Part shown: positions 1 through 64,000 of the stretch, in pieces
Layout: the number at the start of each line of letters is the position of its first letter
Position numbering within the stretch: position 1 is the first letter of the stretch
IMG/VR virus record: IMGVR_UViG_3300020202_000061
Location: 124,001-188,000 of that record
DNA length: 64,000 nt
Reading direction: 5' to 3' (one strand)
The notes under the pieces: generated by a model
What the model was told of the DNA's origin: nothing
The model's input: only the letters and a program-made list of their open reading frames with translations
Database searches by the model: none
Position numbers and translations under genes: made by a program

Positions 1-1805
1 GCCATGATCGCATCAGCCGCACCACCATTGATTCCGATATCCAAGGTTTCGATCTGATCCCAGACCGTGTTCACGTCCACGCTCGCACGCAGAACGCGGG
101 AATCCGCTGGAAGCGTTCCGACCACGACCGGACTCGAACTGTTGAAGTTCACCGTCACATACATGACTCGGACCGCAGGAACTTCAGCCCGAAGTTCAGA
201 TTTGATTGCAGCCCAGGTGGTCTTGCGGTTGTTGGTGCCGTTGAAATAGGGAAACTCGTCGGTATCCTCGATGGTGTTGTCCGAGGTCAATCCGGTGATG
301 TTCAGACCAATGGTCGGATTACCGCTGATGCCATCACCATTCGTGATGCTGACACCCTCAAGACCAGCACCACCCGCAGTGAGGGTGCGATTCGAATAGG
401 CAGCGTTACCAGTCTTCGCCACCATACCATTACCCAGCGCATCGAGCGCAGCTAACTCAGCCTGCTCCGATGCAGGGATGTCGGTGGTCGTGAGCAGACC
501 GATATCAGAGATGATATTGGCCCAGCTACGAAACTCTGGTTGATTCGAAGCACTTGCATCAAAGAACGGTACCGTATCAGTGGTGACCGTGACAGTGTCT
601 GCGAGACCCGCACGGGTGAAACTGAATGTCAGCGTGTCGGTTCCGGCCGTTCCATCGATCTGAATACCATCAGATGCGGCAAACGTCGCTGTGTCCGGTG
701 CCGCATCCGCCACAATTGATGTGCCATTGGAGTTGCCACTCGGGGTAATCGTACCGAAGGCGTTAGTCGAACCTGCCGTCGCGATCTCACTCACCAAGTA
801 GTACTCGTTGGCACCACTCGTAGCGTTGTAGACGGGGATACGGTCGTTTGGATCAACCGCATCGGAACGAGCAGCAAGACCATTGATGTTGAGACCAATA
901 GTCGGGTTACCAGAAACTCCAGTTCCATTCGACACTGATAGTCCGGCGAGGTTACCCGCGCCATTTGCGGTAATCGTACGAGCAGCATAAGCGGCATCAC
1001 CGGTCTTCGCGACCATGCCAGCAGCCAGAGCATCGAGTGCGGCCAATTCTGCCTGCTCGGTCGCGGGGATGTCTGCTGTGGTCAGGATGCCCAGATCACT
1101 GATGAAATCGGCAACCGTAGTTTTGGATTCGTTGGTCAAGCTGGCATCGTAGAACGCCAAGGTATCACCGGAGACAATCGTGTTGGTGCCCAACCCGTTG
1201 AAGTCGAGTTGGAAATCAGAACCAACCAGTGTGATACCATTGCTGGCCGTGAAATTACCGGCCGAACTGAATTGGACCCAAACGACCGGGTCGGTGCCCA
1301 GAACATCACTGGAATTGAATGTGGTAACGAATCCCTTGTCGCCGTTTACAGTGCCTTCTTCGACGAATACGAATGCCGCAGCAAGCTTACCAGCGGTATT
1401 TGCATCCGTGGCGCGGGTCGGAGCACCACTAGCGTTGACCGTGTAGATACCATTGGTTTCCGGAGCCGCCTGATTCTTGATCAGAATGCGGTCGTTCGTG
1501 GCCAATACCACACCGTCGATGGTGTCACCGTTCTCGAAGCTGCTCGCCAGGGTTCCTGCAATGGTCGTTGCAGCACGAACTGCTTCCTTCGGACTCGCTC
1601 CCTGCACAAGCCCATCGACATATGCTTTGGAGGCGGCATCGTTGGGATCGGTCGGTGCAGTTGCCACACGCAGATTCACGTAGCTCGAATCGGTCCGATC
1701 ACGCGAGTTGAAATGGTCGGTGACCCAGGTCAGACGACCACCACCCTTGCCGTACTGGACATCCGAACCGATACCGATGAGGCCGAATTTCTTGTGGTTA
1801 GACAT
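1..1805 (-). CDS. Virion structural/fibre protein, 3' end truncated by window edge (MSNHKKFGLIGIGSDVQYGKGG...)
   Basis: Not in the ORF track (no stop inside window). ATG at 1805 with GAGGA RBS; open frame to position 1; contains AASKAYVDG, NDRILIKNQ..NGIY fibre-type motifs and an internal duplication (EQAELAALDAL..GMVAKTG..AY..RT). Confidence 0.75.
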   Translation of the reverse strand, partial: MSNHKKFGLIGIGSDVQYGKGGGRLTWVTDHFNSRDRTDSSYVNLRVATAPTDPNDAASKAYVDGLVQGASPKEAVRAATTIAGTLASSFENGDTIDGVVLATNDRILIKNQAAPETNGIYTVNASGAPTRATDANTAGKLAAAFVFVEEGTVNGDKGFVTTFNSSDVLGTDPVVWVQFSSAGNFTASNGITLVGSDFQLDFNGLGTNTIVSGDTLAFYDASLTNESKTTVADFISDLGILTTADIPATEQAELAALDALAAGMVAKTGDAAYAARTITANGAGNLAGLSVSNGTGVSGNPTIGLNINGLAARSDAVDPNDRIPVYNATSGANEYYLVSEIATAGSTNAFGTITPSGNSNGTSIVADAAPDTATFAASDGIQIDGTAGTDTLTFSFTRAGLADTVTVTTDTVPFFDASASNQPEFRSWANIISDIGLLTTTDIPASEQAELAALDALGNGMVAKTGNAAYSNRTLTAGGAGLEGVSITNGDGISGNPTIGLNITGLTSDNTIEDTDEFPYFNGTNNRKTTWAAIKSELRAEVPAVRVMYVTVNFNSSSPVVVGTLPADSRVLRASVDVNTVWDQIETLDIGINGGAADAIM

Positions 1806-1817
1806 CAGCGGTTATCC

Positions 1818-2579
1818 TCAGATGAGCCCAAATTCGGCGTAGATTCGAATTTGACCTTGTGTGCCTCCGTTCCCGTTGGGATCGGCATTGAACTGGGCTC
1901 TGATCTGTCCGTTACTGACCTGTGTGGCGGGGAGTTCCCGGATGTAGACCCCAGGGGTTCCGATATCCACATCAGTCTGTGCCATCAACGTGGTGAAACC
2001 ACCCGTGGCGACAATCGTCAGATCGGTGGCGAAGGGATCGTTGAACGGGGTCACAACCTCTACTACAACGCGCTCCACACGGGTGTTAGCGACCAGCGCA
2101 GTGCCCACGTTGTAGACGTTCGAACCGACATCAGCCGGATCGCTGAAACTGATCGTGCGGGCATACTGGCCCTTGTTGGAACCCGGTGGGTTTGAATATT
2201 CCAGAGCGGTTTCGCCCGCGTTGACCTTGATGAACTGCCCGGCATGACCGGTGAAGTCACCAGGACCATCCGGGAGCCCCTCGAACGAACCCGAGCTACT
2301 CGTGGGGGTCGTGGCCAAATCCCAAGCCGCACCGTTCCAGAGAAATCCAGCAGAGTCATTTGCAGGAATTGTGATCCCGTTGATCCGCACAGGATTGGTC
2401 GAACCCGTGGCGTTCTGGACCATGAAAAATTTGCCCACGTAGGAGCTAGGCAGGACGTGCAAGGCGCTCGGAATCGTCTGAAGGACCACGACACCAGCGT
2501 TGTGGTTGACCAGGGTCGATGTGAACGTGCCCAGTGCCGGATTTGAGAGTGTGGACCAACCGATGTAGTTGTTCGTCAT
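1818..2579 (-). CDS. Virion structural protein (253 aa)
   Basis: ORF track; TAAATA late-type promoter upstream (2603-2608); C-terminal beta-rich domain resembles the end of the adjacent ORF. Confidence 0.6.
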   Translation of the reverse strand: MTNNYIGWSTLSNPALGTFTSTLVNHNAGVVVLQTIPSALHVLPSSYVGKFFMVQNATGSTNPVRINGITIPANDSAGFLWNGAAWDLATTPTSSSGSFEGLPDGPGDFTGHAGQFIKVNAGETALEYSNPPGSNKGQYARTISFSDPADVGSNVYNVGTALVANTRVERVVVEVVTPFNDPFATDLTIVATGGFTTLMAQTDVDIGTPGVYIRELPATQVSNGQIRAQFNADPNGNGGTQGQIRIYAEFGLI

Positions 2580-2602
2580 GCGGGTTTCCCAAGATTACCG
2601 GG

Positions 2603-2608
2603 TATTTA
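2603..2608 (-). promoter_or_regulatory. TAAATA late-promoter motif (representative; also at 2636+, 4807+, 5294+, 9274+, 9583+, 24641+, 29363-, 30544-, 37505-, 40242-, 43690+, 47942-)
   Basis: Recurrent (C)TAAATA(C) just upstream of structural, lysis and head-protein genes; resembles the T4 gp55 late promoter TATAAATA. Confidence 0.7.
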
Positions 2609-2646
2609 GGAAACACCGGAGGTGCCCGAGGCTCGTAAATAATTGC

Positions 2647-2898
2647 ATGCTGATCATGCCCGAGCGCCTGACCACCATCACTATCCTCTACTGGAGGCCG
2701 GACTACCGCAGCCTCCTACAGGAATTCCTCTGGCAAACCCAAGACCTTCCACCTGAATTCCCCAGGATGATGAAATTCCTTGATCACTGGCGCACTCAGA
2801 TCGACGCGGTAATCCACCGGGTTAATCTCGCCTACGAGGGAAGGGATTCTCGAATTCGCAAGGTCGATGCAACATTTCTGATTGACAAACTCCAGTAA
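2647..2898 (+). CDS. usg: Usg-family protein
   Basis: LTTITILYWRPDYRSLLQEFLWQTQDLPPEFPRMMKFLDHW matches the alphaproteobacterial Usg pattern (LTTAEILY.MPD.P.LLQ.F.WQ..DLAP.FP.L..FLDFW); start at ATG 2647, 5 nt after TAAATA. Confidence 0.8.
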   Translation: MLIMPERLTTITILYWRPDYRSLLQEFLWQTQDLPPEFPRMMKFLDHWRTQIDAVIHRVNLAYEGRDSRIRKVDATFLIDKLQ

Positions 2899-2916
2899 TT
2901 CACCTAGGCTGGATGA

Positions 2917-3198
2917 ATGTCCAGATATCTTAGCTCACTGGAAGATGCAGAGATTTTCAACAGTACGCAGAGGTCGGAAGTGAGCAAAGAGCAGTGTTAT
3001 TTGATTTGGTTTGGTGGAACCGAACATGGTGCGTTTGGGCTAACGCCACAGGAGGCTGTGGCTAATTGGAAGCGCGACTATATCGCTGATTTCCTGGCTG
3101 AACATCCAGGTTCAACGCCACCAGTACTGCCCTCTCAGGTGCTGATTCAGCCCGACACCAGAGAATGGCATGAATGGGAAAGTATTGATGTTCCGTGA
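2917..3198 (+). CDS. Hypothetical protein
   Basis: ORF track; TTGACA-N17-TAGGCT promoter (2882-2910) 6 nt upstream. Confidence 0.6.
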   Translation: MSRYLSSLEDAEIFNSTQRSEVSKEQCYLIWFGGTEHGAFGLTPQEAVANWKRDYIADFLAEHPGSTPPVLPSQVLIQPDTREWHEWESIDVP

Positions 3199-3199
3199 T

Positions 3200-3349
3200 T
3201 TGAGCAAGAAGAAGGGTCGTCCCTGCCGCGCGTGGCCTCGGTGTGCCTGCATCATGCAGGGTCGCGAAGATGTCCATTGTCCGACCGAATACACGGTGGA
3301 CGGTCAGAAGATCGTCGTCACGCAGACCCGCACAGGAAGCTCCAAATGA
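3200..3349 (+). CDS. Small Cys-rich hypothetical protein (MSKKKGRPCRAWPRCAC...)
   Basis: TTG start right after previous stop, ATGA overlap with next gene. Confidence 0.45.
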   Translation: MSKKKGRPCRAWPRCACIMQGREDVHCPTEYTVDGQKIVVTQTRTGSSK

Positions 3350-3714
3350 CCCAACAATTCCACGCCCTCTGTTACTTCCTCACCCAGTCCGATTTTGACC
3401 GCCGCTGGCTCGAACAGGACTACTCGATCCACTTCATGGCCGAAGACCCTCAGGACGCCACCAGGGCGGTCTGGCGCTGGGTACAGGGTCGGATGCGGGC
3501 GATCCCTACCAGCTTCGGGAAGCCCGCCTGCATCAAGCTGTACCACTTCAACCCGAAGCCTATCGGCCAGGATGGGCAACTTGAGTCGGCCAACTTCCTT
3601 CCGTTCTACGAATGGAAATACGACTGGGTGGGATCGAGCATACCCGAGGAATTGGAACGACTCGGTATGATCGAGAAGGATCATCCTCGGATGGATGCGG
3701 ACGCCGGAGAGTAG
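3346..3714 (+). CDS. Hypothetical protein
   Basis: ORF track frame, start reassigned to ATG 3346 (AGGA RBS). Confidence 0.6.
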   Translation: MTQQFHALCYFLTQSDFDRRWLEQDYSIHFMAEDPQDATRAVWRWVQGRMRAIPTSFGKPACIKLYHFNPKPIGQDGQLESANFLPFYEWKYDWVGSSIPEELERLGMIEKDHPRMDADAGE

Positions 3715-3740
3715 TCTGCCTGGGCTCAATGCCCTACAGA

Positions 3741-3778
3741 GGCGGTGGGACGGAAATCTCCGTTCGGCCGCCATTTTT
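3741..3778 (+). terminator. Intrinsic terminator
   Basis: GGCGGT..GACGGA / TCCGTT..GCCGCC stem followed by ATTTTT. Confidence 0.55.
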
Positions 3779-3803
3779 GCTTTCTGGAATAAAAATTAAT
3801 CAG

Positions 3804-3833
3804 TTACCCACAGAGTTATGCACGGTATCCCCA
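3804..3833 (+). promoter_or_regulatory. Cluster of DnaA-box-like 9-mers
   Basis: TTACCCACA (3804), TTATGCACG (3816), GTATCCCCA (3825) versus consensus TTATNCACA, in an AT-rich intergenic gap. Confidence 0.4.
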
Positions 3834-3912
3834 TTGCTCATAAAGAAAGAATCAAGTAAGGTCCGGGGTGGGGGTTACCTGCAACCCAAGGGGGATTTCA
3901 GGGAGGGCATTT

Positions 3913-4200
3913 ATGCCTTTAACCGTCCATCCCCTCGTGGAAAACCATCTGGGGCGTATTGAACGCGCACGTCTGATCGAGACACGCCTGCTTGCGATGA
4001 ATGTCCCACCGGACGTGGGAGAGCGCCTCGCCCAGAACAAAGCCACTCTATTGAAGCCGGTTCTGGACGAGGCATTGTCGTGGCCGGTGGAGGCCCTGGT
4101 TGATCTTGTGCGGATCATTCCAGATATCGACTTGAAGATGATCCTATATCGTCATTTGATTGTCCATAACAATGTTAGGCTTGACATCGGAGTCTGCTAA
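3913..4200 (+). CDS. Hypothetical protein
   Basis: GGAGG RBS before ATG 3913. Confidence 0.55.
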   Translation: MPLTVHPLVENHLGRIERARLIETRLLAMNVPPDVGERLAQNKATLLKPVLDEALSWPVEALVDLVRIIPDIDLKMILYRHLIVHNNVRLDIGVC

Positions 4201-4211
4201 AGTGCAACCCC

Positions 4212-4240
4212 TTGACATTCTCAAGGGTTTGCCTTAAATA
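4212..4240 (+). promoter_or_regulatory. Hybrid promoter TTGACA-N17-TAAATA for tmRNA
   Basis: Exact spacing; same design at 54045-54073 (tRNA cluster) and 5628-5656. Confidence 0.7.
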
Positions 4241-4246
4241 GGTCTT

Positions 4247-4515
4247 GTGACGTTGAAGCGTTGAAGAACGCTACTCTGGACCTGGGGGCGGTACCCAGCG
4301 GCTCCACCAAAATGCCCTCGGGCGCTATGGGGCCGAAACAGGATCGACAGGTAGTCAGTAGGCACGTGGAGTCATCCGGCGGAAGCTCGGTTAACGCAAC
4401 ACAAACAGTAATTGCCAACGATAACTTCGTTGCGGACGAGGGTTTCCGTATGGCCGCCTAAGGCGGTCCTCGGTAATCCAAATCCATCGCCCGGTGGGCG
4501 GGAAACAGAAACACC
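4247..4515 (+). ncRNA. ssrA: Circularly permuted two-piece tmRNA (alphaproteobacterial type); tag ANDNFVADEGFRMAA
   Basis: Acceptor piece first: T-arm CTGGG-GGCGGTA-CCCAG then CGGCTCC-A-CCA (ends 4309); 19-nt spacer; coding piece starts GGGGCCGAAACAGGATCGAC (4329). GGGGCCG/CGGCTCC gives the G3:U70 Ala determinant; tag 4414-4461; 3' GGAAACAGAA motif. Outer ends approximate. Confidence 0.93.
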
Positions 4516-4545
4516 AGAGAGCCGCCTTCGGGCGGCTCTCTTTTT
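4516..4545 (+). terminator. Intrinsic terminator of tmRNA
   Basis: AGAGAGCCGCC-TTCG-GGCGGCTCTCT followed by TTTT. Confidence 0.9.
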
Positions 4546-4561
4546 GTGTGGGATTACGGAA

Positions 4562-4768
4562 ATGCAAAAGTATCAACTCTGGTATAACGAAAAGACACAG
4601 ACCTATGCGATGCTCTACGGGAAGCGCCTGAATGAGCCGCTGATCGCTCGTACCTCGACCCTGTTCCATGAGTTCCAGGCCGAATCCTTGCGGCAAGCCG
4701 GACTAATCAGTTCCCGCGCCATCGCCGCCCATAAGCAGCGCTTGGCCAACCGAAAGAGGGTGGCGTAA
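4562..4768 (+). CDS. Hypothetical protein
   Basis: ATG 4562 in ORF-track frame. Confidence 0.55.
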   Translation: MQKYQLWYNEKTQTYAMLYGKRLNEPLIARTSTLFHEFQAESLRQAGLISSRAIAAHKQRLANRKRVA

Positions 4769-4836
4769 TTTTCCGCGAAATTTAACACCATTCTGGAGTT
4801 CTCCTGTAAATAGATAATATTAATAGGAGAACCCCC

Positions 4837-5139
4837 ATGGCCTCGTACGCGACCGAACGTAAGATCAGAATCATCAAGGAAAAGCTCGGACCTGACTGGG
4901 AGACCTACACCCAGGGCAAGCGGATCGACGCTGCCTACAACGAACTCGTAGGGGATTCCCGCAAGAACCTCTTCTGCAAGCTTCGCCCCGAGACCAAGGC
5001 CAAGTTGGATGAGATGGTCCGGGACAACGACACGAAGATGGCCGAATTCATTGAGAGCCTGATCGAACGCGAATACGACCGCTTCACCCAAGCCAAAACC
5101 CGCAAAACCGAAGACCTCGCCGCCCGGTTCACTCGGTAA
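4837..5139 (+). CDS. Ribbon-helix-helix (CopG/Arc-like) DNA-binding protein
   Basis: KNLFCKLRPETKAKLDEMVRDNDTKMAEFIESLIERE strand-helix-helix pattern; AGGAG RBS. Confidence 0.55.
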   Translation: MASYATERKIRIIKEKLGPDWETYTQGKRIDAAYNELVGDSRKNLFCKLRPETKAKLDEMVRDNDTKMAEFIESLIEREYDRFTQAKTRKTEDLAARFTR

Positions 5140-5145
5140 ACCACC

Positions 5146-5301
5146 CAGTATGATGGTATTGGTTTTCTAATACCATCATACTGAATCTGATTGTTAGGGA
5201 ATCTCAAGTAGTATGTGAGTTTTTCTCACACAAGCATATCAGATATGCTTGTATTACATTGATATTTCTATTGTATTAGTCAATACAAGTATCTAAATAC
5301 T
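5146..5301. repeat. AT-rich cluster of inverted repeats
   Basis: CAGTATGATGGTATT/AATACCATCATACTG (15 bp perfect), TGTGAG/CTCACA, ACAAGCATATC/GATATGCTTGT, TTGTATT/AATACAA, AGTAT/ATACT. Confidence 0.8.
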
Positions 5302-5319
5302 CTCTGTGGAAAGCAAACC

Positions 5320-5490
5320 ATGATGAACTGGCTCAAACGAGTTGGTCGTGAGTTGCTGATGACATCGAGGGAGCGCCAGGAGCAGGCATTCCTCGGGCAG
5401 GCGGTAGACCTAGCGGATTTGGAGTGGCGCATGAAAGAGATTCAATCGGGCCGCTTCATTTGCAAACCTTATGAGCGTTGCTACAGATGA
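5320..5490 (+). CDS. DUF3563-like small protein
   Basis: 56 aa, ERQEQAFLGQAVDLADLEWRMKEI resembles the DUF3563 pattern (E..EAYL..S.D..DLERRMR); below ORF-track cutoff. Confidence 0.6.
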   Translation: MMNWLKRVGRELLMTSRERQEQAFLGQAVDLADLEWRMKEIQSGRFICKPYERCYR

Positions 5491-5657
5491 TCTGGGGCAA
5501 AGCTGTGGGTCTGCTCGGGTTCATGCCGTCGCGACCGAGAGACGAGGTGGATCGCTTTTTCGACCTCGAATATCGTCGTGAATCAGCAGACTATCGTGAC
5601 GTTCTGAATCGCGAATTCCGAAAGGGGTTGAAAAACTCCTCGGAAACCGCTAAGTAA
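5487..5657 (+). CDS. Small hypothetical protein (56 aa)
   Basis: ATGA overlap with previous ORF. Confidence 0.45.
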   Translation: MIWGKAVGLLGFMPSRPRDEVDRFFDLEYRRESADYRDVLNREFRKGLKNSSETAK

Positions 5658-5662
5658 GAACC

Positions 5663-5768
5663 AAGCGACAACGACAATTTGTTCCTCCTAGCCGCGTAAG
5701 CGGCTGGATGGGTGATCCACCTGGAAACAGAACGGGTATGATGGGCGAGGAGAAATCCTCGCCTTTTT
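5663..5768 (+). ncRNA. Stand-alone tmRNA mRNA-like-domain RNA (tag-like frame DNDNLFLLAA*)
   Basis: GACAACGACAAT..GCCGCGTAA tag-like frame, stop-codon hairpin CTAGCCGC-GTAA-GCGGCTGG, ACCTGGAAACAGAA motif like the 3' end of alpha tmRNA coding pieces; promoter TTGAAA-N17-TAAGTA; terminator GGCGAGGA-GAAA-TCCTCGCC-TTTTT. Confidence 0.6.
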
Positions 5769-5811
5769 CATTTCTCTTGACATTTCCCGGAGTTTCTATG
5801 ATATTGGAGGA

Positions 5812-6225
5812 ATGAGCGAGAAAACCCCAGAGATCACCCGCACCATGGACGAGAAGGAATGGCTAGAAACCGGCCATACCCTGGGGATGCATGAGGTGCT
5901 TCACGCGGTTTCCATAGTCAGATATGTGGCGAAGCGCTACCTCCAGGAGCACCCGGCGGTGCAGGAGGTTCCCTTGATCAAGTCACACATCGACCGCATC
6001 TGCTCGGCTCTGGCTCGACTCTATCAAGACGTAGGTTCGTGGCCGGAATTCTTAGCCACCCCGGATGTTACTCTGGAGAATGCCGAGCGCATTGCCAATG
6101 CTATGCGCGATACTCTCGCCTCATCCACGTCCGAGCAGTTCCTCACCAGTCGTGAGGAACTGCTCGGTGTGCTCCGTTTGATGGAGGCGTACATTCTGGC
6201 TACGCCCCGAAAGGATCAGGCATGA
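5812..6225 (+). CDS. Hypothetical protein
   Basis: ORF track; TTGACA promoter and GGAGG RBS. Confidence 0.65.
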   Translation: MSEKTPEITRTMDEKEWLETGHTLGMHEVLHAVSIVRYVAKRYLQEHPAVQEVPLIKSHIDRICSALARLYQDVGSWPEFLATPDVTLENAERIANAMRDTLASSTSEQFLTSREELLGVLRLMEAYILATPRKDQA

Positions 6226-6545
6226 CCTGGATGGTCGAGTCCGACATCCGTATCGATCTGGTCCGACAAGACCAGCCGATGAGCGTGATGACCATGCTGA
6301 TTACCACCGGCACTGTAGTGGACGGACCCAGGGTTCCGCCGAAGCAGTTCGTCGATCTCATGGTTCGCCATTTCAAGTCTCATGCCCTGGTCAATCCCAC
6401 CGAGGACGCACTCACCGCATTCCCTGGCGATGCCATCTACGTGAACGGGGTGTTCCACGATCAGATTCGTCCCGATGACCTCAAGAAGGTCGAACAACCC
6501 AAGGTTCTCGACTACGAGGATTACCCAAGTTTCCGGGTGCACTGA
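6222..6545 (+). CDS. Hypothetical protein
   Basis: ORF track; ATGA overlap. Confidence 0.6.
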   Translation: MTWMVESDIRIDLVRQDQPMSVMTMLITTGTVVDGPRVPPKQFVDLMVRHFKSHALVNPTEDALTAFPGDAIYVNGVFHDQIRPDDLKKVEQPKVLDYEDYPSFRVH

Positions 6546-6712
6546 TGGAGAAATTCCTGATCGTCGGGAGCATCGTGCTGACCCTGGGTATTGTTGCGCT
6601 AGGCGGCATTCAAAAGGCCATACGCGAGGTCAATGCTGGACCGGTTCCAACTCTCGCTCCGCAACTCAAACCCGATGCCGGACCATTAGCGCCCGGTTGG
6701 AGCTACGAATAA
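6545..6712 (+). CDS. Small membrane-anchored protein
   Basis: MEKFLIVGSIVLTLGIVALGG hydrophobic N-terminus; TGATG and TAATG couplings. Confidence 0.5.
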   Translation: MEKFLIVGSIVLTLGIVALGGIQKAIREVNAGPVPTLAPQLKPDAGPLAPGWSYE

Positions 6713-7134
6713 TGGACAACTTCCGTATCGACGTGACCAGTAAGGGTGCACCTGCCCTGGTGCAAGTTCTCAGGCTGATCGAACTGAATGAGGGCAGGCT
6801 GCGCGTGCATGGATTCCGTCTGGAGAAGGGCGAGTTCGAGACTGGATCGAGTCGTACATATGTGCCAACCGAGCGCATCATCCTCTACAAGACCCGTCCG
6901 AGCCATCCTCATGAGGGATTCACCCCGTTGCCCGCGCCGATCAACCTGGAAATGGCGGTGGCCATGGTCATGTCCTGGTTGGAATTCGAGGACACCCAAT
7001 ACGGGCCAGAACTCGATCACGACGGCTCCAACAGCCGTGGCTGGCGTGCCTACAACGAGAACTGGGGCCACGTCCATGGGGAATGGGAAGCGTTTGTCGC
7101 AGTCGAACCCCATTGGGCGTGGCACGGCAAATGA
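6712..7134 (+). CDS. Hypothetical phage protein
   Basis: Start reassigned to ATG 6712 (MDNFRIDV...); DHDGS..GW..YNE.WGHV motif. Confidence 0.65.
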   Translation: MDNFRIDVTSKGAPALVQVLRLIELNEGRLRVHGFRLEKGEFETGSSRTYVPTERIILYKTRPSHPHEGFTPLPAPINLEMAVAMVMSWLEFEDTQYGPELDHDGSNSRGWRAYNENWGHVHGEWEAFVAVEPHWAWHGK

Positions 7135-7415
7135 CCATCCCTCGTCTCAATCCGGCCGATTTCCTCCCACTGGTTCTGCTCCAGGGTATTGCCCTGTACA
7201 TAATCCAGCCTTGGTGGAAAGCCTTATTGGTGATTCCCGCACTGTTTGCTGTGGCATTGCCTGCGATCTTATATGAGCGCGAATACGTACGTCGTCGCAT
7301 GCAAGGCGAACCCACACTTTGGATCAGTCTGGGTATCAGCTTGTATTTCGTTCTGATGTTGCTCGGACTCGCCGTTCTCCATTGGCAGCGAGCGATGGAG
7401 TCCGTCTATGGCTAG
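7131..7415 (+). CDS. Membrane protein
   Basis: Three hydrophobic segments; ATGA overlap. Confidence 0.6.
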   Translation: MTIPRLNPADFLPLVLLQGIALYIIQPWWKALLVIPALFAVALPAILYEREYVRRRMQGEPTLWISLGISLYFVLMLLGLAVLHWQRAMESVYG

Positions 7416-7905
7416 AGCCAAGAAGTATCCGCAGGTCGGGGTCAGTGTGTTTCTGTTCGGTGAGATCGAGCAGAAGTTATGCGTGCTGATGAGCCTGAAA
7501 AAGATTGGCAATCACAAGGGCTATCTGATCCTGCCCGGTGGCCATTTGGAGTTCCAGGAATCCTTGGAGGACTGCGCTCGCCGTGAGGTCCAGGAAGAAA
7601 CCGGCGTGGGTATCTGGAAAAACCACATCAAGATGGTCGCGATGTGCCAAGACATCCACCGATCGAACGAGAATCACTACCTGAATGTATTTTTCAGAAC
7701 CAGCCTGACCGATAAGCAGGTCAAACAAGTCTGCAATCCCGAGCCTCACAAGCACTCGGATTGGCAGTGGATCACCTGTGATGACCTTGTCTCTGACAAG
7801 GTCAAGAAGATCGCTCCCAGCACCCTGGAGGTGATCCGCAACAACGACCGTTACGAGATCGGAGAACCGGTTTCGCTCTACCCACTACGCTGGAGGAATG
7901 CGTGA
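7408..7905 (+). CDS. Nudix hydrolase (MutT/NUDT15-like)
   Basis: Nudix box GGHLEFQESLEDCARREVQEETGV; PQVGV and N.EP.K..W.W motifs. Confidence 0.9.
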   Translation: MARAKKYPQVGVSVFLFGEIEQKLCVLMSLKKIGNHKGYLILPGGHLEFQESLEDCARREVQEETGVGIWKNHIKMVAMCQDIHRSNENHYLNVFFRTSLTDKQVKQVCNPEPHKHSDWQWITCDDLVSDKVKKIAPSTLEVIRNNDRYEIGEPVSLYPLRWRNA

Positions 7906-8010
7906 TGTTCAACATGTGGACCTTTGCCGCTGTGGTGGCGGTCTGCATCACGGCCTACTCGATTGTTGAGTTACAGCCGTTCTGTCGTTAATCCCAGGAA
8001 AGGAATGAAT

Positions 8011-8319
8011 ATGTTCGGGAATCTTATCAGGAACACCGTGGGCGCGGTCGCCGACATCGCCGAAGCCGGTCTGAATGTGGCCACGGCCGTGGCCAAGCCC
8101 GTGGTGAATGCCACGGTCGAAACCGCCAAGGCCGGAATCGAACTCGCTACCCCGCTGGTCGAGGTCGCCGTGGATGCGACCAAGGCTGGTGTGGAAGTTG
8201 CGACCGATCTGGCCAAACCCGTGGTCGATCTCACCGTCGAGGCCGCCGATACCGTGGTCGAGGCCGGTGCGGAAGTAGCACGCGATATCCGCGATGCTAC
8301 CCGCTCGCTCAAGGACTAA
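8011..8319 (+). CDS. Ala/Val/Thr-rich amphipathic repeat protein
   Basis: AGGA RBS; repeated AG.xVAT..AKPVV..TVE units. Confidence 0.6.
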   Translation: MFGNLIRNTVGAVADIAEAGLNVATAVAKPVVNATVETAKAGIELATPLVEVAVDATKAGVEVATDLAKPVVDLTVEAADTVVEAGAEVARDIRDATRSLKD

Positions 8320-8368
8320 AGAGGCCATACTCTAATCGTCTGAGGTTCTGAAACAGGAGAAATAAGTC

Positions 8369-8671
8369 ATGGGAATGTCCTTTCACGTGATCGCCGAGCG
8401 CGAACGTGACGCCGAGTTCCAACGCATGTTCGAGGTCCTTCGTGTATGCAAGGAAAACGACGTGTCCGTGCCCCCGGAGGTCGTCAAGTTCTTCGGTGAG
8501 AAAAATATCGAGAACTACGATGATGTCGAAACCATTGCGGATGCTGCCGTGGAGGTGGACATCGACAAGCTCGTGAAGGTGGTCCAGGGCGATTATTTCG
8601 AGGATCGTACCCTCGATCTCAAGGACCTCCCCGCCTCGGTCAAGCGGTTGAAGTTTCGCGTCAGCGCATGA
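8369..8671 (+). CDS. Hypothetical protein
   Basis: ORF track; AGGAG RBS. Confidence 0.65.
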   Translation: MGMSFHVIAERERDAEFQRMFEVLRVCKENDVSVPPEVVKFFGEKNIENYDDVETIADAAVEVDIDKLVKVVQGDYFEDRTLDLKDLPASVKRLKFRVSA

Positions 8672-8889
8672 TCGATCTGATCCAGATCGTCACCTCGGTG
8701 GCGGAATATCACTACGAGGTTACCGGCATTGCTGGTGCAATCCTCGCCGGAATCCTCATGGTGTTTGCGGTGATCTGGATGATCATCATATGGTTTGCGG
8801 TGATGCTGGCTCTGATCATTGGATTCGGGTGGCCTTTCATCTTGCTGGCCCTGATCATCTACATTATTGTTTGGATGATAAAAAGATGA
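8668..8889 (+). CDS. Small membrane protein
   Basis: Long hydrophobic stretch; ATGA overlap. Confidence 0.55.
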   Translation: MIDLIQIVTSVAEYHYEVTGIAGAILAGILMVFAVIWMIIIWFAVMLALIIGFGWPFILLALIIYIIVWMIKR

Positions 8890-8964
8890 AGAAAATTTGG
8901 GAAATGATCGGTGCTGGTATCGAAGTGATTTTCAACTTCGGAAGTTTGGATTAGAGGTGTCGCG

Positions 8965-9276
8965 ATGTGGTGGATTTTGGAATTCCTGGCAAATCCCTGG
9001 TTGATCTGGATCATGGTCGGGATTCTAGCCGTCGCCTTGATCGCGATGGTGGCGGAATTCCTGCTGGAAGCCTTCTCTGATTCTCCTCTATTCCATATGC
9101 TTGGACATTCGTGGTCCGTGAACAAGTGGGAGCCTGAGACGCGCCGAGCCATGCGCTGGGTCATGCCCTTGTGGATGATCTGGACCTTCTTGACATATGT
9201 TCCGGTCGCCATCATTTTGGGTACTCTTATTGGACTCGATGCCCTAAAGGACTCGATCAAGTCCTTTACCAAGTAA
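8965..9276 (+). CDS. Membrane protein
   Basis: Two hydrophobic segments; GAGG RBS. Confidence 0.6.
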   Translation: MWWILEFLANPWLIWIMVGILAVALIAMVAEFLLEAFSDSPLFHMLGHSWSVNKWEPETRRAMRWVMPLWMIWTFLTYVPVAIILGTLIGLDALKDSIKSFTK

Positions 9277-9284
9277 ATACCATC

Positions 9285-9317
9285 ATGAACAAGAACCTGC
9301 ACCGCACCTCCATATGA
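9285..9317 (+). CDS. Putative leader peptide MNKNLHRTSI (last codon ATA) upstream of tRNA-Ile(UAU)
   Basis: ATG 5 nt after TAAATA (same spacing as other apparent leaderless genes here); ATA-TGA overlaps a small terminator hairpin. Confidence 0.5.
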   Translation: MNKNLHRTSI

Positions 9318-9336
9318 CTCCCACTCAGGAGTTTTT
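9316..9336 (+). terminator. Small attenuator-like terminator immediately before tRNA-Ile
   Basis: (G)ACTCC-CACTCA-GGAGT(T) then TTT; weak stem. Confidence 0.45.
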
Positions 9337-9426
9337 GGGCGTGTGGTGTAATGGCAGCACAGCGGTCTTATAAGCCGTTCGTTCCGGACTGGAGCATAGA
9401 GACGGGTTCGATTCCCTCCACGCCTA
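9337..9426 (+). tRNA. tRNA-Ile(UAU) with long variable arm
   Basis: Acceptor GGGCGTG/CACGCCT, A73; anticodon loop CTTATAA; V-arm GTTCCG-GAC-TGGAGC; T-loop TTCGATT with bulged T-stem; CCA not encoded (CCG). Confidence 0.8.
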
Positions 9427-9430
9427 CCGA

Positions 9431-9451
9431 GGCCCCCTAGTGGGGCCTTTT
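9431..9451 (+). terminator. Intrinsic terminator after tRNA-Ile
   Basis: GGCCCC-CTAGT-GGGGCC-TTTT. Confidence 0.75.
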
Positions 9452-9459
9452 CTGCGTCT

Positions 9460-9543
9460 AAACCTAATTTTGGTGCAGCAGAAAAACCTAATTCCAGCAC
9501 AATAAACTCGAACCCGTACAACACAATAAACGCGAAACCGTAC
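9460..9543. repeat. Direct repeats with 24-nt period
   Basis: AAACCTAATT at 9460 and 9484; CACAATAAAC(T/G)CGAA(C/A)CCGTAC at 9498 and 9522. Confidence 0.7.
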
Positions 9544-9656
9544 GAAACCCCAGGGTTCGTCCCAGAGCCTGATCGTCTGTCCTAAATATTCCTGATCTTT
9601 TTACGTGGCTTAAGCCGCGCACGGGCCTTGTGCCCGATCAGGAGGAACTGACGGTT

Positions 9657-12600
9657 ATGGCTACGTTCAATAACCTCGATGGTACTATGCGCCCAACTTT
9701 CCAGATCGGAAAGGGTGGCCCCAAGCTCAACAACAACACCGGAACCATCGAAGCCAGGAACAACGCGAACTCCGCATACGCTCCGTTCCAGTCCAGCACG
9801 ATCACCCTGAATGGGGGCTCCTCCAGCACCACAGCATTAAATTTTGCATCCGATCCCAACACCGGTCTCTACCGGAGTGGTGCGGATGTTCTGATTCTCA
9901 CCGCAGGTGGTTCCGATCTGGTCACGGTGCAGTTGCCGGGTGCGACCAATTCCTCCGTCGTATTTGGTGGTGGTGCGGCGATTACGCTGCCCAGAGGTAA
10001 CACGGCGGCTCAGCCGAGCACGCCCGTCAACGGTATGATCCGTTACAACACGCAGACTGAACGATTCGAAGGTCGTGAGAACGGTGCGTGGGTGAACGTG
10101 ATCAGCGCGGGCAATGCCGTGCGTATCGCGGATACCGATTCGGATACCGTGATCGACACAGAGAGTTCACCGGACGAAGACATTATTCGTTTTAGCACCG
10201 GAGACAGTCCGGTCGGATACGGAGCGATTGCCAACATCATGACCTTGGCGAGTTCCGGCTGGATCATCAGTCTGGGAACCGCTGATACCGCAACGACTGT
10301 TGGCGCTCCCATCAGTATGACGGCGGGTACCGGCAACACCACGGGTGTTGGTGGTACGGTCACGATCAACGCCGGACAAGGTGGTGCGACTGCTGTTGGC
10401 GGCGCTATCACCATCAGCGGTGGTAGTGGTGGAAGCACTTCCGGCGCTGGTGGCGCAGTCACGGTGCGTGGTGGTACGGCCACTGCGGGTGCAGGTGGTG
10501 CAGTCACCGTCCAGGGCCGTGATGGTGTGGGCACCAACATGGCCGGTGGTAACGTAACAATCCAGGCCGGAGCCGCGACTGGTTCTGGCACTCCCGGACA
10601 GATCAGCCTGGATGGAACTGCGAGTGCGGTTCGTGTCCCGCTGGGTGTGGCGGCGGATGAAGCCGCTCTGACCACGAACGGTCAGATCAGATACGACACC
10701 GGCATCAATCGTTTCCGTGTTCGTCAGGGTGGTGCTTGGGGAAGTCTCGTTGTGGGCAATCCCGGTGTCCTCTCGGATGCCGATGGCGACACCATGATTC
10801 AGGTCGAAGAGAGCGCGGACGATGACACGATCCGATTCGACCTCGGTGATAGTCCGGCCGGATATGGGTCCATCCAGAACGCCCTGGTCATGTCCAGTGC
10901 CGGTTTTCACATCAACATGGGTGTGGCAGATGTAGCGACCACAGTTGGCGCTCGGATTGGCATCAGTGCGGGTCAAGGAAATACTTCAGGTGCTGGTGGA
11001 GCTATCGACATCTTTGCAGGTTCTGGTGGAAGCACCGGCACTGGTGGTGTTCTCACTCTGGCTGGTGGGGCCGGAGGAAGCACGAGTGGTGCTGGCGGCA
11101 ATGTAGAGATTCACGCTGGTGATGCGACCACATTGGGTGGTGGTGGCACTCTCACTATGACCGGTGGTAACGCGGTCGGTGGTAATAATTCGGGCGGCAC
11201 TATCACGATCACCGGAGGAACCCCGACCGGAACTGGGCAAGCAGGTTCCGTCAATATTACGGGTGGTGCCCTTGCGGGTGCTGGCACGCCCGGTTCGATC
11301 AGTATCAATGCGGGCGCGGGTAACGGCTCGACCACAGGCGGTACGATCTCGATCAACGCCGGTAACGGTGGCACGACCGGTGCAGGCGCGGTGGTCACGA
11401 TCAGTGGTGGTGCGGGCGGCTCCACGAGTGGTGCTGGTGGTGCTGTAACCCTTCAGGGTGGTGCTCCGACGACTTCCGGAGCGGGTGGCGCGGTCAACAT
11501 CACCGGACGTAACGCACTTGCCTCAAACAACGCGGGTGGCGCGGTCACGATCCTGGCGGGCAATGCCACGGGCACTGGTGTGGCAGGCTCGATCAGTCTC
11601 ACCGCAGGTGCGCTGGGCGGTGCAGGTACTGCGGGCGCGATCACTATCACAGCAGGTGCTGGCAACGGCGCGACCACAGGTGGCGGTCTCACGATGTCCG
11701 CCGGTAGCGGTGGATCGACCGGGGTTGGTGCGGCCACGATCCTCAATGGCGGTCCGGGTGGCACGACCTCAGGCGCTGGTGGCACGGTCACGATTCAGGG
11801 TGGTCTGCCGGTGGCAGGCGCAGGTGGCGCAGTCACCGTCCAGGGACGTGGTGGTGTCGGCACGAACCAAGCTGGTGGTGCGCTGAGCCTGTTGGCTGGG
11901 GCTGCGACCGGTACCGGTGTGGCTGGCTCTATCACGATCACGGGTGGTGCGTTGGGCGGTGCTGGCACTGCGGGAGCCGTCAATATCACGGGCGGTGCAG
12001 GCAACACCGGAACGACTGGTGGTGCGATGACGATCACTGCCGGTAACGGCGGTACGACCGGTGCGGGTGCGATTACCACGATCTCAGGCGGGCCGGGTGG
12101 TTCTACATCGGGTGCGGGTGGTGCGATCACCGTGCAGGGTGGTCTCCCGGTGGACGGAAATGGCGGCGCTGCGACTCTGGCCGGACGCAATGGCGTCGGC
12201 ACGAACCGTACAGGTGGCGCAGTCAGTATCACCTCGGGTAACGGAACCGGTACTGGTGGTTCAGGAAACATTTCTATCACTGCTGGAGCCCTGGCGGGTG
12301 CTGGTACTCCCGGAGTGATCTCGATCACCGGAGCAGCCGGATCGGGTGCGACCACAGGCGGAGCCGTCAATATCACGGGTGGTTCGGGTGGTACGACCGG
12401 TGTGGGCGCGAACATCGTGTTCACAGCGGGTCCAGGTGGCTCCACGAGTGGTGCTGGTGGTGCTGTAACCCTTCAGGGTGGAACCGCCACAGATGGCAAT
12501 GGCGGTGCGGTCAGTGTGATCGGTCGCGATGGCGTCGGCACCAACCGTAATGGCGGCTCGATCACGATCACCGCAGGTAGTCCAACCGGATCGGGCACGG

Positions 12601-14366
12601 CCGGAACAATTCAGAATGTCGTCGCCGGAACCACACTGATCACGGTGCAGGCCCACGGCACGCAGAATTCCTCAGTCATCTTCGGTGGAACCGCCGCGAT
12701 CACTCTCCCAATTGGAACCACGGCGCAGCGTCCGCAAACCCCGGTCAATGGAATGATTCGCTACAACAGCGAGACCGGTAAGCTCGAAGGTCGCGAGGGT
12801 GGTGCATGGCAGGACCTCGTCAATCTGGGCGGTGCCGTTCAGGTTCAGATCAGAGACGCAGATTCCGATACCTCTGTGAACACCGAGTTGAACGCGGATG
12901 AAGACATCATCCGATTCAACACCGGAGATACTCCTGCCGGATACGGTGCAGTCACCAACATCATGACGCTCGCATCGAGTGGCCTCACGGTGGCCATGGG
13001 TACGGCAGATGTGGCCGCCACTGTGGGTGCCCCGATCAGCCTGACAGCGGGAACCGGAAACACCACGGGTGTTGGCGGTGCTCTGACGATCACGGCTGGA
13101 CAGGGCGGAGCCACGGGTGCGGGTGGTGTTCTGACCCTGGACGGTGGTGCGGGTGGTGTAACGAGCGGTGCTGGTGGAAACGTCCAGGTCCGTGGTGGTG
13201 TCGCAACGACATCTGGTGCGGGCGGATCGGTTACGATCTCGGGTCGCGTAGGTGTGGGAACGAACCAGAACGGTGGTGGAGTAACGATCACCGGAGGCAA
13301 CCCCACTGGTACGGGAACTCCCGGATCGGTCGCGATCACCGCAGGTGCCCTACAGGGTGCGGGAACAGCGGCTACGATCACTCTCACGGGTGGTGCTGGA
13401 AATGGTGCGACCTCGGGAGGCGCGGTCAATCTGATTGGTGGAACTGGTGGCACAACAGGCGCAGGCGCGGGTGTCTCGCTCACGGGTGGTGCTGGTGGTT
13501 CAACGAGCGGTGCCGCAGGTGGTGTCAGTCTAAGCGGTGGAGTTCCGGTCGATGGCAATGGTGGGGCAATCGCTCTAACCGGATCGGCTGGTATCGGTAC
13601 GAATCGTGCTGGTGGGTCGATCACTCTGACTGCGGGAGCCAGTACTGGATCGGGTGCGGTCGGAATCATTACACTGACCGGAACTGAATCGGCGGTTGTG
13701 GTTCCGATTGGAACCAACGCGGGTGAAGCCGCGCTCACCACGAACGGTATGCTCCGTTATGACAGCGGCACTAACCGCTTGCGTCTGCGTCAGGGTGGCA
13801 CATGGCAGAACGTCGTCGTCGGAACCGGAGGTTCGCTCTACTTCGACGATGATGGTGGTACACCCACAGATGCGCCGAGCGCGACCGGTACGGATTCCAT
13901 CGCCATTGGTGATGGTGCGGTAGCCAACAATTACGGACAGCTTGCCTTCGCCAACGGCAAATTCACCACGGCTGGTGATTTCAAGACCAGCATGTATGTG
14001 CTCCGCAACACCACGATCAATGCGACCCAGACTGAACTCTTCCGGGACGCGACCTCTCAGAGAATGGTGCTGTCCAACGATAGCACTTGGAAGTTCCGCA
14101 TCGACGTGGTGGCACGTCGTACGGATGCAGATGGGGAATCCGCTGCCTATCAGTTCGAGGGTTGTATCGACCGCAATACGAACGCGGCGAGCACGGCAAT
14201 TGTCGGAAACGTCATCAAGAATATCGTCGCCGAAGACATCACTGCCTGGGATGTGGAGGTGAATGCGGACACCACCAACGGATCACTGCGCATCCAGGTG
14301 ACGGGCGAAGCCGCGAAGACGATCCGTTGGGTTGCCTTTGTGAGCACGGTCGAGGTCATCGGATAA
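9657..14366 (+). CDS. Giant Gly-rich virion fibre protein 1
   Basis: GGAGG RBS before ATG 9657; TAAATA promoter; many GG.(V/I)T(I/L).GG repeats; LP.GTTAQRP..GMIRYN fibre motifs. Confidence 0.8.
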   Translation: MATFNNLDGTMRPTFQIGKGGPKLNNNTGTIEARNNANSAYAPFQSSTITLNGGSSSTTALNFASDPNTGLYRSGADVLILTAGGSDLVTVQLPGATNSSVVFGGGAAITLPRGNTAAQPSTPVNGMIRYNTQTERFEGRENGAWVNVISAGNAVRIADTDSDTVIDTESSPDEDIIRFSTGDSPVGYGAIANIMTLASSGWIISLGTADTATTVGAPISMTAGTGNTTGVGGTVTINAGQGGATAVGGAITISGGSGGSTSGAGGAVTVRGGTATAGAGGAVTVQGRDGVGTNMAGGNVTIQAGAATGSGTPGQISLDGTASAVRVPLGVAADEAALTTNGQIRYDTGINRFRVRQGGAWGSLVVGNPGVLSDADGDTMIQVEESADDDTIRFDLGDSPAGYGSIQNALVMSSAGFHINMGVADVATTVGARIGISAGQGNTSGAGGAIDIFAGSGGSTGTGGVLTLAGGAGGSTSGAGGNVEIHAGDATTLGGGGTLTMTGGNAVGGNNSGGTITITGGTPTGTGQAGSVNITGGALAGAGTPGSISINAGAGNGSTTGGTISINAGNGGTTGAGAVVTISGGAGGSTSGAGGAVTLQGGAPTTSGAGGAVNITGRNALASNNAGGAVTILAGNATGTGVAGSISLTAGALGGAGTAGAITITAGAGNGATTGGGLTMSAGSGGSTGVGAATILNGGPGGTTSGAGGTVTIQGGLPVAGAGGAVTVQGRGGVGTNQAGGALSLLAGAATGTGVAGSITITGGALGGAGTAGAVNITGGAGNTGTTGGAMTITAGNGGTTGAGAITTISGGPGGSTSGAGGAITVQGGLPVDGNGGAATLAGRNGVGTNRTGGAVSITSGNGTGTGGSGNISITAGALAGAGTPGVISITGAAGSGATTGGAVNITGGSGGTTGVGANIVFTAGPGGSTSGAGGAVTLQGGTATDGNGGAVSVIGRDGVGTNRNGGSITITAGSPTGSGTAGTIQNVVAGTTLITVQAHGTQNSSVIFGGTAAITLPIGTTAQRPQTPVNGMIRYNSETGKLEGREGGAWQDLVNLGGAVQVQIRDADSDTSVNTELNADEDIIRFNTGDTPAGYGAVTNIMTLASSGLTVAMGTADVAATVGAPISLTAGTGNTTGVGGALTITAGQGGATGAGGVLTLDGGAGGVTSGAGGNVQVRGGVATTSGAGGSVTISGRVGVGTNQNGGGVTITGGNPTGTGTPGSVAITAGALQGAGTAATITLTGGAGNGATSGGAVNLIGGTGGTTGAGAGVSLTGGAGGSTSGAAGGVSLSGGVPVDGNGGAIALTGSAGIGTNRAGGSITLTAGASTGSGAVGIITLTGTESAVVVPIGTNAGEAALTTNGMLRYDSGTNRLRLRQGGTWQNVVVGTGGSLYFDDDGGTPTDAPSATGTDSIAIGDGAVANNYGQLAFANGKFTTAGDFKTSMYVLRNTTINATQTELFRDATSQRMVLSNDSTWKFRIDVVARRTDADGESAAYQFEGCIDRNTNAASTAIVGNVIKNIVAEDITAWDVEVNADTTNGSLRIQVTGEAAKTIRWVAFVSTVEVIG

Positions 14367-14379
14367 GGAATGAACAGAT

Positions 14380-17300
14380 ATGACTATCAATATTAATCAT
14401 CAGACCGAAACCATCACGTCGAACACGATCATCACATTTGGTGATTCGAACGCGATCATCCTACCCACGGGTAACACGGCGGCACAGCCCAGCACGGATG
14501 GTGCGATCCGCTACAACTCACAGACCTCCAAGTTGGAAGGTCGTGAAGGTGGTGTCTGGGGCAACCTGATCAGTGCTTCGTCTACACCGATTCTGATCCG
14601 GGATGCCGACGCGGATACGCGTGTTCGAGTGGAAGCCTCTGCTGACGAGGATATCATCCGATTCGACACCGGAGATACTCCGGCTGGATACGGTGCGGTC
14701 GCCAACATCATGACGCTCGCATCGAGCGGGTGGACCGTCGCCATGGGTACGGCAGATGTGGCCGCCACCAATGGTGCTCAGATCAGCCTGACAGCGGGTC
14801 ATGGAAACACTTCTGGTGGTGGTGGTTTCCTAATCCTTCAGGCTGGTGATGGCGGCTCAACTGGTTCTGGGGGTAGTGCGTCTCTTCAAGGAGGAACTGG
14901 TGGTGCGACATCTGGTGCAGGTGGTGATGTCACGGTTCGCGGTGGTAATTCGGCAGATGGCAATGGCGGGTCGGTTCAGGTTTCCGGTCGTAATGCAGCG
15001 GGAACAAATCGCACGGGCGGTAGTGTTTCGATTTTCGGTGGTAATGCTACTGGCACTGGTGCTGGTGGTAACGTAACGATTTCAGGCGGTGCCCTAGCGG
15101 GTGTTGGATCGGGTGGATTGATTTCTATTACCGGAGGTGTTGGTTCGGGATCGACCTCAGGTGGCTCGGTCACAATTACTGCGGGCTCGGGTGGAATTTC
15201 TGGTCTGGGCGCAACAACAATCGTTCAGGGCGGACCGGGTGGCACGACCTCGGGTGCAGGTGGTGTTCTGACTCTGCGTGGTGGTTCGGCCACGGATGGT
15301 AGTGGTGGTGCCGTCTCACTGATTGGACGCGATGGCACCGGCACAAACCGTGCGGGTGGTAACGCCAGCATTTCCGCTGGTAACGCTACGGGCACCGGAA
15401 ATGCCGGACAAGTCATTATCACGGGTGGTGCGCTGGCTGGTGCTGGCACACCCGGTGATGTCAACATCACTGGTGGTGCCGGACAAGGCGCAAATGTCGG
15501 TGGCAACGTAAACATCACAGGCGGTAATGGTGGTGCGACTGCCATTGGTGCGAACGTTGTTGTTGATGCCGGTCCTGGTGGTTCTACGACGGGTAGTGGC
15601 GGAACTCTATTCTTGCGTGGCGGCTCGGCCACGGATGGTAATGGTGGCTCGATCACCGTGCAGGGTCGTGATGGGACAGGCACGAACCGCGATGGTGGTA
15701 ATGTCACTATACAGGCTGGCAACTTCACTGGTTCGGGCGCTCGCGGCATCATCACTCTGACCGGTACTGATACGGCTGTGGTGTTGCCGGTCGGAACTGC
15801 GGGTGCGGAAGCTTCTCTCACCACAAACGGTATGCTCCGTTACGACAGCGGCACTGGAAAGTTTCGTGCCCGTCAGGCCGGAACCTGGGTGGACGTGATC
15901 AGTGCGGGTTCGACCCCGGCATTCATCGTGGACACCGATGGCGACACTCGTGTGCACACCGAGGCCAGTGCCGACGAGGATATCATCCGCTTCAACGTGG
16001 GTGATTCGCCTGTCGGATATGGTGCGGTCGCCAACATCATGACGCTCGCATCGAGCGGGTGGACCGTCGCCATGGGTACGGCTGATACGGCTGCGACTGC
16101 TGGTGCCCCTATCTCGATTACTGGTGGAACCGGAAACACGTCGGGAGCGGGTGGTAATACCTCACTACGTGCTGGTCAAGGTGGAGCGTCGGGAATTGGA
16201 GGAAGCCTTTTCCTAACTGGTGGTGCTGGTGGTGCTACCGGAGCCGGTGGTGAAATCATTGTTGAGGCCGGACCTGGGGGTACGACCAGCGGTAACGGTG
16301 GTGTTCTTACCTTGCGTGGAGGAAATCCCACCGATGGCAACGGTGGTGGCGTCACCATCTCCGGTCGTACCGGACAAGGCACCAATCGTGCGGGTGGTGG
16401 AATAACCCTTACCGGTGGAACCTCATCAGGTTCGGGTACTGCTGGTGCAATCAGTATCACTGCTGGTTTCGGTGGTACTGGTGCTGGTGGCACAGTCACG
16501 ATCACTGGTGGTACGGCTGGTACAGGAAACGTTGGTGGTGCGGTCACGATCAGTGGTGGCACTGGACAAGGTGCTGGTGCTGGTGGTGCAACCATCATTC
16601 AGGGTGGTGCAGCCGGAGCTACTGGTGCTGGTGGTTTGATCACCGTGCGTGGTGGAACCGCGACCGATGGTAATGGAGGTGGCGTTGTAGTTGAAGGACG
16701 CCCTGGGGTGGGTACCAACCGCAATGGCGGTCAGGTCAATATCACTGGAGGCAACCCGACCGGAACCGGAAATGCTGGAATCATCAGCATCGTTGGTGGC
16801 GCTCTTCAGGGTGTAGGTGCACCGGGAACCGTGTCGATCACGGGTGGTGCAGGCAATGGCTCCACGGGCGGTGGATCGGTCGATATCATTGGTGGTTCTG
16901 GAGGCACAACCGGCATTGGTGCAAATGTCACGATCACTGCTGGCCCTGGTGGTTCCACATCGGGTGCTGGTGGTATCGCATCACTTCGTGGTGGTCTGCC
17001 CGTGGATGGCAACGGTGGCGATGTACAGGTGCTTGGCCGTAACGCTGTTGGAACGAATCGCAATGGCGGCAACGTCACAATCACCTCAGGCAACGCTACG
17101 GGTACAGGCTCGGGCGGTGCGATCAGTATTACTGGCGGTGCGCTGGCTGGTGCTGGAATAGCGAATGACGTGTCGATCACAGGTGGTGCAGGTTCAGGTG
17201 CGACCACTGGGGGCGGAATTACGATTACGGCTGGCTCGGGTGGTTCGACCGGAGCCGGAGCAGATATCACCATTCAAGGTGGTCCGGGAGGCTCTACGTC

Positions 17301-19770
17301 AGGTCAGGGTGGTGCGGTTACGGTTCGTGGTGGTTCACCTACGAGCGGTGCTGGTGGTGGCGTCAATATCCTTGGAAGAAATGCAGTCACTTCTGGTGAT
17401 GGTGGACACATCGTTATTACGGGTGGTGCTGGAGCCGGAGCCCGGAACTCAGGAAATGTTTTCATTACGGGTGGTGTAGGATTTGGCTCTACGACGGGCG
17501 GTCTTATTACGATCACGGCGGGTTCAGGTGGCGCGACCGGAACCGGTGCGACCACAATCTTGCAAGGTGGTCCTGGTGGATCAACATCAGGTTCTGGTGG
17601 CGCGGTTACGGTTCGTGGTGGTTCATCCACGAGTGGTGCGGCGGGTTCTGTCACGGTTATCGGTGGAACTCCTGTTGCGGGTGCTGGTGGTGCAGTCAAC
17701 ATCACCGGCTCGGCCGGTGTAGGTACGAACCAGAACGGTGGCAACATCGTCATCACAGCGGGTGCTGCTACTGGCTCTGGCACTAACGGTATCATCACCC
17801 TGACAGGTACTGAGTCCGCAGTTGTGGTTCCAATCGGAACCAACTCTGCTGAGGCTGTTCTGACCACGAACGGCTCCATCCGTTACGACTCGGGCACAAA
17901 CAAGTTCCGTGGTCGTCAAGCTGGTGCATGGGTCGATATCATTACCGCAGGCGGTGGTGGCAACAACATCTCCGATGCTGATGGCGATACTCGTATCCGC
18001 ACGGAAGCCTCTGCTGACGAAGACATCATCCGATTCGACACCGGAGATACTCCGGCCGGATATGGCTCTGTCACCAATATCATGACTCTTGCGAGTTCAG
18101 GTTGGACCGTCGCCATGGGTACGGCAGACGTGGCCGCCACTGTGGGTGCTCCAATCCGGATCACTGCTGGTACCGGAAACACTTCGGGAGCAGGTGGCGC
18201 GATCTCTTTGATTGCCGGAACCGGTGGTGTCACGGGTGTGGGTGGTAATTTGAATCTGGATGCTGGCGCAGGCGGCACTACGAGCGGTGCTGGTGGCTCA
18301 GTGATCGTACGCGGTGGCACGGTCACCGATGGTAATGGTGGTGGTATTCAAATTCTCGGTCGTGCAGGCATTGGCACAAACCGTAATGGCGGTACAGTTC
18401 TGATTCAGGCTGGTGATTCTACCGGTTCTGGAACCGCAGGTTCGATTACGATTCAGTCTGGAACTAGTGCGGGCTCTGCCGCAGGTGGTTCGTTGACTCT
18501 GAACGCTGGTATTGGTGGTGCGACAGGAACCGGTGGTCAGACCGTCGTTGAAGGTGGCTCTGGTGGAGGCACTTCCGGTAACGGTGGCACGGTTACCGTT
18601 CGTGGTGGAACTGCGTCGGATGGCGATGGTGGTGCGGTTACCGTTCAGGGTCGTAATGGTGTGGGCACAAATCGTGCGGGTGGAAATCTATCGTTGTTCG
18701 GTGGAAATCCAACAGGTACGGGCGCTGCCGGATCAATAACAATCACCGCTGGTAGCTTACAGGGTGCGGGCACAGCAGGCACTGTGTCCATCGCAGGTGG
18801 TGCAGGTAACTCAGGCACGACTGGTGGTGTTGTCACGCTGACCGGTGGTAGTGGTGGCTCGACCGGTACAGGTGCAGCGGTTACTCTTCGGGGTGGTCCT
18901 GGTGGATCGACCACAGGCGCTGGTGGGGTGATCACCGTTCAAGGTGGTCTTCCGGTGGATGGAAATGGTGGTGGTGTCAGCATCACCGGTCGCAATGGTG
19001 TGGGCACGAACCGCAACGGTGGATCGGTTACGATCACCGCTGGAAGCCCAACCGGATCAGGCACAACCGGCATCATCACTCTGTCTGGTTCTGAATCCAC
19101 CGTTGTAGTTCCGATTGGAACGAACGGTGCAGAAGCCTCTCTGACTACAAACGGTTCGATTCGCTACGACAGCGGTACGAACAAGTTCCGTGTCCGCGAG
19201 GGCGGTACCTGGAAGGACATGGTGTCCGGTGGTGGTGCGGGAACTCCGTACATCGATGATGATGGAACGAGTCCGGTTGATCTACCGAGCGCAACTGGAT
19301 CGAAAGCCTTGGCTATCGGTGATGGTGCGGTAGCCGGGACAGCCGGACAGTTTGCATTCGCCAACGGCAAATTCACTACAGCAGGTGATTGCAAGGTCAG
19401 CATGTACATTTTGCGTGCTCAGACGACCAATGCAACACAAACCGAAATGACCGCTCCTGCACGCCTCGTTTTGGCGAACGATTCGACATGGGCATTCGAA
19501 GCGAAGATCGTTGGTCGTCGCACGGATGTGGATGGTGAATACTACATGGAAGAATTCATTGGAGTAATCTTACGTAATACAAACGCCGCTTCTACAAGTA
19601 TTCCGCAGGCACTTTCAGCAAATAAATACGCCGATAGTAGCAGTGCTGCTTGGAGTGTCGCCGTGGATGCAGATACGACCAACGGATCACTGCGCATCCA
19701 AGTCACCGGACAGGCTGCAAAGACCATCAACTGGGTTGCGTTTGTTCAAGCAATTGAAGTGATCGGATAA
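14380..19770 (+). CDS. Giant Gly-rich virion fibre protein 2 (paralog of 1)
   Basis: 1796 aa; same repeat modules and shared C-terminal DTTNGSLRIQVTG..EVIG domain. Confidence 0.8.
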   Translation: MTININHQTETITSNTIITFGDSNAIILPTGNTAAQPSTDGAIRYNSQTSKLEGREGGVWGNLISASSTPILIRDADADTRVRVEASADEDIIRFDTGDTPAGYGAVANIMTLASSGWTVAMGTADVAATNGAQISLTAGHGNTSGGGGFLILQAGDGGSTGSGGSASLQGGTGGATSGAGGDVTVRGGNSADGNGGSVQVSGRNAAGTNRTGGSVSIFGGNATGTGAGGNVTISGGALAGVGSGGLISITGGVGSGSTSGGSVTITAGSGGISGLGATTIVQGGPGGTTSGAGGVLTLRGGSATDGSGGAVSLIGRDGTGTNRAGGNASISAGNATGTGNAGQVIITGGALAGAGTPGDVNITGGAGQGANVGGNVNITGGNGGATAIGANVVVDAGPGGSTTGSGGTLFLRGGSATDGNGGSITVQGRDGTGTNRDGGNVTIQAGNFTGSGARGIITLTGTDTAVVLPVGTAGAEASLTTNGMLRYDSGTGKFRARQAGTWVDVISAGSTPAFIVDTDGDTRVHTEASADEDIIRFNVGDSPVGYGAVANIMTLASSGWTVAMGTADTAATAGAPISITGGTGNTSGAGGNTSLRAGQGGASGIGGSLFLTGGAGGATGAGGEIIVEAGPGGTTSGNGGVLTLRGGNPTDGNGGGVTISGRTGQGTNRAGGGITLTGGTSSGSGTAGAISITAGFGGTGAGGTVTITGGTAGTGNVGGAVTISGGTGQGAGAGGATIIQGGAAGATGAGGLITVRGGTATDGNGGGVVVEGRPGVGTNRNGGQVNITGGNPTGTGNAGIISIVGGALQGVGAPGTVSITGGAGNGSTGGGSVDIIGGSGGTTGIGANVTITAGPGGSTSGAGGIASLRGGLPVDGNGGDVQVLGRNAVGTNRNGGNVTITSGNATGTGSGGAISITGGALAGAGIANDVSITGGAGSGATTGGGITITAGSGGSTGAGADITIQGGPGGSTSGQGGAVTVRGGSPTSGAGGGVNILGRNAVTSGDGGHIVITGGAGAGARNSGNVFITGGVGFGSTTGGLITITAGSGGATGTGATTILQGGPGGSTSGSGGAVTVRGGSSTSGAAGSVTVIGGTPVAGAGGAVNITGSAGVGTNQNGGNIVITAGAATGSGTNGIITLTGTESAVVVPIGTNSAEAVLTTNGSIRYDSGTNKFRGRQAGAWVDIITAGGGGNNISDADGDTRIRTEASADEDIIRFDTGDTPAGYGSVTNIMTLASSGWTVAMGTADVAATVGAPIRITAGTGNTSGAGGAISLIAGTGGVTGVGGNLNLDAGAGGTTSGAGGSVIVRGGTVTDGNGGGIQILGRAGIGTNRNGGTVLIQAGDSTGSGTAGSITIQSGTSAGSAAGGSLTLNAGIGGATGTGGQTVVEGGSGGGTSGNGGTVTVRGGTASDGDGGAVTVQGRNGVGTNRAGGNLSLFGGNPTGTGAAGSITITAGSLQGAGTAGTVSIAGGAGNSGTTGGVVTLTGGSGGSTGTGAAVTLRGGPGGSTTGAGGVITVQGGLPVDGNGGGVSITGRNGVGTNRNGGSVTITAGSPTGSGTTGIITLSGSESTVVVPIGTNGAEASLTTNGSIRYDSGTNKFRVREGGTWKDMVSGGGAGTPYIDDDGTSPVDLPSATGSKALAIGDGAVAGTAGQFAFANGKFTTAGDCKVSMYILRAQTTNATQTEMTAPARLVLANDSTWAFEAKIVGRRTDVDGEYYMEEFIGVILRNTNAASTSIPQALSANKYADSSSAAWSVAVDADTTNGSLRIQVTGQAAKTINWVAFVQAIEVIG

Positions 19771-19790
19771 TAATAGAGGGTATTTGATAG

Positions 19791-21923
19791 ATGTCTATCA
19801 GAGTAGATTCAGTCACTAATACGTTAACTGCGGTTAACCAGACTATTGGCAGCATTAATGGAGGAAACATCACTCTGCGTGGTGGAAACGCTACTAGCAC
19901 AGGCACTCCCGGAGCACTCACACTTACTGCGGGTACGGCTGTGGACGCAAATGGTGGCGTGGTTAGCATCACCGCGTCGGCAGGTGTAGGCACCAATCGA
20001 AACGGTGGAGCAATCTCGTTCACCGCTGGTGCTGCTACGGGTTCGGGCACTGGTGGCAATATCACCTTCACTGCGGGAAATGTCGGATCGAGTGGTGTTG
20101 GTGGTGTTATCACCGTGACTGGTGGTGCAGGAAATGGCGCGATCAGTGGGGGTGCTGTCACATTTATTGGTGGCTCGGGTACGGGAACCGGTGCTGGTGG
20201 TCCTGTTGAGATTCGTGGAGGTCCAGGAGGAGCAACCAGTGGTGATGGTGGTAGTGTTCTACTATTCGGTGGCATTCCTGTGAATGGTGCTGGTGGCTCA
20301 ATCTTTCTCACTGGAGAAGATGGTGTTGGAACAAATCAGGGTGGTGGTGGAGTCACCATCCAGGGTGGCTCGGGTACGGGAAGCGGTGCTGGTGGTAGTA
20401 TTAACTTCATTTTGGGTGGGGGGGGTACTTCTGGTGCTCCTGGTACGTTCCAAATTCTTGGCGGTACTGGTGGGCGGACTGGTGGTGCGGTCAACATCAG
20501 TGCGGGTCCGGGTTCTACTACTGGTGCTGGTGGGTCGATCACAATCACATCGGGTGCTGGTGGGTCAACCTCGGGCAACGCAGGCAGTGTAAGTGTTCTG
20601 GGTGGAACAGCCACCAATGGCAATGGTGGTGCAGTCACCATTCAAGGTCGTGCTGGTACAGGAACGAATCGTGCTGGTGGCAATGTTTCGATTACAGCAG
20701 GTAATGCCACAGGTACAGGAGCGGCCGGATCGATCACCATTCAAGGCGGTGCACTTGGAGGTGCAGGTACTACTGAGGGTGATGTGATCATCACTGCTGG
20801 TGCAGGAAACGGGTCTACGCAGGGTGGTATTGTCGAGATTATCGGTGGTTCGGGTGGATCAACGGGTGTTGGCGCATCTGTGACGGTTCGAGGTGGCCCA
20901 GGTGGTTTGTCCTCTGGTGCTGGTGGAGGGGTCAGTATTATCGGTGGTACACCAGTTTCGGGCGTGGGTGGTAACGTCAGTATTGTTGGGTCGAATGGAG
21001 TCGGAACCAATCAAAACGGTGGAAATGTGGTTCTTACAACTGGTGTAGGAACTGGAACCGGTGTTGGTACTGGAATCATTGATTGTAATAGTCTTACGGC
21101 ATTAACGCTCCCATCAGGGACGAGTGCTCAACGTCCATCTTCACCAGTAGATGGCATGATTCGTTACAACACCAGTTCAAGTGTTGTGGAAGTGTACGAG
21201 GAGAATAATTGGGTATCAGTAGCCGCTCCTTTTAACCTCATGCGCGGACGGGCTCTTTTGTTTGATGACTTCATCGGAACTCCAACAGGAACCGGTGGTG
21301 TCGTATTTCCAGGAAGTTCATTTGGTGGAAGCGTAACTGGAACCGGTGCCGCGTTTACTGCGGTTGCGGCAAACGCGACCAATCAGTGTGGTCTTCTTCA
21401 GATGTCCACTGGCACGACTACCACGGGTCGCGCTTCATTCATGGCTTCGCCAAATATTATCGCTTTCGGTGGTGGTAAGTGGGTGCTGGAAGCGAGGATA
21501 TCGATTTCGAACCTCTCGGATGCGACCAACGAGTATGATTTTCACATTGGATTCATCGATAGTTTGACGGTGGCTCCGAGCGGTGCGGCGCAGGATGTGA
21601 TCTGCTTCACCTACGACCGCAATGTTTCGACGAACTGGATTAGACGTACCGCGAGCAACGGCACAAACACGGCCACCGCGAGCGGTACGGCTGTTGCCAC
21701 CGGATTTCAGACGCTTCGTATTGAAGTAAATGTAGGTGGTACTATCGCTGAATTCTTTGTGAACGGGGTTTCTATCGGTTCTAATAATACGAACGTCCCC
21801 ACCGGAACAGCGCGAGCGACCAGTGTTGGTGCTTTCCTGATCAAGTCAGCCAGTACCACCGCCAGAACTGTTCTAATCGATTATATGAACGTGTCTTCAG
21901 ATTTTACTACAGCCAGGGGCTAA
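19791..21923 (+). CDS. Gly-rich fibre protein 3 with C-terminal beta-sandwich (lectin-like) domain
   Basis: Same repeats; C-terminal FDDF...F.VNG...IDY pattern. Confidence 0.7.
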   Translation: MSIRVDSVTNTLTAVNQTIGSINGGNITLRGGNATSTGTPGALTLTAGTAVDANGGVVSITASAGVGTNRNGGAISFTAGAATGSGTGGNITFTAGNVGSSGVGGVITVTGGAGNGAISGGAVTFIGGSGTGTGAGGPVEIRGGPGGATSGDGGSVLLFGGIPVNGAGGSIFLTGEDGVGTNQGGGGVTIQGGSGTGSGAGGSINFILGGGGTSGAPGTFQILGGTGGRTGGAVNISAGPGSTTGAGGSITITSGAGGSTSGNAGSVSVLGGTATNGNGGAVTIQGRAGTGTNRAGGNVSITAGNATGTGAAGSITIQGGALGGAGTTEGDVIITAGAGNGSTQGGIVEIIGGSGGSTGVGASVTVRGGPGGLSSGAGGGVSIIGGTPVSGVGGNVSIVGSNGVGTNQNGGNVVLTTGVGTGTGVGTGIIDCNSLTALTLPSGTSAQRPSSPVDGMIRYNTSSSVVEVYEENNWVSVAAPFNLMRGRALLFDDFIGTPTGTGGVVFPGSSFGGSVTGTGAAFTAVAANATNQCGLLQMSTGTTTTGRASFMASPNIIAFGGGKWVLEARISISNLSDATNEYDFHIGFIDSLTVAPSGAAQDVICFTYDRNVSTNWIRRTASNGTNTATASGTAVATGFQTLRIEVNVGGTIAEFFVNGVSIGSNNTNVPTGTARATSVGAFLIKSASTTARTVLIDYMNVSSDFTTARG

Positions 21924-21937
21924 GGATAAACTGATAA

Positions 21938-24052
21938 ATGGCGATTAAGTTTGATCATATTCAGGGGATAGTTCAGGGACTCGATGGTCACGCCGGGTCC
22001 ACTTCTGGTGCGAATTTGACCCTCAAGGGTGGGAATGCGACGAGCACTGGAACAGTCGGAACTTTGACGTTGGAGTCCGGAACTCCCAATGATGAAAACG
22101 GTGGGTCCATCGCGGTAAGCTCAACCTCTGGTGTTGGAACGAATCGTTCCGGTGGTAACCTCACGATCACCGCTGGTAATCCCACCGGGTCTGGTACGGG
22201 TGGTACAATCTCGATTACCGCCGGTCAGGCCGGGTCATCCGGGACCGCAGGTAATATCACATTTCAGGTTGGGACCCTCGTTGATTCCGCACAGGTTCCG
22301 AAGGCATTCATCAGGGGTGGCTCGGGAGGAACTACGGGAATCGGAGCAGATACAATTCTCCGAGGTGGTCCTGGAGGAGCAACCAGTGGTGCTGGTGGAA
22401 ATGTCACCTTGATAGGTGGAATTCCTGTGAGTGGTTTTGGTGGTTCGGTTCAAGCTAACGCAGCTAATGGTGTTTCCAATAGTGCCGGAGGTAACATCAC
22501 CATTGAAACAGGAAATTCAACCGGGACCGGAGTTGCCGGAGGAGTCCTTTTAGTTGGCGGAGACTCTCCTACCGGTACGGGTGGGGGCGTTACTTTGCAA
22601 GCGATTTTCACAAACTCAGGTGGCACATTTACGATTACAGCGGGAACTCCCGCATCGACGACTGGAACCGGTGGAAATATTTTCATCTCGGGTGGTGAAG
22701 GCGGATCGACCTCAGGTAATGGTGGTGCGATTACTGTCCAAGGTGGTACGGCGACCAATGGTAATGGTGGTGATGTTTCTGTTACTGGAGGAAATGGAAT
22801 CGGGACTAATCGTTCAGGTGGTGAAATCACTATAGATGCAGGTGATGCTACCGGAACCGGTGCTGCTGGGCGCGTCCTTATTACCGCTGGAAACAAGGGA
22901 GGTGCCGGAACTGGTGGCTCTGTGACTATCAATGGTGGGGCAGGCAATGGCGCGACAAACGGAGGCGTTGTTACGATTACTGGAGGTACGAATACCTCCA
23001 GTACTTCTACTGCTACCGTGATCATCAGAGGAGGTCCTGGTGGCACGTCCTCGGGTGCCGCAGGTAGTGTTACCATTACTGGTGGAACTCCAGTCTCTGG
23101 TGCAGGTGGTAATGTCAATCTCACAGCCTCTGATGGGGTTGGAACTAATCAGTTTGGTGGTAATATTTTTATAGCCAATGGTAGCGCAACCGGTACAGGA
23201 ATCTCTGGTGTGATTACCTGTAATAGCCTTACCGCGATTAAGATGCCATCTGGGACATCTGCTCAACGTCCGAATACTGTAGTCTTGGAGGATGCTCAAG
23301 TTCGATATAATACGACTCCAAACTCGCTCCAGTATTATGACAGTACAAACAGAGAATTTTGGTACACGGTTGGTCATCCTGCCCGGAGTATGCGTGTAAC
23401 ATCGTGGATTGCGGAAGAGTTTAACGGACTGATCGTAACCGCGAACACTGCTCCATCAGATTCACAACTCACACCAGCTATCACCGGTAATGGAACAATT
23501 ACAAATCTCGCTTCGGATGGGACTAACCAATGCGGGGTAGTTAGATTTGCTGGAATCGCAGGTGCAGGAACAGGAGGATCGGCCCGACTCTCAACACCCA
23601 TTAATTTACTTATGTTTGGGGATGGTATTTGGATACTGGAAGCATCTCTAAGAATGGATACTGGTGGAGATAATGAGACTAATTTTGCCTTTGGTTTTTC
23701 TGATAACACTAATCCTTTTGGTGCTAATAATGGAGCGTATTTCGTTAAATCGGTTTCAAGTCCCAATCTTTTTGCTCAAAATGAAAGTGGTGGTGTGACA
23801 CGGAGCACTAATGTAGGTGTGGTGGGCGATATTGCTTCCTTTACGAGATTAACGATTATTGTTAATGTTGATGCATCATCCGTTTCATACTATCGTAACG
23901 GCATATTATTGACCTCTATTGCTACGAATATTCCGACCGATCCTGTTGGAGTTACTGTACATTTTACTGCTAACAATACGGGTCTGGCAACAGAGCGTAC
24001 TTTTGACATTGATTATCTCTCTTTGACCTCGTATTTCACTACTCTCAGGTAA
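21938..24052 (+). CDS. Gly-rich fibre protein 4 (paralog of 3)
   Basis: Same architecture; divergent, more AT-rich C-terminal domain. Confidence 0.7.
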   Translation: MAIKFDHIQGIVQGLDGHAGSTSGANLTLKGGNATSTGTVGTLTLESGTPNDENGGSIAVSSTSGVGTNRSGGNLTITAGNPTGSGTGGTISITAGQAGSSGTAGNITFQVGTLVDSAQVPKAFIRGGSGGTTGIGADTILRGGPGGATSGAGGNVTLIGGIPVSGFGGSVQANAANGVSNSAGGNITIETGNSTGTGVAGGVLLVGGDSPTGTGGGVTLQAIFTNSGGTFTITAGTPASTTGTGGNIFISGGEGGSTSGNGGAITVQGGTATNGNGGDVSVTGGNGIGTNRSGGEITIDAGDATGTGAAGRVLITAGNKGGAGTGGSVTINGGAGNGATNGGVVTITGGTNTSSTSTATVIIRGGPGGTSSGAAGSVTITGGTPVSGAGGNVNLTASDGVGTNQFGGNIFIANGSATGTGISGVITCNSLTAIKMPSGTSAQRPNTVVLEDAQVRYNTTPNSLQYYDSTNREFWYTVGHPARSMRVTSWIAEEFNGLIVTANTAPSDSQLTPAITGNGTITNLASDGTNQCGVVRFAGIAGAGTGGSARLSTPINLLMFGDGIWILEASLRMDTGGDNETNFAFGFSDNTNPFGANNGAYFVKSVSSPNLFAQNESGGVTRSTNVGVVGDIASFTRLTIIVNVDASSVSYYRNGILLTSIATNIPTDPVGVTVHFTANNTGLATERTFDIDYLSLTSYFTTLR

Positions 24053-24127
24053 AACTTGAAACCCCAAAGATTCCCCACCATATGAGAGACGCTCGGGATT
24101 CCGGGCGTTTTTCAGTTGGGGGAATAG

Positions 24128-24643
24128 TTGTTGAAATGGTGGCGAGGGCTCGCCGCGATCCTGCGATTTTTGGATCAGGTGACACCGTGGGAGTTCGTCC
24201 GTGTCATTAAGGATCGCGAGACGAACGATGATTATCTGGTTCGACATTATGTGTTCAACACGAGATGGCTGGCGGAGCATTTGGCTCGCCATATCCACCC
24301 GTGGTTCCATAAACTCTCCTACAGGGTGACCCTACATCGTACGTTGCGCTCGGATTTTGACGCCGCCCTCCATGATCATCCATGGAATTGGGGTTCGCGA
24401 ATCCTTGAAGGCGGCTATCTCGAACATACTCCGGAGGGAGTGTTCTGGCGTGATCCCCAACAGGGCTGGCGCTGGCGTAAGGCTGAGGATTTCCATCGAT
24501 TGGAACTCGCGCCCGACATCAACCCGGATCAGACCTGGAGCCTGTTCGTGATGGGTCCGCGCCGCAAGGACTGGGGATTTTTGAGTCCGACTGGGTGGGT
24601 TCAGTGGGAAACCTACTTGAATTCTCGGAAACTCCCTGGCTAA
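24128..24643 (+). CDS. Cupin-fold protein
   Basis: LHDHPW...IL.GGY.E...FHRLEL...W.LFVMGP...WGF motif. Confidence 0.65.
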   Translation: MLKWWRGLAAILRFLDQVTPWEFVRVIKDRETNDDYLVRHYVFNTRWLAEHLARHIHPWFHKLSYRVTLHRTLRSDFDAALHDHPWNWGSRILEGGYLEHTPEGVFWRDPQQGWRWRKAEDFHRLELAPDINPDQTWSLFVMGPRRKDWGFLSPTGWVQWETYLNSRKLPG

Positions 24644-24651
24644 ATATCTGA

Positions 24652-25023
24652 ATGAACCAGACTTTACTTCGAGACCTATTGGACCTGCGTATGGCGATGC
24701 TGGCTGCGGCCCAACCAGATACGGCATACGACCTCAATCAATATGAGCAGCGCAAGGAGAAATCGAACCTTGCAGGGCATTGTGCAGCCGTAGCTCATGT
24801 GGTACAGCAGCAGTTTGGTGGAGATATTATTGCGGGACAAGTTCAGGGCGAACTTCACTATTGGAATCGTCTTCCGGATGGATTAGAGGTGGATTTGAGT
24901 TCGGACCAGTTTGGTGGGGATGGATTGAATCCGTTGGTCACCGGTCGCCGTGTACCAACCAGAAAGACCGTGAATCCACGATTCGTCAAGTTTGCCCATC
25001 GAGTTGGCGAACATAAAGGTTGA
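24652..25023 (+). CDS. YunG-like protein
   Basis: GHC..VA.VVQ..FGG.I...HYWNRL.DG.EVDL..QF. Confidence 0.65.
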   Translation: MNQTLLRDLLDLRMAMLAAAQPDTAYDLNQYEQRKEKSNLAGHCAAVAHVVQQQFGGDIIAGQVQGELHYWNRLPDGLEVDLSSDQFGGDGLNPLVTGRRVPTRKTVNPRFVKFAHRVGEHKG

Positions 25024-25077
25024 CAACCTCGTAAAATTCTTGATATCCTTGGGTATTACCAACGAAGGGGGTACCCG

Positions 25078-26523
25078 GTGTCAAAGACCCAGGATATCGA
25101 CGAGAAAACCAAGAAAGAGCGGGAAAAGTTTACCGGGCTGGATTGGGCCTGCATTCCTAGCACCTTGGTACCGCTGCTCGAATATCTGCTCGGTGAACAG
25201 AAGCGGGATGGGAGTTGGAAGCCCGCAGCGAACGTGATGATTTGGGGCGCTCCTGGCATCGGCAAGACCGACATCGTTCGACAGACCGCTCGCTCCTGGG
25301 GCTATTCTACGGTGGCTCTCCATCTGCCCCAGTACGATCCCACTGACATCAAGGGTATCGCCGTCCGTATGGAGGATGGCTCGGTTCGGTGGATGAACAC
25401 CAGTTACCTGCCACAGCAGGTGGTGAAGCGGGTCATCGAGGATACCAAGTCGGTCGGTGTGGATTTCAAGGTGGTCAATCCGGACCGCGATCTGTGGGTG
25501 CGTCTGGTCGATGCCAAGGGGCGCACGGTCCACGCCTGGAACAACGACAAGCGATATCCCGGACTCCGTATGGATGGGGTCCAGATGACCATGACTGAGC
25601 GCACCACCGACGAACACGACCATTTCAAGCTGTTCACGGTGACCTCGAAGTCCTCTCTCAAAGGCTATCGGATCGAAGTGATCGAGAAGGTCATTCTGTT
25701 CCTGGATGAGTTGTCGGCGGCCGATCCGGGCACACAGAACGCTGCACTCCAACTTGTCTTGGATCGCCGTGTCAACGAGTATGACGTGCCCGAGGGTGTG
25801 CCCATCGTGGCCGCAGGCAATCGTGAGAGCGACGGCGCGTTTGTCCAGCAGATGAGCTTGCCCTTGGCGAACCGCTTCTGCCATATCAAGCTGATGCCCT
25901 CGGTGGACGATTTCGTCTCTTACGCGCTCAAGATTGGTTGCCATCCGGATATCGTCTCCCATCTGTATGACTCCGGTAGCAACTCCCTGCTCAAGGTGGA
26001 CGCTGACGCTCTGGCTGACGGCAACATGGGGTTCCCAAGCCCGCGCATCTGGATCAAGTTCTCTGAGCAGTATGACGATGCGCTCCCCGATGATATGATC
26101 AATCGGATGGCTGTGGGGTTCGTCGGCGTCCTGGAAGCGGCGAATTTCTCGATCTTCCGGAAAGTCAGCACGAAGCTGCCCAGCACCGAGGCGATCCTTC
26201 GGGGTCAGGACGTGTCCGACAAGATGCACGGCTTGGATCGGGTCGCTTACAACAACTTGGTCATGCGCTTGCTGTCCAAGCTCAAGGACTACCACACCAA
26301 TTACTACAAACCGGGTGTCCATGAGAATGATCAGGTCCAGGAGTGGCAGACCGCCGTCAACTCGGCGTTCACATTTATTCCGAAATTCCTCGGAGCCGAG
26401 ATCAGCGCATTCGTGGCGTTCCTCATTCCCGGCCTTATCCCGATGGAACATCTGCGCAGCGATGCGTTCGAGAAGTTCTGCAATAAGTACGTGGACATGT
26501 ATCAGAGGGTGAACCGGTTTTGA
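25078..26523 (+). CDS. MoxR-type AAA+ ATPase
   Basis: Walker A GAPGIGKT, Walker B ILFLDE, AAGNR sensor, LANRF arginine finger, SPR.W. Confidence 0.9.
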   Translation: MSKTQDIDEKTKKEREKFTGLDWACIPSTLVPLLEYLLGEQKRDGSWKPAANVMIWGAPGIGKTDIVRQTARSWGYSTVALHLPQYDPTDIKGIAVRMEDGSVRWMNTSYLPQQVVKRVIEDTKSVGVDFKVVNPDRDLWVRLVDAKGRTVHAWNNDKRYPGLRMDGVQMTMTERTTDEHDHFKLFTVTSKSSLKGYRIEVIEKVILFLDELSAADPGTQNAALQLVLDRRVNEYDVPEGVPIVAAGNRESDGAFVQQMSLPLANRFCHIKLMPSVDDFVSYALKIGCHPDIVSHLYDSGSNSLLKVDADALADGNMGFPSPRIWIKFSEQYDDALPDDMINRMAVGFVGVLEAANFSIFRKVSTKLPSTEAILRGQDVSDKMHGLDRVAYNNLVMRLLSKLKDYHTNYYKPGVHENDQVQEWQTAVNSAFTFIPKFLGAEISAFVAFLIPGLIPMEHLRSDAFEKFCNKYVDMYQRVNRF

Positions 26524-27980
26524 GCAATCCACTGAGTCCGAGCGAGCAAACGGTCATCGCCGATCAGGTTAAACAGGCGATGACCCTGCTCACCAAATGC
26601 CCATTGGGCAAGACGTTCAAGGACAACACCTACTATGATGAGGATGCTTATCAGAGGATGGTGGCGGCCAAGACCAGCCTGCTCTATCGTCATCCTCTGT
26701 TCGGGGTGTTGTCCATCGCACTGGTTCTGGTCGAGGATACGACCGGGATCATCGGCACGATGGCGACCGATGGGAAGCATATCTTCTACAGTGCGAAATT
26801 CGTCAATTCGCTGAGCGATGCAAGCTGCGAGTTTGCCGTTGCCCATGAAATCTACCACTGTATTTTCCGCCACTGTGGTCATGTCACGGAGTCGCGTGCC
26901 TTCGACAAGGATATGCGAATTTGGGGCTATGCCACGGACTATGTGATCAACGCGGACCTGAAAGAGGCGAACGTCGGTAAGTTCATCACCGAGATCAAAA
27001 TTCTCTATCGTGCCGAATATCTCGGATGGTCGAGCGAGGAGGTCTATGAGGACCTCAAGAAGAACCCGGAGAAGATGAATTCCAACCAGGGTGATAGTTC
27101 TGATAAGAACGGTACACCTCAGGCTGGTCAAGGTGGATCGGGTGATGCCCCGGATGGTCCCCACGACAAGCATATCCAGGTCGAGGTCATCCCGGACGAG
27201 GACGAGGGCAAGCAGCCCAAGGTCGAGCAGGATGGGTCTGAGATCAAGGTCAGGATGACCCAATCCGAATATGACAAGCTGCGTCAGTCCTGGAACGAGC
27301 AGCTACAGCAGGCGGCCGTGGCCCATCGTGAGGCTCAGCAAAGTCGTGGTGTGGGCTCGATCCCGGCCGGTATGGAGCGCATGCTCGATCACCTGCGTAC
27401 GCCACAGGTGAATTGGAAGGACGTGCTTCGTCGGTTTGTCCGACAGGTCAAACGCCGTGGCTACTCCTACATGAAGCTGAACAAGAACATGTTCCCGCTC
27501 GGCATCAGCATTCCCGGTTATCGCAGGATGATCAACGAACTGGATATTGTGGTCGGGATCGATGCCTCGGGTAGCGTCAGCGAGGAACAGCTTCGCGATT
27601 TTGCAACAGAGCTTCTCGGTATGCTCCAGGCATTCGACAGTTATCATGTCCTGGCCATGTGCTGGGAGTTCCTGGTTATGGAGGAGTCTGTCACCTGGAT
27701 CACACGCCAGAACATTGCGAAGAAACCCATGGATAGTCTGATCCCGTTCTTGAAGGTGATGGCGGGCGGTGGTGGGACTGATCCCAACTCGTGCTTCGAG
27801 TGGCTCAAGCGCAACAAGATGAAACCCAAGCTGCTCGTGATGTTCACGGATGGCGAAATTGGCTCGAACTGGGGCGATCCTAAATACTGTCCGACGCTGT
27901 GGATCATCCACAACTCGAACAAAAAGATCAAAGCCCCATTCGGACACACCGTGCATTATGAGCCAAAACAAACAGCCTAG
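26520..27980 (+). CDS. HExxH metallopeptidase-like + vWA domain protein (DUF2201-type MoxR partner)
   Basis: TMATDG, HEIYH, DYVIN; MIDAS DASGS, GGGT, FTDG. Confidence 0.85.
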   Translation: MSNPLSPSEQTVIADQVKQAMTLLTKCPLGKTFKDNTYYDEDAYQRMVAAKTSLLYRHPLFGVLSIALVLVEDTTGIIGTMATDGKHIFYSAKFVNSLSDASCEFAVAHEIYHCIFRHCGHVTESRAFDKDMRIWGYATDYVINADLKEANVGKFITEIKILYRAEYLGWSSEEVYEDLKKNPEKMNSNQGDSSDKNGTPQAGQGGSGDAPDGPHDKHIQVEVIPDEDEGKQPKVEQDGSEIKVRMTQSEYDKLRQSWNEQLQQAAVAHREAQQSRGVGSIPAGMERMLDHLRTPQVNWKDVLRRFVRQVKRRGYSYMKLNKNMFPLGISIPGYRRMINELDIVVGIDASGSVSEEQLRDFATELLGMLQAFDSYHVLAMCWEFLVMEESVTWITRQNIAKKPMDSLIPFLKVMAGGGGTDPNSCFEWLKRNKMKPKLLVMFTDGEIGSNWGDPKYCPTLWIIHNSNKKIKAPFGHTVHYEPKQTA

Positions 27981-28947
27981 CGTCTCCTGGCGCACTCCGT
28001 TCCTCGATCTCGAATATGAGATCGCGCAGAAGGTCGGGCACTATGTGGTGACCTGCGAGGAGTATGCGTATTCGGATGATCATGGTCATTTGTTTGAGGA
28101 AATCTCCAAGGGTTATCATCTTCCCATCAAGTTGATCACGAACGACGGCAATGAGATCAGTTGGTGGACGAATGGAGTCAATCACAATCCGGATGGACCG
28201 GCGATTAATTTCCGGTACGGAGATCGGAAGATTGATATCATCTACAAGACTCCGGACGGAACCATCCACAATCCTGGTGGTCCGGCATGGATTCATCGTG
28301 ATGAAAACATCTACGAGGAAATCTGGACCAATCATTTGGGTCGGAAACATCGTGAAGAAGGACCCGCCTATACCCACATCACCTACAAGCGTGATGGTCG
28401 GGAGATCGTTCCGTTTTTCCCCGATCTTAAGGGCACCTACGGGATGGAGTTTTTTCGACCTGATGAGACGTTCGAACAGGTCCATGAAGAACTTTATGAG
28501 TGGGTTGAGCACGGCGCAACGACAAAGCGTATGACTCAGAAGCTGACTCTCTCACAGAAGTTCCTGGTTGCGGATGATGACCAGAATTTGGATTTTGAGG
28601 AGCGTAGCCATATCGAATCCATCACCTGGGAGTTCTTCGAACCGGTTCAGCGCACCGAAGAGAGTGATCCTCTTCTGCATCGTGTGAATGGTCCCGCCAT
28701 GATCGTGTTTCGGGATATCTTCATGGTCAATCGTGGGGGCCAGACCAAGATAATCCATCAGCATCGGCCAGACTATCGTTGGTACGTGGGTGGTGAACCC
28801 CTAGCAGGGGTGGAGAAGTTCCTCAAGCAGGCTCGGATCGATCTGAAAACGAATGATCCTGAGAAGTCCTTTTTCAGGTCTGCCCAGGATCACATGATCT
28901 TCATGAGTCGGATCAACGATCTGAAAACGTCGATTCGGTTTGCTTAA
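27958..28947 (+). CDS. Hypothetical protein with H(R/N)xxGPA repeats
   Basis: HNPDGPA, HNPGGPA, HREEGPA, HRVNGPA. Confidence 0.65.
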   Translation: MSQNKQPSVSWRTPFLDLEYEIAQKVGHYVVTCEEYAYSDDHGHLFEEISKGYHLPIKLITNDGNEISWWTNGVNHNPDGPAINFRYGDRKIDIIYKTPDGTIHNPGGPAWIHRDENIYEEIWTNHLGRKHREEGPAYTHITYKRDGREIVPFFPDLKGTYGMEFFRPDETFEQVHEELYEWVEHGATTKRMTQKLTLSQKFLVADDDQNLDFEERSHIESITWEFFEPVQRTEESDPLLHRVNGPAMIVFRDIFMVNRGGQTKIIHQHRPDYRWYVGGEPLAGVEKFLKQARIDLKTNDPEKSFFRSAQDHMIFMSRINDLKTSIRFA

Positions 28948-29318
28948 CCGAGATAGCGCTGAACCAGCCAGTATCCAAATACACCTAGGCCGGAGCCCAG
29001 GACGAGACCAATCATACCAGCCCATACCACAAACATACTCAACACCTTGTAACCGCGCTGGGCGTCCAGACGGACCCACTCGGAACCAAGGTTCTTGCGC
29101 TCGTGGAAAATCGGACTCGCTTCGTAGTCCTGGAAGTGCTGATCCATTGCTGGATCGAACCATCCGAACAGATTCTCGGTGCGTGCCCTGTCCTGCTGGC
29201 TTGCCGGGGCATCACTGAATCCATCGGTCATGGCCTTCCACACCCAGGACCAAGCCCGTTTAGCACCGTCCCAGACAACACGTGGAATCAACCACTTCTT
29301 GCGTGCGTTCGACATCAT
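28944..29318 (-). CDS. Membrane protein
   Basis: C-terminal TM segment; GGAGG RBS; TAAATA upstream. Confidence 0.55.
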   Translation of the reverse strand: MMSNARKKWLIPRVVWDGAKRAWSWVWKAMTDGFSDAPASQQDRARTENLFGWFDPAMDQHFQDYEASPIFHERKNLGSEWVRLDAQRGYKVLSMFVVWAGMIGLVLGSGLGVFGYWLVQRYLG

Positions 29319-29365
29319 TTGTGAATCCCTCCTTCCTCGGTTCCTGATGGAACTCTTGGAGGTAT

Positions 29366-30004
29366 TTAGGACCCAAACTGACGCTTAAACTCCGCAGCAA
29401 TGTCGCCGCTATGGAAAGGAAGCACACGAAGCACTCGATTCAGATGCTTGCAGACAACACCACGTTGCGTGGGATTGCGCTCACCAGGGTAGCGTTCTTC
29501 CGGGAAGATAGCCGCATCCAATTGCGCGAGAATTTGCTGGTAGCCCCAGTAGAGAAAGCTGGGATCGGTGCAGTGTAGGCGAAGGTTCCCGACCCACAGA
29601 ATCATGCGGGCCTTCTCGTTGGCCTTGAGGTCGGCATCCTGACCGACTTGTTCCCACTCATCGAACTTGATCAGGCATTTGTAGACGATACCATTCTCGT
29701 CGTATTCCCGCGAGTTCACGTCGAATATCATGGTGTCTCCATCGAATCCGGCCAACCTGATTCCTTTGAGTTCGTTCGCACGAACATTCTGGTTCAGGAA
29801 GTTGCCGTCGATGAACATGGCGATCTCTTTGTAGGTGGCCTCGTAGAGCGGACGTAGCTCTTTCAGGTCCACCAATAAACCGGGTTGAGCAAGCTTGTTG
29901 ATCTCACTCGGAATGTCCTTGTGCTCGATCAGCAAGTCGTGACGACACTGATTGTGGCAAAACATTCCGTGAATATGACTTGGACGAATCGTGTCTACTT
30001 TCAT
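29366..30004 (-). CDS. Hypothetical protein with SWIM-like Zn motif
   Basis: HCTDPSFLYWG...NP..RG.VCKHL..VL. Confidence 0.6.
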   Translation of the reverse strand: MKVDTIRPSHIHGMFCHNQCRHDLLIEHKDIPSEINKLAQPGLLVDLKELRPLYEATYKEIAMFIDGNFLNQNVRANELKGIRLAGFDGDTMIFDVNSREYDENGIVYKCLIKFDEWEQVGQDADLKANEKARMILWVGNLRLHCTDPSFLYWGYQQILAQLDAAIFPEERYPGERNPTQRGVVCKHLNRVLRVLPFHSGDIAAEFKRQFGS

Positions 30005-30534
30005 GGGAGTTGGTTCTTCCAGGCTTCGATCCGGTCGTTGTGGGAATCGGTCGTGTCGTGAATGGTTGGGTCCGGGTTCGCAGCATTGCCTAACGCTCCG
30101 TATGCCCGATAATCATCATTCCCGTACATCCGACCATATCCGGATTCCTGACCGGTCCCGATCCGCAGCCCCTTCCGGGTCTTTCCACGGAAGTCGCGCA
30201 TGGCCTTGGTCGTGGCCCAGCTACCGACCACCATGAAGATCAACAGCCAGACATTCTCCGGGGTCAAGTCAATGGCCTTTGCCCAGGCCGTAAAACCCTC
30301 CACGTCGAAGATTGGCCAAGCCATGATCGCCATGGCCCCGAACAGCATAAGCAGCCTTGGCAGGCGGGAAATCCCGCTTATGGCACGATCAAAACGAGTC
30401 TGCGGCTGAGCGACCTCATCCGGACGCTCCCCAGCGGTCATTCCACCCATGATATTCCCACCCATGGACTGAACTATCTGCCAGCCCTGACTAAGCATGC
30501 CCATACCTGGAAACGGCACATCGATTACCCTCAC
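30001..30534 (-). CDS. Holin, GTA 3TM type
   Basis: FDRAI.G..RLPR.L..FG...W..FD..F..A..L.PE.VWLL..VVG.W resembles the GTA holin family; TAAATA upstream. Confidence 0.65.
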   Translation of the reverse strand: MRVIDVPFPGMGMLSQGWQIVQSMGGNIMGGMTAGERPDEVAQPQTRFDRAISGISRLPRLLMLFGAMAIMAWPIFDVEGFTAWAKAIDLTPENVWLLIFMVVGSWATTKAMRDFRGKTRKGLRIGTGQESGYGRMYGNDDYRAYGALGNAANPDPTIHDTTDSHNDRIEAWKNQLP

Positions 30535-30567
30535 CTGTCCGGGTATTTAGGCGAAAATATTCTTGAA

Positions 30568-32868
30568 CTATTTGCCCTGGATGAACTTCTTCCGGAGAGT
30601 CCGGATGGTGTGGGCGGATTTCGGGTCCTTGAGGAGAGCCGCCAATCCGAAATGCAACGGCTGGGGCCACTCACCCGGATAAACCCAGGTTGAAGTTTCC
30701 GTTTCCCAATCCAGGACGGGTTCGAATTCGTTCTGGACCACAGCTAGGAAATTGTAGTAATGGAATTCACCCCGCTTGAACACATAGAGTGGGATCATCT
30801 GTACCGGACCACGATATCCAGCTTCTTCCTGGACCTCGCGCTGAGCGGCCTCGATGGGGTTTTCACCCCGGTCGATAGCGCCACCCCAGGTCCCCCAAGT
30901 GTGAGGTTGTTCGACATGACCCGTGGTGCGGCCGGGTGGTGGTCGTTTGGAGCGAAACGGCAGTAGGATGCGACCCGTGTCTTTGGCTATTATGATGCAA
31001 CCAGCACCACGGCGACCCCAAAATCCGGTTTGACGGAGTGCTTCACCGTGGTCCTGATCGTCTCTCACAACCTCGCGGAGATTTTGGATGGTCCGTGGAA
31101 TACGTCCGGTCTTCATGAACTGCTGGACACCTACACCCTTGATGTCGTGCCATTTCCCATCTACTACCAAACCGATTTGGGTGATCGGTTGTTCATGGTG
31201 CTTAGCAATCCATTGTGCGGTCAAGGCACCATCTCGGGGACTCGCTGCATCTATGGACAATTGTCCACGGTTATTGAATCCGACACGCACCCATCCCTGA
31301 CTGTTTGCGTATTCCACGACATCATCAGTCCGGGTGAATCCTGGACCTGCTTTCCAGTTAGCACCAAACAATGAGAGATTTTTCAGGAACACGTCGTAAT
31401 GGTGTGAGGCGTCTGGGTCCGCCTCGGGATCACTTAGACCCCAATCCACTGTGAGATGTTGTCCAGTGCTGGGTTTGAACCAGTAGCCTATAGTGTGGAA
31501 TTCGGTGGTTTTGCCCTTGTCGATGATCGGATAGAGTTTACCTATGGGATTGGCGGTTTCCGCAGCCATTCTACGGCCGATGGGTTCACTAGGTTGGATC
31601 ACCCATTCACCCTTGGGAGTCATTACTCCGGGGAAATGACTCGATGAGATGCGCTCGTAATACTGATCCATGAAGTCATCCGGAACCTTGCCGTAGTGCA
31701 GGATCAGAGGGCGGTCAAACGGACCAGCCTTGGACTCCTCGTCCCAGAGTTGGAGGATGCAGATAATCTTTTGAGCCCCACGGAATCCGATAACGTATTC
31801 GGTGCGTAGAGTATGAGCACCTGCTCCACCCTCGGGCTTGTAGGCGGAGGCTTTATAGCGACGGGTGAGCAAATCAATTGCTCTGGCGTAGTTGTCCTCG
31901 GCTACATTCGTTGGCGGTATTTCTGGTTGGTTTTTGATCTTTCTCAGATGATAAGCGATCCCGTAGAGACTTCCGCGAGCAGATTTTTCCATGGCGTGCG
32001 AAATGATACGCATGAGGAAAGCTTCAAACACCATATCGGTGAGCTTTCGATTGAGTGGTCCGGTCCCTTCTAGTAGATCGTGAAGCGATTTGGCGAACAC
32101 CTCTAACATCTGTTCACGATATTGCGGATCATCATAGTAGTACATCGCAGCCACACCATAAGCATCTCTGGCCAAACCAGGATGCACTTTGTGAATCATC
32201 TCGGCGAAAGCACGTGGAATTACATTGGTCTGACTATCCTCATCGGCTAGACCGGCTTGTTCCCGGATCATCGCACACACGATCATCGGGTAGGAGTTGA
32301 ACTTACGCATGGCGCTGGTTGAACTACTCCAGGCGGTCATCATGTTGGTGGACCAATACGATCCGCCAATACTAGCACGGCTTGGAAAGGCTTCACTACC
32401 GGGGTCCTTATCGCGATCCCAATACTTGGCAGGCGGATTCGGCACCACACCATGTGTCATGATCGAACGCAAGGCGTGTGTGGTGGTACCGTGGTACATG
32501 ATGATGGGCTTGCGAAACTGAGCCTCTTTGATCTCGGTGCGACCATGAAATACGTCTTCACTATCGTAGTAGTTCGTATCGACCATGTGGTCTTTGTCTT
32601 TGAAATAGTCCGCGAGCCTAACGGCTTTTGCAGCTTCTTCACGATCCAAGAATTCTCCGGTATCCGTGTAAAATCCCTCGATCACATCATCCCCTAGCAT
32701 GAATTCAAACTCGTCGTAGTCGGTTTCGGGATTCATTCCAAGGTCCTTCATGGCCTGGATCATGGCATCCCGATGAACCGTCTTGGCTTTTCCGATGATG
32801 CGATCCTCTGGTGTGTAAAGGAATGCCACACCTTCGATCTTGGCCTCTAACAGATCGGTCAGCTTCAT
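30568..32868 (-). CDS. Multi-domain putative head-packaged polyprotein: ART-like domain, repeated unknown domain, C-terminal Nudix hydrolase
   Basis: MKLTDLLE start; IMYHGTT; Nudix box GGAIDRGENPIEAAQREVQEEAGY; IKE and LRE at domain boundaries. Confidence 0.7.
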   Translation of the reverse strand: MKLTDLLEAKIEGVAFLYTPEDRIIGKAKTVHRDAMIQAMKDLGMNPETDYDEFEFMLGDDVIEGFYTDTGEFLDREEAAKAVRLADYFKDKDHMVDTNYYDSEDVFHGRTEIKEAQFRKPIIMYHGTTTHALRSIMTHGVVPNPPAKYWDRDKDPGSEAFPSRASIGGSYWSTNMMTAWSSSTSAMRKFNSYPMIVCAMIREQAGLADEDSQTNVIPRAFAEMIHKVHPGLARDAYGVAAMYYYDDPQYREQMLEVFAKSLHDLLEGTGPLNRKLTDMVFEAFLMRIISHAMEKSARGSLYGIAYHLRKIKNQPEIPPTNVAEDNYARAIDLLTRRYKASAYKPEGGAGAHTLRTEYVIGFRGAQKIICILQLWDEESKAGPFDRPLILHYGKVPDDFMDQYYERISSSHFPGVMTPKGEWVIQPSEPIGRRMAAETANPIGKLYPIIDKGKTTEFHTIGYWFKPSTGQHLTVDWGLSDPEADPDASHHYDVFLKNLSLFGANWKAGPGFTRTDDVVEYANSQGWVRVGFNNRGQLSIDAASPRDGALTAQWIAKHHEQPITQIGLVVDGKWHDIKGVGVQQFMKTGRIPRTIQNLREVVRDDQDHGEALRQTGFWGRRGAGCIIIAKDTGRILLPFRSKRPPPGRTTGHVEQPHTWGTWGGAIDRGENPIEAAQREVQEEAGYRGPVQMIPLYVFKRGEFHYYNFLAVVQNEFEPVLDWETETSTWVYPGEWPQPLHFGLAALLKDPKSAHTIRTLRKKFIQGK

Positions 32869-33758
32869 GCCTGATGATCCTCGGCCGCGCCACGAGTTCT
32901 CTGAGTCCTACCCTGGCCTCGGTTCAGAACTTCCTTGGCTCTGATCTTGTCGAGCAGACCCGGTAGGCTGCGCATGAACTGCTGATCATTCCGGGCATTC
33001 TGATTGAATGAGTCATGGGTGAGTTTGACCGGGTCCTTTGAGAGATCAATACCCTCAGGCGTCCGGTTGGAAACCCAAATCAGATAGAGGTCCTTGCCCC
33101 GACGCGGACTCACGAATACAGCCTCACAACGATAGGGATTACCACCCTTGGTCTGCCACACGCGCATAGCCTCGGCCATGTCCTTGAAGATGGAGGAGGC
33201 ACCATACACGGTCAGAGTGTTGCGGAAAAACGCCCCATCGTAGCCCTGAATGGTCCATTCCTCGTTGGTGTGTTTCCCGGCTTTCTCCCACATGGTCTTC
33301 TTGATGAAGTTCATGTCAGTGTAGTCCTGACGGTAGATGTGGGAGGAGTTTGGCATGCCTCCGGAATGTCCAGCCTGAGCCCACCCGGCATTTTGCTCTT
33401 GCCGCTCACGCTCACGGTTCTGCTGCTCACGACGGGCATCCGCAGCACGCCAAAAATCATCCCAGGCTTTCTTCTTGCCGGGATCGGATGGACGACCACC
33501 CGGATAGTTCCAATATTCGGAATTCGGTGTAGTCTCGTTGTGGACTCCATCCTTGATCAATCCGTATGCCTGATTGATTTGTTTGGCCAGAGCCTCGTTG
33601 CCACCGCGATCCGGATGGTTATGGAAGATGATTCTGCGGTAGGCCCGTTTGATATCGGCCGGGGTCTTGCCCTGGGGATCGAAACCCGCGTTGGTGAAAA
33701 CCTCCACGGCTTGAGCCACGGTCATCTCTTTGAGGATACGGAGTTCGTTCAGTTTCAT
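32865..33758 (-). CDS. J-domain (DnaJ-like) protein
   Basis: IKRAYRR..HNHPDRGG....KQINQAY (HPD motif); MKLNEL start. Confidence 0.8.
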   Translation of the reverse strand: MKLNELRILKEMTVAQAVEVFTNAGFDPQGKTPADIKRAYRRIIFHNHPDRGGNEALAKQINQAYGLIKDGVHNETTPNSEYWNYPGGRPSDPGKKKAWDDFWRAADARREQQNRERERQEQNAGWAQAGHSGGMPNSSHIYRQDYTDMNFIKKTMWEKAGKHTNEEWTIQGYDGAFFRNTLTVYGASSIFKDMAEAMRVWQTKGGNPYRCEAVFVSPRRGKDLYLIWVSNRTPEGIDLSKDPVKLTHDSFNQNARNDQQFMRSLPGLLDKIRAKEVLNRGQGRTQRTRGAAEDHQA

Positions 33759-36700
33759 GATAGTGATTTCCTCAGAGCGGTCCCCTCTGGTGTGGTATTG
33801 GTCCAGACCAGCTTCTCCTGGGGAAACTCCTTCTGCAATTCCTTGACCAATGCGGTGCCGATTCCACGACGCTGGAACTCCGGTTCCACCTGTATATAGT
33901 TGATGAAAATTTTCCCCTGATACTGTGTCCAGTTCAGACGACCCGCAACCCGCCTGGGTGGCCAGAGGTCCCCGGCGGTGGAGCGGTCGTAGAAATAGAT
34001 GGTCCCATCGGTCTGACCATGGTGGTGACCGGTCACATCGTTATGGAAGCTATACTGCTGGGGTAGGTCTGCACTTTCCACTACCTGCTTGAGGCTTTCG
34101 TGCTCGGCTTCCTGTTGGGCGATGAACTGCTTCAGTGGCATCTTGGGTAGACCCTGAACCTGTTGGTTCATATTGTGGGACTTCCAGAGTTCTTTCCAAT
34201 GCAACATTCTGGCTTTGGTGAATGGAATCCCATACACGTTGAGACCCTGCTGCTCCATCGCCTTCATTTCGGCATACCGAATCGGAGGCATATCGTGTTC
34301 GGCACGCATGCGATTTCCGATGGCCTCGTGCTGCTCCTCCGCACGTTTCTTCAGGAACATGGCGCGATCTTCAGGAGACCAATAGGTCTGTTTCTGCTCT
34401 CCCTTGAGACGCTCGAAACGACGAACGATGTCCGAGACGATCTGATCCAGACGAGCCGAACCACTGTACTCTTTCACCTCAATATCACCAACTTCCGTAC
34501 GGACATTCACCTCAATCACGTGATTGGTGTGTTTGCGGTCGTACTTGTGAGGCTTCTCCATGGCGGGACGTTGATTATAGTAGTTGTTGGGGCGTTCGAT
34601 CTGGATTTCGATACGACGACCCGCTTTGGTCCAGAGATAGGCCCAGCCCATAAGATTCGAGGTTTCGGTTTTGTCGGTGAGTTTGTCATCCAGGGCGTTC
34701 GCGATCTTCCGGGCAAACTTCCTAATAAACTCCCTGTTATGACCGGGCTGGTTGATGGTCATGTGATCGGCCTCACCACGACCCGGACGTAAATCATAGG
34801 TCTCAATCACTTTGAAGCTGGCGCGGGTCAAGAAGATGATCTGCTCGGGCTCTCGCTCATTGATCGCGCCGGTCCCCTCATCGATTACCGCATCATATCC
34901 AGCCTTCAGCAAGAGTTGAGTTTGTTCCTTGGCCGAGCGCATGGGCCACTTCTTGGTGCCCCAGCCGTCCTCGGTGGTTTCACCCTCGTGGTTGATCTGG
35001 AATGCCCGCATGAACGTGTTTACTGGGGCATACTTGCCGGTCCACTGATAGTTACGCTTGATCCAGCGCAGGTCTTTATCGGATACGTTGAGACCCATCC
35101 GCCACAGCATGTTGCGGACACGACCCCAACCGAGATTGTTCAACTCTTTTAGACGAAGTGGATTCCTCGCAGTGTTCTGGAGCACACGCACGTAGCGGGC
35201 CGCAGCCCCATACCAGATGTCGGCGGGATGCCGCAGCACATACTTCAGAGGGTAACCATAGACTCCCATGGGGTCAGTGTGATTGGGCTTGTCATAGGCG
35301 GAGCGATCCAGCTTGTCGTTCCGGAAATTCCGGAACTGCACGTAGTAGTGCTCCGGATTGATTTCCTTCTTGCGGACCATGTTGCGATACTTGCGATGGA
35401 ACGCCTCGAAGCGCTCCGGGAACATGTCCTGGTAATGGACCTCGTTGAGTTGTCCCTCATTGATGCCGGACCGGAGAAACTTGGTGAGTGCGGCATACCC
35501 GTCCAGGGTGATACCCTTGTGGAACTCTCCTTGTATACCGATGTTGACACGCTCGGTTTCGCGAGGATCGATCATACGCTTGTTCATCAGAGCACGAATC
35601 GTAGCCTGGGCATCCAACATCGTGGGGGCATCGATCATCAGTTTCGAGCCCACGATGGAACCGCGCGTCCAACCATTCTCGTAAGCCTGACGATAACGTT
35701 CCTCATCCATGAGGTCGCCCAGGTCTACCCCTTCAGGGGCTTTGATCCCATACTTGTCAGGTTCCGCAAAGAGCTTCTGCTCGTGATGTGGTTCCGCATA
35801 GATGTCGGCAGTATCATTCAGGAATGGGTGCCACTGTTCGAGCTTACCACTCCTGGCGTGATACCAGAACTTGGTGATATTCGGATTGATGTCGCTTTCA
35901 CTGAGGAACTGACTGATCTCTCCTGGCGACCGATAAAGCATGCTACCTACATCCGCCATATCCACGAGAAGATTATCGATGGTTCTGCGATCAATCAGTT
36001 TTCGACTGATAAGGTAGCGTAAAGTAGCCTGAGCTTCGACTTTGTTGTTGGAATCCAGATAAAGATCACCCCGACTCTTGATAACTCCACGAACCCAACC
36101 ATCCTCGGCGGCCTCCACGGAATAGTCGGCTCCGGTTTTACCTTCCCGATAATCCAGTCCGAACTTGGCGGGATCAGCCATTAAAGCTTCATCATGGTGG
36201 GGTCCGCCTGAATCGACATTACTGAAACGAACGGTCCATGGTACGAACTGCTTGGTTCGAACGTTGAACCAAAACTTGGTCGCAACACGAACCTCCTCAG
36301 TGAGTGATTCGGCCACCTTGCGCTTGAACGGGACGAACAAGGGATTCTCGGATGCGACGGGAGCGACCTTCTTGAACTTGGTGTGACCACCATGTCGAGG
36401 GTTTGGGAATCCCTCATCGTGAACCTGCTCGGGCCAATCGATCTGACCATGCGAGTAGGGCCACAATCCGAGACGCTCCAGGACACGCTTTAGTTTAGAC
36501 CCGGTCAGGATGAAATCACCCTGTTGACGACGATCCGTATAGTAGTCTCCCGACTCGACGCCACCGCCGCCATCCTCATTATCATAATCGTCGGGATCAC
36601 GATGTTTGAAATCGTCCTCGGCATGCTTTAGAACGACTAATGCGCCGTGATTCAGGAATTCTTGCGGGGTGATCGTGCGCTTTCCGAGTTTCGTCGCAAC

Positions 36701-36940
36701 GTGATGGACAATCGCATTCAGGGCTTTGCCAAGCTCGGGCTTATCGGCGGCGAACACCAACGGGTAATAGCCCATCTCTCGGGCATCCGCTTCTCCACCC
36801 AATCCGTACGCGTCCTGGACGAAATCACCCACACGCGGCTCCAATCCCCATCGCTGCACACTGGGATCACGCGCCACATCCAGTGTGGTGCCATGGTAGA
36901 GGGTGCGTGGCATACTCTCGTGCAGGTCGGTCAGCTTCAT
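33755..36940 (-). CDS. Multi-domain putative head-packaged polyprotein: ART-like N-terminus, two copies of an unknown domain, C-terminal GNAT
   Basis: MKLTDLHE start; TLYHGTT; IQVEPEFQRRGIGTALV...TPEG GNAT motif A; LTE, LSE, INE/LNE, VVE at domain boundaries. Confidence 0.7.
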   Translation of the reverse strand: MKLTDLHESMPRTLYHGTTLDVARDPSVQRWGLEPRVGDFVQDAYGLGGEADAREMGYYPLVFAADKPELGKALNAIVHHVATKLGKRTITPQEFLNHGALVVLKHAEDDFKHRDPDDYDNEDGGGGVESGDYYTDRRQQGDFILTGSKLKRVLERLGLWPYSHGQIDWPEQVHDEGFPNPRHGGHTKFKKVAPVASENPLFVPFKRKVAESLTEEVRVATKFWFNVRTKQFVPWTVRFSNVDSGGPHHDEALMADPAKFGLDYREGKTGADYSVEAAEDGWVRGVIKSRGDLYLDSNNKVEAQATLRYLISRKLIDRRTIDNLLVDMADVGSMLYRSPGEISQFLSESDINPNITKFWYHARSGKLEQWHPFLNDTADIYAEPHHEQKLFAEPDKYGIKAPEGVDLGDLMDEERYRQAYENGWTRGSIVGSKLMIDAPTMLDAQATIRALMNKRMIDPRETERVNIGIQGEFHKGITLDGYAALTKFLRSGINEGQLNEVHYQDMFPERFEAFHRKYRNMVRKKEINPEHYYVQFRNFRNDKLDRSAYDKPNHTDPMGVYGYPLKYVLRHPADIWYGAAARYVRVLQNTARNPLRLKELNNLGWGRVRNMLWRMGLNVSDKDLRWIKRNYQWTGKYAPVNTFMRAFQINHEGETTEDGWGTKKWPMRSAKEQTQLLLKAGYDAVIDEGTGAINEREPEQIIFLTRASFKVIETYDLRPGRGEADHMTINQPGHNREFIRKFARKIANALDDKLTDKTETSNLMGWAYLWTKAGRRIEIQIERPNNYYNQRPAMEKPHKYDRKHTNHVIEVNVRTEVGDIEVKEYSGSARLDQIVSDIVRRFERLKGEQKQTYWSPEDRAMFLKKRAEEQHEAIGNRMRAEHDMPPIRYAEMKAMEQQGLNVYGIPFTKARMLHWKELWKSHNMNQQVQGLPKMPLKQFIAQQEAEHESLKQVVESADLPQQYSFHNDVTGHHHGQTDGTIYFYDRSTAGDLWPPRRVAGRLNWTQYQGKIFINYIQVEPEFQRRGIGTALVKELQKEFPQEKLVWTNTTPEGTALRKSLS

Positions 36941-36942
36941 CC

Positions 36943-37479
36943 TTAGCCCCTCGGCGGTACCGGTAGGCGGAACCGCTCCGCACGACGCAGCCAGCCCTTC
37001 AGAAACACCTGCTGTTTCGGATCATTCGCGGCGATCTGCTGGAAGAACTTGATGCGCTCGTCCACGATGGCGTTCTGGAAGTATGGACCCATCGCCTGCT
37101 GGGCGGCAATCGCACGGTCACGGCTTTGCGGACCTAGGATGCCGTCCTGATCGACCGGACCAAACCCTGCGAGGTTGATCACCCTCTGCATGATCCGGAT
37201 CGCCTTACGTGGCCCGTGGTTGATCCGCATGTCCAGGATCAGGGTCATCGGGGGATTCGGCAGGGTGTGGATGCGTGGGTCCGTCAGGTATCGCTTCTCA
37301 TAGATTTCACGAGCCTCACCCTCGGTGAGCTTCTTTACGTCGTCAATCCGGGCCGGACGATGCAACCATTCCCGCAGGGTTTTCTGGGTGATTCCGAAAT
37401 TTGTCGGCCCACCTCTGTCATTGGGATGATTGACATACCCACCCTCATGCCTCAAAACCTCACTGATTGGATCGACCAT
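36943..37479 (-). CDS. Endolysin, glycoside hydrolase family 108 with peptidoglycan-binding domain
   Basis: HEGGYVNHPNDRGGPTNFGIT; DGILGP; Q..FLKGW.RR; TAAATA upstream. Confidence 0.92.
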   Translation of the reverse strand: MVDPISEVLRHEGGYVNHPNDRGGPTNFGITQKTLREWLHRPARIDDVKKLTEGEAREIYEKRYLTDPRIHTLPNPPMTLILDMRINHGPRKAIRIMQRVINLAGFGPVDQDGILGPQSRDRAIAAQQAMGPYFQNAIVDERIKFFQQIAANDPKQQVFLKGWLRRAERFRLPVPPRG

Positions 37480-37668
37480 AGCTGTTTTCTCCCAGATTCC
37501 CAGGTATTTAGGACTCCGGGAGGTTAAAATGAAAACCCGAATACTGTGTGATATGTGTCACGAAAAAAGTATGGTAAACCCCTGATTTGTTTGTTGACAG
37601 GAGAAAAACCCTGGGGTATTCTCTGCTGGCCCACGCTGTGTGGGTAACCGAATGGAGAGCGCAAGCAA

Positions 37669-38538
37669 ATGAAGCGTATTCTTTTCTCGGCCATGTTGGT
37701 CCTGGGTGCCCTCGCGGTTACCCCGGCAATGGCCTCAGGCAACCATCACAACAATGGTTGTGACGGCGGAAACAACTCCTGCAATACTACGACCAACACC
37801 ACGAACAACACCACCAATAACCAGGGCGGCCAAGGCGGCGCTGGTGGTCAGGGTGGTGCGGGCGGCCAGGGCGGCACTGGTGTCGGTGTCGGCGTGGGCG
37901 TGGGAATCGGTGTGGGTCAGGGCGGAAACGCCACGAACTCCAACACCAACAACGCCAACAACACCAACACGAACACCCAGGGCCAGGGTCAAACCCAGGG
38001 CCAGGGTCAGTCCCAGTCGAACTCGAACGTCGTCACCAACGTGAACGGCCAGAACCAGAACCAGTCCAACTCCAACAACAACTCCGACACCAACAACAAC
38101 GACGTGTCGGTGAACGTCGAAGGGGCCGACGTGGAGGCCGCCGCCAACGCGGTGCCGGTCTACAACAGTCCCATCGTCGCCAGCGAGGACACCTGCATGG
38201 GCTCGATCAGTGGCGGCGCGGGCTTCGGCGCGATGTCGTTCACGGTCGGCGTCACCATCGGTTCGACCTACACCGATGAGAACTGCCAGAACCTCAAGTG
38301 GTATCGCGAGTTCGCCAAGTCCGGTCTGGACAAGGCCGCGATGAGCATCGCCTGTCAGGCGAACGATGGTCGCAACGTGGTCGCCCTGGAAGCGCAGGGT
38401 TTCGACTGCGGCGATCTGACCGGCGGCACGGTTCAGGTGTCGGCGGTTTCCGTGAAGGATGCCGTGCAGACGGCGTCGGCGGCTCCGGCTGAGGACAAGG
38501 TCATCAATCCGACTCACAAGCGCGGCAACAACAAGTAA
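37669..38538 (+). CDS. Secreted Asn/Gln/Gly-rich low-complexity protein
   Basis: Signal peptide (AMA site), N/T/Q/G tracts, Cys-containing C-terminal domain; own promoter and terminator. Confidence 0.75.
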   Translation: MKRILFSAMLVLGALAVTPAMASGNHHNNGCDGGNNSCNTTTNTTNNTTNNQGGQGGAGGQGGAGGQGGTGVGVGVGVGIGVGQGGNATNSNTNNANNTNTNTQGQGQTQGQGQSQSNSNVVTNVNGQNQNQSNSNNNSDTNNNDVSVNVEGADVEAAANAVPVYNSPIVASEDTCMGSISGGAGFGAMSFTVGVTIGSTYTDENCQNLKWYREFAKSGLDKAAMSIACQANDGRNVVALEAQGFDCGDLTGGTVQVSAVSVKDAVQTASAAPAEDKVINPTHKRGNNK

Positions 38539-38565
38539 GCAGCGCCTCGGCGTCGGGAAAAGGGT

Positions 38566-38591
38566 GAAAGGGCGGCTTCGGCCGCCCTTTC
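38566..38591 (+). terminator. Hairpin/terminator
   Basis: GAAAGGGCGGC-TTCG-GCCGCCCTTTC. Confidence 0.7.
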
Positions 38592-38633
38592 CATTTGTCT
38601 CCCAGCAGCCTATATAGGTTGGGGGATTTTTGT

Positions 38634-39512
38634 ATGAAATTCGATCTTATCAGTGATTTCCACGTCGAAATGAATGATCCGTTCTCGACCCAATCCACGT
38701 GGCGTGACGGTGATCCGACCTTCTATAATTGGCCGAGACAGAAGAAGTCCGATGTCCTGGTGATCGCGGGGGATTCCTCGAACCGTCCAGAATTCACTAT
38801 AGAAGTGGTGAAAGAGGCCCGAGCCTATTACGAGTCGGTGCTGTTCGTTGATGGCAACCACGAGCACTACGTGGGCTATCAGAACCATTCTCGCACGGTC
38901 GGCCGCAACATGAACGAGTTGAGGAAGTTCGCCACGGAAACCCCTGGGGTAACCTATTTGGATGGTGAGATCACGGCTCGTTTCGGCTCGACCCTGGTGA
39001 TCGGAGCGAATGGTTGGTACGACTGGAAAGGCAATCAGATTCTGTCTCGTGAAATGCAGCACATGTACTGGAAGTCGGATTCCAACGATGCTACCTGCAT
39101 CCGTTTCGATCCGGATGGGTATGCGGACAAACTCGCTCGGTCGCATGCGGATCAGCTTGTGGCTCATGTCACAGCAGCCCAATCTGATGAGGCGGTGGAT
39201 AAAATCCTCGTCATTACCCATACCATCCCCAACCTCAAAGGAATCGTTCCTGATTCACACCGTTGGGGGTATTTGAACGGGTCCTATGCGAATACCGAAA
39301 TGCAACGCGTGGTCAAGGCGGATACGGCGAAGAAAATCAAGATTTGGGTTTACGGGCACACCCATTTCCTGTATGATTTCGTCGATCAGGGGGTGCGTTA
39401 TGTGACGAATCCCCGTGGTTATCGCGGTGAGAAGCGCAGCCCGGATTTCACCGGGATCAAGCAGATCGATCTCGATGACATCGGTTCAGCATTTGGGGGA
39501 ATTGATGTGTGA
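38634..39512 (+). CDS. Calcineurin-like metallophosphoesterase
   Basis: SDFH, AGD, GNHE, TH, GHTH, NPRGY motifs. Confidence 0.9.
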   Translation: MKFDLISDFHVEMNDPFSTQSTWRDGDPTFYNWPRQKKSDVLVIAGDSSNRPEFTIEVVKEARAYYESVLFVDGNHEHYVGYQNHSRTVGRNMNELRKFATETPGVTYLDGEITARFGSTLVIGANGWYDWKGNQILSREMQHMYWKSDSNDATCIRFDPDGYADKLARSHADQLVAHVTAAQSDEAVDKILVITHTIPNLKGIVPDSHRWGYLNGSYANTEMQRVVKADTAKKIKIWVYGHTHFLYDFVDQGVRYVTNPRGYRGEKRSPDFTGIKQIDLDDIGSAFGGIDV

Positions 39513-39711
39513 TTATGCCGAACGCCCGTTGAACCCGTCTGAGGCTGAATTGGTTCGTGCCGGAGCCATCATCAGCCGCTATCAAGAGGGAGACCTGTTC
39601 TCCCGAATCAAGGCGATCCACGCGGGTATCTCGATGGCTTTCGGCACTCCTATGCCCACGGATGAGGAGCTTCGAGCCCTCATGGACGTGATCACGCCAG
39701 AGGATCAGTAA
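39505..39711 (+). CDS. Hypothetical protein
   Basis: Start at ATG 39505 overlapping previous gene. Confidence 0.5.
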   Translation: MCDYAERPLNPSEAELVRAGAIISRYQEGDLFSRIKAIHAGISMAFGTPMPTDEELRALMDVITPEDQ

Positions 39712-40234
39712 ACACCGGGGTTTCGCCTCGGAATAGGATGTTGGCGTCCTTGAAATCATCCATGCATCCGCGTGCGCGAGGCGCTTGTTTGGTCGAATAG
39801 ATCAGGTTAAGCGCCTCGACCATTTTGGGGAATTTCTGAGTCCACTCTGCGTGGTGCTCAATTATGAATTCCGCACGATCTGGTCGTTTCCGTTCGAGCG
39901 CGTCATAGTAGGACGTGATGAAGTTGTAGAGAGGAAACGGAATCTCCCTTATTTTTAGCGGCTCTAGGCGTTGAGCCACGTAGGCATCACTGAGCCAAAC
40001 CAGCTTCCCGATGATGCGGGGCATATGTGGGTTGTCCGCGTTGGCGCGTGCCACCTTGAGGAACTCGAAGTAGCAGTTGTCATAGGTCGCGAACACCTTG
40101 AGCACATACTTCGCGCCGGGTTTTTGCCAAACCGCACCATGGAATCCCTGGCCCAACCCCTGGTATCCGGCGTCAATCAAACGCTGGTCGATCTGGTTGA
40201 ACCGCTGAGGACGGGTGAGTTCGAATAACTTCAT
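39692..40234 (-). CDS. Minimal protein kinase-like protein
   Basis: LGQGFHGAVW, VLKVF, DFKDANIL, TDP; MKLFEL start 7 nt after TAAATA. Confidence 0.75.
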   Translation of the reverse strand: MKLFELTRPQRFNQIDQRLIDAGYQGLGQGFHGAVWQKPGAKYVLKVFATYDNCYFEFLKVARANADNPHMPRIIGKLVWLSDAYVAQRLEPLKIREIPFPLYNFITSYYDALERKRPDRAEFIIEHHAEWTQKFPKMVEALNLIYSTKQAPRARGCMDDFKDANILFRGETPVFTDPLA

Positions 40235-40301
40235 GGTATTCTATTTATTTCCTTGACGTTTTTCACAATATCTGGTATAAACGGCCATCAGGAGGACACC
40301 G

Positions 40302-40844
40302 ATGGCCACAGGCACCCGTTACGTTCCGATCCAGATCAGCCAGATGCAGGCGGTCCTGGAGCATGACATGGGTTTCGTCCGTGCCGACGAGAGCACGTCC
40401 TGGGAGGCTATCTGGACCCGTCAGGTCGCCACCAAGGGTGGTCGCACGTTTCCCTATTCGGTCAAGGTCTATTCCAGCGTGGACCTGCGCACCAACGTGA
40501 GCCGCGACTCCGGCGAGGACGCGATCCGTCTGGTTCTCAAGGACGACATTACTGGCTACGCCGTGAAGGCGGCTGAGAAGCGGGTGTTCCGCACGAAGTC
40601 CGCCCTGATCAATCTGCGCGAGCGTGCGCGTGAACTCTTCCAGGAAGTCGTTGACGGTCCTCATTGCCCGAAGTGCGGAGCCCTGATGAAGGCCCGCCAG
40701 GGCGGGCCGGGCAAGCATTGGTTCCTCGGTTGCACCCATTACAACCCAGACAAGTCCTGGCACTGCACGGGCACGCGCCGGGTCAGTGATATCACCCCGG
40801 AGCAGAAGGTCGCCATGGGTATCCCCACCGATACCACGTCATGA
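40302..40844 (+). CDS. Protein with topoisomerase-type C4 zinc ribbon
   Basis: CPKCGALM..R......FLGC..Y....C; sigma70 promoter and GGAGG RBS. Confidence 0.7.
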   Translation: MATGTRYVPIQISQMQAVLEHDMGFVRADESTSWEAIWTRQVATKGGRTFPYSVKVYSSVDLRTNVSRDSGEDAIRLVLKDDITGYAVKAAEKRVFRTKSALINLRERARELFQEVVDGPHCPKCGALMKARQGGPGKHWFLGCTHYNPDKSWHCTGTRRVSDITPEQKVAMGIPTDTTS

Positions 40845-41047
40845 GCCGATTGCGGGGGATGTTCGCGGCCGTCAACGGGTGCAAGATCGAGGCACTGAAC
40901 CGGACGGCCACACTGGTGCGGAAGGAAATGGGCTCCTACTATCAGGAGAACCCGTTCAGTTTGGCCGATGATGAGAATCGCGCCGGATGGAAACGCGCCC
41001 GAAAGGACGGTTGGCGAGTCCGGCCGGTGATGGTGACGGTGAAATGA
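40841..41047 (+). CDS. Hypothetical protein
   Basis: ATGA coupling. Confidence 0.55.
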   Translation: MSRLRGMFAAVNGCKIEALNRTATLVRKEMGSYYQENPFSLADDENRAGWKRARKDGWRVRPVMVTVK

Positions 41048-41316
41048 GCCAATGGCGGAATATCGCGTCCGCGCCTAAGGATCGCCGCATTCTGTGTTGG
41101 GCTCCGGACTGGGCCGAGGGTATCGAGGGAAAGCTCGACGCCGCCATGTTTCTGGTCTGGAAAACCAACCCCCGCATCACCAGATGGCATAACGAGGGGA
41201 AATACCTGGAATACTCCGAGAGCTATTACGGGGTTCCCGACGAGCTAGACGATTACGAGTTGGCGTTACCCGGTGGGGGTCCGACTCTGTGGTTCGACAT
41301 ACCCGCGCCGGAATGA
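41044..41316 (+). CDS. Small phage protein (W..I..APKD type)
   Basis: MSQWRNIASAPKD...PT.W..P. Confidence 0.6.
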   Translation: MSQWRNIASAPKDRRILCWAPDWAEGIEGKLDAAMFLVWKTNPRITRWHNEGKYLEYSESYYGVPDELDDYELALPGGGPTLWFDIPAPE

Positions 41317-41325
41317 GAGGGATTT

Positions 41326-41589
41326 ATGCCGTTCAGTTTGCCCAAGGATGATGGGCGCTTCAAAGTCGGGGATACAGCGTGGATTCACCTGGGCAACCCG
41401 GATGTCGAAAATGCCCGTGGCTTGCACGAGGCCAAGATCATCCACATGTTCGAACACCAAGGCCAGAGCCTGTATGTGCTGGAAGTGGACACTCCGATGG
41501 ACCCCTATCATGAGTGCCGCGAGTTCGGCACCATGTCGGATTCCCCGGACGAACCGATCATGTTCTATCGCGGATTCGCGAGCGCCTGA
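41326..41589 (+). CDS. Hypothetical protein
   Basis: ORF track; GAGG RBS. Confidence 0.6.
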   Translation: MPFSLPKDDGRFKVGDTAWIHLGNPDVENARGLHEAKIIHMFEHQGQSLYVLEVDTPMDPYHECREFGTMSDSPDEPIMFYRGFASA

Positions 41590-41978
41590 TGTTTCAGCGT
41601 CCTGATGATCGACATTTTGTTCGTGATGGCGATGACAACTCGGTCCAGAAGATCAACGATCTGACCGACAAGGCACTGCTCGATCTCATCACGAAGGTCG
41701 AACGTAATGCGGCTGTGCAGCACGACTACCAGATCGGTGAGGTTGAGCGGAATCTGAGCCGGGTTCAGGGAGAGGATGCTACCCGAATTCTCGAATCCGA
41801 CCTGCATCGGCTCCAGGACATGAGCGATCAGGAGTTTCTCCTGTCGTTCCCTCTCTACAACGCGCTCTTGGGTGAGGCTGTATTCCGTAAACTGATCAAT
41901 CCCGACGATTACGAGGACGACACGTGGTGGTACGAATCCGAGGACGACCGACCGATCCTTTACCGGTATCCGCTGTGA
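41589..41978 (+). CDS. Hypothetical protein
   Basis: TGATG coupling. Confidence 0.6.
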   Translation: MFQRPDDRHFVRDGDDNSVQKINDLTDKALLDLITKVERNAAVQHDYQIGEVERNLSRVQGEDATRILESDLHRLQDMSDQEFLLSFPLYNALLGEAVFRKLINPDDYEDDTWWYESEDDRPILYRYPL

Positions 41979-42331
41979 TGCCCCACCACTCTATGTGGCC
42001 CTATTGGGTGATTATTCCGGCCTGGGCCTTCACCATGGCGTTCTGCGGGTATGCTGTGGTCATGCCCCCGGCCGAGGCCGCCAGCACCCAGGCCCTAGAG
42101 GAAGTCCTTCCAGACCCACCGGGCGGGCTTTACGGGCTCCAACCGGAGCGAACCGATATCTCGGCCCAAGAATTCAAGCACGACTCCCTCTACATCCTGG
42201 GCAAGGCATTCGTGAAGCTCGGGGAGCAGGGTGTTAAATTTAATCCCGAGGACCGGGATTTCCGTCAGTGGGTGGAGGAGCGACTCTATCGGTATTATCG
42301 GAGTATCGGAGTGACTCCGCACGCCTACTAA
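41978..42331 (+). CDS. Hypothetical membrane-anchored protein
   Basis: TGATG coupling; N-terminal hydrophobic segment. Confidence 0.55.
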   Translation: MPHHSMWPYWVIIPAWAFTMAFCGYAVVMPPAEAASTQALEEVLPDPPGGLYGLQPERTDISAQEFKHDSLYILGKAFVKLGEQGVKFNPEDRDFRQWVEERLYRYYRSIGVTPHAY

Positions 42332-42334
42332 TTC

Positions 42335-42363
42335 TTGACAAATCCTTGAGTTTCTGGTAGACT
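42335..42363 (+). promoter_or_regulatory. Early sigma70-like promoter with conserved quasi-palindromic spacer (representative; also 4212, 5777, 42924, 54045, 60647, 61463)
   Basis: TTGACA-AATCCTTGAGTTTCTGG-TAGACT; spacer consensus approx AAACCCTRGGGTTT. Confidence 0.75.
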
Positions 42364-42389
42364 CCTCATTGAAATCAGGAGGCTGCGTA

Positions 42390-42647
42390 ATGGCGAACAA
42401 GGTCAAGCGCATCGGTGCGGGCGAATACACCGTCAGCAACGGCCAGTATGTGGTCGAGGTCACCAAGGTTGGACCCCGGAAGTGGTCGGCTCAGGCCCAG
42501 TGGGACCGCACCAAGGTTGGCTCCGAGCAGAAGTTCATCCGGGCCAAGCGAGTGGCAGTCCGGTTCCTGGACGCCGCTATCAACGACGAAATCCGCCGGA
42601 CACAGGCCGCCATCGCGGTGAGTCGCCGGGCGCTCGGCTTAGAGTAG
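42390..42647 (+). CDS. Hypothetical early protein
   Basis: GGAGG RBS; paralog of next ORF (KVKR.G.G.Y.V..G..VV.V.K...W.A.A.WDRT). Confidence 0.65.
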   Translation: MANKVKRIGAGEYTVSNGQYVVEVTKVGPRKWSAQAQWDRTKVGSEQKFIRAKRVAVRFLDAAINDEIRRTQAAIAVSRRALGLE

Positions 42648-42657
42648 AGCGCGGTCT

Positions 42658-42927
42658 ATGAAGCTCAAAGTCAAACATCAGATCGATGGGCGTTGGATTT
42701 GGGGTACTATGGTCATGAAGAATCTCAAGGTCAAACGTCATGGACCGGGTGATTATCATGTGACTGATGGGACCAACGTGGTCCAGGTCTACAAGCATGA
42801 GCAACGTTGGACGGCGGCGGCTCTATGGGACCGAACCCTCCAGAGCCCCTATGGGCGATTTCGGTTCTCCGAGGCCAAACGGGATGCCGTCAAGATGCTG
42901 GAGTCGAAAACTCCTGAATTTGCTTGA
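42658..42927 (+). CDS. Hypothetical early protein (paralog of 42390)
   Basis: Shared motif; true start may be 42709 or 42715. Confidence 0.6.
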   Translation: MKLKVKHQIDGRWIWGTMVMKNLKVKRHGPGDYHVTDGTNVVQVYKHEQRWTAAALWDRTLQSPYGRFRFSEAKRDAVKMLESKTPEFA

Positions 42928-42972
42928 CAATTCCTGGGGTTTCTGCTAGACTTCGCATCATCAGGAGGACCC

Positions 42973-43185
42973 ATGCCCTATTACACCGTTCGTGAATACA
43001 CTCTGGTCACTGGCTGGACCCACGACGAGCGTCCCAGTGGTCGGGCCGAGTTCGAAGGTCATATTGACCTGCAAGAGGCCATCAAAATGGCGGCCGACCG
43101 GATCAAGGTTGGTGATGGCGCTTATGTCGATGCCAAACATGTGGTCGAGGCCCAGGGCCTCCAATCCTGGTCCGGCAACACCTAG
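42973..43185 (+). CDS. Hypothetical early protein
   Basis: Promoter and AGGAGG RBS. Confidence 0.65.
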   Translation: MPYYTVREYTLVTGWTHDERPSGRAEFEGHIDLQEAIKMAADRIKVGDGAYVDAKHVVEAQGLQSWSGNT

Positions 43186-43196
43186 GAGCGCCCCGC

Positions 43197-43403
43197 ATGA
43201 GCGAATCTTGCAAACATTGTGGTGTGGTTTCCCGCAATCCATGCAGCCAATATACCGGGAGCAACCGTTTCGATGGTTGCTACAACCTATCTGAGGAACA
43301 ACAACTTTTGGCACTCTCGGCCGAGGGTGATGAACGCGCAACGAAAATGCTCGAATTGATGCGGGAAAACGCCGAATTGCGGGAGAGGAACCGACATGCG
43401 TGA
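43197..43403 (+). CDS. Small Cys-containing protein
   Basis: AGGAG RBS; CxxC. Confidence 0.55.
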   Translation: MSESCKHCGVVSRNPCSQYTGSNRFDGCYNLSEEQQLLALSAEGDERATKMLELMRENAELRERNRHA

Positions 43404-43662
43404 ATTCCCCCGTTGGAACCCCGAGGGTCGTGGCTGCAAGGGCGGCACCGGCCCGACTAAGGGCAAAAAGTCCTGCCTCTATCGGGTTCCATTCCCGAAT
43501 GGCACCGACGTGGACGTGCGCTCGTTCAAGGCTCAGGGCCAACTCGCGCACGCCGTGATCTACCTGCATGACGGCCAGTGGCACGCAAACGGTGTGTTCG
43601 ACGAACTTCCGGAGTGGGTCAAGGACGGCAATCGCACCGTCGTTCAAGCCTGTCGCCTCTAG
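43396..43662 (+). CDS. Hypothetical protein
   Basis: GAGG RBS. Confidence 0.55.
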   Translation: MREFPRWNPEGRGCKGGTGPTKGKKSCLYRVPFPNGTDVDVRSFKAQGQLAHAVIYLHDGQWHANGVFDELPEWVKDGNRTVVQACRL

Positions 43663-43719
43663 CCCGGCCTGACCCAGGCGTATCTTCCGTAAATACGTGT
43701 GATTTACGGGAGATACACC

Positions 43720-45321
43720 ATGGTAAAAGCTGTCGATATTCTTCGTCTGGTTCTGGAGAACTCCAAGGGGCGGGCTCACGCTCCGGGCGAGGTCAAGACC
43801 CCCAGCTACGACAACATCCACACCCCGGACAACCACAAGCGGAAATCCCGCGAGGTTCGGGCCAAGGGCCTGGGTGATCGTCCCGCACGGAAGAACGTCA
43901 AGCAGACCGAGAAGCCCAAGGGCATGGTCGATAACGGCGGCCCAGCCGCACCGGTCAAGATGAAGGAATCAGACGAGTACGCTTTGCGTGGTATGCCTGG
44001 AAGCACAAGAGAATTTTCTCATAATTTCAATCAAGGAAATTCAAATACTAAATTCTCAGGACCTTCCAAAATCACATACGAGCAGTGGAAGAACACGGTT
44101 AAGAAATTGTGGCCTGCTGCTCAGTTTCGCAAAGATTCCGTTCACGGCGATAGTTTCATTCATGAAGGTAAGCCTATTGCCAACTACAATAGTGGTGGTG
44201 TTTGGGTGAAAAAGCCCGGTTTCGTTGAGGCTCGGACCGCAGGCGCAAAGCGCCGCTACGGTCAGGGTAACAACGAGAATCAGGATGAGAACGCCATCGA
44301 CGATGGTAACGATGATCCGCGTGCGGTCCAGGAGACTCGGGGGAAGGTCGGGAAGCCCTCTACGAAGAAGCACAACCAGACCCAGGATCGGCCGAAGAAG
44401 CCTGCTGTGAAGGTCCAGGAAGGCGTCACCGATGCGGTGGCCGAGTTCCTCATGAAGATGTCCGGCCCCAAGGTGGGTCAGAAGCTCTACGCCGATCTCA
44501 AGACGGAGCGCCCTGATCTCTACCAGCAACTGGTGCAGACGTTCAAGCGCATGGCCGTGGGCACGGGTGGAGTCGGTGTGGTCCACGACGCCACGGCGTT
44601 CAAGAACATGATGAACGATCCCGAAGCGGTACAACTTGCCCGGCAACTGCGTCGGTGGGCAGCGGGTAAGCTCCGCAACAGTCCGGAGATTGTCGCTTGG
44701 CTCCAGCAGAAAGCTGAGAAGCTCAATGCCAAGGGTCTGAGCACGGTCGATCCATTGGGTGGTGACGACGAGGAAGAACTTAGGGATGCTGTGGGTAGCC
44801 CGAGTCAGTACCGTCCCGGCCTGGGTGAGAGCGCTCTGATGGGTCGTGAGACGATCCGTATTGTTTTGAAACTGCTCAATGCGGGTCTGATGAACGCGAT
44901 CTATGATCGGAAGCTCGGCATGGCTGCGCGTCAGATCATGAAGAACCCGAACGATCTCAGCCGGATCGAACCGGCCATGCAGATCATGCAGTTCGTCCGT
45001 AACAACGCCAAGACCCTGTCTCCGGAACTCCAGGCGGTTCTCAATCAGAACGTCATGCCCAAGGTTGCGGAGTCCAGCAAGACCTCCAAGAGCGCACCGG
45101 GCGAGATGCGGAAGCCTGCGGTCAAAACCGATGCCCCGGCCAAGTCCGCGAGCATGCGTTCGGGAAGTCTGACTCCGGAGAAGAAGGTTCCGGTTCGGGA
45201 CAAGAAGCCCGCCCTCAACAAGGATGCGGCCGAATTCGTCCGGGTCAGCGTGAAGAAGGTCGAGGAGGGCGTGAAGGCGCTCGCCGCAATGGGATTTCAG
45301 GTTCAAGGTTTGAAAAAGTAA
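43720..45321 (+). CDS. Late, charged low-complexity protein; putative prohead core/internal head protein
   Basis: TAAATA promoter; many hydrophobic-x-E sites (VLE, MKE, FVE, VQE x2, LGE, VAE, VEE). Confidence 0.55.
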   Translation: MVKAVDILRLVLENSKGRAHAPGEVKTPSYDNIHTPDNHKRKSREVRAKGLGDRPARKNVKQTEKPKGMVDNGGPAAPVKMKESDEYALRGMPGSTREFSHNFNQGNSNTKFSGPSKITYEQWKNTVKKLWPAAQFRKDSVHGDSFIHEGKPIANYNSGGVWVKKPGFVEARTAGAKRRYGQGNNENQDENAIDDGNDDPRAVQETRGKVGKPSTKKHNQTQDRPKKPAVKVQEGVTDAVAEFLMKMSGPKVGQKLYADLKTERPDLYQQLVQTFKRMAVGTGGVGVVHDATAFKNMMNDPEAVQLARQLRRWAAGKLRNSPEIVAWLQQKAEKLNAKGLSTVDPLGGDDEEELRDAVGSPSQYRPGLGESALMGRETIRIVLKLLNAGLMNAIYDRKLGMAARQIMKNPNDLSRIEPAMQIMQFVRNNAKTLSPELQAVLNQNVMPKVAESSKTSKSAPGEMRKPAVKTDAPAKSASMRSGSLTPEKKVPVRDKKPALNKDAAEFVRVSVKKVEEGVKALAAMGFQVQGLKK

Positions 45322-45373
45322 CGCTTGCCTCAGAACCAAATCCCCACCATATTTGGGGTTGGAAAGAAGAATA

Positions 45374-46960
45374 ATGGGGAATGCAGGTACTTTTGTCGGA
45401 GCCAAACTCACAGAGGATTGCGCAGATCGCCTGATTGAGTGGATGACCCAGCAGGGTATCCCGAATCCGACTCCCAAAGAGGAGCTTCACTGTACGGTCG
45501 TCTACTCGGAAGAGCGTGAGATCAAGATCACACCGCTCGCCTATGAGCCGCCGCTGGAGATCGATCCGCGATTGTTCAAGTTCAAGCACTTCGGCGAGAA
45601 CCGCGAAGTTCTGGTCCTGGCATTCGACCGGCCTGAACTCGCTTACCGACATAAGCTGCTTCGCGAGAAGTATAAGCTGGGCTGGAAGTTTCCCAGCTAC
45701 ATCCCGCACGTCACTCTGAGTTACAACGCTCCGGAGCACATCGAGGTGTTGCCGGATTTTCCGCTGGTGTTCCAGGGAGAAGAGGTTGGTGGGTTCAATC
45801 CACCGGAGGAGTCTGCTGCGGCCGAGCATCTGGAGAAGAACGAACTCAGTGAGTATTACGAGATCGTCAACGATGAGCCCGTGCGCAAGAAGAAGCGCCC
45901 AGAACCGCCGAAGAAGTTGATCGCGCAGAATCTCATAAAGTTGGGCCTGAAAGAGGATCGTCATCATGAGGACCATCCTCGTGTGCAGGAGCCGGGTCCA
46001 CAACAACTCTCGTATACGAGTTCGATGCGACAGAACGCTGTGGGACAGAAGTGTCAGGTCATCGTGCAGATGCCGGTGCAGGACTTCCTCCGTCTGACCA
46101 CGACGAATGACGCGGATATCGAGACGGTCTTCCGCAAGCAGGCTCATCCGCTGGATTCCTACAATCACTGGAACCGCATGGGCGATGAGCGTGAATACGC
46201 GTCCCAGGTCAATCAGGGCAAGACCTCACAGGATAAAGATTATCAGTGGGGACGGATCGTCGGTCCGTTCTTGCGCATCGACATTGAGCCGCCAGCGGGC
46301 ACCTTCGGTAAGGTCTCCGGCCACGAAGGTCGTCATCGAGCAGCAGCCGTGTGGAACGCCGGAGGTAAAGTGATCCCGGTCGCGTTGTGTCTGCGTCCCT
46401 TCAAGGGAATGTTCCCGAAGAGCTATGGACCCGAATACGAGGCACATCGGGAGCACATCCCGATGGCCGTGCACGGCCAGTTTCGTTCGATCAGTGTGAG
46501 CACGAGGAATTGGAAGGTGATCGAACCAGACCTGCTCAAGCCGTATCGTCGCACGAACGAATCAGTGCTGATGGAGGTCGCAGGCTCGTTCTCGTGGTTT
46601 CATCCTAAGACCGAGCAAGAGGTCACTGCGGAATTCGGAAAGAACGAACACTGGGACCTCGTCAAGGCGAATCCGACGAGGTTTGGCATGACTCGTGCGG
46701 AAGTGAATCAGCCTAATGCGCGGATCGATGATGTCTTCAAACATGGCTGGGTTCGAGTCAACTATTACAGAGGTGTCTGGTACTTTCATGGACAAACCGC
46801 TGCATTGGTGCAGGCCGCAGCCAAGCACTACGCGTGGGCACATGAAGGACTACACGAGGTGATTCTGGATATCGTCGAACCCAACTACAAGTCCTACACC
46901 CTGATGGGTCCGGCCATCGAAAAGTTTCTCAAGCACGGAGTGCTGCCGGAGTGGCGCTAA
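45374..46960 (+). CDS. acb1: Acb1/T4 gp57B-like 2H phosphodiesterase fused to a ParB/Srx-like domain and the repeated unknown domain
   Basis: GTFVGAK...IPNPTPKEELHCTVVYS...LVL.FD..EL..RH...YIPHVTLSY aligns by eye with T4 57B; GHEGRHRAAA ParB-like motif. Confidence 0.8.
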   Translation: MGNAGTFVGAKLTEDCADRLIEWMTQQGIPNPTPKEELHCTVVYSEEREIKITPLAYEPPLEIDPRLFKFKHFGENREVLVLAFDRPELAYRHKLLREKYKLGWKFPSYIPHVTLSYNAPEHIEVLPDFPLVFQGEEVGGFNPPEESAAAEHLEKNELSEYYEIVNDEPVRKKKRPEPPKKLIAQNLIKLGLKEDRHHEDHPRVQEPGPQQLSYTSSMRQNAVGQKCQVIVQMPVQDFLRLTTTNDADIETVFRKQAHPLDSYNHWNRMGDEREYASQVNQGKTSQDKDYQWGRIVGPFLRIDIEPPAGTFGKVSGHEGRHRAAAVWNAGGKVIPVALCLRPFKGMFPKSYGPEYEAHREHIPMAVHGQFRSISVSTRNWKVIEPDLLKPYRRTNESVLMEVAGSFSWFHPKTEQEVTAEFGKNEHWDLVKANPTRFGMTRAEVNQPNARIDDVFKHGWVRVNYYRGVWYFHGQTAALVQAAAKHYAWAHEGLHEVILDIVEPNYKSYTLMGPAIEKFLKHGVLPEWR

Positions 46961-47649
46961 CTATCGAGAATCGCAATAAGCGCGGGTGTGGCAACTGCAC
47001 CAAGTGCAAGTGCGGCACAGGCGTTTCTGGGCAGGTTCAACCGCGACAGGAACCGGGCCAATCCGAAGTTGATCTGCTTAGCGATCCACTCCAAGAACGT
47101 GGCGATCTCGTTCGCGATCAGATTTAGTATCTGACTGGCTAAACTTGATATCTGTCCAAGCACCGCTGTGAGTGCATTGGTGAGGTCTCCGACCAGATTG
47201 AGGATTGGCTGCAACAGGGATTGGATAGCCCGGAGAAGGGCTGCACCTGCACCGAGAATCCGACCGAGGAAATCCCGGATCAGAGCACAGGGATCGACGG
47301 TCCGCACCGTCGCAGATGCGGTTTGGATATTCAGGGTGTCATTGAGGTCAATCGCGGCTAGTGCCTGACCGATGTTCCGGGTTAATCCACCCCGAGTGGG
47401 ACTCGCACTGGCATCCCCGAAGACGAGTCGATTCGTGTGGGTTTGCAGACTACCGATCTGCGCCTGTAACGAAGTCAGTGCATCGGTGACGGTGGGATCG
47501 GTTGTTCTCGCCAGAGCCGAATTCACCATGCTTCCGGTTGATGCCGTACTCACGGGGTTCTTGATCATGGTCACGCCATCATTCAGACCCTTTGTGATCT
47601 CCACGGCTTTGCGAAGGAGTGGGGATTGATCTATTGGAAGTGCGGTCAT
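46957..47649 (-). CDS. Hypothetical helical protein, probably baseplate-associated
   Basis: Coupled to PAAR gene. Confidence 0.55.
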   Translation of the reverse strand: MTALPIDQSPLLRKAVEITKGLNDGVTMIKNPVSTASTGSMVNSALARTTDPTVTDALTSLQAQIGSLQTHTNRLVFGDASASPTRGGLTRNIGQALAAIDLNDTLNIQTASATVRTVDPCALIRDFLGRILGAGAALLRAIQSLLQPILNLVGDLTNALTAVLGQISSLASQILNLIANEIATFLEWIAKQINFGLARFLSRLNLPRNACAALALGAVATPALIAILDS

Positions 47650-47936
47650 GTCACGAATACATTCGGAGACCCGGCCGCTCTGGCGTGACCACAGGTATCA
47701 GGGTCTCCCTGGCGGTTTACCGGGATGTTGTTGATCAGCACCGTGAATGCGCCATTCGCGGTCTTCGGCAGACAAGTCGGAGCATGGGGTGGTATGAAAG
47801 GTGGGTGCGCGGTCACACACGAACCATTCACCCGGACCAGGAGATTGTTCGCGAATACGGTCTGTTGGAGCACGGCCTGGGTGACAGCACCTCCGGCAGT
47901 GTTCGGATCGGTTAGACGATGAACCATACGGGCCAT
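47646..47936 (-). CDS. PAAR spike-tip protein (T4 gp5.4-like)
   Basis: TVFANN...H...H....V.INN.PV.RQGD..CGH...GSPNVF. Confidence 0.88.
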   Translation of the reverse strand: MARMVHRLTDPNTAGGAVTQAVLQQTVFANNLLVRVNGSCVTAHPPFIPPHAPTCLPKTANGAFTVLINNIPVNRQGDPDTCGHARAAGSPNVFVT

Positions 47937-47944
47937 ACCCGTAT

Positions 47945-49231
47945 TTAGGGTCTAATCCAGCCCCTTGCTAGGGAGTTGACGGTCTGCTTAGCCCCAGCCC
48001 GAACCATAACCTCGCGCAGACGTTCCTTGAACGCGATGTTTTCCCAGCGGTCGGGATAGGTCAGGGTGAACTCACAGAGGGCCTGGATGTAGTCGTTCAG
48101 ACCATCCGGGTTCTTCTGATAATCCTTACCCCCACCAGAGCGATGTTCCAGGTAGCAGTAGGTGTTTATCTTCTCGTACTCGATGCTGCGATTGACGTGG
48201 CGATCCGCATTGGAATCGATCATATCGCAGACAAAACGGAATCCCCTATCGGTGTCGAGATCGTCCAGACAGATGTAATCGTAATTGCACAGACGCTTGA
48301 TCGTGTTCTCAACCTGACTGCGATTGTCCTTGTTGTGCTCATCCAGGCGACCGAACTGCTTCATGAACGAGAGATCATCGAACATCAGACCGATGTAGCA
48401 GGGGGAGTAATCATCACGGGTATAGTCGGGATGAGAGATGTTCACATGAATACCGCAATCATCCTGGGTCAGGAAACTGAATTCCTCCGTGGGCTCATCC
48501 AGAGCACGTAGGATCATCTTCGAATAGACCTGAGAGATCAGAGGATGACACGGAGGAGTGACCAGTTCCAGGCCATTGGCGGTGTGCCAGTTGAGTCCGT
48601 CCAGATCGAGCGATTCCTCTTTCATGTACCAGCCAGGATTTTTCTTGCCTGCCTCCCAATTGATACGGCGGCGACGATTTCCGGTGATGCAACGAGTGAT
48701 TCTCTGACCGATGACCTTTTCGAATTTGTCGGCCGCCGCATTGATCGCGTAGTTCCCGAACAGATGATACTGTTTGTGATCCTCTGCCATGTTGAAAGGG
48801 ATTTTCATGAAGAGCGGGTTCAGCTTCTTCGCGATGTAATCGAGGTCCTGGTTGTTCGCGAGCAGCGCATGAATCTCTTCGGTTCGATCCAGGAACTCCC
48901 CGTTGCGGTAGCGATAGAATTGCGCCCAATCGGGAACTCCTGCCATGGCCATATAACGGCCTGGAGTATTTTGACGGACGGCGGTTTTTTCGTTCACATC
49001 CAGGAAGCGTTTGCCCGAACGATACGAGTCAAACAAGGATAACGCGGACAGACGCGATTTGTACTGATCGTCATCCGAGTTCTTGTCCAGGCCCTGATAG
49101 AGTTTGCTCAATTCATAGGCAGTAAAACTACGCACGCGATGATACCGGCAAATATCCTCAGGGATATTGTCCAGGTTCAAAACCGCGATGAATTCGTATT
49201 CCAGACCTACGCGAAGATCATCGAACGCCAT
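47945..49231 (-). CDS. Putative amidoligase (COOH-NH2 ligase type 2)
   Basis: VGLEYE, LELVTP, CGIHVNIS, LEHRSGGG..Y. Confidence 0.7.
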   Translation of the reverse strand: MAFDDLRVGLEYEFIAVLNLDNIPEDICRYHRVRSFTAYELSKLYQGLDKNSDDDQYKSRLSALSLFDSYRSGKRFLDVNEKTAVRQNTPGRYMAMAGVPDWAQFYRYRNGEFLDRTEEIHALLANNQDLDYIAKKLNPLFMKIPFNMAEDHKQYHLFGNYAINAAADKFEKVIGQRITRCITGNRRRRINWEAGKKNPGWYMKEESLDLDGLNWHTANGLELVTPPCHPLISQVYSKMILRALDEPTEEFSFLTQDDCGIHVNISHPDYTRDDYSPCYIGLMFDDLSFMKQFGRLDEHNKDNRSQVENTIKRLCNYDYICLDDLDTDRGFRFVCDMIDSNADRHVNRSIEYEKINTYCYLEHRSGGGKDYQKNPDGLNDYIQALCEFTLTYPDRWENIAFKERLREVMVRAGAKQTVNSLARGWIRP

Positions 49232-49276
49232 ATCCCTCAGGTATGGCTGATTCCTCGTAGTTTCAAGGGATTTCGA

Positions 49277-49633
49277 TTATAATGGGGCGTACGGATAACG
49301 GAGAGAGGGAGACATTGATTCAGCAATCGCGACGATTTCGATCTGACGTTTTCTGCCAGCCTCGGCCATCCACATCAGATTGAAGTTTTCATCCCACGTC
49401 CACACCTCATGGGTTTCCAGAACGAGAAGTTCCTTGAGAAAGAGCCCCCTCGGGTCCACCCACTCCAATATGCGGAGTTGGAAATCCGAAATAGGTTTGC
49501 GGTAGGGAATCACCTTGCGTCCGACTTCCAGATCGACGAGGAGTTCGGGATGCTGATTCAGGATGTTTTTGATTCGATCCTGGACGAGATATGGAGCCCT
49601 ATAGAGTTCCAATAGATAATTGACTGTGCTCAT
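49277..49633 (-). CDS. Hypothetical protein
   Basis: ORF track. Confidence 0.5.
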   Translation of the reverse strand: MSTVNYLLELYRAPYLVQDRIKNILNQHPELLVDLEVGRKVIPYRKPISDFQLRILEWVDPRGLFLKELLVLETHEVWTWDENFNLMWMAEAGRKRQIEIVAIAESMSPSLRYPYAPL

Positions 49634-49675
49634 GTTCTAAAATCCTGGAGGCCGTTAAGGACCTCCAGGATTTCC

Positions 49676-50410
49676 CTACCTTTCGAGTTCGGTATCCCAG
49701 TAGAGGTAGTCGCGCCAGGAGTCATGGAGAAACCTGGGCGGATACTTCTTTCCCTTCTCGCGCAGTTCATACGCGGAAGGCTGGTAGGGCGGGCGGATCA
49801 GCCTGAGCGTCACCGGGTTGCCCTTCACATTGACCTTGAGCGTCCCATCCTTATTCAGGACACGGTCGCCTTTGGCCTCGTTCACGTCCTGGTCGGCCAT
49901 GACGATGTTGTCCCAGGAGGTCTTACCCCCACGAGAAGCCGGGTGGACGTGGTCGAACGTCAGTTTGTTCGCCGGGAGTTTCTTCCCGGTGTACTGGCAG
50001 GTGAAGTCGTCACGAAGCAGAATGTTGAACCTCGTGAACGGCACCATCACCGGCAGCGGCACCATTTCGGTGAACGCGACCACACTGGGCAGCGGATACT
50101 TTCCGTTGACCTTGATGTCCTCGTACACGTCCAGGACCGTGATGATGGACTTACCACCGTCTTTCACACGAGAATCACCCTTGGCGATCCAGAAGAAAAT
50201 CTGCGTCCACGGTGCGGTGCTCAGCGGGCAATAGCTCAGAGGCTGATAGTCCGCGTTCAGCAGCAGCGTACGATGCTTGTTCAGCATCGGATTCGCACGA
50301 GCCGCCTCTTCGAAGAATTTGTCTGTCTTGGCGTTCGCGACGAGATCGCCGACTTCCAGGAGTTCCTGGTCGGTGGGCATCTCGAACACGGGTTTCGGCT
50401 TCTCAGACAT
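49676..50410 (-). CDS. HNH endonuclease (alphaproteobacterial McrA-like type)
   Basis: LLLNADYQPLSY, FTRFNILLRD.F.CQY, LTFDHV.P.SRGG..W.N....N..KG, WRDYLYW. Confidence 0.88.
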   Translation of the reverse strand: MSEKPKPVFEMPTDQELLEVGDLVANAKTDKFFEEAARANPMLNKHRTLLLNADYQPLSYCPLSTAPWTQIFFWIAKGDSRVKDGGKSIITVLDVYEDIKVNGKYPLPSVVAFTEMVPLPVMVPFTRFNILLRDDFTCQYTGKKLPANKLTFDHVHPASRGGKTSWDNIVMADQDVNEAKGDRVLNKDGTLKVNVKGNPVTLRLIRPPYQPSAYELREKGKKYPPRFLHDSWRDYLYWDTELER

Positions 50411-50533
50411 TGTGGTTTCTCCTCAAGCGGTTATAAACGCTGGAGAACCACAAGTCAAGAAACTTGTGGATTCCCTAGTTGCTTGGTTTTCTCCAGAGTT
50501 TATTCATGGTTAGGGTATTCCTCCAGCAAATAT

Positions 50534-51070
50534 TTACTGATTGGGATACAGATTTTCCAATGATTTCTGTAGTTCTTCCAGTTGGAAGATCATTAGATCG
50601 GTCACATTCTGGAATGATGCCCAGAACAGCACATAATCGACCCAGAACCAGATCAGGCAGATGTAGGTCATGTAGTGGACCCATTGGTCGAAGCCGGTGA
50701 CGGTCCAGAACATCGCGGTAGTTTTGGGATCGAGCTTGTTCTTCTGACAGTGGTTCATCTTCCACCAATCACAATGATAGTGGATGAGGAACTCGAACAC
50801 GGCTGACCCTATCAATGCCCAGGCAACAAGACTTGGATATTGTTGGATTGGAGAGAGTCCGATCAGGACCAAATAGAAAAGGAACGATCCCAACACGTGC
50901 AGAGCGGAGTGAAGCAGACCTCCTGGATGTCCGTAGATGTGCTTGTTACGCCATTGATAAGGGGTCTGTGCGGGGAAGTCCAGAATGAAATGCTTGAGAC
51001 AGAGATACGCAAATCCTAGGATCGCAACCATATGGAAGCTGATCTGGTGTTCGATTAGGAAGTTCGACAT
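50534..51070 (-). CDS. DUF3307-like membrane protein
   Basis: KHFILDF..Q, HS..H, HYH.DW.K, G.DQW.H. Confidence 0.75.
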   Translation of the reverse strand: MSNFLIEHQISFHMVAILGFAYLCLKHFILDFPAQTPYQWRNKHIYGHPGGLLHSALHVLGSFLFYLVLIGLSPIQQYPSLVAWALIGSAVFEFLIHYHCDWWKMNHCQKNKLDPKTTAMFWTVTGFDQWVHYMTYICLIWFWVDYVLFWASFQNVTDLMIFQLEELQKSLENLYPNQ

Positions 51071-51077
51071 GGATCAC

Positions 51078-51368
51078 CTACTGGGGATCGACCGTGGCTG
51101 ACTGTGGTTCGTTGGTGTCGGTAGCAACCTCACCACGGCGTAATCTGCGTGTGGGCTCGGGACGTGGTGTGGTGGGCTGACGGGGATCGATCTTTTCCTG
51201 ATCGGTTTCGATCTCGACGATCAGTGCAGTATCCTCGTTGAACACGTCCTTCAGACTGGACTGGAAACTCTCACGCACATCGCTGGTGAGTGCGGTCGTG
51301 GTAGTGTCATCGCTGCGCACGATGCGGCTAAAGCGAACGGTCATGGTTTCGGTGACAAGCTTGGCCAT
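51078..51368 (-). CDS. Hypothetical protein
   Basis: ORF track; GGGG RBS. Confidence 0.55.
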   Translation of the reverse strand: MAKLVTETMTVRFSRIVRSDDTTTTALTSDVRESFQSSLKDVFNEDTALIVEIETDQEKIDPRQPTTPRPEPTRRLRRGEVATDTNEPQSATVDPQ

Positions 51369-51461
51369 AGAAATCCCCTGGTTTTACTCTTAAAGATTGG
51401 GCATCTTTGGAGTTTTTCAAGAAGTCTTGACGCGATCTGTGAGATTTGCTATATATTCGCC

Positions 51462-51830
51462 ACGACCGTGATGCCGGTGTGAGTCCGGTTCGCCCGAGGG
51501 CATCGCGCCCGGAGGCGGTAGCTCAAAAGGCCCATCTGCTACCACAGAGGGGCGAATAAACCCTGGTAGGGGAGAGCGCGGTCCCTTCTGCTGTTTGGTT
51601 CAGGTCATCGCGTTCACGTCGAAGCGGATACACCGGGCGAGCCTGCAATCCGTACGGGGCCTGCCAAGGGTCGCTAGACCAGTGGTGATCTGAACCAAGC
51701 AGCAATCGGCTAGTAGTCCTGGATCAGAATGCCAGGGCGAATACCGATACTCGTGTGGGTGCCCATCAATTCGTCACCTGAGGACGGAAGGCCGATGGGT
51801 AAACGGGAGCGTGTGTCAACGGCCCACACA
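51462..51830 (+). ncRNA. Unidentified ~370-nt structured RNA
   Basis: TTGACG-N17-TATATA promoter (51427-51455); no credible ORF; long helix TGCTGTTTGGTTCAGGTCATCGC / GTGGTGATCTGAACCAAGCAGCA and several other stems; ends approximate. Confidence 0.65.
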
Positions 51831-51884
51831 CCTTGATTCTCCAGGAATACGCACCATCTGATCCCCACGATTATGGGGGATTTC

Positions 51885-52247
51885 ATGCTGATTCGGATTC
51901 CAGAATTCAAGAACAAGGTCTATTGTCCGCTTCACGTCGTGAGCGTGTCCTGGTCCAAGACCGACCGTCATGGGTGGTGGGTAAATCACTGGTTTGTCAA
52001 TTTCTTTCGCCCCCTGATCGGACTCAAACCGAAGGAAAAGACTTGGATTCCAGATGAGTGGCACCAGTATCCGCCGACCGTCTATGTGAGGTATTCCTCG
52101 GAGGATCGGGACTACATAGAGTTCGAAATGGGACCCGATGGCGATGCCCAGGCCGAAGCCTGCTATCAGAGGATTATCTCCGAGGTCAACGAATTTTATC
52201 GCACGACTGGAATCAAAAAACCCCTTGACGGTTTGAGTTTGCTCTGA
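51885..52247 (+). CDS. Hypothetical protein
   Basis: GGGGG RBS before ATG 51885. Confidence 0.55.
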   Translation: MLIRIPEFKNKVYCPLHVVSVSWSKTDRHGWWVNHWFVNFFRPLIGLKPKEKTWIPDEWHQYPPTVYVRYSSEDRDYIEFEMGPDGDAQAEACYQRIISEVNEFYRTTGIKKPLDGLSLL

Positions 52248-52259
52248 TATAAGCCCGCC

Positions 52260-52396
52260 TCCCGACATGTCGGGAATGGTGATGAACGCACGTAGTAATC
52301 GTGTCGGAGGCCCCTAGGGGTCCGCCCTGAATGCCCTCGGTTCATAGCCTTGGGACTAAACTGGGAGTCGGGGTTACGGCCGACACATCGCTACCA
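52260..52396 (+). ncRNA. Unidentified ~140-nt structured RNA
   Basis: TTGACG-N17-TATAAG promoter (52225-52253); stems TCCCGAC/GTCGGGA, TGGTGATG/CATCGCTA, GTGTCGG/CCGACAC, GCCCTGA/TCGGGGT. Confidence 0.55.
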
Positions 52397-52469
52397 AGTT
52401 ATCCACAAGAAATTCTAAAATCGGTCACAAATCCCTTGGCCTTTTTTAGCGAACCGCATATATAGGGAT

Positions 52470-53281
52470 CGGCAGCGTGATGCCGTCAGCACAACCGGGG
52501 TGACCCGGCCAAAGCGGAGAAGGTCCCCACCAACCCCGCGCCTCGCAAGAGGAGCACTCACGCGACAACCCAGGTCTGCCCCAAAAGGGTGCATCGTGAG
52601 AGCGGTGCGAAACAGGACAAGGTGAGGTAGTCAAGCGGCCCTCAAAAGGGGTCGTCAGGTAGAGGTCGCACTCTACCGCTTCCTGCGAAACACCACCTGT
52701 GAGGACTCAAGGGAAGGGGTCGGGTTGACCGTTAGCGCGGGAAGGCTCGATTCCAGTCTGATGGGAGAGGTTCGGCTGTTCAAGGCTCGCCAGAAATGGA
52801 GGGTCACGTAGCCGGGCTAAGCTTCCAGAAAGACCGTTAGTAGGCCCGCAAGGTCGAAAGCAAAGCACGGGTGTATTCTGGCCGGGCAACCGGTTGGATC
52901 ACAGTCAGTGGCTCGTGTTTGGTGGTTCCGGTAGGCAATGGCTTTTGAACGGCCAATCCTATTGATGGAAACGGAAAAGGAAAGACCGCTGACAGCGTGG
53001 GCTGAAAGAGGCCAACGTCCCTCAGGGACACCACCGGGACCCCAAGTCCAGGTGGCATCTAGGGAAAGGGTCTATCGGGATTTTCGCGAGTCCAGGTAGG
53101 TTCAGGAACTGGAGAAGATGCCTACGTTAAGCGCAAATGCCAGCGCTCTATAAATGGGCGGCCTTGCTTGGCTACCAACGAAAGTTGGTGGATGAGGTTC
53201 GAAACCCGGTGTGCTTACCCATCGGGGAATAATGGATCGAAGGCCGAGTATGCCTCACCTTAGTCTAGGGTGGGGCTTTTT
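52470..53281 (+). ncRNA. GOLLD-like giant structured RNA (~810 nt)
   Basis: Size, phage/tRNA context, purine-rich with many GNRA and CAAAAG-capped hairpins; TAGTAGGCCCGCAAGGTCGAAAG and CTACCAAC-GAAA-GTTGGTGGAT..GGGGAATAAT elements resemble GOLLD as I recall it; terminal hairpin plus U-tract. Confidence 0.6.
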
Positions 53282-53319
53282 CTTTTGCAGAACTCTGAAA
53301 ATTCTGATATATCCTGGGG

Positions 53320-54048
53320 ATGTCCGACGAGAATCCCTTCGAGCACCTATCTGACTCGGAATTGATGGACCGTCTTGGTGTGTCCTGGAATTCCGTGCTG
53401 AACCTGCGTGCGCAGATCAAGAAGGCCAAGGAAGCTCTTCCGGCCGCGTCCGAGGAATTGGAACAGCTTGAACGGGAGGCGAGCAAGCGCAAACGCCGCG
53501 ATGAATGGCTGGCGAAGCAGCCCGAGTTCGAACGAGCCCGTCAGGACCCGGAGTGGCAGGCGTGGCGCGTGGCATTCCTAGCGCGGGCTCGGGCGGCCGA
53601 AATCAACACACTGAACCTTCCAACGCCGGGTTTGAATTTCGTCCATGAGGACGTGTCTCTGACAGACCTCAACCTGTTCATGGCTCCGATCCATCCCGAG
53701 GAAGAGTTCGTTCGGTTCGACAATTCCTGGACCATGGCCCAGGTTGTGGTGCACGTCGGTCTATTCCAGAGCCTGACTCAGGCCAGAAAGAACGGTTTCA
53801 ACAAGCCGATTCCCAGTGGTTTCTCCCAGCATGTGATGGGGAAGAAGAAAACCACGGTGTTCATTCTGAACCGCTTACCCAAAGAGCCTAAGCCCACGCG
53901 TAGCATGTCTTGGGTCTACCAGGGTGTCAGCTATACCTACGGAAATGGCTTTTACACCTGCACCTATCCCGATGGTATTTGGTCGGTCTCGTTCAATGGA
54001 GTGCATTTCGTAAATGGAAAAGTTGTGCGTTCGAAAAGAAACTCTTGA
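53320..54048 (+). CDS. Hypothetical protein with possible S4-like RNA-binding motif
   Basis: Coiled-coil N-terminus; MAQVVVHVGLFQSLTQARKNG resembles the S4 motif. Confidence 0.55.
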   Translation: MSDENPFEHLSDSELMDRLGVSWNSVLNLRAQIKKAKEALPAASEELEQLEREASKRKRRDEWLAKQPEFERARQDPEWQAWRVAFLARARAAEINTLNLPTPGLNFVHEDVSLTDLNLFMAPIHPEEEFVRFDNSWTMAQVVVHVGLFQSLTQARKNGFNKPIPSGFSQHVMGKKKTTVFILNRLPKEPKPTRSMSWVYQGVSYTYGNGFYTCTYPDGIWSVSFNGVHFVNGKVVRSKRNS

Positions 54049-54094
54049 CACACCCTGGGGTTTCGACTAAATACGTCCTGATCGCGAGATCAAC

Positions 54095-54207
54095 CCGATC
54101 ATAAGTTAACAAGCCGAGGGTTCGCTGTCCCATGACGATGGGAATGCACCTTAGCTAGACGACCAGCTTTTAACTGGTTAGTATGGGTCCGAGTCCCATT
54201 GGTCGGT
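54095..54207 (+). tRNA. tRNA-Lys(UUU)-like RNA with a ~40-nt hairpin inserted in the D-loop
   Basis: Acceptor CCGATCA/TGGTCGG; ACCAG-CTTTTAA-CTGGT; T-arm ATGGG-TCCGAGT-CCCAT; no CCA. Confidence 0.6.
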
Positions 54208-54210
54208 TAC

Positions 54211-54286
54211 GCCCCTGTAGCTCAGTGAATAGAGCGGCCGGTTTCTACCCGGTAGGTCGGGAGTTTGAATCTCTCCAGGGGTGCCA
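54211..54286 (+). tRNA. tRNA-Arg(UCU)
   Basis: GCCCCTG/CAGGGGT acceptor, loop TTTCTAC, encoded CCA. Confidence 0.9.
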
Positions 54287-54287
54287 A

Positions 54288-54364
54288 CCAGCGGTAGCTC
54301 AGAGACAGTAGAGCGCCGGAGTTAAATCTGGAGGTCGGGGGTTCAATTCCTTCCCGCTGGGCCA
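54288..54364 (+). tRNA. Atypical tRNA with 6-nt anticodon loop (GTTAAA); possibly Asn-derived
   Basis: CCAGCGG/CCGCTGG, G73, CCA; stem CCGGA/TCTGG closes only 6 nt. Confidence 0.65.
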
Positions 54365-54385
54365 TTTTGTAGAGGAAACACGACT

Positions 54386-54424
54386 ATGTTGTTGCGTGAA
54401 GAGGAATCGATGAAGGCTGTGTAA
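54386..54424 (+). CDS. Leader peptide MLLREEESMKAV (GAA-GAG-GAA) of the tRNA-Glu operon
   Basis: AGAGGA RBS 9 nt upstream; 3' end overlaps the antiterminator strand. Confidence 0.7.
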   Translation: MLLREEESMKAV

Positions 54425-54482
54425 TGTGACCAACATTGTTGGTGCACACGCAGCCGCCTGGAGAAATCCCGGCGGCTTTTTT
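54415..54482 (+). promoter_or_regulatory. Transcription attenuator: antiterminator 54415-54455 versus terminator 54452-54482
   Basis: GGCTGTGT pairs with ACGCAGCC around the GTG-ACCAAC/GTTGGT-G-CAC hairpin; terminator AGCCGCC-TGGA-GAAA-TCCC-GGCGGCT-TTTTT shares AGCC. Confidence 0.75.
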
Positions 54483-54490
54483 GTTGCTCT

Positions 54491-54567
54491 GTCCCTGTCG
54501 TCTAGCGGTCAAGGATGCCACCCTCTCAAGGTGGAGATCACGGGTTCGAATCCCGTCAGGGACGCCA
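54491..54567 (+). tRNA. tRNA-Glu(CUC)
   Basis: GTCCCTG/CAGGGAC, CCACC-CTCTCAA-GGTGG, TTCGAAT, CCA. Confidence 0.95.
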
Positions 54568-54581
54568 AGAATACGAACGAT

Positions 54582-54657
54582 GGCTCGTTCATCTAGTGGC
54601 CTAGGATACCGGACTTTCACTCCGGGTACACGGGTTCGACTCCCGTACGAGCTACCA
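54582..54657 (+). tRNA. tRNA-Glu(UUC)
   Basis: GGCTCGT/ACGAGCT, CCGGA-CTTTCAC-TCCGG, TTCGACT, CCA. Confidence 0.92.
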
Positions 54658-54659
54658 GA

Positions 54660-54734
54660 CGCCCATTCGTCTACTGCCTAGGACACTGGCCTTTCAAGCC
54701 AGGGGAAGGGGATGGATACCCCTATGGGCGACCA
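54660..54734 (+). tRNA. tRNA-Glu(UUC) with non-canonical T-loop
   Basis: CGCCCAT/ATGGGCG, CTGGC-CTTTCAA-GCCAG, T-loop ATGGATA, CCA. Confidence 0.85.
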
Positions 54735-54760
54735 GTTTCAGTTCCCGAACGGTAGTAGGG

Positions 54761-54837
54761 TGCTGGGGTGAAGCGGGGTTCGAGTCCCCAAGCGGATCGG
54801 TTCGACTCCGACTCGCGCAGGTGCAATATCCCCAGCG
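54761..54837 (+). ncRNA. tRNA-like element with two T-loop hairpins
   Basis: GCTGGGG/CCCCAGC closing stem; GGGG-TTCGAGT-CCCC and TCGG-TTCGACT-CCGA. Confidence 0.5.
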
Positions 54838-54841
54838 TTTT

Positions 54842-54922
54842 CCCCCGTGGGATTGCGGTTGGTGTGATCGCCGGTTTCTCAAATCGGAGCACAGATGGGT
54901 TCGACGCCCATACGGGGGACCA
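54842..54922 (+). tRNA. tRNA-Glu(CUC), divergent
   Basis: CCCCCGT/ACGGGGG, D-stem GATT/GATC, CCGGT-TTCTCAA-ATCGG, ATGGG-TTCGACG-CCCAT, CCA. Confidence 0.8.
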
Positions 54923-54965
54923 AAACTCCTAGACAAGATCGGGAAATCCTGGTATTACCGATCTC

Positions 54966-55319
54966 ATGCCGGTTCTCAAACATAAAATTCCCTGCAACCA
55001 GTGTCCGTTCCGACGCAAATCCGCGCCGGGCTATTTGGGTGCGGACACGCCGGAGCATTTCATTCAAACCACCCTGGCCGAGGCTCACATGCCCTGTCAT
55101 TGCGCCATCGACTACGAGCGCAAGGATTGGAAAACCCGACAGTATCCCAAGGCTGCTTTGTGCGCCGGGGCACTGACGTTCTTGAAAAACACCTGCAAAC
55201 TCCCACGTGATGAAGTGCTGCGTGAGGCCATGAAGGAAATTCCGGCAAATCATGCCGAGGTATTCTCGTTCGCTCCGCAGTTTCTGGAACACCACAACTC
55301 CCTGAAAGGACGCCGCTGA
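54966..55319 (+). CDS. Cys-rich hypothetical protein
   Basis: PCNQCPFR...CH...CAG. Confidence 0.65.
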   Translation: MPVLKHKIPCNQCPFRRKSAPGYLGADTPEHFIQTTLAEAHMPCHCAIDYERKDWKTRQYPKAALCAGALTFLKNTCKLPRDEVLREAMKEIPANHAEVFSFAPQFLEHHNSLKGRR

Positions 55320-55930
55320 TGTTCACGTTGATCGGACGCCTCGAATTCACCGGTTGGTTTAACCGGCCGTGGGCGCTGCACCCTCGTGATGGCGGTAAGG
55401 TATTCGATCTGTACTCTCTCATCAATGAGTCCCTCAAGGGTCTCAACGGCAAGCGGGTGACCATGGATTACAGTTTGTCCTCGCTTCACCTGAAACGGGA
55501 TGAGGAGTCGGAATTCGTTGTGGAGTATCGCGAGGATGAGATCGCCAGTCTGACCAAAGTCGAGGGCTTCGGTTTCACCAATCTTGGTGCGTATATCCCT
55601 CGTGCGTTCCAGACGTTCAACGGTCGCACGGTCTATTTCACCGCGCACGACGACGGTGGGTTTCAGATCACGCCGGATGACACCGAGGTCCTCAACGAGG
55701 TCTGGTTCGGCGGCGAGGGAAATCTGTGCCCGGTCGGCGACGATACGGTGAAGAACGTGTGCCGTCCTGGCACCACCGATACCTGTATCTTTCTGGTCGC
55801 GGGCGGTAATGGGTTCGAGTGTGCCAAATTCTGTTCCGCCACGGCGCGAACAATCCTTGACCGTCACCACAATCAAACGATGCGGGCGTCCCGTATCGGC
55901 AACTGCAAACTCATGGGAAGGAAGAAATAA
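55319..55930 (+). CDS. Hypothetical protein with C-terminal Cys cluster
   Basis: TGATG coupling. Confidence 0.65.
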   Translation: MFTLIGRLEFTGWFNRPWALHPRDGGKVFDLYSLINESLKGLNGKRVTMDYSLSSLHLKRDEESEFVVEYREDEIASLTKVEGFGFTNLGAYIPRAFQTFNGRTVYFTAHDDGGFQITPDDTEVLNEVWFGGEGNLCPVGDDTVKNVCRPGTTDTCIFLVAGGNGFECAKFCSATARTILDRHHNQTMRASRIGNCKLMGRKK

Positions 55931-56088
55931 TGGCCGCCAAGAACATGCCCTACCGCAAGCAGGCTCGTCGCCTGGGCGCGTTGAAGCGCTTCAAGATGAA
56001 AGAGTCCCGCAAGGGCGTGCAGTCCCTAGAGAACCGCAAGATCGAACTGGATCGGTTGACGGTCCTGGTCGGTAAGGGTTCTCACTAA
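55930..56088 (+). CDS. Small basic protein (52 aa)
   Basis: TAATG coupling; MAAKNMPYRKQARR... Confidence 0.5.
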   Translation: MAAKNMPYRKQARRLGALKRFKMKESRKGVQSLENRKIELDRLTVLVGKGSH

Positions 56089-56118
56089 ACCACCACGATC
56101 CATTGCCGGGAGACTGAC

Positions 56119-56361
56119 ATGCTGCTGACTGTGAACAACGACTCCACCAGTCGCCCTGGTCCAGACTTCGTGAAGAAGCTTCGGGAGTGCGATGACGTGC
56201 TCGAATACTCCGAGTGCGGCTGGTTCTGCGTGACGGGTTGGCGCACCGTCAATGGCGAACGGCGTCGGCACCTGCATGTCCATTTCAACTCGCGCGAGGA
56301 ATACCGGAACATGGTGGAGCCTCGGATCGACGAGTTCTTCACAGGACGGAGATATGGGTAA
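56119..56361 (+). CDS. Hypothetical protein
   Basis: GGAG RBS. Confidence 0.55.
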   Translation: MLLTVNNDSTSRPGPDFVKKLRECDDVLEYSECGWFCVTGWRTVNGERRRHLHVHFNSREEYRNMVEPRIDEFFTGRRYG

Positions 56362-56596
56362 ACTGATCGAGAAGGACGGCAAACACTACCGTCAACGTCG
56401 AGGCAAGCTCGTGGAGATTCCAGCCGAATGGGTCGGACAGGTTCCGCATCCACAAACCATTAACAAGCGTCCGAGCAAGCAAATCCACAAGCTGAGGAAG
56501 ATCGGCAAGCGCAGGAAGATCGGCAAGCGCAGGAAGAACGGTACCGTTCGGGATTCGAATGGACCGCGTCCTGGCACGGTGCCTCTGCAAGACTGA
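56354..56596 (+). CDS. Small very basic protein with RKIGKR tandem repeat
   Basis: GGAG RBS before ATG 56354; 18-nt repeat 56495-56537. Confidence 0.6.
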   Translation: MGKLIEKDGKHYRQRRGKLVEIPAEWVGQVPHPQTINKRPSKQIHKLRKIGKRRKIGKRRKNGTVRDSNGPRPGTVPLQD

Positions 56597-56608
56597 GGGG
56601 AAACAAGT

Positions 56609-57820
56609 ATGGCGAAGTTTGAAGTGCCCGTGGTTCGCGTTCGTGCGGTCGAGAAGCATCCGAACGCTGATCGACTCGATATCGTCCGTATCGGCGACTA
56701 CAACTGCATCAGCAACAAGAAAGAGGACGGCACGTCCAGGTATGCGCCGGGCGATCTCGTCGTCTACGTCCCGGAGGGTGCCATCGTTCCAGAGTGGTTG
56801 CTCCGCATGGGCTTCTGGAATGAAAAGACCAACATGGGTCTGCTCGCCGGACCTCAGGGCAATCGCGTGAAGGCGGTGACCCTGCGTGGGGTCATCAGCC
56901 AGGGCATTATGTTTCCGGTCAGCACTGGTGACGTGCAGGGCTTTCCCCTGGGTGATCCCAACATGAACGCGCCCTGGATCAGCGTTGAAGAGGGTCAGAA
57001 CCTCGCGACCGATCTCAACATCATCAAGTATGAGCCGGAGATTCCCGATTGCCTCAAAGGTTCGGTTGCGTCCTGCCACGGATGGACTCTCAAGGGCGAT
57101 CTGGAGAACGTCAAGAAGTTCCCCGACATCCTCCAAGAGGGTGAGGAAGTCGTGATGACCGAGAAGGTTCACGGCGTCTACATGCAGATCGGTTATGTAC
57201 CGAATTTGGAGTTCGAGATCGATGCCGACGAGAGCAATGGGCTCTACAAGGATGGCGATTGGTTCGTCACGTCCAAGGGTCTGGCCGAGGTCGGCATGGT
57301 ATTTCAGTTGAACGAGGAGAACGCTGAGAACCTCTACGTGAAGATGTTTCGCAAGATGAAGGAACGTCTGGAGTGGCTCTACAACGACATGTACGAGAAG
57401 TGGCAACAGACTCAGGATCGTTACTACCCGGAGAATCGCCCGTTCTACCTGATCGGTGAACTTTACGGGCCGGGCGTCCAGGACCTCCACTACAGTTTCC
57501 AGCAGGAGTTCGTCGCCCACGACATCTACATGGGTCAGCCCGGCAACGGTTGGTATCTGGATGAGGATCAGTTCGCCTATCATACCGAAAGGGCTCACAT
57601 CGACCGTGCGCCGGTCCTCTATAAGGGTCCGTTCTCGAAGGGGGTGATGCTCCAGCACACGAGTGGGCCAAGCGTCTTGGCTCTCGGAAAGCACATTCGT
57701 GAGGGACTGGTGGTGAAGCCCATGCAGAACCGCCGAGACGACCGGATCGGTCGCGTCATGCTGAAATCGGTCAGCGACGAATACTTGCTCCGTAAGGGAG
57801 ACGCTACGGAGTACGCATGA
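56609..57820 (+). CDS. RNA ligase, DRB0094/Rnl2-like family with N-terminal OB domain
   Basis: HPNADRL, YVPEG, LRG.ISQG, motif I EKVHG, GELYGPGVQ, REGLVVK, LKSVSDEYL. Confidence 0.9.
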   Translation: MAKFEVPVVRVRAVEKHPNADRLDIVRIGDYNCISNKKEDGTSRYAPGDLVVYVPEGAIVPEWLLRMGFWNEKTNMGLLAGPQGNRVKAVTLRGVISQGIMFPVSTGDVQGFPLGDPNMNAPWISVEEGQNLATDLNIIKYEPEIPDCLKGSVASCHGWTLKGDLENVKKFPDILQEGEEVVMTEKVHGVYMQIGYVPNLEFEIDADESNGLYKDGDWFVTSKGLAEVGMVFQLNEENAENLYVKMFRKMKERLEWLYNDMYEKWQQTQDRYYPENRPFYLIGELYGPGVQDLHYSFQQEFVAHDIYMGQPGNGWYLDEDQFAYHTERAHIDRAPVLYKGPFSKGVMLQHTSGPSVLALGKHIREGLVVKPMQNRRDDRIGRVMLKSVSDEYLLRKGDATEYA

Positions 57821-58332
57821 CGAACTGGGGCAAGATTTACCACCGGAAGGCTCGATTCACTAGGGATGAGGTTTATGGACGGTTTGGCTGTCCTCCGGCG
57901 AATCGTTCGAAGATCGTCGTCGATCTGCATGGTGAATGCACGTCAGTAAATCAACTTCGCCTGCGGGTGTTCTGGAACACCGGGTTTAGGTGTGTGGCGT
58001 GTTCAGCCGAACTGACCCATTTCTTCCAGGAGGCCCATGCCAACGACCCCAAGGTGAAATATCTGTTGGAGTTTCCTCCTGCCGGGGGTGGAAGTGGGAT
58101 TAAGTTTCATCTGAACGCTTATGGTCTGAACGAGTATGGTCATGAGGTCATGATGACCATCGACCATATTAAACCCCGGTGTCATGGCGGTAATAATCGC
58201 CTACACAACCTCACCACTCTTTGTTCGACCTGCAATGGAAAGAAGGGCGCAGACTTGAATTGGCTCAAAGACCTCCCACGTAATTCCCAGGGGTTTTTGG
58301 TGCCTCGCCCACATTTGCAGAATATTGAGTGA
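57817..58332 (+). CDS. HNH-motif protein
   Basis: CVAC; MTIDHIKP...GG.N...N...LC..CN..KG. Confidence 0.8.
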   Translation: MTNWGKIYHRKARFTRDEVYGRFGCPPANRSKIVVDLHGECTSVNQLRLRVFWNTGFRCVACSAELTHFFQEAHANDPKVKYLLEFPPAGGGSGIKFHLNAYGLNEYGHEVMMTIDHIKPRCHGGNNRLHNLTTLCSTCNGKKGADLNWLKDLPRNSQGFLVPRPHLQNIE

Positions 58333-59231
58333 TGTTCGATTCCATTGAAAAACCACCCGTGTGCGGAATCGCGTGCGGGGAAGCTGTCAATCTGCTCCGA
58401 GAGTATCCAGATGATTCGCTGGGTCTCGCCGTGACCAGTCCACCCTACAACATCAAGATGCCTTACGCGGATGGCGTCAGTGATAACCGCAGGGATTATG
58501 ACGAGTGGACTCTGGAATGGATCAGGGAAACCCTGCGCGTCTGCAAGGATGGGTTGATGATGAATCTCGCCCCATCGCCGAGCACGTCAACAAAGTTCTT
58601 CCGTGTGATGGGGCTGATCGCCCAACACTTTCATATCCAGAATTCTTGGGTTTGGGTGAAGTCGATCACCATTAATGAGACGACTTATGGGCATTTCAAG
58701 CCGGTGAATAGTGAATCTCATACGCATGTCTCGCACGAGCATGTCGTGTTGATTCAGAAGGACAAGAAGCACGAGGTCAAACTCGCTCGCAAGGCCATCG
58801 GCGTGCCCTACATGGATAAGTCCAACATCAAGCGTTTCAACCACGATTCCGATTTGCGTTGCCGTGGATCGACATGGTTTCTCCCCTACAAGACCCGACA
58901 GAAAAGCCTCGATCATCCTGCAACATATCCAGAGGATTTTGCTCGCATGATGATCCAGGTCGTGGACACCACGGGGATTGTGCTCGATCCCTTCGTCGGG
59001 TCAGGCACGACCATGGTTGCGGCTCACCAACTTGGGCTGCGCTCTATCGGATTCGACAAATCCCTAACCTATTGTGAAATGACTCGCGATAGGCTTGAGA
59101 AACTCCCGAATCCACCTAGATTGGCACTGCAAGGATTCGAGGATTCTCATGGAATTGATTGTCAAACCAACCCTCTACAAAAAGACTGCAACGGGGGCGA
59201 CTCAGATTTGGTATCAGGAGATCGAGGGTAA
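58332..59231 (+). CDS. DNA methyltransferase, N4C/N6A beta class
   Basis: TSPPYN, HPA.YP, VLDPFVGSGTT. Confidence 0.9.
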   Translation: MFDSIEKPPVCGIACGEAVNLLREYPDDSLGLAVTSPPYNIKMPYADGVSDNRRDYDEWTLEWIRETLRVCKDGLMMNLAPSPSTSTKFFRVMGLIAQHFHIQNSWVWVKSITINETTYGHFKPVNSESHTHVSHEHVVLIQKDKKHEVKLARKAIGVPYMDKSNIKRFNHDSDLRCRGSTWFLPYKTRQKSLDHPATYPEDFARMMIQVVDTTGIVLDPFVGSGTTMVAAHQLGLRSIGFDKSLTYCEMTRDRLEKLPNPPRLALQGFEDSHGIDCQTNPLQKDCNGGDSDLVSGDRG

Positions 59232-60291
59232 CAAATACCGCACCGTCTCCGGCCAACTCGATGGGCAGAAAGTCACCGCTGAATGGACCGTATGTGAGGG
59301 TAAGAACCTCGGTCGCGCCAACGCGACTACTCCAGAGCAGCAGGCCGGTCTGGAAGTGGAATCCAACTACAAGAAGAAGCTCGCCCAGGGCGGTTACTCG
59401 AACAGTGTCAACGAGATCGACACTCCGAACTACTTCAAGCCGATGCTGGCCAAGGACTATGATGACTATCCGGTCACGGAGGAAATGTGCCAGAAGGGAT
59501 TGGTCTATTCCCAGGCCAAGTATGACGGGGTTCGCTGCATCGCCACGGTCGATGGGTTGTGGTCGCGACAGGGCAAACCGATTCTATCGGTTCCCCACAT
59601 CAGCGAAGCACTGACTGAGTTCTTCCAGCACTTCCCGGACATGATCCTGGATGGTGAACTCTACGCGGATAAGTTCGCGAACGACTTCAATAAGATCATC
59701 AGCCTCGTGCGCAAGGCCAAACCCGGTTACGAGGATTTCAAAGCCAGTCGTGAGCACATCAAATATTTCAACTATGATCTGCCCGGTCACGGTGACATGA
59801 CGTTTGGCGAGCGCATCGCCCTGCGTGATGTCTACTACGAGAGTTTCCTCGGTCGCCAATCAGTTCTGCATCCGGTCGAGACCCACAAGGTCGAGAGCAT
59901 GCAGCATCTGGACAACCTCAATGATCTCTACCTCCAGGCCGGAATGGAAGGCCAGATGGTTCGCATTGATGGTTATCCCTACGAGAACAAGCGCGTCAAG
60001 CATCTGCTCAAGCGCAAGGTTTTCATGGAAAAGGAATTCCCCATTGACGATGTTGTTGAGGGTATCGGTAATCGAGCGGGTATGGCCGGGAACCTCACAT
60101 ATCGTCTGGAAGATGGTAGAACGTTTGACTCCGGAATTCGTGGAGGGGTTGACTTCTACAAGGAACTCCTCAAGAATAAGGCCAAATACATTGGCGGTCA
60201 GGGCACTGTCAGGTATTTCAATCTTACGCCGGACGGAATCCCAAGATTTCCCGTCACGGTCGCTGTGTTTGAGGGAGAGAGGGACACCTAA
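59149..60291 (+). CDS. ATP-dependent DNA ligase
   Basis: KPMLA, KYDGVR, LDGELY, EG.M.R, LLK.K, PRFP; GAGG RBS. Confidence 0.92.
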   Translation: MELIVKPTLYKKTATGATQIWYQEIEGNKYRTVSGQLDGQKVTAEWTVCEGKNLGRANATTPEQQAGLEVESNYKKKLAQGGYSNSVNEIDTPNYFKPMLAKDYDDYPVTEEMCQKGLVYSQAKYDGVRCIATVDGLWSRQGKPILSVPHISEALTEFFQHFPDMILDGELYADKFANDFNKIISLVRKAKPGYEDFKASREHIKYFNYDLPGHGDMTFGERIALRDVYYESFLGRQSVLHPVETHKVESMQHLDNLNDLYLQAGMEGQMVRIDGYPYENKRVKHLLKRKVFMEKEFPIDDVVEGIGNRAGMAGNLTYRLEDGRTFDSGIRGGVDFYKELLKNKAKYIGGQGTVRYFNLTPDGIPRFPVTVAVFEGERDT

Positions 60292-60650
60292 TGGACGACG
60301 AGAAGTCGAGTGCATTGTTCAAGCGATTTCCCGCACTCAAGGGAATCGAACATTATGGGATGGCTATCGGTGTTGGCTGGTATGCTCTTCTGGAACAATT
60401 GCTCACCGACATCGAGCGTCTGAACCCCACGGGGTTTGAGGTGCTCCAGATCAAAGAGAAGTTCGGTGGTCTCCGTTTCTATTTCCGCGTGGATGAGGAA
60501 TTCCAAGAACCTCTGAACAAGCTGGTTGCTGAGGCTGAACGTGTGGCTGATTGCACCTGTGAGGTTTGTGGTGAGGTCGGTAAGATTCGCACGGATCGTT
60601 CCTGGCTGAAAACCCTCTGCGATACCCACGCGGTCAAGAAGAACTCTTGA
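60291..60650 (+). CDS. Conserved phage hypothetical protein
   Basis: GW..L, QIKEKFGGLRFY, CE.CG..G, W.KTLC. Confidence 0.7.
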   Translation: MDDEKSSALFKRFPALKGIEHYGMAIGVGWYALLEQLLTDIERLNPTGFEVLQIKEKFGGLRFYFRVDEEFQEPLNKLVAEAERVADCTCEVCGEVGKIRTDRSWLKTLCDTHAVKKNS

Positions 60651-60705
60651 CAAACCCTGGGGTTTCCCCCACTGTAGAATTGTTCAACTCTAACTGGGGA
60701 ATCTC

Positions 60706-61185
60706 ATGACTTCGAGACAACTGACGGCTATCTGGGTTGCTGCGATAGCCTTGATCGTAGGGTTTGCATATTCGGCCCACTCTCAGGATCGCGTCGGCGA
60801 GGTCAGCACCACGTGGCGGATCGTTGGTCCCAACGACAAGGTGGTGATCGACCGCTACGACGATCCCAAGGTCGAGAACGCCTCCTGCTACGTCAGTCAC
60901 GCCGAGACGGGTGGTATCGGGGGCGCGATGGGTCTGGCCGAGGACCCCAGCCGATTCTCCATCGCCTGCCGCGCCACCGGCCCGGTCAAGATCACCGGGG
61001 ATATCGACCGAACCGCCGAGGGCGAGGTCATCTTCTCCGAGGATACGTCGGTCCTGTTCAAGGAAATGCGTGTGAGCCGCTTCTACGACGCCAGCAAGAA
61101 CGTGTTGGTCTATCTGGTCTGGTCCACCGAACTGATCGACGGTTCGCCCTTCAACAGCGTGACCGCGATCCCACTCACCGAATGA
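60706..61185 (+). CDS. creA: CreA-family periplasmic protein
   Basis: Signal peptide; DDPKV....CYVS.A.TGG..G..GLAED.S..SIACR..GP; S..FK...V.R.YD. Confidence 0.88.
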   Translation: MTSRQLTAIWVAAIALIVGFAYSAHSQDRVGEVSTTWRIVGPNDKVVIDRYDDPKVENASCYVSHAETGGIGGAMGLAEDPSRFSIACRATGPVKITGDIDRTAEGEVIFSEDTSVLFKEMRVSRFYDASKNVLVYLVWSTELIDGSPFNSVTAIPLTE

Positions 61186-61466
61186 TCAAGCCCGGCGATT
61201 GGGTGGTCTGGATCAAGGATCGCCACTACTTCGGAATTGTCCGTGATGTGTTCATGGATTCGAACGGGGAGTGGCGTATCAATCTTTATTGCTATGATTT
61301 CTATGGGATTTGTTTCGGGCGCTTTACCGATGCTGGCCCTGGGGATTGCATCGCATACGAGCCGGGTTTGGCCATGTCTGGCTTTGAACGAATTCAGGAG
61401 CCAAAATTCCCAATTCCTGATGAAAATTGGGAGACTTACCTGATTCCACCACCAATGTTTCCTTGA
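61182..61466 (+). CDS. Hypothetical protein
   Basis: ATGA coupling. Confidence 0.55.
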   Translation: MIKPGDWVVWIKDRHYFGIVRDVFMDSNGEWRINLYCYDFYGICFGRFTDAGPGDCIAYEPGLAMSGFERIQEPKFPIPDENWETYLIPPPMFP

Positions 61467-61514
61467 CAAACCCTAGGGTTCCTGGTATACTCCTCTTGTC
61501 AATCAGGAGGACTC

Positions 61515-62369
61515 ATGGCCCGTTATACCTACGACCAGTTGCTCCAGCAGATTACCGCCCATAAGGCCGCTGGCATGATCTGGAACCAGGAGCACGAGGC
61601 TCTCAAGTATAACATCGCATCGGTGTTCGAAGCCGAGCGTAACCAGTTCAAGAGCGGTGATTTCATGGATCGCGTCCGTAACTCGGACGACCGTGAGTCC
61701 ATTCCGAACCAACTCTACTGGGCCTACCCGTTCGAGGCTCGCCATGCTGGCGCTGGCCTCAAGAAGGCCGCCAAGCTGGACCAGACCAACTCAGACGTGA
61801 TCTCGTTCACCACGCTGATGAACCGTTGGAAGGTGCTGGCCGATGCCCAGGCCGAGTTGAAGCCGCTCATCGTGAAGGGCCGCAAGCCCTCGACCGAGCC
61901 TCGCCTGACCCCGGCCCGTACTCTGGACCACACCGGCACCTGCGCGATCTGCGGTCGGAACGTGAAGCTGAACGAGGGCGGTAAGATCGTCGCTCACGGC
62001 TACACCATCCGCTACGGTTTCCAACAGGGCAACTGCTTCGGTGTGGGCTTCGATCCCATCGAAGTCAGCCCGGAAGGTCTGCATGGCGCGTTGAAGGTGC
62101 TGACCGGCATCATCGAGCGCACCAAGATCGCGATCACCGAGGCCGAGCAGGACAAGCGCGAGGAATACCCGGATTACAGCGCCGGAACCAACATGTATGG
62201 TGGTGCGCTCAAGCAGGCCAAGCGTGGCGAGCCTAACTTTGAGCGGGCTCGCGAGCGGGCCATCCGCACCATGCAGGCCAACCTCAAGCAGGCTCTGCGC
62301 GACGAGGTTCACTGGAATGAGCGCATCGTCGAGTGGAAGCCCGGAACCCTTCCTGGAGAACGGAAATGA
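61515..62369 (+). CDS. Early hypothetical protein with Zn-binding motif
   Basis: GTCAICGR...AHGY....C; strong promoter and AGGAGG RBS. Confidence 0.7.
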   Translation: MARYTYDQLLQQITAHKAAGMIWNQEHEALKYNIASVFEAERNQFKSGDFMDRVRNSDDRESIPNQLYWAYPFEARHAGAGLKKAAKLDQTNSDVISFTTLMNRWKVLADAQAELKPLIVKGRKPSTEPRLTPARTLDHTGTCAICGRNVKLNEGGKIVAHGYTIRYGFQQGNCFGVGFDPIEVSPEGLHGALKVLTGIIERTKIAITEAEQDKREEYPDYSAGTNMYGGALKQAKRGEPNFERARERAIRTMQANLKQALRDEVHWNERIVEWKPGTLPGERK

Positions 62370-62656
62370 GCACCAAGAACGATCTCGCCCTCCCCTCGAT
62401 CCACGTGAACGGGACCAGTAAGGATGAACTGGTTCGTCAACTCTCTGAGGCGCATCTGCGCCTGCAACAGGCTCGTGAAGCGCTGATGCAGGCTGCGCCT
62501 CACCAGCGAGATTACTACGTGCAGAAGGATCAGGGTAACTATTACCGTGCCCGGAAACAGTACGAGGCCCGACTCCTCAAGATCGAGGAAGTGATGAGCG
62601 AACTGCTCGATCTCGGCATCCTCATTCAAGATGGTGGCCACAAGGCGGAGGAATAG
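62366..62656 (+). CDS. Hypothetical protein
   Basis: P.IH.NGTS..EL...P..RDYY. Confidence 0.65.
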   Translation: MSTKNDLALPSIHVNGTSKDELVRQLSEAHLRLQQAREALMQAAPHQRDYYVQKDQGNYYRARKQYEARLLKIEEVMSELLDLGILIQDGGHKAEE

Positions 62657-62798
62657 ATGACTCTGGCTGGCCTGATCAAACTGACCTACGTGGCCCAGGG
62701 CATGGCTGTGCTATTTGCGCTGCTTGCCGCATTCTCCCTCGGTATGGCCGTCAATGGTCGGAGTCGTGCTCGGCTCCGAACCCAACAGGAGCCCTAAC

Positions 62799-63065
62799 AT
62801 GGATCAGGCAACTCGCGACAAACACAACCTGGACCTCATGTTTGAGGCAACCAGAGCGCTGCGTCATGCGATTGCGCCCAACACACCGATCATCAAGATC
62901 GATGAGGCGTGCTTCGTATCGGCTCTTCATATGGCCGTGGTCCAACAGGACGTGGCGACCTTGGAGAAGATCGCCTACGACTGTCGCAAGAACCAGCAGC
63001 GTCTGGACAAGCTTCGGCTGTTGGTGAAGCGAATGGAGATCAACACGCGGGGGTATGCGATATGA
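62799..63065 (+). CDS. Hypothetical protein
   Basis: AGGAG RBS. Confidence 0.55.
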   Translation: MDQATRDKHNLDLMFEATRALRHAIAPNTPIIKIDEACFVSALHMAVVQQDVATLEKIAYDCRKNQQRLDKLRLLVKRMEINTRGYAI

Positions 63066-63313
63066 CCCCGGCCGAAGCCCGTTGGGAGCGCATAGCCAGG
63101 GTGACGTTCTTCGTCCTGGAAAAGACCGGCTCCGTGTTCGGGACGTGGCGCGGTCGGATGTCCGCGAAGGATCAACGCGCCCTGTTCGGCCAGTTCCTCG
63201 GCAAGGGTCTGATCGCGATCAACGGTGAGAAAGAGACAATCAAGCACACCCGTAAGGTCTGTTTCGGCTTGGACTTCGACACCACCCACGACATCGCCTG
63301 GAGGGACCTGTGA
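63062..63313 (+). CDS. Hypothetical protein
   Basis: ATGA coupling. Confidence 0.55.
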   Translation: MTPAEARWERIARVTFFVLEKTGSVFGTWRGRMSAKDQRALFGQFLGKGLIAINGEKETIKHTRKVCFGLDFDTTHDIAWRDL

Positions 63314-63390
63314 CCGCAATGCTTCGCTCGACTCTGGCCGCCGCTATTGGCTGGGCCGACCCCACTCAGCGTCATCTGGTGGAACCGCCG

Positions 63391-64000
63391 ATGAAGGATG
63401 GTGACTGGATGAAGCCGCTAGAGCGGGCCATCTTCATGGTGTTCGCCATGAACAAGACTGGTCCCAACGCAGACCTGCTGCGCCGAGCCGCCACCCAGTA
63501 TCTCCAAGGTGGTCGGATCGAATTCGACGATCCTGATCATCCTTCGGAGCATCTGGCCGAACAACCCTATCTGGAGTGTCTGGACTGGTACCGGAAGGAA
63601 CAGGAGCGCAAACAGCAGGTTCGGAACAAGCACGAACTGAGCCTCCAGCCTCTGGTTCTGACGCCAGAGCAGCAGGCCGAGATCATGAAGCCGGACTACG
63701 ATTTCCCTCGGTTGAAGAAAAACTCCAGCCGAGTCGTGGCCATGCTCTCGCATGTCATTCCGGAGATCGTGCACACCCACAGCAGTTGGGGTGCGATCTG
63801 GTCGAACAGCGCCAACACCAGCCACATCATGAATTCGATGGTTCGCCACGGAATTCTGGTGGTTGTCGAGGCCGTTCCCGACCGAAGCATCATGGCGGCC
63901 AAGGTCCGCAGCGGTCCGCAGTACGAGCGTGCCCTGGCTAAGTTCGGGATCAAGCCGGATTGGCGACCAACCGGAGTCAAAAAGGGTGTGAACTACGACT
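63391..64000 (+). CDS. Hypothetical protein, truncated at window edge
   Basis: Open frame from ATG 63391 to the end of the window. Confidence 0.5.
   Translation, partial: MKDGDWMKPLERAIFMVFAMNKTGPNADLLRRAATQYLQGGRIEFDDPDHPSEHLAEQPYLECLDWYRKEQERKQQVRNKHELSLQPLVLTPEQQAEIMKPDYDFPRLKKNSSRVVAMLSHVIPEIVHTHSSWGAIWSNSANTSHIMNSMVRHGILVVVEAVPDRSIMAAKVRSGPQYERALAKFGIKPDWRPTGVKKGVNYD

Follow-up and report, generated by a model that had tools for sequence, protein, structure and literature searches.

A candidate Glu-sensing leader preceding tRNA-Glu genes in a giant phage

Introduction

Why should a phage place a strong intrinsic terminator directly in front of its own tRNA genes? Inside the tRNA gene cluster of a giant phage, a spacer of 126 nt carries a ribosome site, a 12-codon reading frame with three glutamate codons, and two competing hairpins, one of which is a terminator. 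It sits just before four glutamate tRNA genes and is almost unchanged in three related phages. It may thus be the first leader-peptide switch known to control tRNA genes, but this is unproven. A first-pass annotation, made from the sequence alone, had interpreted the locus as a Glu-codon-sensing transcription attenuator by which the phage makes replacement tRNA-Glu only when functional Glu-tRNA is depleted, for example by a host anticodon nuclease or a GluRS-targeting toxin. We examined the locus by sequence comparison, RNA folding and database searches.

The window, i.e. the whole stretch of DNA analysed (64,000 nt), is part of IMGVR_UViG_3300020202_000061, a 347.5-kb viral contig. It also contains a permuted alpha-type tmRNA, a tRNA-Ile, a GOLLD-like RNA, a protein with an anti-CBASS Acb1 domain, and an RNA ligase with a PHA02142 OB domain. 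Further downstream in the syntenic relatives are an HNH nuclease, an N6/N4 methyltransferase and a DNA ligase. No cultured phage is close, as a blastn search with 4 kb returned only generic tRNA matches.

Results

Anatomy of the locus

All features listed in the first-pass annotation are present at the positions it gave, so that its observation is confirmed. The features of the locus are as follows.

54045–54073 (+): promoter-like element for the tRNA array, TTGACA (54045–54050), a 17-nt spacer, and TAAATA (54068–54073); it overlaps the stop codon of the 242-aa gene; function inferred.
54288–54364 (+): odd tRNA with a 6-nt anticodon loop, directly upstream of the spacer; called tRNA-??? by ARAGORN, Rfam tRNA 45 bits.
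54371–54376 (+): Shine-Dalgarno-like AGAGGA; GAGG ends 10 nt before the ATG.
54386–54424 (+): 12-codon leader ORF MLLREEESMKAV, ATG at 54386, TAA at 54422–54424, with an in-frame internal ATG at 54410.
54398–54406 (+): GAA-GAG-GAA, three consecutive Glu codons; the same run is a GAGG ribosome-site core 5 nt upstream of ATG 54410.
54415–54455 (+): hairpin A, the candidate antiterminator; in the outer stem GGCTGTGT (54415–54422, the last ORF codons) pairs with the complementary ACGCAGCC (54448–54455), with an inner stem-loop at 54426–54447.
54452–54483 (+): intrinsic terminator; stem AGCCGCC (54452–54458) / GGCGGCT (54471–54477) with an inner GGA/UCC stem, followed by T6 at 54477–54482; it shares 54452–54455 with hairpin A.
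54491–54567 (+): tRNA-Glu (CUC), the first gene behind the terminator; Rfam 63.9 bits.
54582–54657 (+): tRNA-Glu (UUC); Rfam 58 bits.
54660–54734 (+): tRNA-Glu (UUC) with a non-canonical T loop (AUGGAUA); Rfam 45.7 bits.
54842–54922 (+): 81-nt tRNA-Glu (CUC)-like gene.

The tRNAs were called by ARAGORN, which also finds a tRNA-Arg (UCU) upstream of the odd tRNA. Rfam's tRNA model confirms all but the last tRNA-Glu, which is an ARAGORN-only call without an Rfam hit. That gene is nevertheless conserved, with a compensatory change in its T stem (see below).

To check whether such an arrangement is expected by chance, we performed a mechanical census of both strands of the window. Among 66 mini-ORFs of 6–30 codons with a ribosome site and ATG, six contain a run of at least three identical residues and two are followed by a strong terminator. 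Only this one has both. In addition, the spacer folds better than its shuffles (z = −2.8; 0 of 200 as good).

Conservation in related phages

Protein searches with the two flanking genes, followed by inspection of the gene context, gave three syntenic phage contigs: L006 (JGI, 409 kb), L010 (Logan, 16.6 kb) and L012 (ENA, 38 kb). All three carry the spacer between the odd tRNA and tRNA-Glu (CUC). Identities to the window are:

Spacer: 95–96%
Odd tRNA: 99%
tRNA-Glu (CUC): 96–100%
242-aa gene: 70–82%
117-aa gene: 84–86%
tRNA-Arg: 49–58% (replaced by other tRNA-Arg (UCU) genes)
14-nt linker after the first tRNA-Glu: 57–100%
Intergenic stretch after the last tRNA: 44–65%

Diverged, unconstrained sequence therefore lies within a few hundred bases of the spacer, which argues for selection rather than mere recency. 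The array is visibly mosaic, however, and some contribution of recent exchange to the high identity of the block cannot be excluded. The only change in the odd tRNA is in the loop (GUUAAA versus GUCAAA), and the first tRNA-Glu (CUC) shows a compensatory C-G to U-A change in the anticodon stem. In L010 and L012, the T stem AUGGG/CCCAU of the last tRNA-Glu becomes ACGGG/CCCGU. In L006 only two Glu tRNAs follow the spacer: a different tRNA-Glu (UUC) occupies the second position, and the third and fourth genes are absent. Within the conserved block of odd tRNA, spacer and tRNA-Glu (CUC), extended by a tRNA-Glu (UUC), the odd tRNA is the 5' member.

Further relatives were sought without success. 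IMG/VR and the JGI metagenome collection contain only the source contig, and the terminator 26-mer is absent from GTDB genomes. Homologues of the 117-aa and 203-aa neighbours at 61% identity or less lie in loci without tRNA arrays (four loci, L002, L007, L017 and L018). A fifth clade member (sample SRR22388024; loci L011 and L016) is broken at the array. A covariance model found only the four orthologues, and no paralogue, in the window and 17 retrieved loci (184 kb of sequence). A pattern of Glu-codon run, T run and tRNA-Glu 5' end matched only the source contig in IMG/VR and nothing in GTDB (one genome from each of 185,579 species). Five other IMG/VR tRNA-Glu genes with a T6 run just upstream have no such leader.

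These data make a chance arrangement, i.e. an ordinary terminator ending the upstream tRNA unit next to an accidental mini-ORF, very unlikely. Short ORFs with a ribosome site are frequent in this window, and many patterns were looked at in the first-pass annotation. However, the 88 nt between the odd tRNA and the terminator are 95–100% conserved while true linkers in the same array diverge to 44–65%. Moreover, other RNA genes of this phage (the tmRNA, tRNA-Ile and the GOLLD-like RNA) have canonical terminators of the same type immediately after the gene.

No known RNA family reaches threshold in the spacer. A search of the whole window at Rfam gathering scores gave nothing in the spacer, and a lax search of 54355–54500 (146 nt, E up to 10) gave only noise at 16 bits or less, with no match to T-box or amino-acid leader families. 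A tRNA remnant is rejected as well, as neither ARAGORN nor the Rfam tRNA model identifies a cloverleaf inside 54365–54490.

Two competing hairpins

The naked spacer folds to −42.7 kcal/mol. Hairpin A (−21.5 kcal/mol) forms in the minimum-energy fold of the naked spacer and of every prefix from 54455 onward, i.e. as soon as it is transcribed. It persists when the polymerase would be at the U tract, leaving a truncated terminator stem 3 nt away from the U run. The full terminator (−18.3 kcal/mol) overlaps hairpin A by only 4 nt. Forcing it costs less than 2 kcal/mol (−36.7 against a free minimum of −38.5 kcal/mol), so that the two states are balanced.

Folding with part of the leader blocked by a ribosome had been proposed in advance as a check of the attenuator model, and we carried it out with a 30-nt footprint. 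A ribosome at the stop codon gives the full terminator, whereas with the A site on the first or second Glu codon hairpin A forms together with the truncated terminator; the third Glu codon is borderline. The geometry thus behaves as predicted. A candidate anti-antiterminator (1:2) pause hairpin, pairing ACACG (54378–54382) with UGUGU, appears in some folds but is weak (−7.5 kcal/mol) and is not kept across relatives, which leaves open whether the element has such a hairpin. The small 5' hairpin of the minimum-energy fold is likewise not conserved.

In the relatives the terminator is identical. Hairpin A changes at five or six positions, yet its stability stays between −21.3 and −22.3 kcal/mol: in the inner stem an A-to-C change is matched by an inserted G and an A-to-U change re-pairs with the formerly bulged G, and in the outer stem a U.G pair becomes U-A. 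Covarying stems had also been named beforehand as a criterion. Because of the indel, column-wise counting registers no pair that changes on both sides, and with four sequences the covariation statistics are empty. We therefore treat the structure as consistent with the data, not proven.

The conserved, terminated spacer could alternatively be chiefly a stable small RNA cut out of the tRNA precursor. In this view, RNase P cleavage at tRNA-Glu and 3' processing of the odd tRNA would define its ends, the terminator hairpin would protect its 3' end, and it would act in trans as a sponge or regulator. The spacer does lie in a tRNA precursor and carries a terminator-type 3' hairpin, and it is conserved as strongly as the tRNAs around it. 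The hairpin with its U tail and the purine-rich single-stranded 5' half resemble Hfq-type sRNA architecture. A second conserved non-tRNA spacer (54735–54841) lies in the same array, so the array carries other structured RNAs. As precedent, the 3' external transcribed spacer of glyW-cysT-leuZ acts as an sRNA sponge, and the T4 tRNA cluster encodes the stable species 1 and 2 RNAs. However, this reading does not explain how tRNA-Glu genes 8 nt behind an apparently strong terminator are expressed; no target or seed was identified, and no Rfam sRNA family matches. Accumulation of the RNA, target pairing and Hfq binding were not examined, as there were no expression data and no host genome. We consider this role unlikely as the main function, although it is compatible with an attenuator acting in cis.

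Is the leader ORF translated?

The ribosome site is of the kind this phage uses. Of 32 first-ATG starts of long ORFs, 18 have a GAGG, GGAG or AGGA core, against a background of 16%, and several of the largest genes have the same 10–11 nt spacing (for example TAGAGGG-N10-ATG). The AGAGGA and the Glu run are invariant in the four phages and the ORF is intact in all of them. The only variable sites are in codon 3, which reads TTG, CTG or CTA, all Leu. The chance that two random substitutions are both synonymous is about 0.04, which is a weak signal for coding; there is no direct evidence of translation.

Other observations point to constraint on the RNA sequence itself. In the three flanking genes, 171 of 375 codons with a conserved degenerate amino acid (0.456) are identical in all four phages, while in the mini-ORF 9 of 10 are identical (P about 0.005). 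The six codons outside the conserved stems (2 and 4–8) are all frozen (P about 0.009). Something beyond a peptide or its codons therefore constrains the 5' half. The signature expected of a leader peptide, with ORF and regulatory codons kept while other synonymous sites drift and stems covary, is thus neither established nor ruled out by only four sequences at 95–96% identity. Further, GAAGAGGAA is also a ribosome site with ideal 5-nt spacing for the in-frame ATG at 54410. A ribosome starting there would translate only MKAV and could still open hairpin A without ever reading a Glu codon.

The frozen 5' half is as expected for a binding site rather than a peptide. The hairpins may form an RNA switch or a fixed-ratio (leaky) terminator that does not depend on translation, with an incidental ORF. 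One version would set a constant ratio between the promoter-proximal RNAs (tRNA-like element, tRNA-Arg, odd tRNA) and the distal Glu tRNAs. The other would be a temporal gate opened by a phage or host factor, e.g. a protein binding the conserved purine-rich 5' half, a tRNA, or a processive antitermination system. The near-equal energies on naked RNA fit this view, as do two copies of AGAGGAA in the 5' half, a GGA in the terminator loop, and the canonical terminators used elsewhere by the phage. Gating of downstream genes by terminators is classical phage practice (lambda N/Q, HK022 put). However, no known RNA family matches and no candidate factor was identified. Three features would then be coincidences: the stop codon lying exactly in the 5' arm of hairpin A, the phage-typical ribosome site, and the three codons cognate to every downstream tRNA. 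We regard this alternative as doubtful, though only slightly less probable than leader-peptide attenuation.

Transcription context

TTGACA and TAAATA are invariant in the four phages while the 17 nt between them vary. This is the signature of a promoter, although a consensus scan did not call it because its −10 rule is not met. The same scan missed the terminator because of the internal mismatch. An independent promoter between the terminator and the tRNAs had been named as an observation that would refute the attenuator; no consensus match was found inside or after the terminator, and with only 8 nt between the U tract and tRNA-Glu there is no room for one. We saw no terminator between the last tRNA and the 117-aa gene, and read-through probably continues into the protein genes, a step which is inferred.

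Discussion

The element is real, conserved, and built like a terminator/antiterminator switch whose toggle point coincides with the end of a plausibly translated mini-ORF. Ribosome-mediated attenuation tuned to Glu decoding is the most economical mechanism and the best single reading, but we hold it only tentatively. In this model, transcription starts at the promoter-like site about 310 nt upstream and runs through a tRNA-like element, tRNA-Arg and the odd tRNA into the leader. On RNA free of ribosomes, or with a ribosome held on the Glu codons, hairpin A would form first and take the four basal nucleotides of the terminator stem, and polymerase would read on into the tRNA-Glu genes and probably the protein genes behind them. 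A ribosome translating the ORF to its stop would melt the 5' arm of hairpin A, so that the full terminator forms and transcription ends 5–9 nt before tRNA-Glu. Output of tRNA-Glu would therefore rise when decodable Glu-tRNA, or translation in general, is short.

The interpretation in the first-pass annotation is thus partly supported. Our analysis demonstrates the sequence features, the two competing structures with near-equal energies, the strong conservation, the phage-typical ribosome site and the lack of room for a promoter, whereas translation of the ORF, stalling at Glu codons, regulated read-through and any role against host defence are inferences; the response of read-through to charged tRNA-Glu was not assayed. 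The annotation's statement that no leader-peptide attenuator of tRNA genes has been described agrees with the papers we searched, which describe none.

The counter-defence scenario is a reasonable hypothesis which nothing here tests. Glu makes up 4.7% of codons in the long ORFs of the window, so that four divergent tRNA-Glu genes are not explained by rare-codon supply, and an RNA ligase and an Acb1-domain gene lie nearby. In its boldest form, which we consider unlikely but not excluded, the leader measures decodable Glu-tRNA and switches on the phage tRNA-Glu genes, and by read-through downstream genes including the RNA ligase, only when host tRNA-Glu or Glu charging is knocked out, for example by an anticodon nuclease or a GluRS-targeting toxin. 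This would be the first leader-peptide attenuator known to control tRNA genes, and an inducible phage counter-defence circuit.

Leader-peptide attenuation has been a textbook mechanism for half a century, known for amino-acid biosynthesis and a few synthetase operons, not for tRNA genes and not inside a tRNA precursor. If the element works as its anatomy suggests, it would show that a phage regulates its own tRNA supply by sensing the very decoding step those tRNAs perform. It would also give a direct experimental handle on the long-debated question of whether phage tRNAs serve codon supply or replacement of tRNAs destroyed by host defence. Even under the rival readings it is a strongly conserved terminator/antiterminator module or small RNA of unknown function, in a jumbo-phage tRNA island that also carries a GOLLD-like RNA and several non-canonical tRNA-like genes.

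Among known systems, phage tRNA arrays can act in counter-defence and rescue translation from tRNA-targeting defences, as with T5 tRNAs against PARIS and retron effectors and anticodon-loop variants that evade nucleases (PMC10264068, PMC11464382, PMC11555353). Here, too, several divergent isoacceptors for one amino acid sit next to an RNA ligase gene and, 7.4 kb upstream, an Acb1-domain protein. Those tRNAs are not known to be controlled by an attenuator, and no nuclease targeting tRNA-Glu is identified here.

T-box riboswitches are likewise cis-acting terminator/antiterminator switches tied to the status of a particular tRNA, and the Glu codons could in principle pair with tRNA-Glu anticodons. 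However, the spacer of 126 nt is too short and has no Stem I, specifier loop or T-box sequence. T-boxes control synthetase, biosynthesis and transport genes, not tRNA genes.

Spacer-derived RNAs of tRNA operons (the 3'ETS of glyW-cysT-leuZ; stable RNAs C and D of the T4 tRNA cluster) are also conserved non-tRNA RNAs embedded in a tRNA transcription unit and ending in a terminator hairpin. Those elements lie at the end of the operon or have no genes that depend on read-through, while here four tRNA genes and further genes follow within 8 nt.

With the ribosome-mediated transcription attenuators trpL, hisL, pheL, and pheM ahead of pheST, the element shares a short ORF with a ribosome site, a cluster of regulatory codons, an antiterminator whose 5' arm is covered by a ribosome at the stop codon, and an intrinsic terminator just before the regulated genes. 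It has no sequence homology to any Rfam leader family and no convincing 1:2 pause hairpin, only three regulatory codons, and an overlap of only 4 nt between antiterminator and terminator. The regulated genes are tRNA genes in a phage instead of biosynthetic or synthetase genes, and the leader sits inside a tRNA precursor, 21 nt after another tRNA.

Unusual tRNAs and tRNA-like elements

The tRNA array contains the following atypical members:
54148-54210, tRNA-like element
54288-54364, tRNA with a 6-nt anticodon loop
54660-54734, third tRNA-Glu
54735-54841, second conserved spacer
54842-54922, fourth tRNA-Glu

The tRNA with the 6-nt anticodon loop could not be assigned by ARAGORN. It is 99% conserved in the three related phage contigs L006 (positions 5242-5318), L010 (2833-2909) and L012 (5623-5699). 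The single difference is located in the loop, which reads GUUAAA in the window and GUCAAA in all three relatives. It could be a decoy, a suppressor-like tRNA or a Leu-like tRNA. The tRNA-like element matches the Rfam tRNA model with only 21 bits (E = 0.38) and was not called by ARAGORN. Its anticodon-like loop reads CUUUUAA in the window and CUUUGAA in L006 and L012, while L010 has a different element at this place, with the loop AGUUAAA.

The third tRNA-Glu has a non-canonical T loop (AUGGAUA). The fourth is 81 nt long with an unusual D region and is missed by Rfam. Together with the other two, this makes four mutually divergent Glu isoacceptors. The second conserved spacer is 96-97% identical in L010 and L012 but absent in L006. 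It folds into a cloverleaf-like shape with two T-arm-like hairpins (GGGGUUCGAGUCCCC and CGGUUCGACUCCG), although no tool calls it a tRNA.

A further short ORF was found at 9286-9336, upstream of tRNA-Ile(UAU) at 9337-9428. It has 10 codons (MNKNLHRTSI), the last sense codon being AUA, which is cognate to the tRNA that follows. Its stop codon overlaps a weak hairpin (ACUCC/GGAGU) followed by U5, which abuts the 5' end of the tRNA. This ORF has no ribosome site, and the arrangement may be a second, weaker instance of the same logic as that proposed for the tRNA-Glu leader, or a coincidence.

Neighbouring genes and structured RNAs

Four further features of the window were identified:
4208-4552 (+), permuted tmRNA
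45314-46957 (+), 548-aa ORF with an Acb1 domain
52862-53271 (+), GOLLD-like RNA
56609-57820 (+), RNA ligase

The 548-aa ORF carries an N-terminal anti-CBASS Acb1 domain (PF23474, E = 2.8e-22). The RNA ligase (PF09414) has a PHA02142 OB domain and is followed in the relatives by an HNH nuclease, an N6/N4 methyltransferase and a DNA ligase. All are on the same strand as the tRNA array, with no obvious terminator in between. The tmRNA is of the two-piece, alpha type, with the tag ANDNFVADEGFRMAA and a strong terminator, which hints at an alphaproteobacterial host.

The GOLLD-like RNA lies within a non-coding stretch of about 52270-53320. It matches Rfam RF02032 over the full model length with 76.7 bits (E = 2e-19), which is, however, below the gathering score of 150. 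Its own terminator is located at 53252-53276. GOLLD RNAs are known to sit near phage tRNA islands.

Follow-up and report, generated by a model that had tools for sequence, protein, structure and literature searches.

Genomic context of the tRNA-Glu genes

Four tRNA genes with glutamate anticodons lie on the plus strand between positions 54491 and 54922 of the window, i.e., the whole 64,000-nucleotide stretch analysed here (positions 124,001 to 188,000 of IMG/VR record IMGVR_UViG_3300020202_000061). They form the distal part of a series of stable-RNA genes and are preceded by a short reading frame and an intrinsic terminator. The following features were identified, all on the plus strand:

54045..54073 (+), promoter-like site of the stable-RNA operon: TTGACA, 17 nt, TAAATA
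54095..54206 (+), tRNA-like element: a 7-bp acceptor-like stem, a long arm in place of the D-arm, an anticodon-like arm and a T-arm, without CCA
54211..54286 (+), tRNA-Arg(UCU)
54288..54364 (+), non-canonical tRNA with a 6-nt anticodon loop (GUUAAA)
54372..54376 (+), Shine-Dalgarno-like GAGGA upstream of the mini-ORF
54386..54424 (+), leader mini-ORF of 12 codons plus a stop, MLLREEESMKAV, with the Glu codons GAA GAG GAA at 54398-54406
54415..54455 (+), proposed antiterminator: the 5' arm at 54415-54422 (the last codons of the mini-ORF) pairs with 54448-54455 and encloses hairpin B (54426-54447)
54453..54482 (+), intrinsic terminator: a GC-rich hairpin at 54453-54476 and a U6 tract at 54477-54482, ending 8 nt before Glu-1
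54491..54567 (+), Glu-1, tRNA-Glu(CUC)
54582..54657 (+), Glu-2, tRNA-Glu(UUC)
54660..54734 (+), Glu-3, tRNA-Glu(UUC)
54735..54841 (+), conserved spacer RNA: an acceptor-like stem (54762-54768 with 54830-54836) encloses two T-arm-like hairpins, without CCA
54842..54922 (+), Glu-4, divergent tRNA-Glu(CUC)
56609..57820 (+), RNA ligase with an N-terminal OB domain, 1.7 kb downstream

The region was compared with three related metagenomic phages, designated L014, L020 and L022. An exact pattern search found the promoter-like motif only twice in 64 kb, here and at 4212 in front of the tmRNA gene, whereas 0.02 matches are expected by chance. The site is invariant in the four phages. A generic promoter scan did not list it, because that scan requires a T at the last position of the -10 hexamer. 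The tRNA-like element has a fold with z = -2.5 and a partial Rfam tRNA match of 21 bits at 54148-54203. It is conserved in L014 and L022 and replaced by a different element in L020. The tRNA-Arg(UCU) was called by ARAGORN and scores 62 bits in Rfam; the four phages carry three unrelated versions at this position. The non-canonical tRNA (ARAGORN 'tRNA-???', Rfam 45 bits) is 98.7% identical in the relatives, the only change being the middle loop base, U to C.

The spacer RNA between Glu-3 and Glu-4 is 97-98% identical in L020 and L022, against 72-87% for the flanking genes. Its fold is not unusually stable (z = -0.5), and it has no Rfam match. The RNA ligase was assigned by Pfam (RNA_ligase, 8.9e-18; PHA02142 OB domain, 2.3e-11) and phrog_968 (3.2e-47), without a sequence match among solved structures. 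Its orthologues are 35-39% identical in Caulobacter and Brevundimonas jumbo phages; hence, it is a feature of the lineage and not tied to the Glu set.

Four divergent tRNA-Glu genes

ARAGORN calls all four tRNA-Glu genes, each ending in an encoded CCA. Their anticodon loops are CUCUCAA, CUUUCAC, CUUUCAA and UUCUCAA, each on a different stem. The initial annotation had described four strongly diverged tRNA-Glu genes that are not recent duplicates, and this observation is confirmed in every detail, including the loops, the T-loop AUGGAUA of Glu-3 and the enlarged D-loop and 7-nt variable region of Glu-4. Pairwise identity among the four is only 57-70%, no higher than their identity to the neighbouring tRNA-Arg (59-62%).

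Glu-1 is of the canonical bacterial type, with G1-C72, U2-A71 and discriminator G73, and is about 82% identical to tRNA-Glu(CUC) of bacterial MAGs. Glu-2 has G1.U72, A73 and a 4-nt variable region. Glu-3 has C1-G72, A73 and an 8-nt D-loop, ACUGCCUA; its odd T- and D-loops are invariant in three phages. Glu-4 has C1-G72, A73, G8 G9, an 11-nt D-loop and the 7-nt variable region. Against the Rfam tRNA model (RF00005, gathering score 29 bits), Glu-1, Glu-2 and Glu-3 score 63.9, 58.0 and 45.7 bits, respectively. Glu-4 is below the threshold and was found by ARAGORN only; its best clan match is tRNA-Sec at 15.8 bits (E = 7).

All four show 7/4/5/5-bp stems, a 7-nt anticodon loop with U33 and a purine at 37, and a discriminator plus CCA. 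The conserved elbow and core nucleotides (U8, G18 G19, U54 U55 C56) are present in Glu-1 and Glu-2 but not in the other two. Glu-3 has A54 and G56 and a D-loop with G-C where GG is expected, which could be a swapped 19:56 pair, although this is an inference; Glu-4 has G8 and G9. The GluRS identity set of E. coli comprises the anticodon, A37, G1-C72, U2-A71, U11-A24, U13.G22 and the absence of residue 47. The anticodon YUC with A37 is found in all four, but only Glu-1 has both G1-C72 and U2-A71. At 1:72 and 2:71, Glu-2 has G.U and G-C, Glu-3 has C-G and G-C, and Glu-4 has C-G and C-G. The S. meliloti tRNA-Glu also has G1.U72, so the E. coli rule is not universal. U11-A24 and U13.G22 are present in Glu-1 to Glu-3, while Glu-4 has A11-U24. 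Only Glu-2 and Glu-3 have a 4-nt variable region, that of Glu-1 being 5 nt. The anticodon loops themselves are not exotic: that of Glu-2 is the same as in the Sinorhizobium and Azospirillum tRNA-Glu. The main differences lie in the acceptor stem, elbow and variable region.

L020 and L022 keep all four genes, whereas L014 has only Glu-1 plus a different UUC tRNA; the full set of four is, hence, dispensable. Of 17 variable positions across three or four phages, eight form four double compensatory pairs, one in each tRNA: C-G to U-A in the anticodon stem of Glu-1 (L022 and L014), A-U to U-A in the anticodon stem of Glu-2 (L020), A-U to G-C in the acceptor stem of Glu-3 (L020) and U-A to C-G in the T-stem of Glu-4 (L020 and L022). 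The other nine lie in loops, the variable region or CCA. No pair is broken, and all 21 pairs are standard in every copy from three or four phages. The RNA blocks are 92-100% identical between phages whose flanking genes are 72-87% identical. On this comparative evidence, all four are functional RNAs kept by purifying selection.

Glu codons make up 5.0% of the codons in the window (GAA 411, GAG 504; GAA 45%). This use is ordinary; codon supply, therefore, does not explain the set.

A putative Glu-codon attenuator

The leader has the elements of a ribosome-mediated transcription attenuator, as far as can be judged in silico. GAGGA, invariant in the four phages, lies 10 nt before the AUG of the mini-ORF. 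The predicted peptide is identical in the four phages, and the only changes inside the ORF are synonymous, at codon 3 (TTG, CTG, CTA). It is the only one of 701 ATG mini-ORFs in the window that contains EEE. The terminator is likewise invariant. It was not listed by a simple terminator scan requiring an unbroken stem, because its stem has internal bulges. No repeated promoter-like motif was found in the leader, and the tRNA-Glu genes have no promoter of their own.

The proposed antiterminator appears in the minimum-free-energy folds at -21.5 kcal/mol. The full terminator hairpin is -16.6 kcal/mol and falls to -7.5 when its three basal pairs are taken by the antiterminator. In masked folding, these basal pairs have P of about 0.05 with the A site on Glu codon 1 or 2, and of about 0.97 one codon past the run or at the stop. 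This holds in all four phages, except that L020 reaches only 0.44-0.50 at the stop position, though 0.98 one codon past the run. An antiterminator of this kind arises in about 1% of shuffles, and such a switch in 0.5-0.8%.

The support remains computational and rests on four closely related sequences. Covariation in the leader is thin: one U.G pair becomes U-A in L014, and hairpin B is kept despite a substitution plus an indel. The antiterminator competes for only three terminator pairs. Moreover, an internal in-frame AUG at 54410 lies 5 nt after a better-spaced GAGGA that sits inside the Glu codons. The EEE run could, therefore, be a by-product of a ribosome-binding site for a 4-codon ORF, and the switch would then sense translation in general. 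The purine tract also pairs with the U-tract in the full-length fold. A search for cognate-codon leaders upstream of other tRNAs in the loci compared found none.

Possible role of the tRNA-Glu set

The favoured, though tentative, reading is an on-demand, self-limiting supply of varied tRNA-Glu, used when host tRNA-Glu is depleted or cut. In this view, the region is one stable-RNA operon of a jumbo phage related to the Caulobacter and Brevundimonas Dolichocephalovirinae, driven by the sigma-70-like promoter at 54045, and the Glu genes can be transcribed only by read-through of the terminator. When Glu-tRNA is plentiful, a ribosome would translate the leader to its stop and cover the 5' arm of the antiterminator, so that the full terminator forms. 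When Glu decoding is slow, the ribosome would stall on GAA-GAG-GAA, the antiterminator would persist, three basal terminator pairs would stay open, and RNA polymerase would run into the tRNA-Glu genes. The new tRNAs would restore decoding and shut the switch again. The varied acceptor stems, elbows, variable regions and loop positions 32 and 38 would make it unlikely that one tRNA-directed nuclease disables the whole set. The genes, their divergence, their conservation with compensatory changes, the operon layout, the conserved leader ORF and the alternative structures in silico are established by the analysis, whereas translation of the leader, Glu-specific stalling, regulation in vivo, charging with Glu and the counter-defence purpose are inferred.

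The interpretation given in the initial annotation is partly supported. It had proposed a diversified set that evades anticodon nucleases of differing specificity, assuming that RloC-type enzymes can cut tRNA-Glu, or that serves different GluRS paralogues of alphaproteobacterial hosts. A diversified, old set kept by selection is confirmed, while evasion of nucleases remains a hypothesis with circumstantial support only. The context fits a backup or counter-defence role better than codon supply. Phage tRNAs rescue infection from tRNA-cutting defences (PMC10264068, PMC11464382, PMC11555353), and bacterial nucleases that cut tRNA-Glu exist: an EndoU CdiA-CT toxin (PMC9424206) and Cas13a collateral cleavage (PMC11042736).

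Ordinary tRNA supplementation is less likely but is the strongest alternative. The four genes would simply raise tRNA-Glu dosage for a phage with lower G+C than its host, with constitutive expression by partial read-through of a leaky terminator. The mini-ORF would then be incidental, and the conserved leader only a structured terminator or small RNA. Cultured relatives carry 23-28 tRNAs, interpreted as codon supply (PMC3556154), and about 280 kb of this 347-401 kb genome, contig Ga0196964_10000008, lies outside the part examined, so the excess of Glu tRNAs may be local. The same operon and window carry tRNA-Arg(UCU) and tRNA-Ile(UAU), which read codons that are rare in GC-rich hosts. The internal AUG with its GAGGA offers a different reason for the purine run, and the pairing of the purine tract with the U-tract also fits this view. 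On the contrary, Glu codon use is unremarkable, and GAG, probably the host-favoured codon, gets two dedicated CUC tRNAs. Dosage needs copies, not four bodies that are 57-70% identical and each maintained by compensatory change. The coincidence of the only EEE mini-ORF in the window with the tRNA-Glu genes, and of the Glu run with the exact switch boundary, would be left unexplained.

It is rather unlikely that Glu-3, Glu-4 and the non-canonical neighbours are not mainly decoders but decoys or inhibitors of tRNA-binding host proteins (nucleases, modification enzymes or sensors), or substrates of a tRNA-dependent enzyme. Glu-3 lacks U54 and C56, and its D-loop has a single G followed by C; Glu-4 lacks U8 and fails the Rfam threshold. 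The tRNA with a 6-nt anticodon loop, the tRNA-like element without CCA and the spacer with two T-arm-like hairpins are all conserved. However, Glu-3 and Glu-4 keep 7-nt anticodon loops with U33 and A37, exact Glu anticodons and an encoded CCA. L014 replaces Glu-3 with a tRNA that has the same acceptor top, A73 and loop but a normal elbow. This suggests that the acceptor and anticodon are what is selected, as expected for a charged decoder. No tRNA-dependent enzyme was seen among the ORFs scanned.

That the different acceptor stems match different host GluRS paralogues is very unlikely, although the data speak neither for nor against it. The 1:72 pair and discriminator do differ (G-C with G73, G.U with A73, and C-G with A73 twice), and many alphaproteobacteria have two gltX genes. 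No GluRS gene is present among the ORFs scanned, and both C1-G72 tRNAs lack the G1-C72 and U2-A71 elements that matter for E. coli GluRS. Least likely is that some of the four, above all Glu-4 with its low Rfam score, G8, oversized D-loop and 7-nt variable region, are decaying pseudogenes or ARAGORN false positives, since Glu-4 is 95-96% identical in two phages whose flanking genes are 72-87% identical and carries a double change in the T-stem with no broken pair.

Why phages carry tRNA genes has been debated for fifty years, with codon supply set against defence evasion. This locus offers an unusually clean test, combining one amino acid, four divergent isodecoders that selection keeps and a compact candidate switch of about 100 nt that would tie their expression to how well that amino acid's codons are being read. 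If the switch works as modelled, it shows that a phage monitors the decoding capacity of the host and repairs it on demand; it would extend leader-peptide attenuation to tRNA genes and give a portable sensor for tRNA-Glu availability. Such a self-regulating tRNA replacement circuit, aimed at host tRNA-Glu depletion or cleavage, would be the first attenuator whose regulated genes are the cognate tRNAs themselves, and would turn the question of what phage tRNAs are for into a reporter assay; on present evidence, this full reading is not excluded but doubtful. If the switch does not work, the locus is still a well-documented case of several non-redundant isodecoders kept in a minimal phage tRNA operon, one of them (Glu-3) with a possibly swapped elbow pair.

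Searches for relatives and associated functions

A metagenome scan with a 31-mer from the leader found only the window's own contig, as did IMG/VR scans for the Glu-1 3' half and for a degenerate leader pattern. The exact Glu-3 T-arm hit seven other viral contigs; none of them holds a tRNA, so these are chance matches. Homologues of the 117-aa protein downstream of the cluster, at or below 61% identity, lie in unrelated contexts without tRNAs, and the 203-aa protein gave no new syntenic locus. No GenBank phage has a counterpart of the cluster.

No tRNA end-healing enzyme (Pnkp) was found among the ORFs scanned against Pfam and PHROGs, which were not every ORF in the window. Only an Acb1-like 2H domain and a calcineurin-like phosphoesterase were detected, and no repair pathway is claimed. 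A Ro/Y-RNA system was considered because of the 'RNA-binding protein' next to tRNA-like RNAs in CcrColossus, but the two large unassigned ORFs of the window are not homologous to that protein.

Comparison with known systems

T-box riboswitches follow a similar logic, sensing the state of a specific tRNA to control genes of the same aminoacylation pathway through a terminator/antiterminator choice. However, no T-box match was found in Rfam, even at E up to 10 in 53900-55300. The element is too short, at about 100 nt, and contains a translatable ORF instead of a specifier loop and T-box bulge.

Ribosome-mediated attenuators (trpL, hisL, pheL; the pheM leader of pheST; trpL of Sinorhizobium, PMC6614838; theory in PMC1183508) share with the candidate a short leader ORF with a run of regulatory codons, an antiterminator and a terminator that exclude each other, a stop codon next to the 5' arm of the antiterminator and a distance of about 75-80 nt from the regulatory codons to the U-tract. 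Here, the genes that would be controlled are the cognate tRNAs themselves, not biosynthetic or synthetase genes, and the element is in a phage. There are only three regulatory codons, the antiterminator overlaps the terminator by only three pairs, and without translation the default is read-through. No published example of this arrangement was found in a literature search of limited extent.

Phage tRNA clusters used against tRNA-targeting defences (T5 tRNA-Tyr and others versus PARIS and retron Eco7; mycobacteriophage tRNAs with altered anticodon loops: PMC11464382, PMC11555353, PMC10264068) also duplicate host decoding capacity, differ in sequence from bacterial counterparts and are not explained by codon use. 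In the present phage, four isodecoders for one amino acid sit together, their differences lie mainly outside the anticodon loop, and their transcription appears to be conditional.

The Dolichocephalovirinae (phiCbK, CcrColossus; PMC3556154) and Mesorhizobium phage Cp1R7A-A1 are likewise large phages of alphaproteobacteria with many tRNAs. By blastn, no counterpart of the four tRNAs was found in the cultured Caulobacter or Brevundimonas phages, which were described as carrying one large general set. Cp1R7A-A1 has adjacent UUC and CUC tRNA-Glu genes, whose T-loops also begin with A54.

Genomic context and the tRNA-Glu cluster

The window is part of the 347.5-kb viral contig IMGVR_UViG_3300020202_000061 (also Ga0196964_10000008) and encodes an RNA ligase that is 35-39% identical to those of the Caulobacter phages CcrColossus and CcrPW and of the 350-kb Brevundimonas phages, all belonging to the Dolichocephalovirinae. 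It also carries a permuted (two-piece) alphaproteobacterial tmRNA (4208-4552, +), with the tag ANDNFVADEGFRMAA and an Rfam score of 108-114 bits. Hence, this is a jumbo phage of an alphaproteobacterium, although no close relative was identified in GenBank.

ARAGORN calls four tRNAs with Glu anticodons in a + strand cluster that also holds a tRNA-Arg(UCU) and a non-canonical tRNA:

Features of the four tRNA-Glu genes (Rfam tRNA threshold, 29 bits)
54491-54567 (+): Glu-1, anticodon CUC, anticodon loop CUCUCAA, 1:72 pair G-C, discriminator G73, D-loop 9 nt, variable region 5 nt, T-loop UUCGAAU, Rfam 63.9 bits
54582-54657 (+): Glu-2, anticodon UUC, anticodon loop CUUUCAC, 1:72 pair G.U, discriminator A73, D-loop 9 nt, variable region 4 nt, T-loop UUCGACU, Rfam 58.0 bits
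54660-54734 (+): Glu-3, anticodon UUC, anticodon loop CUUUCAA, 1:72 pair C-G, discriminator A73, D-loop 8 nt (ACUGCCUA), variable region 4 nt, T-loop AUGGAUA, Rfam 45.7 bits
54842-54922 (+): Glu-4, anticodon CUC, anticodon loop UUCUCAA, 1:72 pair C-G, discriminator A73, D-loop 11 nt, variable region 7 nt, T-loop UUCGACG, Rfam below threshold

The initial annotation, which had placed four diverged tRNA-Glu genes at 54491-54922, exactly the span of these calls, is confirmed, and the observation is far more than chance: the four anticodon loops, the odd T-loop of Glu-3 and the enlarged D-loop and 7-nt variable region of Glu-4 are all as it described. Glu-4 has, in addition, G8 and G9, and its best Rfam match is tRNA-Sec, at only 15.8 bits (E = 7). 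The four sequences are 57-70% identical to each other, which is no closer than they are to the adjacent tRNA-Arg. All six tRNAs of the cluster encode CCA.

Conservation in related phages

Three syntenic relatives were recovered through the flanking proteins. Two of them, L020 (an SRA assembly) and L022 (an ENA assembly), keep all four tRNA-Glu genes and the spacers between them. The third, L014 (a 409-kb JGI contig), keeps Glu-1 but then carries a different UUC tRNA and unrelated sequence, showing that the set of four is not obligatory. Across these copies, 17 positions vary within the four tRNAs. Eight of them form four double compensatory changes, one per tRNA:

Compensatory changes in the tRNA stems
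Glu-1, anticodon stem: C-G to U-A, in L022 and L014
Glu-2, anticodon stem: A-U to U-A, in L020
Glu-3, acceptor stem: A-U to G-C, in L020
Glu-4, T-stem: U-A to C-G, in L020 and L022

The other nine variable positions are located in loops, the variable region or CCA, and no pair is broken. The Glu-2 gene of L022 (5918-5993) ends in CCG instead of CCA because of a one-base deletion at the junction with Glu-3, and would need 3' end repair by the CCA-adding enzyme. The RNA blocks are 92-100% identical, while the flanking genes are 72-87% identical at the nucleotide level. Since four double substitutions had time to fix, the near-invariance of everything else reflects constraint and not only recent transfer. 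All four, including the low-scoring Glu-4, are therefore functional structured RNAs.

Types of tRNA-Glu and codon usage

Glu-1 is a standard bacterial CUC type, with G1-C72, U2-A71, G73, U11-A24 and U13.G22, and is about 82% identical to tRNA-Glu(CUC) genes of bacterial MAGs. In L030 (Hyphomicrobiaceae MAG contig JBPCWB010000049.1, 3407-5541), a tRNA-Glu(CUC) with G1.U72 and A73 is one of fifteen tRNA genes within 2.1 kb, an array of the kind often carried by phages or mobile elements, so it is not safe to take it as a host reference. Glu-2 combines the loop CUUUCAC with a 4-nt variable region, and its G1.U72 pair is also found in the tRNA-Glu of Sinorhizobium meliloti, while the Azospirillum tRNA-Glu has G1-C72. 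Glu-3 and Glu-4 have C1-G72 and A73, which is not known from bacterial tRNA-Glu. Glu-3 has A54 and G56 in the T-loop, and its D-loop reads G-C where GG is expected; the simplest reading, inferred from sequence alone, is a swapped 19:56 elbow pair. The UUC tRNA that replaces Glu-2 to Glu-4 in L014 shares with Glu-3 the first five acceptor pairs, A73 and the loop CUUUCAA, but its elbow is normal. This suggests that the acceptor top plus the anticodon is the selected combination.

In 63 non-overlapping ORFs of the window, Glu accounts for 5.0% of codons (GAA 411, GAG 504). Nothing in this usage calls for four Glu tRNAs, two of which read only GAG. Cultured relatives carry 23-28 tRNAs (PMC3556154), and the genes considered here are those of the window alone, about 280 kb of this genome lying outside it.

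Organization of the operon and its leader

A TTGACA-N17-TAAATA motif occurs twice in the 64 kb, at 4212 (4212-4240) before the tmRNA and at 54045 before the tRNA cluster, against 0.02 matches expected by chance, and is invariant in four phages. The first element of the operon (54095-54206) is a tRNA-like RNA with a long arm in place of the D-arm and without CCA. Its anticodon-like loop is CUUUUAA in the window and CUUUGAA in L014 and L022, whereas L020 carries a different tRNA-like RNA here (about 2683-2755), with the loop AGUUAAA. Together with Glu(UUC) and Arg(UCU), this makes the operon rich in anticodons that start with a modified U34, the class most often hit by anticodon nucleases.

The next slot, tRNA-Arg(UCU) in the window (54211-54286), holds three unrelated sequences in four phages (L020 2756-2831; L022 5546-5621 and L014 9165-9240). 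The non-canonical tRNA follows (54288-54364; L014 9242-9318; L020 2833-2909; L022 5623-5699). It is well formed, with C1-G72 and a 6-nt anticodon loop, and is 98.7% conserved; the single difference is the middle loop base, GUUAAA in the window and GUCAAA in the three relatives. The anticodon would read UUA or UCA, which resemble stop-codon readers. As L014 also swaps everything after Glu-1, the operon evolves by cassette replacement around an invariant core of non-canonical tRNA, leader and Glu-1.

Between the non-canonical tRNA and Glu-1 lie 126 nt that are 95-96% conserved and contain, in order:

Elements of the leader
54372-54376 (+): GAGGA, ribosome-binding-site-like
54386-54424 (+): 12-codon ORF, MLLREEESMKAV, with the Glu codons at 54398-54406
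54426-54447 (+): hairpin B, inside the putative antiterminator
54453-54476 (+): GC-rich terminator hairpin
54477-54482 (+): U6 tract, ending 8 nt before Glu-1

There is no room for a promoter between the terminator and Glu-1, and no recurring motif was found in the leader; the Glu genes therefore depend on read-through. The peptide is identical in all four phages, the only changes inside the ORF being TTG, CTG and CTA at codon 3, all encoding Leu. Of 701 ATG mini-ORFs of 8-30 codons in all six frames of the window, this is the only one containing EEE.

Predicted alternative structures

In the minimum-free-energy fold, the last codons of the ORF (54415-54422) pair with 54448-54455, enclosing hairpin B and taking the three basal pairs of the terminator. 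The predicted energies are -21.5 kcal/mol for this antiterminator, -16.6 for the full terminator and -7.5 for the truncated hairpin, which then stands 3 nt away from the U-tract. A ribosome footprint was masked and the RNA folded up to the end of the terminator stem, giving the following probabilities for the basal terminator pairs:

Probability of the basal terminator pairs by ribosome position
A site on Glu codon 1 or 2: about 0.05
A site on Glu codon 3: 0.05-0.98, depending on the footprint
One codon later (Ser), or at the stop: about 0.97

This holds in all four phages, except that L020 reaches only 0.44-0.50 at the stop position, though 0.98 at the Ser codon. The Glu run thus sits exactly at the last positions where, in these models, a stalled ribosome leaves the antiterminator intact. 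When the upstream sequence is shuffled, an antiterminator arises in about 1% of cases and the full position-dependent switch in 0.5-0.8%. However, the antiterminator competes for just three pairs, and structural covariation in the leader is thin, as only four close relatives exist: one U.G pair of the antiterminator becomes U-A in L014, and hairpin B survives an A-to-C change together with a G insertion. The purine run also pairs with the U-tract in the full-length fold.

A candidate Glu-codon attenuator

The layout is that of a leader-peptide attenuator whose regulated genes are the cognate tRNAs. In this view, fluent Glu decoding would give termination, while stalled Glu decoding would give read-through, more phage tRNA-Glu and then closure of the switch. 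The genes, their conservation with compensatory changes and the layout of the operon are established by the sequence comparison, and the alternative structures in silico only, whereas translation of the leader, stalling on the Glu codons, regulated read-through, charging with Glu and any role in counter-defence are inferred. A second reading of the EEE run is possible, since an in-frame internal AUG (54410) lies 5 nt after a GAGGA that is part of the Glu codons. The run might therefore be a ribosome-binding site for a 4-codon ORF, and the switch might sense translation in general. A ribosome stalled on the Glu codons would also cover that site, so the two readings are compatible and are not distinguished by the present data. 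No report of an attenuator in front of tRNA genes was found in the limited literature searched, and it is this candidate element that makes the locus worth an experiment.

Such a switch fits a backup or counter-defence role for a structurally varied set. Phage tRNAs rescue infection from tRNA-cutting defences (PMC10264068, PMC11464382, PMC11555353), and tRNA-Glu is a target of an EndoU CdiA-CT toxin (PMC9424206) and of Cas13a collateral cleavage (PMC11042736). The interpretation offered in the initial annotation is partly supported: evasion of anticodon nucleases is plausible and fits the context, but remains a hypothesis in the absence of an identified host, while the proposal that the four serve different GluRS paralogs has no support. 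No end-healing enzyme was found among the ORFs scanned, and the nearby RNA ligase is a feature of the whole lineage.

Additional features of the locus

The 107-nt spacer between Glu-3 and Glu-4 (54735-54841) is 97-98% conserved. A 7-bp acceptor-like stem encloses two T-arm-like hairpins (GGGG-UUCGAGU-CCCC and UCGG-UUCGACU-CCGA), without CCA, Rfam match or unusually stable fold; it may be a stable small RNA or remnants of tRNA 3' halves. Directly after Glu-4, and 8 nt before the ATG of the next gene, lies a second promoter-like site (54930-54958, TAGACA-N17-TATTAC), and a similar site (TAGACA-N17-TATCTT) is present in L020 and L022. Further downstream, a block of RNA ligase (with OB domain), HNH endonuclease, N6/N4 DNA methyltransferase and ATP-dependent DNA ligase (56609-60291, +) is conserved in L014, L020 and L022, followed by a CreA homologue at 60706-61185. 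Upstream of the operon, a 535-aa protein (45353-46960, +), conserved in L014, has an N-terminal domain matching the anti-CBASS protein Acb1 (Pfam 2.6e-22; PDB 7t26, 7e-12), with no assignment for the remaining 390 or so residues.

Elsewhere, a tRNA-Ile(UAU) (9337-9428, +; Rfam 45.8 bits) has an insertion of about 20 nt in the variable region, giving 92 nt in total, and such a long extra arm is unusual for tRNA-Ile. Just beyond the window end (about window position 64100; locus L002, 15492-15568), a tRNA-Cys(GCA) has its own TTGACA-N17-TATATG promoter-like site, with no leader ORF or terminator in front of it. The cultured relative CcrColossus (109.2-109.8 kb, minus strand; locus L038, 24650-25345) also has several tRNA-like fragments, and annotated terminators around a 68-nt 'tRNA-Gln', next to a gene annotated as RNA-binding protein. 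Odd tRNA-like RNAs may be common in this phage subfamily.
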